Shown here one piece after another: positions 1 through 10,231 of a DNA stretch of 10,231 bases. Origin of the DNA: a virus. The notes below the pieces were generated by a model. It was given only the letters and a program-made list of their open reading frames with translations. It did no database searches and was not told where the DNA came from. Position 1 is the first letter of the stretch; each line of letters opens with the position of its first letter. The position numbers were made by a program, and so were the translations under genes. The stretch lies in UHGV virus genome UHGV-0306718; one strand, 5' to 3'.

Positions 1-40
1 CGGTGCTGGTATCGGTCTGCTTGGTTCACTGCTTTATTAA
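1..40 (+). CDS. 3' end of an upstream virion gene (partial, enters from the window edge); by P22 gene order 7-20-16 probably ejection protein gp7
   Basis: Frame 2 is open from the window start to TAA at 38-40 (...GAGIGLLGSLLY*); it lies 10 nt upstream of the gp20 start. Identity inferred only from synteny. Confidence 0.4.
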   Translation, partial: GAGIGLLGSLLY

Positions 41-50
41 GGGTTAATCA

Positions 51-1466
51 ATGACTACGTGGCAACAGGATATTAATTCTGGTGGGTTTCTTGCTGGCAT
101 CGGGGCGCAAAATGAGAATGCGCCAAAGGCAAGCGACATTAACGCAACGCTTGGTCTGATCCGCGAAAACAATGAATTGGCTCGATCAGGTGCAAATAAC
201 GTTGCTCTGACAGGTCTTCGTGGTCTGGCTGGAGTTGCTGATATTTACAATCAGGAACAGCAACAGAAAGCGATTAGTGCGTTCAATAAGGTTCACGCTG
301 ATGCATGGGCTTCTGGTGATCCATCGGGACTATTTAAGTTTGCCCAGGAAAATCCAGCGTTTGTTGCACAGGCACAACAGGCGTTTTCCGGTCTTAATGA
401 TCAGCAACGCAACGATATGGGCGATTTAGCCATGAGGGCTAACGTCGCTCTTTCTCAGGGACCGGAAGCCTACAGTAAATTCATTACTGACAACAAGGAC
501 AGGTTAAATCGCGTGGGGGCGAATGCTGACTGGATGATTCAGACAGGTATCCAGAATCCAGAGCAGCTATCACACATGTTGACTACTATGTCTCTCGGTG
601 CGCTTGGACCAGAAAAGGCGTTTGCTGTTCAGGACAAGATGGCTGGTCGTGAAATTGACCGAGGCAAACTTGCAGAGACAATCCGCAGCAATCAGGCTGG
701 TGAAGCACTTCAGGCGAGAGGGCAAAACCTTTCCTATCAGTCAGCAATGACTGGGCACAATATCGCAGCACAACGCTTGGCTCTGGATCAGCAAGAGTTC
801 GGGTTTAAGATGCAGCAAGCGCAGGAAAAGGCTCAGCAGTTGATTAGCGAAGCACCTAAGCTGTCAGTAAACATGGAAAAAGGCATCGAGACGGCTGTAA
901 ACAATGCCACAGCATCATCAAACTCAGCCAATTCCATGAGTGCGCTTGCTCAACAGTTCAGAGCAGAAAAACCAACGACCGGCTTGTTCGGTAACGCACA
1001 GAACATGTTCGCAAAACTTACCGGAAGCGATACGACATTGCGTGATTTGCGCATTCGCCAAAATGCCCTTGTTAACAGTCAGGTTCTTAAATTCCTACCT
1101 CCCGGCCCAGCAACGGATAAAGACGTTGAGATCGTTCGACAGGGTGCGCCAACTGACATGGATAACCCTGAGACGGTCGCAAGATGGCTTGATGCAATGG
1201 CAAACCTTGAGCGACGAAACGCGCAGTTTAATGAGTTTAAAGCTGAGTGGATGAGCGCGAATGGCAACCCTGGACAATCGCGTAATGGCGGTCAGATATT
1301 GGGGTTGGATGTTAAAAAAGGTGAATCATTGGGGAGTGCCGTTAAGCGGTATATGTCAATGAATACTGACGCAGCGCCAGCACAAGATTCGACACCTTCA
1401 GGAGAACCACGGAATCAGGTTGGATCATATACCTCAAAATCAGGCATTCAATTTACGGTGGAATGA
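51..1466 (+). CDS. 20: Ejection / DNA-transfer protein gp20 (P22 gene 20 family)
   Basis: 471-aa ORF, the same length as P22 gp20 as I recall it; Q/A/N-rich composition typical of P22 E-proteins; sits immediately upstream of and overlaps a gp16-like gene; AAGGG-type SD upstream of the ATG at 51. Confidence 0.85.
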
Positions 1467-3304
1467 TGAAAGTAACTGCAAACGGTAAGACATTTACCTT
1501 TCCTGATGGTACGAGCACCGAAGATATTGGCACCGCCATTGATGAGTATTTTGCTGGTCAGGCTGTTCAGCAACAAACAGTTAATCAGGCCAATAATGCA
1601 CCAACACGGGAAGAACCATCATTGATGCAACAAGCTGGCGATTGGCTCACTGGTGGTCAAAGTGCAGGGCAAATTGCGGAACAGGCTGGTCGTGGTCTGG
1701 TAAACATACCATTTGACGTATTGCAGGGCGGCGCAAGTCTGATTAATGCAATCAGTCAGGGGCTTGGTGGCCCCAAGGTTTTGGACGATGTCTATCGTCC
1801 AGTCGATCGACCAACAGACCCTTATGCGCAAGCTGGAGAAACAATTGGCGGGTATTTAGTTCCAGGAGTTGGAACGGCAGGAAGCATGGCTATTGGATCA
1901 CTGGCAGAGGCCGCAAATCAGAAAGGCGATTTCGCACAAAATGCAGCTAAAAATGCCGGAGTTAACCTTGCCGCTCAGGGGGTTCTTTCCGCAGCAGCAA
2001 AGGGAATAGGGCGTGGAATAACGGCTATAAAAGGTGATATTGCGCCAGAAGTGGCGAAGAAAATTGCCACATCAGAATCGATGGGCGTGACACCAATGAC
2101 ATCTGATGTTATCCCGCCGAAAAATGCTTTCACTCGCGGCCTAACTCAGGATGCCGAGGGGGCTTTGCTCGGGACAGGCTCAAAGCGAGCGGAGCAATAT
2201 GCAACGCGTAGTAAGCTGGTAAGTAATTATTTTGACCGTTTTGGTGAGTACAACCCTGATGATGTGGTGAAATCTCTTACCACCACGTTAAGGGGGCGGA
2301 AGGATGCCGCTGGCGCTGTTATCAATGACGTCACCAATAAAATGGGTAATGCCGCAGTTGATACCACAAATACCATGAATGCTCTGAATACAGCGATCGC
2401 AAGACAGGAACGGCTTGGGACGTCTGCCAATCAAAGCCTGCTTACATCCTTGCGTAACCTACGTGAAGAATTAGCAAACCCTGCAACTGATTTGGATGTT
2501 ACGTTTGATCTCTTGCGTCAGCACAGAACAGCATTTAGATCTAATGTTCAGGGAGATGCTATGGTCTTCCCAAACCAGGCAAAAGCAGCTACCAATATGG
2601 TAGAGAATGCAATGTCAAAAGATCTTCGTAACGCAGTTGCAAAAAACCTCGGTGCATCAGACGCAGCAAAATACCTTAAAGCAAATTCCGATTATGCAAA
2701 CGTTTATAATAAGGTGCTTAATAAAAACATTGCTAACAAGCTCAACAAGGCAAGCAGTGAAGCCAGTCCTGAACTTATAAATACCGTTGTATTAAGCAGA
2801 AAACCATCTGACGTGAAACGAATCTGGAGCGCATTGGATAATAAAGGGAAAGATGCTATGCGTGCAGCTTATGTCAGCAAAATAGCGGAAAAGGCCGGTG
2901 ACTCTCCAGCCAAGTTCATCACTGAAGTTAATAAGCTGAAATCTCAGTCAGGCGGTGAAATTTACAACACTATTTTTTCTGGAAAGCACATGAAAGAGCT
3001 TGATTCTCTTCATGAAGTTCTACAGCAAACAGCAAGGTCAGACACCGCAAATGTAGTAACTCAGACGGGGCAATCGCAAGCCAACAGGATAAGGACGATT
3101 GGCGCAACTGCGACTCTTGGCGTATCAATGGGGCTTGAGGCTGGTTTCGGTGCAATGATGCGCTTGTATGAGTCAAAAGCAGCAAGGAATGCTCTCTTAC
3201 GTTTGGCAAACACCAAAGCAGGAACACCAGCCTATGAAAGAGCGATAAATAACGCTGCGAATGCCATCAGACCGCTGTTTGCTACTGAGGCAACACAGCA
3301 GTAA
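1463..3304 (+). CDS. 16: Ejection protein gp16 (P22 gene 16 family)
   Basis: 613-aa ORF starting [16 protein letters not shown]; its start overlaps the gp20 stop (ATGATGA), suggesting translational coupling; position and size match P22 gene 16 (about 609 aa). Confidence 0.85.
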
Positions 3305-3328
3305 CGTATGGGAAATTGGATTCAATCG

Positions 3329-3718
3329 CTAACATTTTCTTTTTACTTTTCCAACAAAAGCTTTGGTTGAATCCATATTTCCATAACCGGAAATGGTTTT
3401 TGACATTAAAACTGTTCCAGTAGGATGTATTACCCATGAGTCGATAACGCGTTGAGTTTCGCCATTCGCGCCGATTCCTATGATGGAGTTTTTAGACAAT
3501 GCTTTGTAAGCCATGCCGCCCGCATCTGTCCCAGAATATGTGATGCTGGCATCTTCACCGTTTGTCTTAATGATGAATGTTCCACTAAAACCATCTTCTT
3601 CCGGATGGAAATTATTTCGTTCTGAATAGCTTATTCCGCGCATATCTCCAACGACCCAGCACTCTGCTGTAGCCCCAAAAGATATGAATAAGAACATAGC
3701 AGTAAGAAATTGCTTCAC
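3329..3718 (-). CDS. Hypothetical secreted (periplasmic) protein, 129 aa, probable accessory (moron) gene
   Basis: GTG start at 3718 with a perfect SD (AAGGAGG, 5-nt spacer); N-terminus MKQFLTAMFLFISFGATA|E looks like a Sec signal peptide with an AxA cleavage site; mature part has Cys near both termini; local GC about 35% versus about 50-55% in neighbouring virion genes. The longer 201-aa ORF in the track is an upstream extension with no RBS. Confidence 0.6.
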   Translation of the reverse strand: MKQFLTAMFLFISFGATAECWVVGDMRGISYSERNNFHPEEDGFSGTFIIKTNGEDASITYSGTDAGGMAYKALSKNSIIGIGANGETQRVIDSWVIHPTGTVLMSKTISGYGNMDSTKAFVGKVKRKC

Positions 3719-3748
3719 GCCAACCTCCTTAGTTTTGCGCAGGATACC

Positions 3749-4114
3749 ATGAAAAAAGTTAACATTGGAAACGTACCAAAGATGCTCGTTCCGCTCTTTG
3801 AGAGCGGTACAATTGTGTTTTGTAGAGACTTTCCAGAATGGCAACGCCTGCATCAAAAACTTGGCGTTGACGTGCATGACTCGGACGCCAACGGAGCGTC
3901 TCATACAATGAGTAGCGAGAATGGTGTTTTGCATGTGATAGGCGTGTTCAATGGCAAACTATCTACTATTGCCCATGAGTGCGCTCACATGGCATTCGAT
4001 ATCTGCTCAAGGGTAGGTGTTGATGTTGAACCAGGAAGAGCCAACGAGACTTACTGCTACTTAATGAGCAGGCTTGTTGAGTTCTGCGAGCGACATATCA
4101 AAAAGCCGGAGTGA
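3749..4114 (+). CDS. Hypothetical protein with HEXXH (zinc-metallopeptidase-like) motif, 121 aa
   Basis: ATG at 3749 preceded by AGGA; contains HECAH followed by a downstream Glu (NETYCY); divergently transcribed from the secreted-protein gene with only 30 bp between the two start codons. Family not recognised. Confidence 0.55.
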   Translation: MKKVNIGNVPKMLVPLFESGTIVFCRDFPEWQRLHQKLGVDVHDSDANGASHTMSSENGVLHVIGVFNGKLSTIAHECAHMAFDICSRVGVDVEPGRANETYCYLMSRLVEFCERHIKKPE

Positions 4115-4127
4115 CCTGGCTTGATTA

Positions 4128-4307
4128 TTACTTTTTGCTGTCTGGAGTTCGCTTATCCAATACCCAGCCATGACCTGGCTTTGTTGTTGGTGGAAGCCTT
4201 TCGTTGTCCTTGACGGTTGCAAAATTGTCTTTCTTACCGCCGCGTGGGCCAACTTCTTGGTATATTCCGCCGTTTTTTCCTGTGTTTTCACCTGGTTTTT
4301 TCGCCAT
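4128..4307 (-). CDS. Small hypothetical protein (59 aa), resembles the YjzC-like small-protein family
   Basis: Internal ATG at 4307 preceded by GAGG with a 6-nt spacer; sequence MAKKPGENTGKNGGIYQEVGPRGG...PPTTKPGHGWVL recalls the PG..G.Y.E.G signature of YjzC-like proteins (from memory, unverified); convergent with the HEXXH gene. Confidence 0.5.
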   Translation of the reverse strand: MAKKPGENTGKNGGIYQEVGPRGGKKDNFATVKDNERLPPTTKPGHGWVLDKRTPDSKK

Positions 4308-4343
4308 GATATACCTCAACATACACCCGTTATTGGGCGATTA

Positions 4344-4372
4344 AATATTGATCTCATTTTATAAGTAGTCAA
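4344..4372 (-). promoter_or_regulatory. Candidate sigma70 promoter for the small YjzC-like gene
   Basis: On the minus strand: TTGACT (-35, plus coords 4367-4372), 17-bp spacer, AATATT (-10, 4344-4349); about 30 nt upstream of the SD. Confidence 0.3.
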
Positions 4373-4390
4373 TATGGCCCAGGTAAATGC

Positions 4391-4421
4391 AAAAATTAAC
4401 CCACCTTCAGGTGGGTTTTTT
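4391..4421. terminator. Bidirectional intrinsic terminator at the 3' end of mnt
   Basis: 8-bp stem AACCCACC / GGTGGGTT with a 4-nt loop; followed by TTTTT on the plus strand and AATTTTT on the minus strand; the mnt stop codon sits in the loop. Confidence 0.6.
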
Positions 4422-4658
4422 GTACAAATCCTTCAGCGTATCAAACACCATCTTCTTAACAAGCTCTGACTGCTCATCAGCGAGTCGTTCTGCATCGTCG
4501 CGATATCCAGTCACAGGCGATGGTTTTGATAGAGCATCTTGGACGATTTGTAACAACTCGGAGTTCATTGATCTCCCATTCGCCTCCGCCCTGAATTTTA
4601 ATTTCTCCCTTACTTCCATAGGCATACGGAAGTTAAAGTGCGGATCATCTCTAGCCAT
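4407..4658 (-). CDS. mnt: Mnt repressor (ribbon-helix-helix; maintenance of lysogeny, represses Pant)
   Basis: 83-codon ORF MARDDPHFNFRMPMEVREKLKFRAEANGRSMNSELLQIVQDALSKPS... is essentially identical to P22 Mnt as recalled. Confidence 0.95.
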   Translation of the reverse strand: MARDDPHFNFRMPMEVREKLKFRAEANGRSMNSELLQIVQDALSKPSPVTGYRDDAERLADEQSELVKKMVFDTLKDLYKKPT

Positions 4659-4680
4659 GCCATCACTCCAAGTTAGTGTA

Positions 4681-4709
4681 TTGACATGATAGAAGCACTC
4701 TACTATATT
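4681..4709 (+). promoter_or_regulatory. Pant promoter (drives arc-ant)
   Basis: TTGACA at 4681-4686, 17-bp spacer, TATATT at 4704-4709; about 40 nt upstream of arc. Confidence 0.7.
4686..4706. promoter_or_regulatory. Arc operator (Oarc)
   Basis: ATGATAGAAGCACTCTACTAT matches the 21-bp P22 arc operator as recalled; lies between the -35 and -10 of both Pant and Pmnt. Confidence 0.8.
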
Positions 4710-4714
4710 CTCAA
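4686..4714 (-). promoter_or_regulatory. Pmnt promoter (divergent from Pant)
   Basis: Minus strand: TTGAGA (-35, plus 4709-4714), 17-bp spacer, TATCAT (-10, plus 4686-4691); mnt start codon at 4658. Confidence 0.65.
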
Positions 4715-4734
4715 TAGGTCCACCGTGGACCTAT
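4714..4734. promoter_or_regulatory. Mnt operator (Omnt)
   Basis: Perfect 21-bp palindrome ATAGGTCCACCGTGGACCTAT, containing the P22 mnt operator core; positioned over the Pant start region. Confidence 0.8.
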
Positions 4735-4748
4735 ATTGTGAGGTGAAC

Positions 4749-4910
4749 ATGAAAGGAATGAGCAAAATGCCGCAGTTCAATTTGCGGTGGCCTAAAGAAG
4801 TATTGGATTTGGTACGCAAGGTGGCGGAAGAGAATGGTCGGTCTGTTAACTCTGAGATTTATCAGAGAGTAATGGAAAGCTTTAAGAAGGAAGGGCGCAT
4901 TGGCGCGTAA
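4749..4910 (+). CDS. arc: Arc repressor (ribbon-helix-helix)
   Basis: 53-aa protein [53 protein letters not shown], near-identical to P22 Arc; GAGGTGA SD; the longer track ORF from 4686 is an unsupported upstream extension. Confidence 0.95.
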
Positions 4911-4978
4911 AGTTGAAGCCCCAACTGCGGGAACAGTCAGGGCTTCGTTTGTCAGTAAATCCGTGGAGAAAAACCAAC
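4910..4978 (-). ncRNA. sar: sar antisense RNA (small antisense regulator of ant translation)
   Basis: Extended -10 promoter TGcTATACT on the minus strand inside the first ant codons (plus 4985-4993); a transcript starting near 4978 is antisense to the ant SD (GGAG 4965-4968) and contains an imperfect hairpin (4915-4946); predicted length about 69 nt, matching the known 68-69 nt P22 sar. Ends are approximate. Confidence 0.5.
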
Positions 4979-5881
4979 ATGAATAGTATAGCAATTTTAG
5001 AAGCAGTGAACACCTCTTACGTACCATTCAACGGTCAGCAAATTATCACCGCCATGGCTGCCGGAGTTGCATATGTTGCGATGAAGCCAATCGTTGAAAA
5101 CCTTGGAATGAGTTGGGGTACTCAGCAACAAAAACTTATGAAACAACTAGATAAGTTCAACTGTATTCATATGAATATGGTTGCCGCTGATGGTAAGCTT
5201 CGTAAGCTACTCTGCCTTCCTTTGAAGAAGTTAAATGGATGGCTGTTCAGCATCAACCCTGAGAAAGTTCGTGCTGACATCCGCGATAAACTGATTCAGT
5301 ACCAGGAAGAATGCTTTACTGTGCTGCATGACTACTGGACAAAGGGAAAGGCAGAAAATGCACGTAAGAAAACATCTGTTGATGACAGGACTCCGCTTCG
5401 TGATGCTGTAAATATGCTGGTCAGCAAAAAGCATCTAATGTACCCAGAAGCTTATGCAATGATTCATCAGCGTTTCAATGTGGAAAGTATTGAAGAGCTT
5501 GATGCATCTCAGATACCGCAAGCCGTAGAGTACATCCACAGGGTAGTGCTTGAAGGCGAGTTCATCGGCAAACAAGAGAAGAAAACCAACGAGCTTTCTG
5601 CAAAAGAAGCAAACAGCCTTGTATGGTTATGGGATTATGCCAACCGCTCACAGGCATTATTCCGCGAACTGTATCCGGCGCTAAAACAAATTCAATCGAA
5701 CTATTCCGGCAGATGCTACGACTACGGTCATGAGTTCTCGTATGTTATCGGAATGGCGAGAGACGTTTTAATCAATCACACACGAGATGTTGATATTAAT
5801 GAGCCAGACGGACCAACGAATCTTTCCGCATGGATGAGACTTAAGAATAAAGAATTACCTCCTTCAGTACATAATTACTGA
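4979..5881 (+). CDS. ant: Antirepressor Ant
   Basis: 300-aa ORF from the ATG at 4979 ([21 protein letters not shown]...), SD GGAG about 10 nt upstream; matches P22 Ant in size and position after arc; the 22 upstream codons in the track ORF overlap the arc stop and lack an RBS. Confidence 0.9.
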
Positions 5882-5900
5882 CAGATAACCAACGCAACGA

Positions 5901-5923
5901 CCCAGCTTCGGCTGGGTTTTTTT
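5901..5923 (+). terminator. Intrinsic terminator after ant
   Basis: CCCAGC-TTCG-GCTGGG hairpin followed by TTTTTTT. Confidence 0.8.
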
Positions 5924-5981
5924 ATGCCCAAAATTCACCGTAGTCATGCTGCGGCGATTCCTTGTATCTGGAGCAAATTAA

Positions 5982-7973
5982 ATGACAGATATCACCGCAA
6001 ATGTTGTGGTAAGCATGCCTTCGCAACTCTTCACTATGGCGCGTTCTTTTAAAGCCGTAGCTAATGGCAAAATTTATATCGGTAAAATTGACACTGACCC
6101 GGTAAATCCTGATAACCAGATTCAGGTCTATGTTGAGAACGAAGATGGTTCTCACGTTCCTGTTGCACAGCCAATCGTCATCAATGCCGCTGGGTATCCA
6201 GTATATAACGGACAGATTGCCAAATTCGTAACTGTGCAAGGCCATTCTATGGCTGTTTATGATGCATGTGGTGCGCAGCAGTTCTATTTTCCAAATGTGC
6301 TGAAGTATGACCCGGATCAGTTAAGGCAGGAGTTAGCAAGTTCAGGTGATGATCTTGGAGATGCATTAATAGCAGTAAAACAACCATTCACCTTGTCAAT
6401 AAGAAGGACGCAGCATCAAAAAAATGCCGAGCACATTAGTGTTAGTGATTTTGGTGCAAAAGGAGACGGCATAACAGATGATACTGTAGCAATTCAAAAT
6501 GCTATTAATGCAGTACCAGAAGGGGCTATACTTGGATTTTATGGTGGTGAATTTGTTTTTGATAAGGTTGAATTGCTTAAGCCAATAACATTGGTTGGTG
6601 ATGCAACGTTAATTCACAACGGATTTAGAATAAAATCTAGCAGAATACGATCACTTTTATCTGGTGTTCAGAAATGCAAGGATTACTCCGAGTCTTCAAG
6701 AGCATTTTATTGCTATGCAAATGAAGACCAAAGAGATTATGACGATATTCAGATTTTGTTTAATAGATTTGAAGGTTTCTTTTACTCTACGGCATTTGTT
6801 GCAAAAAACTATTATTTGGAGAATGACCCTAATTCAAGAACTGTCAAAAATACAAAAGTAATAGGATGTACATCAGTTGCTCCTGATTCTGTAAATGCCG
6901 GTCATTTTCAACATATAGGCGTTACAAATGCTGAAACATCACATAACTCAACTTATGGCGGACAAAATGCAACATCATACAACTTCATTAACCAGAATGG
7001 ATTTGTAAGGATTATAGGAAATTATGACCATAACAATAGCTATGGTTCATGTGAGCTTGAGAACTCAATGGTGAGTAACTCAGTCATATCATGTAATACG
7101 TTTTCGTCATATTTATGGGTGGATGATACAAGCAATGTTACTATTTCTGGAAATACAGTTTCATCAAGGATCAAAGTAACATCGCAAACTGACGATGTTC
7201 ATAATATAACCATATCAGCAAATACCACAAAACGGATTACTATAGAGCAATTTGGAGAATCTCCGACAGGTCTGGTATATGGTGCATTAATTTCCTGTAA
7301 CACTATTACTGGCGACAGTGATGGAAGTTCAGACATTTTATGTACGTCACTTGTTACAGGTGAAATTTCATCAAATTATTGTCATGGATCAGAAAAAAAT
7401 ATATCAATTGTCCGCCTGGATTCTTCTGATATAACTGTTAGAAACAATAAAGGAAACAAAGGATTACTTACAATAAGTAACGATGGTGGGAGGATAATTG
7501 AATATGGCAATGATTCTATGGTTCTGTCTGGAAGCATAGATAGCAGACATATACATAATTTATTACAACCAGACACATCGTATTTAGATCTACCGGGGAA
7601 ATATCTGCACGGAACTAAATATACTGGCAGTATCCCCCCCGGTTCCACAGGAACTGTATCACTTCAAATACCATCAGGGGCAAGCCTTGTTTTCAGGGGT
7701 GTTTCTATATGGGTTCTAATTAGAGATGTTAGCAATAACAATATATCGTCATTCAGAATTGATGGTTCATATAGAGTTGTTGGTGGAAGTGTTGGTCTTA
7801 GTTTTGCTGATGCTTATTCGAAACTCGGGGTGGATGCAAACTCTATAACAGTGTCAAACAATAACAGCACTTCTGACAATATCAGCATAGCAATTAAAAA
7901 CACAGATTCATCAAAAACCCTTCAGGTTACTGTTATGCCGGAGGTTTCAAGCAGGTTAGGTATTGAGGAATAG
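5982..7973 (+). CDS. 9: Tailspike protein: P22-type head-binding N-domain fused to a divergent pectate-lyase-like beta-helix receptor-binding domain
   Basis: N-terminus [11 protein letters not shown]...[13 protein letters not shown]...[11 protein letters not shown]...NVLKYDPDQ matches the P22 gp9 head-binding domain; downstream sequence is unrelated to P22 gp9 and carries the [22 protein letters not shown] motif typical of pectin-lyase-fold depolymerases; SD GGAG upstream of the ATG. Confidence 0.9.
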
Positions 7974-8001
7974 CATCATATATAATTATTTTAATGTTAA
8001 T

Positions 8002-8029
8002 GCCGCCTTCTTGTTGGCGGCTTATTTGT
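8002..8029 (+). terminator. Candidate intrinsic terminator after the tailspike gene
   Basis: GCCGCC / GGCGGC stem with an 8-nt loop, followed by TTATTTGTG. Confidence 0.5.
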
Positions 8030-8049
8030 GAAAATCGAATGAGTTATTT

Positions 8050-8352
8050 ATGATGAATATAGAAGTTGATATAACACCAATTCTTCACGCACTTTGCGCT
8101 GTTGTCGCACAAGTTCTGGTTGGTCTTTTTACCGGAAACTGGGCTTACGGTGCGATAGCCGGTTGTACGTTCTTCATTGCGCGTGAACACACCCAGGCAG
8201 AATATCGCTGGATTGAAATGTTCGGGCATGGCAAGCGTATGAATATGCCGTGGTGGGGTGGTTTTGATCCACGCGTGTGGGATGTAGGAAGCCTTATGGA
8301 TTTTTCTTTCCCAATTATCGGATGCTTATTGGTATGGATTCTTGCATCGTAG
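8050..8352 (+). CDS. Hypothetical small inner-membrane protein (100 aa, about 3 predicted TM segments)
   Basis: ORF with three hydrophobic stretches (ITPILHALCAVVAQVLVGLF, AYGAIAGCTFFIA, FPIIGCLLVWILAS); occupies the position between tailspike and att/int where P22-like phages carry O-antigen-modifying conversion genes; weak SD. Confidence 0.45.
   Translation: MMNIEVDITPILHALCAVVAQVLVGLFTGNWAYGAIAGCTFFIAREHTQAEYRWIEMFGHGKRMNMPWWGGFDPRVWDVGSLMDFSFPIIGCLLVWILAS

Positions 8353-10231: not shown

What the first reader, a model, noticed from the sequence alone, without database searches (positions are those of the whole stretch)
3305..4406. Low-GC three-gene accessory cassette at the sieA/hkcC position between gp16 and immI
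In P22 the interval between gene 16 and mnt holds superinfection-exclusion genes. Here it holds three different small genes in an unusual layout: a secreted protein (minus), a HEXXH-motif protein (plus) starting only 30 bp from it on the other strand, and a convergent small YjzC-like gene (minus). A bidirectional terminator at 4391-4421 insulates the cassette from immI. Spot GC counts are about 35% in the secreted-protein gene versus about 55% in gp16. This is the signature of a horizontally acquired moron and a plausible location for an undescribed exclusion, defence or host-interaction function.
Basis: partly seen in the sequence, partly recalled or inferred. Interest (0 to 1): 0.6.

Follow-up and report, generated by a model that had tools for sequence, protein, structure and literature searches.

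The report
Hex-family exported protein replacing sieA
In this P22-like E. coli prophage, two of the three flagged genes are P22's own unexplained hkcC and orf59a, and the third replaces the exclusion gene sieA with an exported small barrel protein related to phage 434 Hex, making it a plausible but untested phage-exclusion factor.

Summary
The three ORFs, the 30-bp divergent gap, the HEXXH motif and the hairpin at 4398-4417 are real. The "low-GC cassette" is not: the genes are 40.8, 46.2 and 46.7% GC, against 46.9% for gp16.

The three genes are not a unit. Window 3716-4498 is 97.8% identical to P22 itself. The HEXXH gene is hkcC (99% identical to the HK620 protein) and the small gene is P22 orf59a. 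This interval is the published, highly variable "ant moron".

Only the first gene (3329-3718, minus strand) differs from P22. It replaces the sieA coding sequence exactly from the shared GTG start codon. It keeps the sieA ribosome-binding site and 83 of the 85 upstream bases that suffice for sieA function in P22.

The protein has a signal peptide and an invariant cysteine pair, and models confidently as a small closed beta-barrel. It belongs to the same phage family (PHROG 2651) as phage 434 Hex, which is reported to exclude P22, and Sf6 gp38.

In 80 related prophages this position holds 12 unrelated genes. Eleven of them have a hydrophobic N-terminal segment that suggests envelope targeting.

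I read it as a prophage-expressed periplasmic protein, probably a superinfection-exclusion factor. Function is inferred. Interest is moderate.

The parts
1463..3304 (+). Gene 16 homologue (ejection protein gp16). Its last ~40-55 nt form the left edge of the exchanged segment.
   Evidence: ORF. It is 73-75% nt identical to P22 gene 16. Homology with prophages carrying other slot genes ends at 3250-3265 or at 3302.
3329..3718 (-). Gene A: 129-aa Hex-family (PHROG 2651) exported protein in the sieA slot. It has an 18-aa signal peptide and a 111-aa mature beta-barrel with Cys20 and Cys129.
   Evidence: GTG 3718 aligns with the P22 sieA GTG start. PHROG 2651 match at E 2.9e-61. 27% full-length identity to 434 Hex; the Hex-type cluster P0024 scores E 4e-49 against the family profile. 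Model pLDDT 89.9. Signal peptide and cysteine statistics. Emek orf129 is 96.9% identical.
3719..3748 (-). 5' leader of gene A with ribosome-binding site AAGGAGG (3730-3724), 5 nt before the GTG. It is shared with P22 sieA.
   Evidence: Sequence. The alignment to P22 shows two mismatches, at 3719 and 3738. The same leader precedes most slot genes in 80 prophages.
3749..3779 (-). Counterpart of the annotated P22 sieA promoter (PsieA), lying inside the first 31 nt of hkcC.
   Evidence: The P22 promoter feature at 13861-13891 maps to window 3749-3779, which is 100% identical. In P22, 85 bp upstream of sieA sufficed for ectopic exclusion (PMC10883804). The generic sigma-70 scan did not flag this site.
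3749..4114 (+). Gene B = hkcC: 121-aa protein with an HExxH...E motif, co-oriented with the late operon. It is conserved backbone, not a new insertion.
   Evidence: 99.2% aa identity to HK620 hkcC and to the unannotated P22 ORF. PHROG 1365 match at E 1.7e-39. 552 representative clusters. H76, E77 and E100 invariant. Against P22 there are 6 nt differences in the CDS and only 1 changes an amino acid.
4103..4122 (.). Weaker hairpin between hkcC and orf59a. It corresponds to the feature P22 annotates as the mnt terminator and HK620 as bidirectional tORF59A.
   Evidence: Scan. Fold of -9.9 and -8.5 kcal/mol, z about -1.9. Annotations.
4128..4307 (-). Gene C = P22 orf59a (HK620 'HkcD'): 59 aa, weakly YjzC-like.
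   Evidence: One aa difference from P22 orf59a. PHROG 3202 match at E 7e-31. Pfam YjzC at E 1.3e-3, below cut-off. Present in 70 of 80 hkcC-bearing prophages.
4344..4372 (-). Promoter-like site upstream of orf59a (TTGACT, 17-nt spacer, AATATT).
   Evidence: Consensus scan only, 9 of 12 matches. The total number of sites is not above the shuffled expectation. Unverified.
4398..4417 (.). Bidirectional terminator-like hairpin overlapping the mnt stop codon.
4407..4658 (-). mnt, the start of the immI region (mnt, arc, sar, ant). It is the right-hand neighbour and not part of the swapped segment.
   Evidence: Pfam Arc plus Repressor_Mnt. sar RNA at 4911-4978. Window 3716-5950 is 92% identical to P22.

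Best explanation
The interval is the left part of the known 'ant moron' of a P22-like E. coli prophage. It consists of one exchangeable slot followed by two conserved backbone genes.

The slot is a fixed expression context: the sieA promoter (inside the first 31 nt of hkcC), the AAGGAGG ribosome-binding site and a GTG start codon. In P22 this context drives sieA. Here it drives gene A.

Gene A encodes a 129-aa precursor. I infer that it is exported by Sec, cleaved after ATA and folded in the periplasm into a ~12-kDa closed beta-barrel. An N-terminal to C-terminal disulfide (Cys20-Cys129) probably closes the barrel.

Gene A belongs to the family of phage 434 Hex and Sf6 gp38. I infer that it is made constitutively by the prophage and acts in the cell envelope. 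It probably blocks entry of superinfecting P22-like phages, for example by interfering with the trans-periplasmic ejection-protein conduit. That would make it a periplasmic alternative to the inner-membrane SieA.

hkcC is a small HExxH...E metal-site protein, probably a SprT-like or gluzincin-type protease. Because it is co-oriented with the late operon, it is probably expressed late in lytic growth. orf59a is a small basic protein downstream of mnt. Neither is functionally tied to gene A.

Shown: homology, slot geometry, signal-peptide and cysteine conservation, the fold model and the allele survey. Inferred: lysogen expression, export and exclusion.
For: Exact replacement of sieA:
- P22 homology (97.8%) starts at window 3716, inside the start codon. 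Both genes start with GTG at the same base.
- The P22 PsieA feature maps to a 100% identical stretch, and 83 of 85 upstream bases are identical.
- Those 85 bp plus sieA sufficed for exclusion when placed ectopically (PMC10883804).

Family membership:
- Gene A and 434 Hex hit the same PHROG 2651, at E 2.9e-61 and 1.4e-58.
- They share 27% identity over the full length. The Hex-type cluster P0024 scores E 4e-49 against the family profile, and intermediates run from 30 to 66% identity.

Export:
- The family signal peptide is 17-27 aa (median 19), with K/R near the N-terminus in 78 of 79 members and Ala at -1 in 70 of 79.
- 78 of 79 members have exactly two Cys, at the first and last strands.
- The N-terminus of the published stable Hex fragment (E43) is exactly the predicted signal-peptidase site.

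Wiring to prophage-expressed genes recurs:
- A 4-nt overlap downstream of cI.
- An ATGA overlap downstream of mnt in another P22-like phage.
- The sieA slot here.

Phenotype of the relative: lambda-imm434 lysogens of Salmonella exclude P22 and hex- lysogens do not (Susskind and Botstein 1980, as cited in PMC3564112).

Slot survey: 80 hkcC-bearing prophages carry 12 unrelated slot genes (SieA 13, Hex-like 12, a lipoprotein 18, and others). Eleven of the 12 have an N-terminal signal, lipobox or membrane segment.
Against: - No experiment addresses gene A.
- The only biochemical paper on the family assigns Hex a cytoplasmic role, blocking RecA-stimulated repressor cleavage (PMC3564112).
- I could not read the original exclusion paper, so the stage at which Hex blocks P22 is unknown. 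It could be a post-injection, Rex/SieB-like block.
- The 27% identity to Hex leaves room for a changed function.
- No PADLOC, Pfam or NCBIfam model matches.
- The fold matches are generic and suggest no mechanism.
- The generic promoter scan did not detect PsieA.
- The disulfide and the periplasmic location are predictions. I could not inspect model coordinates.
Confidence: 0.55

Rival explanations
1. Gene A works as published for 434 Hex. It would be a cytoplasmic factor that protects the prophage repressor from RecA-stimulated autocleavage, stabilising lysogeny rather than excluding phages.
For: - Deleting hex raised spontaneous induction about 30-fold, and only in recA+ hosts.
- A Hex fragment inhibited cleavage of the 434 and P22 repressors in vitro (PMC3564112).
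- Family members are often translationally coupled to cI or mnt.
Against: - The signal peptide is conserved family-wide and the cysteine pair is invariant, which points to an exported protein.
- The active 'sHex' starts exactly at the predicted signal-peptidase site. It is only about half of the predicted barrel, and it was purified through guanidine.
- hex overlaps the cI stop by 4 nt, so a deletion could act in cis on cI expression. This last point is my inference.
- In the window, gene A is not next to a cleavable repressor.
Confidence: 0.12
2. Gene A is a lysogenic-conversion envelope protein unrelated to phage exclusion. It could be a periplasmic binding protein or an inhibitor (for example of lysozyme or a lytic transglycosylase) that benefits the host.
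For: - The family also occurs in Aeromonas genomic islands outside recognisable prophage immunity regions.
- No defence-model match.
Against: - It takes over the sieA expression context precisely.
- The one characterised homologue was named for a phage-exclusion phenotype.
- The only slot gene with a known function, SieA, is an exclusion protein.
Confidence: 0.2
3. Gene A is an integral outer-membrane beta-barrel, like NspA, OmpW or PagP, that alters the surface or a secondary receptor.
For: - One phage record labels the homologue 'PagP'.
Against: - The mature protein is only 111 aa, with GRAVY -0.33.
- No family member ends in an aromatic residue. C-termini are Cys or Cys plus two polar residues.
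- From my own knowledge, the smallest known outer-membrane barrels are about 148 aa or more and end in an aromatic beta-signal.
Confidence: 0.08
4. One reading: the three genes form one horizontally acquired low-GC cassette with a joint defence or host-interaction function, insulated by the terminator.
For: The genes are adjacent and compact, and terminator-like hairpins flank them.
Against: - Two of the three genes are P22's own, at 97.8% nt identity.
- hkcC and orf59a accompany 12 different slot genes.
- Gene A occurs without them.
- The full layout is in 21 E. coli genomes, against 147 that carry gene A.
- GC content is ordinary.
Confidence: 0.05

Closest known systems
Phage 434 Hex / Shigella phage Sf6 gp38 (PHROG 2651)
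   Same: - Full-length homology, and the same PHROG.
- The same signal peptide followed by a Cys-Trp pair two residues into the mature protein (ECW here and in Hex), and the same C-terminal Cys.
- The same predicted barrel.
- Placement in a prophage-expressed position.
   Different: - Only 27% identity.
- Hex sits downstream of cI on the PRM transcript, whereas gene A sits under the sieA promoter between gene 16 and immI.
- The published Hex mechanism is cytoplasmic, which fits poorly with the exported-protein features seen here.
P22 SieA (superinfection exclusion A)
   Same: - Identical genomic slot, start codon position and ribosome-binding site.
- A near-identical 85-bp upstream region.
- Both are envelope-targeted.
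   Different: - No sequence similarity (BLASTP E 0.99).
- SieA is a 3-helix inner-membrane protein with an FxRYPxEAxxFNK motif.
- Gene A is a cleaved-signal soluble-type barrel with no further membrane segment.
'ant moron' of P22-like phages (Villafane et al. 2008, PMC2629481)
   Same: It is the same interval between genes 16 and 9. It was already described as highly variable, and as containing sieA, hkcC and 59a in P22.
   Different: As far as I could read, the paper does not describe three things: the fixed promoter-RBS-GTG context, the envelope bias of the slot genes, or the Hex relationship.
HK620 hkcB-hkcC-HkcD arrangement
   Same: hkcC is 99% identical, orf59a equals HkcD, and the terminator after hkcC is the same. 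The slot gene hkcB also starts with GTG at the same place.
   Different: The slot gene is unrelated. HkcB is a membrane-anchored coiled-coil protein.
SprT-like / minimal gluzincin metallopeptidases (for hkcC)
   Same: - HExxH with an invariant Glu 20 residues after the second His.
- A beta-beta-alpha-beta-beta-alpha-alpha secondary-structure order, with the motif on the penultimate helix.
- A few structural neighbours among viral models are named SprT-like, Metalloprotease or IrrE.
- 2 of 110 relatives hit Pfam SprT-like.
   Different: - hkcC itself has no Pfam hit.
- Only 2 of 5 structure models were confident.

Membership tests
434 Hex / Sf6 gp38 family (PHROG 2651) | Significant full-length sequence similarity to family members and to the family profile. 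| tested here: met
   PHROG 2651 at E 2.9e-61 for gene A and 1.4e-58 for 434 Hex. BLASTP gives 27% identity over 129 of 134 aa. The Hex-type cluster P0024 scores E 4e-49 against the family profile.
434 Hex / Sf6 gp38 family (PHROG 2651) | N-terminal signal peptide followed by a Cys-Trp pair, plus a C-terminal Cys. | tested here: met
   C20 and W21 are invariant and C129 is at least 90% conserved in 79 sequences. 78 of 79 have exactly two Cys. Ala is at -1 in 70 of 79.
434 Hex / Sf6 gp38 family (PHROG 2651) | Expression from the prophage in lysogens. | not testable with these tools
   Only positional evidence is available. The P22 PsieA counterpart is 100% conserved and 83 of 85 upstream bases are identical. 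Relatives are coupled to cI or mnt.
434 Hex / Sf6 gp38 family (PHROG 2651) | Exclusion of superinfecting P22 (the phenotype that named Hex). | not testable with these tools
   Known only for 434 Hex, through PMC3564112 citing Susskind and Botstein 1980.
SieA superinfection-exclusion proteins (types A-C) | Sequence similarity to SieA, three transmembrane helices and the FxRYPxEAxxFNK motif. | tested here: not met
   BLASTP E 0.99. The only hydrophobic segment is the signal peptide. The motif is absent from the sequence.
SieA superinfection-exclusion proteins (types A-C) | Position between genes 16 and 9 of a P22-like prophage, on the minus strand under PsieA. | tested here: met
Zincin metallopeptidase, SprT-like (PF10263) or gluzincin (gene B, hkcC) | An HExxH motif plus a conserved third metal ligand. 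| tested here: met
   H76, E77 and E100 are invariant and H80 is at least 90% conserved in 110 relatives at 22-44% identity.
Zincin metallopeptidase, SprT-like (PF10263) or gluzincin (gene B, hkcC) | A match to the curated family model above its threshold. | tested here: not met
   hkcC has no Pfam or NCBIfam hit. Only 2 of 110 relatives hit SprT-like, at E 1e-4.
Zincin metallopeptidase, SprT-like (PF10263) or gluzincin (gene B, hkcC) | Zincin fold: a mixed sheet, an active-site helix and a ligand helix. | tested here: inconclusive
YjzC (PF14168) (gene C, orf59a) | A match to the Pfam model above the gathering score. | tested here: inconclusive
   19.4 bits against a cut-off of 25, E 1.3e-3, covering 46 of 59 residues. 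UniRef labels the exact sequence 'YjzC family protein'.
'ant moron' of P22-like phages | A variable, non-morphogenetic gene set between the gene 16 and gene 9 homologues that includes immI elements. | tested here: met
   gp16 at 1463-3304, mnt, arc, sar and ant at 4407-5881, and the tailspike at 5982-7973. Definition in PMC2629481.
Known anti-phage defence systems (PADLOC-DB 2.0) | A match of any of the three proteins to a defence-system model. | tested here: not met
   Zero families at E <= 1.

The most novel reading that the evidence does not exclude
The sieA position of P22-like prophages is a fixed 'expression socket': the PsieA promoter, the ribosome-binding site and a GTG, embedded in the 5' end of hkcC. 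At least a dozen unrelated envelope-targeted genes are exchanged at this socket as alternative entry-blocking factors. The window's occupant and its relative 434 Hex would then be secreted periplasmic barrels that stop P22-type DNA delivery from the periplasm. That would make them a new mechanistic class of exclusion protein for short-tailed phages. It would also mean the published cytoplasmic anti-RecA role of Hex is secondary or an artefact.
Probability: 0.33. Interest if true: 0.6.

Novelty: new member of a known kind. Interest (0 to 1): 0.38.

Why it matters
SieA is the only slot gene here with a known function, and only about a third of sequenced P22-like phages carry it (PMC10883804). 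Identifying what fills the same position elsewhere gives a short list of candidate entry-blocking proteins that can be tested with existing P22 genetics.

The Hex link is useful in two ways. It gives gene A a concrete phenotype to test, namely P22 exclusion. It also raises a checkable doubt about the accepted cytoplasmic mechanism of 434 Hex.

Gene A is common. It is in 147 of 5426 complete E. coli genomes, and the exact protein is on at least 1000 public contigs. Any effect on phage susceptibility would therefore matter for phage typing and therapy.

The finding is not a new kind of system. The region, the gene family and the idea of prophage exclusion genes are all established.

Tried and rejected
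- Low-GC island: rejected by direct counts.
- Three-gene cassette: rejected by P22 and HK620 identity and by the 80-locus survey.
- Pfam, NCBIfam and PADLOC gave nothing for genes A and B. The weak lantibiotic hits to hkcC (E 0.14 and 0.026) are chance matches to the H-E-C region.
- PDB sequence-profile searches found nothing for hkcC and only chance hits (E > 1) for gene A.
- HkcB, the HK620 slot gene, is not related to gene A.
- The right-hand neighbours of gene A in Emek and in E. coli SD134209 are not hkcC relatives.
- The search for related loci with the 79-sequence alignment failed because no stretch was conserved enough.
- The afdb50 fold library was unavailable.
- Literature searches found no link between Hex or Sf6 gp38 and the sieA slot, and no further work on Hex.
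- No tRNA lies in the window.
Full report
**What the window is**

The window is the late-operon end of a P22-like prophage in E. coli.
- Gene 20 is at 51-1466 and gene 16 at 1463-3304.
- The flagged interval follows, then mnt (4407-4658, -), arc, sar RNA (4911-4978, -) and ant (to 5881).
- The tailspike is at 5982-7973. A small membrane ORF and a foreign integrase lie beyond it.
- That integrase sits next to sbcB in E. coli genomes.

**Checking the observation**

The three ORFs exist as described.
- Gene A runs 3329-3718 on the minus strand.
- Gene B runs 3749-4114 on the plus strand, exactly 30 bp from gene A.
- Gene C runs 4128-4307 on the minus strand.
- The hairpin at 4398-4417 is a perfect 8-bp stem with an A-run before it and a T-run after it. 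It is much more stable than shuffled controls on both strands. It overlaps the mnt stop codon.

The GC claim fails.
- Genes A, B and C are 40.8, 46.2 and 46.7% GC. gp16 is 46.9% and the whole window 44.3%.
- Only the 3' end of gene A dips to 37.5% in one 200-nt window.
- The truly low-GC part of the window is the tailspike.

**Two of the three genes are P22's own**

- Window 3716-4498 matches phage P22 at 97.8%, and the match continues at 92% through immI to 5950.
- Gene B is 99.2% identical in protein to HK620 hkcC. It is equally close to an ORF that is present in P22 but unannotated in the reference record.
- Gene C differs by one residue from P22 orf59a.
- The epsilon34 genome paper already lists the P22 content of this interval as sieA, hkcC and 59a. 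It names the region the "ant moron" and reports ten versions in sixteen genomes (PMC2629481).
- So the statement that this window holds three different genes is wrong for two of them. The general variability of the region is already known.

**Gene A replaces sieA precisely**

- Homology to P22 begins at 3716, inside the start codon. P22 sieA and gene A both start with GTG at the same base.
- Both are preceded by AAGGAGG five bases upstream.
- The annotated P22 sieA promoter maps to window 3749-3779, inside the first 31 nt of hkcC, and is identical there.
- Of the 85 bp upstream of the start codon, 83 are identical to P22. In P22, those 85 bp plus sieA gave full exclusion when moved to galK (PMC10883804).
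- Lysogen expression of gene A is therefore a reasonable inference. I could not test it, and the generic promoter scan does not flag the site.
- The GTG start also fits the family. All homologues have a 17-27 residue leader with a K or R near the start. The ATG chosen by automatic annotation (122 aa) would leave only an 11-residue leader.

**What gene A encodes**

- It has no Pfam, NCBIfam or PADLOC match.
- It does hit PHROG 2651 at E 2.9e-61.
- A translated search of phage genomes found near-identical copies in Salmonella phages Emek (orf129, 96.9%) and ST-35.
- It also found full-length 27% matches to the gene downstream of cI in phages 434, Sf6 (gene 38), HK446, HK633 and Sf101.
- The 434 gene is hex. 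Hex hits the same PHROG at E 1.4e-58.
- A profile search found 115 clusters in Enterobacterales and Aeromonas that bridge the two types at 30-66% identity.
- Across 79 full-length members the leader is a standard signal peptide: Ala at -1 in 70, and Ser or Ala at -3 in 72. The mature protein starts one residue before an invariant Cys-Trp and ends at a conserved Cys. 78 of 79 have exactly these two cysteines.
- AlphaFold gives a confident closed barrel for residues 19-128, with pLDDT 89.9 overall and above 95 for most of the barrel.
- The small size (111 aa), net polarity, lack of a C-terminal aromatic residue and terminal cysteine pair argue for a soluble periplasmic barrel rather than an outer-membrane protein. 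That step is inference.

**What is known about Hex, and a discrepancy**

- Hex stands for heterologous exclusion. Salmonella lysogenic for lambda-imm434 excludes P22, and hex- lysogens do not (Susskind and Botstein 1980, as cited in PMC3564112). I could not read the original, so the stage of the block is unknown.
- The 2013 paper instead proposes that Hex inhibits RecA-stimulated repressor cleavage in the cytoplasm.
- That paper reports that full-length Hex was toxic when over-expressed. Its stable fragment, "sHex", spans E43 to N103 of a 158-residue reading.
- Translating the 434 sequence shows that E43 is the residue right after the predicted signal-peptidase site ANS|E. N103 falls in the middle of the predicted barrel.
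- The paper does not mention a signal peptide, the periplasm or membranes.
- This does not disprove the published role. It does fit an exported protein better than a cytoplasmic one.

**Where the family sits**

- In an Enterobacter prophage, the Hex-type gene overlaps the cI stop by 4 nt.
- In another P22-like phage from gut metagenomes, a 51%-identical copy overlaps the mnt stop (ATGA). It lies between immI and gene 16.
- In Enterobacter kobei, a copy lies convergent to cI.
- In Aeromonas, it lies in genomic islands.
- Three separate arrangements thus tie the family to genes that prophages express during lysogeny.

**The slot is a general exchange point**

I fetched 80 viral contigs that carry hkcC and read the ORF divergent from it.
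- Sixty have a GTG (one an ATG) exactly 31 nt from the hkcC start. Eighteen have an ATG four bases further on. Two carry a 7-nt duplication.
- The ORFs fall into 12 clusters with no detectable similarity between them.
- The counts are: a 161-aa lipoprotein (18), SieA (13), Hex-like (12), HkcB (8), a 75-aa protein with several hydrophobic segments (8), a second 109-aa anchored coiled-coil type (6), a 106-aa protein (5), a 62-aa protein (4), a 68-aa YobH-like protein (2), a 149-aa protein (2), a 99-aa protein (1) and a 140-aa protein (1).
- Eleven of the 12 begin with a signal peptide, lipobox or membrane segment. This rests partly on hydropathy scores and partly on reading the N-terminal sequences.
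- Apart from SieA, all are of unknown function.
- The right breakpoint is at 3715/3716 for most alleles. The left breakpoint is within the last ~50 nt of gene 16 or at its stop.
- One gp16 C-terminal type (95-99% identical to the window's) occurs with five different slot genes.
- One contig (L082) carries two copies of the 35-bp leader, each with its own slot gene.
- This sample is not random. It was selected for carrying hkcC.

**Do the three genes travel together?**

No.
- orf59a is present in 70 of the 80 hkcC-selected loci, whichever slot gene they carry.
- Gene A is in 147 of 5426 complete E. coli genomes, but the full three-gene layout is in only 21.
- In Emek and in E. coli SD134209, gene A has unrelated right-hand neighbours. 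In SD134209 only the first ~18 nt of hkcC remain.

**hkcC**

- The family is large: 552 representative clusters at E <= 1e-3, mostly stand-alone proteins of 110-140 aa.
- In 110 diverse members only H76, E77 and E100 are invariant, and H80 is nearly so. This spacing resembles a gluzincin-type metal site; that comparison rests on my own knowledge of thermolysin-like enzymes.
- The model has the order beta-beta-alpha-beta-beta-alpha-alpha with the motif on the penultimate helix. Only two of five models were confident.
- Foldseek against viral models finds many unnamed phage proteins and a few labelled SprT-like, Metalloprotease or IrrE.
- Two of 110 relatives touch Pfam SprT-like.
- Compared with P22, five of six nucleotide differences are silent, so the frame is under selection.
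- It is co-oriented with the late operon and has no detected promoter of its own. I infer late lytic expression.
- I treat hkcC as a probable small metallopeptidase of unknown target, not as an established family member.

**Verdict**

- The interval is a known variable region. Two genes are conserved backbone of P22 and HK620.
- The one real difference from P22 is a Hex-family exported barrel installed in the sieA expression context.
- The most likely role is prophage-encoded exclusion acting in the envelope. I put family membership and export together at about 0.85, and exclusion itself at about 0.5.
- This is a new member of a known kind and of moderate interest.
- Its main value is a clear experimental candidate, plus a testable doubt about how 434 Hex works.

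Noticed in passing
L003 2429-2905 (phage 434 hex), compared with window 3329-3718: The published stable Hex fragment (E43-N103 of a 158-aa reading) starts exactly at the predicted signal-peptidase site ANS|E and ends mid-barrel. The paper that assigns Hex a cytoplasmic anti-RecA role never mentions a signal peptide.
   Followed up: partly
L082 1756-4366: One prophage contig has a compound slot. The order is gene 16, a 149-aa membrane-protein slot gene with its own copy of the 35-bp leader, a 343-aa and a 61-aa plus-strand gene, the Hex-like gene with a second leader, then hkcC.
   Followed up: partly
L024 and 17 other loci, about 34 nt upstream of hkcC on the minus strand: The commonest slot gene in the sample (18 of 80) is a 161-aa lipoprotein (MKKSLLIIPLLLAGC..., PHROG 6067) of unknown function. 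It is another untested candidate for an envelope-acting prophage factor.
   Followed up: partly
L011 5719-8229: In the gut-metagenome P22-like phage where the Hex-like gene is coupled to mnt, the gene 16 homologue is 836 aa long and carries a lytic transglycosylase (SLT) domain.
   Followed up: no
window 6500-7500: The receptor-binding part of the tailspike is the real low-GC segment of the window (32-35% against 44% overall). It has no megablast match in most related prophages, as expected for an exchanged host-range module.
   Followed up: no
window 8996-10208: A P4-type integrase ORF on the plus strand lacks its normal C-terminus. A 52-aa integrase C-terminal piece lies inverted at 10050-10208. 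The 5' part of this integrase gene (up to about window 10015) matches E. coli genomes, where it lies next to sbcB. It probably belongs to a neighbouring element and has been rearranged.
   Followed up: partly
window 8050-8352: A 100-aa ORF with hydrophobic segments lies just after the tailspike (PHROG 1443, unknown function). This is the position where P22-like phages often carry O-antigen-modifying genes.
   Followed up: no
window 4911-4978 (-): A complete sar antisense RNA (Rfam RF00262, 92 bits). With intact mnt, arc and ant genes present as well, the immI region looks complete.
   Followed up: yes
L006 7390-7440: In E. coli SD134209, gene A is 100% identical. Only the leader and the first ~18 nt of hkcC survive before unrelated sequence begins. 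The distal half of the PsieA counterpart therefore differs there.
   Followed up: no

Follow-up and report, generated by a model that had tools for sequence, protein, structure and literature searches.

SieA of phage P22 and Hex of phage 434 are the described proteins closest to the gene analysed here, the former by genomic position and the latter by sequence. SieA, which occurs as types A, B, and C, is expressed from the prophage, is located in the envelope, and blocks DNA entry of P22-like phages; it is an inner-membrane protein of 3–4 helices with a cytoplasmic FxRYPxEAxxFNK motif, and the gp7/gp20/gp16 conduit is thought to be its target (PMC10883804). Leavitt et al. found that 85 bp upstream of sieA is enough to obtain functional SieA from a single chromosomal copy, and that, of 66 sequenced P22-like phages, only 22 carry sieA (PMC10883804). 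The stretch between gene 16 and gene 9, where sieA resides, is the ‘ant moron’ of Villafane et al. and is known to be highly variable (PMC2629481).

Hex has been studied from a different angle. According to the 434 study (PMC3564112), hex belongs to the prophage PRM operon, in which it shares a transcript with the 434 repressor, and its name, ‘heterologous exclusion’, goes back to Susskind and Botstein, as cited there: P22 is excluded by Salmonella lysogens of λ imm434 but not by hex- lysogens. Shkilnyj et al. used the longest hex ORF, of 158 amino acids, and found that overexpressed full-length Hex was toxic; a stable fragment, sHex, begins at E43 of that ORF and, in vitro, makes the 434 and P22 repressors less prone to RecA-stimulated cleavage, while deletion of hex led to ~30-fold more spontaneous induction in a recA-dependent manner (PMC3564112).

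Superinfection is also stopped, at the stage of adsorption or of DNA entry, by T4 Sp and Imm, T5 Llp, phi80 Cor, and Ltp of the Streptococcus phage TP-J34, all of which resemble the protein described below in being small, phage-encoded, and targeted outside the cytoplasm (see also the review PMC11436027). They are not homologous to it and, unlike the latter, which lacks a lipobox, Llp, Cor, and Ltp are lipoproteins.

The locus and the start of the gene

The window, i.e., the whole stretch of 10,231 nucleotides analysed here (virus genome UHGV-0306718), comes from a P22-like prophage, of whose late region it forms the right end (Table 1). No complete E. coli genome was found to contain the whole window at a coverage of ≥80%. 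Between gene 16 and the tailspike gene, it carries on the minus strand, which reads CTAAGGAGGTTGGCGTGAAGCAA there, a Hex-like gene whose product reads VKQFLTAMFLFISFGATAECW...KRKC.

Table 1. Features of the window, with positions counted from its first nucleotide.
Feature	Position	Strand	Remarks
gp20 ejection protein	51-1466	+	phrog_917
gp16 ejection protein	1463-3304	+	phrog_770
24-nt spacer, gene 16 stop to cassette stop	3305..3328	.	left-hand cassette junction
Hex-like CDS	3329..3718	-	129 aa; GTG start; TAG stop 3329-3331; phrog_2651, E 2.9e-61
Mature domain E19-C129 (predicted)	3332..3664	-	111 aa; all-beta meander barrel; Cys20 invariant; W95 and Cys129 in at least 90% of 43 members
Sec signal peptide, codons 1-18 (predicted by heuristics)	3665..3718	-	(fM)KQFLTAMFLFISFGATA; cleavage predicted before E19 (ATA/EC)
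GTG start codon	3716..3718	-	right-hand cassette junction; aligns with annotated P22 sieA GTG
Leader and promoter region common to P22 sieA	3719..3800	-	80/82 bases identical
Shine-Dalgarno AAGGAGG	3724..3730	-	5 nt before GTG (spacer TTGGC); identical in P22 upstream of sieA
Counterpart of annotated P22 P_sieA	3749..3779	-	AF527608 feature 13861-13891, mapped by offset +1215 from 2534-2564
Divergent 121-aa ORF	3749-4114	+	phrog_1365, E 1.7e-39; PGAP-annotated in E. coli
orf59a-like 64-aa ORF	4128-4322	-	phrog_3202
mnt	4407-4658	-	Pfam Mnt match
arc	4752-4910	+	Pfam Arc match
ant			after arc and before tailspike in gene order
Tailspike, 663 aa	5982-7973	+	
Hydrophobic 100-aa membrane ORF	8050-8352	+	phrog_1443 (function not assigned)
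Integrase ORF	8996-10069	+	

The motif AAGGAGG is not significant by itself, with two copies in the window against 0.9 expected and at least two copies in 46 of 200 shuffles; the significance of the Shine-Dalgarno–GTG start derives from its conservation across loci. We compared 80 related loci, namely IMG/VR viral contigs holding close relatives at 88–99% identity, found by close alignment. The protein is 129 amino acids long in all 80 when counted from the aligned start codon. That codon is a GTG behind AAGGAGG or a one-base variant in 68 loci, and an ATG behind a different leader in the remaining 12. Codon 3716-3718 is the sole start codon conserved throughout the set, and it is also found in distant homologs. 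In addition, a base-level alignment with P22-pbi (AF527608) places the annotated sieA GTG exactly on the window GTG. The ribosome-binding site, 5-nt spacer, and GTG start of the original prediction were thus located at the coordinates of Table 1, and the start coincides with that of P22 sieA.

Two other translation starts can be entertained: ATG 3934, yielding a cytoplasmic protein of 201 residues, or Met8, yielding 122 residues and no working signal peptide. The 201-residue ORF is open in the window, at 3329-3934, and RefSeq carries the 122-residue form (WP_001334102.1). The upstream in-frame extension with its ATG start 72 codons upstream is present in only 14 of the 80 loci, however, and in 12 loci a stop codon lies three codons upstream of the gene; moreover, the extension is antisense to the conserved phrog_1365 gene, which overlaps most of it. 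Likewise, Met8 has no Shine-Dalgarno sequence ahead of it and is missing or shifted in homologs (e.g., P0005, P0015); codon 1, by contrast, is a start codon in every case, and position 2 is K or R in every GTG-type allele. Both alternatives are therefore barely credible. Because the protein is always 129 amino acids long in the 80 loci and the upstream extension is open in so few, the 201-residue ORF is, by this comparison, spurious. It had been expected that gene finders would choose this ORF and hide the GTG; the ORF exists, but public annotations give 129 residues in many cases and 122 residues from Met8 in PGAP, and none gives 201.

The divergent 121-residue ORF, probably P22 hkcC, has its start codon 30 bp from that of the Hex-like gene, and the P_sieA counterpart falls within its coding sequence. 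It bears a HECAH motif, and phrog_1365 is without an assigned function. The adjacent orf59a-like ORF gives a weak YjzC-like Pfam match (E 0.0017) that stays below the gathering score. At the other end of the window, the 100-residue ORF directly 3′ of the tailspike gene is possibly another accessory membrane protein of the prophage. The integrase gene is not intact: a segment of 193 bp (10016-10208) has the reverse orientation and is flanked by perfect 23-nt inverted repeats (9993-10015 and 10209-10231), of which the right one extends to the end of the window. Re-inverting the segment in silico gives an intact integrase C-terminus, ending in ...VYNKHDWIEAQRKAYELHADKLFWHIRSISD and the stop, and the inversion is either a real event or an assembly artefact. 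A 23-nt direct repeat, 83% identical between copies, lies just 3′ of the 100-residue ORF (8352-8374) and just before the left inverted-repeat arm in the integrase gene (9970-9992); it may be an attachment-site remnant.

The sieA slot and its cargo

Upstream of the gene, the similarity to P22 is almost complete. A megablast search of phage genomes found 98% identity to P22 and ~50 relatives across positions 3716-4400, breaking exactly at 3716, the last base of the start codon in the orientation of the gene. A simple consensus promoter scan did not detect P_sieA, nor was a terminator found after the gene, so the promoter assignment rests on the P22 annotation and the identity to P22. On the opposite side, the 24-nt spacer next to gene 16 marks the left-hand junction, and loci with a matching gene 16 end and other cargo have a different spacer, of 17 nt. 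Wherever a gene 16 match is retained (77 loci), the gene adjoins gene 16 in convergent orientation, and it sits in the gene 16-to-tailspike region, not beside cI, in all 80 close relatives. At the level of sequence, these comparisons show the Hex-like gene to be a precise gene-for-gene replacement of sieA, from the start codon to the gene 16 stop. The comparative evidence also supports the suspicion that the gene is a moron.

With SieA, the protein thus has in common the slot between genes 16 and 9, the orientation opposite to the late operon, the promoter region, the Shine-Dalgarno sequence, and the GTG. It differs from SieA in sequence, with no similarity (E 1.0), and in architecture, having one cleavable signal peptide and a soluble beta-barrel, both predicted, with no later hydrophobic segment, in place of the membrane helices of SieA. 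Identity with SieA was rejected on these two grounds, i.e., the E-value and the lack of a transmembrane segment after the signal peptide.

The use of the slot extends well beyond these two genes. The exact leader AAAACTAAGGAGGTTGGYGTG was found in at least 120 viral contigs, and the ORFs that start at the GTG behind it belong to at least 12 unrelated families, SieA included. Among the matches listed, the cargo is Hex-like in 20 loci, SieA type A in 11, and one of two ~109-residue families with an N-terminal anchor and a coiled coil in 20 and 19 loci; the others listed include membrane proteins of 62, 75, and 116 residues and signal-peptide proteins of 99 and 68 residues. In 10 of the 12 cargo families listed, a strongly hydrophobic stretch lies at the N-terminus or further inside the protein, and one more family begins with a weaker sequence resembling a signal peptide. 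With one leader in front of so many unrelated families, the sieA slot behaves as a fixed expression site with swappable cargo. We also considered whether the cargo is tied to a particular gp16 type and rejected the idea, as gp16 of the window’s type (97–99% identical) occurs with several different cargos; the window gp16 itself is 75% identical to that of P22.

Homology, predicted export signal and predicted fold

The family profile matched by the protein, phrog_2651, has no assigned function, and searches of Pfam, NCBIfam, and PADLOC returned no family for it; a sequence search of the PDB gave nothing meaningful (best E 0.35). A tblastn search against phages returned full-length, 27%-identical matches beside the repressor gene in Sf6 (gene 38), HK446, HK633, Sf101, and 434, and the match in 434 is annotated ‘repressor protection protein’, i.e., Hex. 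The alignment with 434 Hex covers residues 1–129 (pairwise BLASTP E 3e-12; tblastn E 9e-5) and shares the signal peptide, ECW(I/V)V, ETW, and STK(A/S)FVG...C, including an FVGxVxGxC motif and the C-terminal cysteine. An exhaustive HMMER search yielded 125 cluster representatives at E ≤0.001, nearly all 122–137 residues long, and phrog_2651 is matched by 43 of 43 diverse members, Hex included. By this full-length homology with 434 Hex and Sf6 gp38, the gene is shown to encode a Hex-family (PHROG 2651) protein, with features predicted to make it a secreted one.

Hex and the window protein are alike in length class, in expression from a prophage promoter (for the window gene, presumed from P_sieA), and in the trap set by the longest ORF, of 158 residues for Hex and 201 in the window. 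They differ in location: hex lies directly downstream of cI in the PRM operon, whereas the window gene occupies a late-region slot under P_sieA. In the piece of 434 examined, hex is at 2429-2905, and its annotated start overlaps the cI stop by 4 nt; a distant member in a Yersinia lambdoid prophage overlaps the stop of cI (S24 peptidase) by the same 4 nt, and other distant members are located in integrase-bearing islands. The position downstream of cI, not shared by the window gene, is a trait of the prototype’s locus and not of the protein family.

The signal-peptide call is based on sequence heuristics and conservation. The N-terminus has Lys2, an 11-residue hydrophobic core, hydropathy that peaks at 2.27 over 10 residues, and Ala at both -3 and -1 of the predicted cleavage site, and the mature part is hydrophilic (GRAVY -0.33), with no transmembrane segment (best 19-residue hydropathy 0.77). 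Among the 43 diverse members, a K or R within the first six residues and a hydrophobic core are found in all 43, small residues at -3/-1 in 39, and a C-terminal Cys in 42. The classical signal peptide ahead of a Glu, as initially proposed, is therefore also the outcome of the heuristics, with its n- and h-region features conserved family-wide, and the mature length of about 110 residues agrees with the 111 computed. The proposed cysteines near each terminus are likewise in place, at mature residue 2 (Cys20) and at the extreme C-terminus (Cys129); Cys20 is invariant both in an alignment of eight close homologs and in the 43-member set, and Cys129 is invariant in the former.

The boundary between signal peptide and mature part is also a recombination junction. 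The 12 ATG-type loci carry an unrelated sequence (MKLIIAMAFLVFSFSVSA) in place of the leader and signal-peptide codons 1–18, with the mature part still 97% identical. The swapped codons have pS 0.90 and pN 0.42, against pS 0.11 and pN 0.012 in the mature part of the same loci. A swap of this kind is what would be expected of an interchangeable export signal. Purifying selection acts on the mature part, with a pooled pN/pS of 0.18. By its sequence features, the Hex family as a whole looks exported, and it is very likely that the window gene encodes an exported Hex-family protein, in the sieA slot, that starts at GTG 3716-3718.

Structure prediction and a Foldseek search, which were among the checks first suggested for this protein, returned an AF2 model with pLDDT 86 that forms a small all-beta meander barrel, and Foldseek matches that are generic. 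The small 8-stranded soluble barrels compared include the Cap15 barrel, NHBA, the C-domains of TbpB and HpuA, and fatty-acid-binding, retinoic-acid-binding, and avidin-type barrels; sequence identity is ≤18% among the top matches, with Foldseek E >0.01, and these fold matches point to no ligand. In a barrel of this kind the first and last strands pair, so that the Cys20–Cys129 pair, conserved across the family, would be placed to close it by a disulfide.

The same boundary sheds light on the published fragment of Hex. In the 434 translation, E43 of the 158-residue ORF is E19 of a 134-residue Hex, i.e., the first residue after a predicted cleavage site between ANS and ECW. This coincidence speaks for export of Hex, as does the toxicity of the overexpressed full-length protein. 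By alignment, sHex covers approximately the first five of nine strands. Because it is without a signal peptide and spans only this part of the barrel, sHex is unlikely to be the native form.

Function and its alternatives

As an overall explanation of the locus, we favor a periplasmic Hex-family exclusion protein, a reading that we consider reasonably probable. The location of the gene in the sieA slot under P_sieA and its homology to 434 Hex strengthen the view that it blocks superinfection from the periplasm. As to its parts, superinfection exclusion by analogy with SieA and Hex is moderately likely, and a periplasmic block of DNA delivery is a tentative proposal, somewhat short of probable. 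The proposed course of events divides into four steps. (i) Expression: the gene would be transcribed from P_sieA in the lysogen. (ii) Export: the product would follow the Sec pathway and be cut by signal peptidase I after Ala18. (iii) Folding: the mature protein would form, in the periplasm, a soluble 8-stranded-type beta-barrel closed by the disulfide. (iv) Exclusion: the barrel would bind a component needed by incoming P22-like phages, so that superinfection is blocked at DNA delivery. The most likely target would be the gp7/gp20/gp16 trans-envelope ejection conduit; a cell-wall hydrolase carried in the virion and a partner in the host envelope are further candidates. The Hex-like protein would thereby do the job of SieA, its likely functional analog, from the periplasmic side and not within the inner membrane. 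At 27% identity to Hex, it may have diverged in function and have a different target range.

The published model of Hex suggests a quite different role, that of a cytoplasmic prophage stabilizer that binds the prophage repressor, damps its RecA-stimulated autocleavage, and lowers spontaneous induction. The recA-dependent, ~30-fold rise in induction upon hex deletion speaks for it (PMC3564112), as does the ability of sHex to stop cleavage of the P22 repressor as well as that of 434, given that the window prophage is P22-like. Against this, signal-peptide features and a terminal cysteine pair are typical of the family members examined; these sequence features argue that native Hex-family proteins act outside the cytoplasm, and the in vitro effect was obtained with a fragment that has no signal peptide and forms a partial barrel. 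By our reading, the hex deletion also put a cat cassette just downstream of cI, so that polar effects on the cI transcript are possible. In the window, finally, the gene has no link to the repressor operon and lies in the sieA slot instead, and we regard repressor protection as its role here as improbable. Less remote, though still rather unlikely, is a lysogenic-conversion factor that alters the envelope for the benefit of the host, such as a lysozyme inhibitor, a small-ligand binder, or a serum or stress resistance factor. The structural matches are unspecific, the only relative with a phenotype excludes a phage, and the slot is the one used by sieA. No Pfam match to MliC/PliC or to another family was obtained, and a periplasmic lysozyme inhibitor of the MliC/PliC type was rejected for that reason.

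A location in or on the outer membrane, as a beta-barrel or as a receptor-masking lipoprotein like T5 Llp or phi80 Cor, is very improbable. Glu precedes the Cys at the predicted cleavage site (ATAEC) where a lipobox, [LVI][ASTVI][GAS]C, would be required, and a lipobox occurs in only two of the 43 members; the lipoprotein reading was rejected for this reason. An outer-membrane barrel was likewise rejected, in view of the hydrophilic mature part and a KRKC C-terminus, with family C-termini that vary and have no aromatic beta-signal ending. To our knowledge, all known 8-stranded outer-membrane proteins are longer than 111 residues. Receptor masking is further at odds with the way in which P22-like phages adsorb, which is by O-antigen and not by a protein receptor (PMC3741392).

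Some of this was already known, namely the variability of the region and Hex itself, and the gene is present in databases as a hypothetical protein, with a single GenBank note, in the record of phage Emek, of the similarity of orf129 to Sf6 gp38. Our literature search found no earlier report that Hex homologs occupy the sieA slot, placed exactly at the start of sieA and under P_sieA, and no function for Sf6 gp38. Nor did it find any account of export features across the family, of sHex beginning at the predicted mature N-terminus, or of the dozen alternative cargos behind an identical leader.

The locus provides one concrete answer to what P22-like phages without sieA carry: a homolog of Hex placed under the expression signals of sieA. 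It thereby links two old, poorly understood exclusion genes, P22 sieA and 434 hex, and the exported look of the whole family conflicts with the sole biochemical model for Hex. The interchangeable cargo families, at least 12 in number, are candidates for new exclusion mechanisms that act on the podovirus trans-envelope DNA conduit. A joint reading, possible although we would put it below an even chance, is that the Hex family consists of periplasmic DNA-entry blockers and that the sieA slot is a plug-in site whose constant promoter, Shine-Dalgarno sequence, and GTG serve a dozen or more unrelated exclusion proteins, mostly envelope-targeted. If so, the published cytoplasmic role of Hex would result incidentally from expressing a half-barrel without its signal, or from polarity on cI, and the slot would offer a ready-made list of new superinfection-exclusion families.

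What the first reader, a model, noticed from the sequence alone, without database searches (positions are those of the whole stretch)
3749..4114. Small cytoplasmic protein with a HEXXH zinc-peptidase-like motif next to the immunity region
The 121-aa protein carries HECAH with a Glu about 22 residues downstream, the minimal arrangement of a gluzincin-type metal site, and has no signal peptide. Small metallopeptidase-like proteins beside repressor and antirepressor modules, such as ImmA-type anti-repressor proteases, can act as regulatory proteases. A single motif in a short protein is weak evidence and it could be coincidental.
Basis: inference. Interest (0 to 1): 0.45.

Follow-up and report, generated by a model that had tools for sequence, protein, structure and literature searches.

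The report
Small conserved phage zinc-protease-like gene hkcC
The ORF is hkcC, a gene of phages P22 and HK620 with no known function; its HExxH…E motif is invariant across a large phage family and sits in a confidently predicted zinc-protease-like fold, but the gene is not tied to the neighbouring Mnt/Arc/Ant switch.

Summary
Window 3749-4114(+) encodes a 121-aa protein with H76-E77-C-A-H80 and E100, and no signal peptide. It is the 99%-identical homologue of HK620 hkcC and the same ORF in P22. PHROG 1365 and the literature both list it as function unknown.

The ImmA-style anti-repressor idea is not supported. HK620 keeps hkcC without mnt/arc/ant. Relatives sit in tail, lysis-terminase and early gene clusters of temperate and virulent phages, always co-directional with lytic transcription.

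In one subclade hkcC is linked to a convergent small basic gene, orf59a (YjzC-like). Best reading: a late-expressed accessory mini-metallopeptidase whose substrate is unknown.

The parts
3749..4114 (+). hkcC coding sequence (121 aa plus stop); predicted minimal gluzincin-type metallopeptidase
   Evidence: 99% identical to HK620 hkcC and the P22 ORF; PHROG 1365 at E 1.7e-39; AlphaFold pLDDT 89, pTM 0.83
3741..3744 (+). AGGA ribosome-binding site, 4 nt upstream of the ATG
   Evidence: read directly from the sequence
3974..3988 (+). codons for H76-E77-C78-A79-H80 (HExxH: two metal ligands and the catalytic base) on predicted helix 71-88
4043..4060 (+). codons for N99-E100-T-Y-C103-Y104. E100 is the presumed third metal ligand at the start of helix 100-116. 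Y104 (132/136) and C103 (111/136) are one turn further on the same face.
   Evidence: aligned with thermolysin N165-E166 in the phmmer alignment
3893..3895 (+). codon for G49, the only invariant residue outside the metal site, at the start of beta-strand 49-56. Presumed substrate-binding edge strand (inference).
   Evidence: aligned with the strand before HExxH in astacin-type peptidases
3719..3748 (.). 30-nt divergent intergenic spacer. Similarity to P22 and HK620 starts at 3716, the start codon of the divergent gene, so no conserved room is left for a promoter of hkcC's own.
   Evidence: no promoter-like site on the + strand upstream
4103..4122 (.). hairpin overlapping the hkcC stop codon; bidirectional terminator shared with convergent orf59a
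   Evidence: annotated as bidirectional terminator tORF59A in HK620 and as t mnt in P22-pbi
4128..4307 (-). orf59a (HK620 'HkcD'): 59-aa, pI 9.9, YjzC-like small protein; convergent partner co-inherited with hkcC
4344..4372 (-). promoter-like site TTGACT-17-AATATT upstream of orf59a, conserved in the Rosenbergiella locus
3329..3718 (-). context, not part of the module: divergent gene for a small secreted protein (PHROG 2651). It occupies the slot of P22 sieA and HK620 hkcB. GTG start with an AAGGAGG ribosome-binding site.

Best explanation
hkcC encodes a catalytically competent, single-domain, cytoplasmic zinc metallopeptidase of the gluzincin type. H76 and H80 on the active-site helix and E100 on the next helix would hold the metal. 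E77 would be the general base. The G49 strand would bind the substrate. These roles are inferred from conservation and the predicted fold, not measured.

It is a dispensable accessory ('moron') gene. It has no promoter of its own and is probably made when antiterminated late-operon transcription reads through from gene 16 toward the tailspike gene (inferred). It is not a component of the Mnt/Arc/Ant circuit.

Its job is most likely to cut one specific cytoplasmic protein or peptide during lytic growth. The substrate is unknown. The leading candidates are a host factor that limits phage growth and the product of orf59a. orf59a is the small basic YjzC-like gene that is co-inherited with hkcC in this subclade and has its own promoter.
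For: Shown by tool results:
- Invariance of H76/E77/H80/E100 across 136 diverged representatives of a family with 546 clusters at E<=1e-3.
- H80 to E100 spacing of 20 residues, identical to thermolysin H146 to E166. The top six PDB sequence hits are M4 proteases aligned in exactly that register, although not significant individually (E 0.09-0.66).
- AlphaFold pLDDT 89 with the order beta-beta-alpha-beta-beta-alpha(HExxH)-alpha(E).
- Profile hits in PDB are all zinc peptidases aligned on strand plus HExxH helix.
- 26 viral models share the fold at E<=1e-3 and TM up to 0.83, in temperate and virulent phages. Some carry automatic 'SprT-like' or 'Metalloprotease' names.

Accessory, lytic-unit placement:
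- After ejection genes here and in P22 and HK620.
- Between tail chaperone and tape measure in Klebsiella, Rosenbergiella and Xenorhabdus prophages.
- Between lysis genes and terminase in ST64T, L, epsilon34, Kluyvera, Citrobacter and Mixta.
- After replication gene P in a Pasteurellaceae prophage.
- Always on the strand of the lytic operon.

No own promoter: only about 30 nt of conserved upstream DNA in front of three unrelated upstream genes. None was found by the scan. A strong terminator lies 25 nt upstream in Klebsiella.

Link to orf59a: 80/80 orf59a viral loci contain hkcC and 70/80 hkcC loci contain orf59a. The convergent pair recurs in five further genera with both genes diverged (hkcC 46-63%, orf59a 64-80% identity).
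Against: - No metal binding or proteolysis has been measured.
- I could not read model coordinates to check ligand geometry.
- No curated family reaches threshold.
- Late expression is inferred from gene order and the absence of a promoter consensus, not from transcript data.
- The 80-locus co-occurrence counts come from near-identical, non-independent prophages.
- Distant family members, and 10/80 close ones, lack orf59a. It therefore cannot be the family's general substrate.
Confidence: 0.55

Rival explanations
1. ImmA/IrrE-type regulatory protease. HkcC would cleave a repressor of the immunity circuits (Mnt, Arc or C2) or otherwise act as an anti-repressor.
Against: - PF06114 (M78) is not among the families hit by more than one of 125 members.
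- IrrE-named viral models match only at E>0.03 and TM about 0.3-0.4.
- Mnt and Arc are ribbon-helix-helix proteins, not the Xre-type partners of ImmA.
- hkcC is kept in HK620, where mnt/arc/ant are remnants, and in 13/80 loci lacking all three.
- Relatives occur in virulent phages and at sites without any regulator.
Confidence: 0.05
2. SprT/Wss1/ArdC-like protease that works on DNA-bound or DNA-crosslinked proteins, clearing phage DNA before replication or packaging.
For: 32 of 125 family members give sub-threshold hits to Pfam SprT-like (best E 1e-4). Some viral structural neighbours are named SprT-like. Several family members carry long Lys/Pro-rich basic C-terminal tails that could bind nucleic acid. 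The co-inherited Orf59a is strongly basic (pI 9.9). Many copies sit next to terminase genes.
Against: - The SprT-like hits cover only about 25 profile positions around the HExxH helix.
- The window protein itself has no such hit.
- hhalign of the family profile against E. coli SprT (YggI) gives probability 4.8%.
- From my own knowledge, SprT and Wss1 use a third His rather than the Glu-on-next-helix seen here.
- HkcC is slightly acidic (pI 6.4) with no Zn-ribbon or basic tail.
Confidence: 0.12
3. Prophage-borne two-gene defence or addiction module. hkcC and orf59a would form a toxin/immunity or abortive-infection pair expressed from the lysogen, comparable in logic to the e14 Lit protease or to sieA next door.
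For: - The module sits in the hypervariable slot that also holds superinfection-exclusion genes (sieA in P22).
- orf59a has its own conserved promoter-like site and a terminator, as morons do.
- Co-occurrence is asymmetric: orf59a is never without hkcC, while hkcC is sometimes alone. This is the pattern of a harmful gene with its neutraliser.
- The region is present in 319 of 5426 complete E. coli genomes.
Against: - No PADLOC model matches either protein.
- hkcC has no detectable promoter for lysogenic expression.
- Family members are common in virulent phages, where a prophage defence makes no sense.
- Most of the family lacks orf59a.
Confidence: 0.12
4. Not an enzyme: either a chance HExxH in a small structural or regulatory protein, or a zincin-like fold that has lost catalysis and only binds a partner.
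For: A single HExxH is a weak signal, about 0.002 expected per protein of this size. Foldseek finds no solved structure. There is no curated family hit.
Against: The catalytic base E77 is kept in 135/136 sequences, and all three presumed ligands are kept, while the rest of the protein has drifted to about 20% column identity. Pseudo-enzymes normally lose exactly these residues.
Confidence: 0.05

Closest known systems
HK620 HkcC and the unnamed or 'hkcC' ORF of Salmonella phage P22 (PHROG 1365)
   Same: The same gene. 99% amino-acid identity, same position after gene 16, same convergent orf59a and shared terminator.
   Different: Nothing of substance. Here the divergent upstream gene is a PHROG 2651 secreted protein instead of sieA (P22) or hkcB (HK620). 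The literature lists hkcC as unknown function (PMC2629481, PMC4837284). Several P22 records do not annotate it at all.
Thermolysin-type gluzincins (MEROPS M4) and M3 oligopeptidases
   Different: HkcC is 121 aa against more than 300-680 aa and consists of the bare catalytic core. Tyr replaces the Asp found four residues after the Glu in thermolysin (own knowledge). E-values are not significant (0.09-0.66). The family profile finds no M4 entry.
Minigluzincins (proabylysin, projannalysin) and other roughly 110-aa stand-alone zincins such as PDB 3e11
ImmA/IrrE/CapP (Peptidase M78) regulatory proteases
   Different: No profile match, no cognate Xre-type repressor partner, and not linked to regulators across contexts.
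SprT-like, Wss1 and the ArdC C-terminal domain proteases
   Same: Phage- or plasmid-borne small HExxH domains. Sub-threshold local Pfam hits in a quarter of family members.
   Different: The match is limited to the HExxH helix. hhalign against E. coli SprT is negative. The presumed third ligand is Glu. This protein has no DNA-binding module.

Membership tests
HkcC family (PHROG 1365) | Full-length profile match and orthologous position in P22-like genomes | tested here: met
   E 1.7e-39 over residues 1-121. 99% identical to HK620 hkcC at the same locus.
Gluzincin-type zincin metallopeptidases | HExxH on an alpha-helix, conserved in homologues | tested here: met
   Helix 71-88 holds H76, E77 and H80. 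They are invariant in 136 representatives.
Gluzincin-type zincin metallopeptidases | Third metal ligand is a Glu on the following helix, about 20 or more residues after the second His | tested here: met
   E100 is 135/136 conserved, lies 20 residues after H80 and is the first residue of helix 100-116.
Gluzincin-type zincin metallopeptidases | N-terminal mixed beta-sheet with backing helix; overall fold superposable on solved zincins | tested here: inconclusive
Gluzincin-type zincin metallopeptidases | Zn binding, ligand geometry and peptide-bond hydrolysis | not testable with these tools
   Model coordinates are not readable, and there is no biochemistry.
ImmA/IrrE (Peptidase M78, PF06114) | Match to the M78 profile or fold | tested here: not met
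   No hit for the window protein. PF06114 is not among the families hit by more than one of 125 members. IrrE-named viral models match at E>0.03 and TM 0.3-0.4.
ImmA/IrrE (Peptidase M78, PF06114) | Encoded next to its cognate Xre-type repressor substrate | tested here: not met
   The neighbours are RHH proteins (Mnt, Arc) on other transcripts. The gene occurs without any regulator in HK620 and many other contexts.
ImmA/IrrE (Peptidase M78, PF06114) | Cleaves the repressor on induction | not testable with these tools
   Needs an experiment.
SprT-like (PF10263) | Profile match at the gathering threshold, covering the domain | tested here: not met
   No hit for the window protein. 32/125 relatives hit below threshold, over about 25 positions only. 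hhalign against E. coli SprT gives probability 4.8%.
SprT-like (PF10263) | Associated DNA-binding element (Zn ribbon or basic region) | tested here: not met
   121 aa, one domain, pI 6.4. Some distant relatives do have basic tails.
Thermolysin family (M4) | Significant sequence or profile similarity to M4 catalytic domains | tested here: not met
   E 0.09-0.66 with a single sequence. No M4 hit with either family profile.
PhageMetallopep (PF18894) | Profile match | tested here: not met
   Not among the Pfam hits. hhalign against the Kluyvera PF18894 protein gives probability 1.7%.
Known anti-phage defence proteins (PADLOC-DB 2.0) | Match to any defence-system model | tested here: not met
   No hit for hkcC, orf59a or the flanking small genes.

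The most novel reading that the evidence does not exclude
HkcC and Orf59a could form a previously unrecognised phage switch. A small basic YjzC-like protein would be made from its own promoter, possibly in the lysogen. A mini-zincin made only by late read-through would remove or process it, or remove the host factor it engages. More broadly, the HkcC family could be a widespread class of phage-encoded counter-defence or host-takeover proteases acting on a defined host target. No zincin of this kind has been described in the literature I could search.
Probability: 0.15. Interest if true: 0.7.

Novelty: new variant of a known kind. Interest (0 to 1): 0.45.

Why it matters
P22 and HK620 are among the best-studied phages. 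Even so, this conserved ORF has stayed 'unknown' and is missing from several P22 annotations.

Recognising it as the founding member of a large family of bare-core zinc peptidases turns it into a directly testable enzyme. The family has at least 546 clusters at 50% identity and occurs in temperate and virulent phages of many Proteobacteria.

Two outcomes would follow if it is active. It would be one of the smallest natural zincins. Its substrate would point to a host or phage process that many phages find worth cutting. The tight pairing with a YjzC-like gene also gives a first functional handle on that uncharacterised family.

Tried and rejected
Family and structure searches that found nothing:
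- Pfam, NCBIfam and PADLOC on the protein: nothing at threshold. The only hits were chance lantibiotic matches around 'HEC'.
- PDB sequence search with the close-family profile: nothing.
- Foldseek against PDB: nothing at E<=0.001.
- AFDB Foldseek: library not available.
- hhalign of the family profile against E. coli SprT and against a neighbouring PF18894 phage metallopeptidase: both negative.
- Pfam on the longer family members to look for fused domains: none found, only low-complexity basic tails.

Searches that failed or were limited:
- Genome-contig scan with the diverse alignment failed because no stretch was conserved enough. I repeated it with the close alignment.

Context check:
- I checked whether YjzC-like genes in Gram-positive phages also sit next to a zincin. 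They do not in Clostridium phage phiCT9441A. The Brochothrix NF5 match lies on the strand opposite its annotated gene and was not resolved.

Literature searches (hkcC, orf59a, SprT-like with anti-defence, HExxH with phage protease, accessory-gene screens): only statements that hkcC and orf59a are of unknown function. The BTP1 transcriptome paper is not informative because none of the passages retrieved mentions this region.

Considered and not run: a linker-fused HkcC-Orf59a AlphaFold job. The tool returns no inter-chain confidence or coordinates, so the result could not be interpreted.

Full report
**What the window is.** The window is the end of the late operon and the immI region of a P22-like (Lederbergvirus) prophage. 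The genes are:
- gene 20 (51-1466) and gene 16 (1463-3304);
- a divergent small secreted protein (3329-3718, minus strand, PHROG 2651);
- the ORF in question (3749-4114, plus strand);
- orf59a (4128-4307, minus) and mnt (4407-4658, minus);
- arc (4755-4910), ant (4976-5881) and the tailspike gene (5982-7973);
- a small membrane-protein gene, then an integrase.

Window 3716-4420, which holds hkcC, orf59a and the 3' end of mnt, is 97-98% identical to P22, HK620 and about 50 other phage records. DNA similar to the 1.1-kb query (3300-4420) is found in 319 of 5426 complete E. coli genomes, where PGAP calls the ORF 'hypothetical protein'.

**Checking the observation.** The ORF, its 121-aa product and the motif are as described.
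- H76-E77-C-A-H80 lies at 3974-3988 and E100 at 4046-4048.
- E100 is 20 residues after H80, which is also thermolysin's spacing from H146 to E166.
- There is no signal peptide.
- HExxH alone is expected about 0.002 times in a protein of this size. It occurs once in the 2948 aa encoded by this window.

**Identity.** The protein is the homologue of HK620 hkcC, annotated 'unknown'. The same ORF exists in P22 but is unannotated in several P22 records. PHROG 1365 ('unknown function') matches over the full length. Two genome papers list hkcC and orf59a as genes of unknown function (PMC2629481, PMC4837284). Further literature searches found no functional study.

**Is the motif meaningful?** Yes.
- Close homologues down to 43% identity keep H76, E77, H80 and N99-E100-T101 without exception.
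- A profile search of 1.84 billion representatives found 546 clusters at E<=1e-3. Nearly all are stand-alone proteins of 105-140 aa.
- In 136 aligned representatives, H76 is 136/136, E77 135/136, H80 136/136, E100 135/136, G49 134/136, Y104 132/136 and C103 111/136.
- In a second alignment of 125 sequences the only invariant columns are G49, H76, E77, H80 and E100, at 20% mean column identity.
- Retention of the catalytic base E77 together with the three presumed ligands argues for an active enzyme rather than a decayed fold.
- Against P22 the gene shows 5 synonymous and 1 non-synonymous codon change.

**Fold.** AlphaFold with the 18-sequence alignment gives pLDDT 89 and pTM 0.83. The order of elements is strand 11-13, strand 21-25, helix 28-37, strands 49-56 and 59-66, helix 71-88 (HExxH) and helix 100-116 (starting at E100). 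This is the zincin layout of sheet plus backing helix, active-site helix and 'glutamate helix'.

Support from solved structures is only modest.
- Foldseek against PDB finds nothing. AFDB was unavailable.
- In sequence searches of PDB, every weak hit is a zinc peptidase in a consistent register. M4 proteases align on HExxH and NE. Myroilysin, BMP1 and a Lys-specific metalloendopeptidase align on the preceding strand and HExxH.
- Against viral models the fold recurs 26 times at E<=1e-3 (TM up to 0.83), in Pseudomonas, Ralstonia, Erwinia, Achromobacter, Serratia, Salmonella, Escherichia, Eggerthella and crAss-like phages.

**Membership in named families.** None is met.
- M78 (ImmA/IrrE): no profile hit, and only marginal structural similarity to IrrE-named models.
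- SprT-like: 32 of 125 relatives give sub-threshold hits confined to about 25 positions around HExxH. The window protein has none. hhalign against E. coli SprT is negative.
- M4, PF18894 and PADLOC: negative.

The protein therefore works like a gluzincin on present evidence but belongs to no curated family.

**Context and the immunity-region idea.** hkcC does not follow mnt/arc/ant.
- HK620 has hkcC and orf59a but only remnants of mnt and ant.
- 13 of 80 viral loci have hkcC with none of the three.

Relatives occupy several other positions:
- between tail chaperone and tape measure in Klebsiella, Rosenbergiella and Xenorhabdus siphovirus prophages;
- after replication gene P in a Pasteurellaceae prophage;
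- between the lysis cassette and terminase in ST64T (orf-129), L, epsilon34, Kluyvera, Citrobacter, Mixta and Atlantibacter;
- near terminase or among small early genes in metagenomic phages and Providencia phage Kokobel2.

tblastn also finds relatives in phages with 40-73 kb genomes infecting Pseudomonas, Aeromonas and Klebsiella. Some P22-like phages carry two copies, one at each site. In every case the gene is on the strand of the surrounding lytic operon. Antirepressor-type genes (Ant, Rha, KilA-N, Bro-N) are near in about a third of contexts. I read this as shared use of moron insertion sites rather than a functional tie.

**Expression (inferred).** Similarity to P22 and HK620 begins at 3716, the start codon of the divergent gene. 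That gene is sieA in P22, hkcB in HK620 and a PHROG 2651 gene here. Only about 30 nt of shared DNA therefore precede hkcC. That is too little for a conserved promoter, and none is detected. In Klebsiella a strong terminator lies 25 nt upstream. The simplest reading is that hkcC is translated from antiterminated late transcripts that run from gene 16 toward gene 9. That late transcription crosses immI in P22 is my own recollection of the P22 literature and was not checked here.

**The partner.** orf59a is 59 aa with pI 9.9 and gives a weak YjzC-like hit. It is convergent with hkcC and shares the hairpin at 4103-4122. It has a promoter-like site, TTGACT-17-AATATT, that is conserved in Rosenbergiella.
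- All 80 orf59a-containing viral loci contain hkcC, and 70 of 80 hkcC loci contain orf59a.
- The convergent pair recurs in Klebsiella, Rosenbergiella, Xenorhabdus, Proteus and a Pasteurellaceae genome, with both genes diverged.
- More distant HkcC relatives lack it.
- A YjzC gene in a Clostridium phage has no zincin neighbour.

The asymmetry, with orf59a never alone, suggests that Orf59a depends on HkcC or is neutralised by it. The loci counted are largely near-identical, so this is a lead and not a result.

**Mechanism and verdict.** The best-supported reading is a late-expressed accessory mini-metallopeptidase that cuts a specific cytoplasmic target. The enzyme class is reasonably supported. 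The timing is inferred. The substrate is unknown. The rivals are an ImmA-like regulator, a SprT-like DNA-associated protease, a prophage defence or addiction pair, and a non-enzyme. Each is weighed in its own section of this report.

The finding is a real, previously unannotated feature of a classic phage gene. It is of moderate interest and is directly testable.

Noticed in passing
window 9993-10231: The integrase ORF (8996-10069) loses its reading frame after '...TLVTRLSE'. The rest of the integrase, 'MNVEPHVTERMLGHELGGIMSVYNKHDW...ISD*', is encoded on the minus strand at 10050-10208. The inverted piece is bounded by a perfect 23-nt inverted repeat (9993-10015 and 10209-10231), and the window ends exactly at the second arm. 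This could be a real inversion, a second convergent integrase copy, or a fold-back assembly artefact at a contig end.
   Followed up: partly
window 3329-3718 (minus strand): This small secreted protein (PHROG 2651, signal peptide VKQFLTAMFLFISFGATA|E) occupies the slot of P22 sieA and HK620 hkcB. The swap point is exactly at the start codon (3716-3718), so the shared promoter and ribosome-binding region drives three unrelated cassettes. It may be another exclusion function.
   Followed up: partly
phage records (UAB_Phi20, Phi75, SE1, ST160, ST-32); L184 2501-2890: Several P22-like phages carry two HkcC-family genes. One is the hkcC copy next to orf59a. The other is a paralogue (38-40% identical in ST64T orf-129, phage L Orf129 and epsilon34 gene 70) between the lysis genes and terminase.
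   Followed up: partly
L174 5001-6014 (Kluyvera sp.): The HkcC-family gene is immediately followed by a 212-aa PF18894 'putative phage metallopeptidase' (E 1.4e-42). These are two unrelated HExxH proteins in tandem upstream of terminase. hhalign shows no relationship beyond the motif.
   Followed up: partly
proteins P0063, P0067, P0116, P0133, P0150: A subset of family members has a 50-70-residue C-terminal extension that is charged and ends in a Lys/Pro/Arg-rich basic tail. This suggests nucleic-acid or nucleoid targeting in those members.
   Followed up: no
L183 2486-2653 (Clostridium phage phiCT9441A): A YjzC-family gene sits as a reverse-oriented insert between head morphogenesis and scaffold genes. 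Small YjzC-like genes therefore behave as antisense morons in late operons of Gram-positive phages too.
   Followed up: partly
window 8050-8352: A 100-aa hydrophobic protein (PHROG 1443, unknown function) lies between the tailspike gene and the integrase. In P22-like phages this is the position of O-antigen-modification or other lysogenic-conversion genes.
   Followed up: no
L001 1534-1564 (P22-pbi) = window 3749-3779: The putative sieA promoter annotated in P22 lies inside the first 31 nt of the hkcC coding sequence. Leftward transcription initiation of the divergent gene and rightward read-through into hkcC would therefore compete on the same DNA.
   Followed up: no

Follow-up and report, generated by a model that had tools for sequence, protein, structure and literature searches.

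A P22-like tailspike of a temperate Escherichia coli podophage with a probable mobile receptor cassette

The tailspike gene analyzed here raises the question of where its parts were joined, from where its AT-rich receptor-binding part came, and which host glycan that part would recognize. Spikes built from an anchor and an exchangeable receptor domain are a textbook kind, represented by those of P22, Sf6, HK620, and CUS-3. The window, the whole stretch of 10,231 nucleotides of viral DNA that was analyzed, encodes a tailspike of 663 amino acids on the plus strand (5982..7973). The protein is already known and stands in RefSeq under its correct name, as an ordinary catalogued E. coli prophage tailspike. 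It is identical to database protein P0006, which is labeled 'phage tailspike protein' in RefSeq and UniRef and is present on 202 contigs. More than 100 database entries have the intact gene at 663 amino acids.

The surroundings of the gene are those of a P22-like phage. Upstream are genes for a gp20-like ejection protein (PF16928) and a gp16-like DNA transfer protein, small ORFs of the immI region, and the Ant antirepressor (PF10547/PF10548). Downstream are a 100-amino acid membrane-protein ORF (8050..8352) and a P4-type integrase in the att/int region. The ejection-protein genes and the ant/arc/mnt region are thus followed by the tailspike and then by att/int, and the gene layout is equal to those of Gally, 611R6, and CUS-3. 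The locus belongs to a temperate E. coli phage of the P22-like kind (Lederbergvirus) and forms its late-right end. A GC hairpin with a T-rich tail, resembling a terminator, lies behind the tailspike gene (8002..8021, plus strand), and a second hairpin lies upstream of it (5899-5918). A tRNA gene that could serve as the attachment site is absent from the window.

Residues 1-113 (5982..6320, plus strand; GC 44.2%) are the head-binding, or virion attachment, domain. PF09008 covers these residues over its full profile (Pfam, E 4.4e-66), and the domain ends in the linker NVLKYDPDQ (residues 105-113, nt 6294-6320), as in P22-like tailspikes. Position 6320 is the last base of codon 113 and the end of the linker, and the interval 6320-7973 is the 3' five-sixths of the ORF. 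The preliminary description had matched the domain to that of P22 gp9 up to this linker. The match holds, with 75.9% identity across residues 2-113. Since the identity to Sf6 gp14 over the same residues is 91.1%, 'Sf6-type' fits the domain better than 'P22-type'. The role of the head-binding domain is established, as is the endoglycosidase function of the P22, Sf6, and HK620 tailspikes. In the present spike, residues 1-113 would be the conserved adaptor that plugs into the virion tail hub, and the spike is probably a trimer by analogy with P22 and Sf6.

Beyond the linker, the similarity to P22 ends. The full-length P22 gp9 chains (2xc1_A and 8tvr_A) align with residues 1-116 only, in one stretch, and no alignment to gp9 was found past residue 116 in the C-terminal 550 residues. 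The downstream part is therefore unrelated to P22, as had been proposed. The P22 endorhamnosidase shares with this spike the head-binding domain, the linker, and the position after the immI/ant region, but not the receptor-binding part. However, the downstream part is not unrelated to all P22-like spikes. Residues 1-218 are homologous to Sf6 gp14 (PDB 7sg7, 2vbk) at E 4e-82, and the neck and first β-helix rungs (residues 117-218) still align at E 1.2e-13 against the truncated spike. Sf6 also has the same plan of adaptor, neck, β-helix, and C-terminal domain, whereas no sequence similarity is detectable past about residue 220 and the structural match there is that of a generic β-helix (TM ~0.4, 15% identity). 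The neck of the present spike, residues 114-150 (6321..6433, plus strand), is homologous to the Sf6 neck. It is predicted as short helices with low confidence, with pLDDT below 50 for residues 1-35 of the monomer AlphaFold model, which are neck residues 114-148.

Three unrelated N-terminal anchors, of the P22, Uetakevirus, and PF18668 types, precede copies of the receptor module that are 98-99% identical in nucleotide sequence, and the gene is therefore a mosaic. A DNA search gave matches of ~98% identity from 6434 onward in the 'tail fiber' Orf6 of phiv142-3, in EC.W1-9, and in numerous E. coli prophages, where RefSeq names the gene 'glycosyl hydrolase family 28-related protein'. The Uetakevirus version, represented by phiv142-3 Orf6 and the RefSeq protein of that name (P0113, 709 aa), is 98-99% identical over residues 151-663 and its DNA is ~98.8% identical over 6434-8213, a likeness that extends across the intergenic terminator into the beginning of the next gene. 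In contrast, its anchor of ~196 amino acids is of the epsilon15/phiV10 type, and the phage backbone is entirely different. The third carrier protein (P0101, on contig L011) has a PF18668 Tail_spike_N anchor and is 98.9% identical from 6336. The cassette circulates among phages of three types, namely P22-like, epsilon15-like (Uetakevirus), and one with the PF18668 anchor. Homologues at a greater distance, with 46-62% identity, are joined to T7-fibre, tail-collar, or PF18668 anchors. Their sources are virulent coliphages (fBC-Eco01, St11Ph5, and Vectrevirus) and phages of Aeromonas and Arthrobacter, and a cluster look-up of them returned only unnamed metagenomic proteins and one Aeromonas 'tail fiber'.

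We mapped the junctions in a five-way DNA alignment of the window, Gally, 611R6, L011, and phiv142-3. The Lederbergvirus Gally follows the window to 6336 and is unrelated beyond, and this is also where the identity of L011 with the window begins. The homology of 611R6 continues more loosely through the neck to 6469. The identity of phiv142-3 begins at 6434, immediately 5' of an 18-residue stretch. These break positions indicate two nested 5' junctions on the plus strand. One is at 6336 (residue 119), five codons past the NVLKYDPDQ linker. The other, where the Uetakevirus version joins, is at 6434 (residue 151), just before a run of 12 residues.

On the 3' side, the identity continues through the stop codon and the hairpin at 8002-8021 into the membrane-protein ORF. 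The segment in common with Uetakevirus prophages and phages (phiv142-3, EC.W1-9, CE0007a, and the second Ecol_881 prophage) is 6434..8213 on the plus strand, at ~98.8% nucleotide identity. Against these copies there are 19-21 mismatches over 6434-8213 (~1.1-1.2%), followed by 8-13 in the next 81 nt. This jump places the 3' crossover at ~8122-8213, and the exchanged segment includes the terminator and ~70-160 nt of the next gene. A swap at the canonical linker, as first described, thus captures the mosaic gene and the junction at 6336, but not the second junction at 6434 or the extension beyond the stop codon. The junction pattern suggests that the cassette was joined to the backbone by homologous recombination in conserved flanks. 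The 5' crossover would lie either just past the linker (nt 6336) or in the conserved 18-residue stretch (nt 6434), and the 3' crossover would lie inside the conserved downstream membrane-protein gene. We consider it highly probable that the gene encodes the tailspike of a P22-like (Lederbergvirus) temperate E. coli podophage, with a mobile receptor cassette joined to the backbone in this way.

The downstream gene, which holds the 3' crossover, belongs to phrog_1443 and encodes a protein with two hydrophobic segments. It had no match in Pfam, NCBIfam, or PADLOC. It stands directly 3' of the receptor-binding gene in Gally, 611R6, HZ41, and JEP4, which are Lederbergviruses with other receptor domains, and likewise in Uetakeviruses, L011, and lambdoid phages such as phage 21. 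Its place behind the receptor genes of several temperate phage types makes it a conserved 3' flank able to support homologous recombination. We rejected the co-transferred part of this gene as a guide to the direction of transfer, since Lederbergvirus and Uetakevirus backbones alike contain the gene.

The module was found in 37 of 5426 complete E. coli genomes, with the P22-type anchor in 10 and the Uetakevirus anchor in 27. The P22-type prophages occupy several chromosomal sites: beside dacD, within the gal/modF and evgS regions, and at the intS site beside tRNA-Arg/yfdC. IS1A interrupts the P22-type gene in three of the 10 genomes, indicating that some P22-type copies are decaying prophage remnants. 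Strain Ecol_881 has a prophage of each type, P22-like beside dacD and Uetakevirus-like beside yfgI, so cells uniting both backbones exist. The segments shared by its two prophages are 98.07% identical (36 differences in 1861 nt), and the exchange was therefore not recent in Ecol_881. A second module copy is also present in two other carriers of the P22-type gene, IR53017 and CUVET19-970.

The fold of the module was examined by AlphaFold (AF2) prediction of residues 114-663 as a monomer and by an alignment of the query with 40 homologues that are 21-59% identical. The model (pLDDT 90.9, pTM 0.83) predicts a central right-handed parallel β-helix at residues 151-516 (6432..7529, plus strand), which includes the PF12708 cap, and its secondary structure places a C-terminal β-sandwich at residues 534-659 (7581..7958, plus strand). 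The DFGAKGDG...DDT.AIQ.A motif had been read as a pectin-lyase-fold signature, in agreement with the significant PF12708 match at residues 152-209 (6435-6608, plus strand; E 6.5e-11, 42.9 bits against a cut-off of 27). The match covers profile positions 2-63 of 213 only, which is the N-terminal cap. The structural neighbors of the model include tailspikes, depolymerases, epimerases, and lyases. Together, the β-helix and β-sandwich are the predicted receptor-binding module, which very probably also cleaves polysaccharide.

The alignment of 41 sequences points to candidate active-site acids at E360 (7059-7061) and D381/D382 (7122-7127), together spanning 7059..7127 on the plus strand. E360 is invariant in the 41 homologues and D381/D382 are 93-95% conserved. 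On neighboring rungs, H308, Y333, D349, N361, and W379 are also conserved, and this polar cluster is likely the active site. The acidic cluster E360/D381/D382 would be the candidate site for cleavage or modification of the host surface polysaccharide. The conserved cluster fits hydrolytic and eliminative chemistry alike, and the present data do not separate the two. Neither the protein search nor the 41-sequence profile matched a solved structure beyond the N-terminal cap, and sequence searches found no characterized relative of the catalytic part. The sequence homology to the A-module of the mannuronan C5-epimerase AlgE4 (PDB 2pyg) is likewise limited to the cap, and AlgE4 differs in being no phage protein and in lacking a trimeric spike context. 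NCBIfam and PADLOC returned nothing useful for the tailspike or the downstream ORF.

Two family assignments were rejected. GH28 enzymes have the ordered motifs NTD, DD, GHG, and RIK. In the present protein H308 precedes the DD pair at 381-382, the reverse of that order. PF00295 had no match even at E <= 1, and NCBIfam gave only a 19-bit match of the cap to a rhamnogalacturonidase model with a cut-off of 500, so that the GH28 name of the Uetakevirus version in RefSeq does not hold. An endosialidase-type K1 tailspike (CUS-3, K1F) was also rejected. PF12218, a short N-terminal extension, reached 19 bits, below its cut-off of 26.3, and neither an endosialidase β-propeller nor a Peptidase_S74 domain was found.

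That the module defines the host glycan specificity of the phage, as the preliminary description held, is a reasonable inference from its family. We took the O types of host strains from PGAP wzx/wzy names, locating the O-antigen clusters of LD67-1, Ecol_881, WP5-S18-ESBL-08, and RS571 by a fixed offset from the prophage. In IR53017 and UID2309220041, where the P22-type prophage occupies other chromosomal positions, this offset did not lead to the cluster. Ecol_881 and WP5-S18-ESBL-08 are O1, RS571 is O102, and LD67-1, which has a P22-type prophage, is O83. Several of the O1, O83, and O102 carrier strains look like one multidrug-resistant lineage. The O83 wzy is found in 35 genomes, three of which carry the module.

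Specificity for an O antigen has a real chance of being correct, although we rate it somewhat below even. The module would then be an endoglycosidase for O1, possibly of the O1/O2 rhamnan type, and the other O types would reflect replacement of the O-antigen cluster after the arrival of the prophage. The O1 wzy occurs in 92 of the 5426 genomes, and at least 14 of the 37 module carriers are among the 60 of these that were listed, against 0.6 expected by chance; this enrichment is confounded, since the carriers are clonally related and many look like one lineage. All three P22-type lysogens that also hold a Uetakevirus copy are O1, and phiv142-3 came from an O2 strain (PMC7724020). A Uetakevirus prophage is present at one yfgI locus in related O1, O83, and O102 chromosomes, which fits vertical inheritance followed by O-antigen switching. 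O-antigen specificity is also the norm for Lederbergvirus and Uetakevirus spikes (PMC10408124). Against O1 specificity stand the O83 type of LD67-1 and the survey of Pas et al. (2023), in which the phiv142-3 subtype of receptor-binding protein was found at >=95% identity in O5, O1, O102, and O51 hosts and no serogroup was assignable (PMC10408124).

It is possible, though on balance rather unlikely, that the target is instead a non-O-antigen glycan common to several serogroups, such as a capsule or another exopolysaccharide, perhaps with lyase- or epimerase-like action on a uronic-acid polymer. It was the presence in several serogroups that led Pas et al. (2023) to suggest a common receptor such as the K antigen (PMC10408124). 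The tail fibre of St11Ph5 carries a 47%-identical module, and this phage behaves independently of the O antigen, since its resistant mutants have unchanged LPS and it infects rough strains (PMC6393563). However, an identity of 47% is low, and this phage has a second receptor protein. The family phrog_8280, annotated as colanic-acid degrading, matches residues 1-445; the literature on colanic-acid-degrading P22-like spikes and ST648 capsules held nothing decisive. The conserved His and Tyr beside the acidic residues would suit such chemistry, and the epimerase- and lyase-like structural neighbors point weakly in the same direction. Yet β-helix fold neighbors do not separate hydrolases, lyases, and epimerases, and hydrolytic tailspikes just as typically have an invariant Glu together with an Asp-Asp pair.

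A bolder proposal, which we regard as unlikely, takes the cassette as the founding member of a depolymerase family with an epimerase/lyase-like active site, directed at a glycan common to E. coli O-serogroups (such as a capsule or another exopolysaccharide). The phrog_1443 gene would then either act as a functional partner or provide a recombination landing pad dedicated to the hopping of receptor cassettes between podophage, lambdoid, and other temperate backbones.

The base composition of the module bears on its origin. The low GC of the downstream part, first noted from spot counts, is borne out by the full calculation. GC is 36.3% and GC3 24.9% in 6321-7973. The rest of the window has a GC of 45.8%, and its other ORFs have a GC3 of 43.5%, differences with chi-square p values of 1.1e-12 and 4.9e-15, respectively. 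Among all segments of 1653 nt in the sequence, the one that begins at 6421 has the lowest GC. The same description attributed this contrast to a lower-GC donor, and that attribution fares less well. A recent import of the module from a phage or host with a lower-GC genome is improbable in our estimation. It would account for a GC and GC3 far under those of the flanks, and phages of Aeromonas and Arthrobacter, like virulent coliphages, do have distant homologues. Aeromonas and Arthrobacter, however, are GC-rich hosts. Near-identical copies were found only in temperate phages and prophages of E. coli with ~44-48% GC, and the homologue searches found no low-GC genome with a close copy. The module has 36% GC and a GC3 of 25% in phiv142-3, CE0007a, and Ecol_881 as well, in backbones of 44-48% GC. 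The receptor domains of Gally (GC3 28%) and 611R6 (35%) are also below their own anchors (42%). Because the module is AT-rich in all carriers and other Lederbergvirus receptor domains have low GC3, low GC looks like a trait of circulating receptor cassettes. What the compositional contrast marks is a cassette in long circulation; it does not point to an identifiable foreign donor.

That the gene mainly serves the lysogen as a prophage 'moron', in serum survival or iron uptake, rather than the virion is very improbable. A deletion of orf6, the Uetakevirus homologue in phiv142-3, impaired growth in serum and in medium low in iron, and iutA was transcribed less (PMC7724020), but this phenotype comes without a mechanism and concerns the other anchor version. 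With its virion adaptor, the protein is built like a structural tailspike, and the gene stands between terminator hairpins, as is found in the late region of P22-like phages.

The description of E. coli phage tailspikes as genus-specific anchors with horizontally exchanged receptor domains is that of Pas et al. (2023; PMC10408124). To their subtype, the present analysis adds the P22-type and PF18668-type carriers, junctions at the nucleotide level, and the 3' crossover in the downstream gene. The base-level junction map, with its second junction at residue 151 and a cassette reaching into a conserved downstream gene, is new here. So are the distribution over three anchors, the co-residence of two carrier prophages, and the finding of no characterized relative of the catalytic part. 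Receptor modules of tailspikes decide which strains can be infected, and such parts are used to retarget phages and tailocins. As the carriers partly belong to one apparent multidrug-resistant lineage, identification of the receptor would be of practical value. The locus is a clean natural example, with one cassette, three anchors, mapped crossovers, and a case of a P22-type and a Uetakevirus-type carrier prophage in one chromosome. For biology, it is a further illustration of a well-established principle, which it leaves unchanged.

Two distinct prophages of the E. coli strain Ecol_881 (O1), a Uetakevirus-like prophage at yfgI and a P22-like prophage at dacD, both carry the same receptor module with 98.07% nucleotide identity. 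The loci compared in this strain were L014 (NZ_CP019029.1 4715068-4717197) and L004. IR53017 and CUVET19-970 likewise contain two copies of the module each. Disrupted forms are also present. In 3 complete genomes, the P22-type tailspike gene is split by IS1A, at the locus L016 (NZ_CP051222.1 1578132-1580900) and in ECJXMCRH7 and XH993. The SCZE5 prophage beside tRNA-Arg/yfdC (intS) is a deleted remnant, in which a truncated transglycosylase is directly abutted by a regulator pseudogene.

The gene at 8050-8352 encodes a two-TM membrane protein of 100 amino acids (phrog_1443), for which Pfam, NCBIfam, and PADLOC gave no match. The protein is kept at 82-88% amino acid identity across Lederbergvirus, Uetakevirus, and lambdoid phages and the contig L011, which carries the module on a PF18668 anchor, and in all of these its gene lies immediately 3' of the receptor-binding genes. 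The gene, too, is a mosaic made up of allele blocks.

Further downstream, repeated GTGTACCAAA / GCGTACCAAA motifs at 8690-8720 and 8940-8990, 5' of the integrase gene, are probably arm-type integrase sites. The window remains similar to the prophages integrated in Ecol_881 and LD67-1 up to 8798 but no further. It therefore appears to represent the excised or circular form (attP), in which the tailspike adjoins int. The ORF at 8996..10069 (+) covers the 5' part of a P4-type integrase and in its present form lacks the catalytic Tyr. Perfect 23-nt inverted repeats are located at 9993-10015 and 10209-10231, the latter at the window end. They enclose 193 nt whose minus strand codes for the correct C-terminal end of this P4-type integrase (...MLGHELGGIMSVYNKHDW...stop). 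For the region 9993-10231, the choice is between an assembly artefact caused by fold-back at the sequence end and a genuine inversion.

On the immI side, two ORFs on opposite strands, 3329-3934 (-) and 3710-4114 (+), overlap each other and match phrog_2651 and phrog_1365, with no Pfam or defence-system matches. For the minus-strand ORF, the start seems to have been annotated too far upstream, because the phrog match of this ORF spans only residues 85-200.

A phenotype has been published, without a mechanism, for the Uetakevirus version of the spike gene. Deletion of phiv142-3 orf6 in an APEC lysogen reduced growth in serum, impaired iron-limited growth, and lowered iutA transcription (PMC7724020), which is odd for a structural gene.
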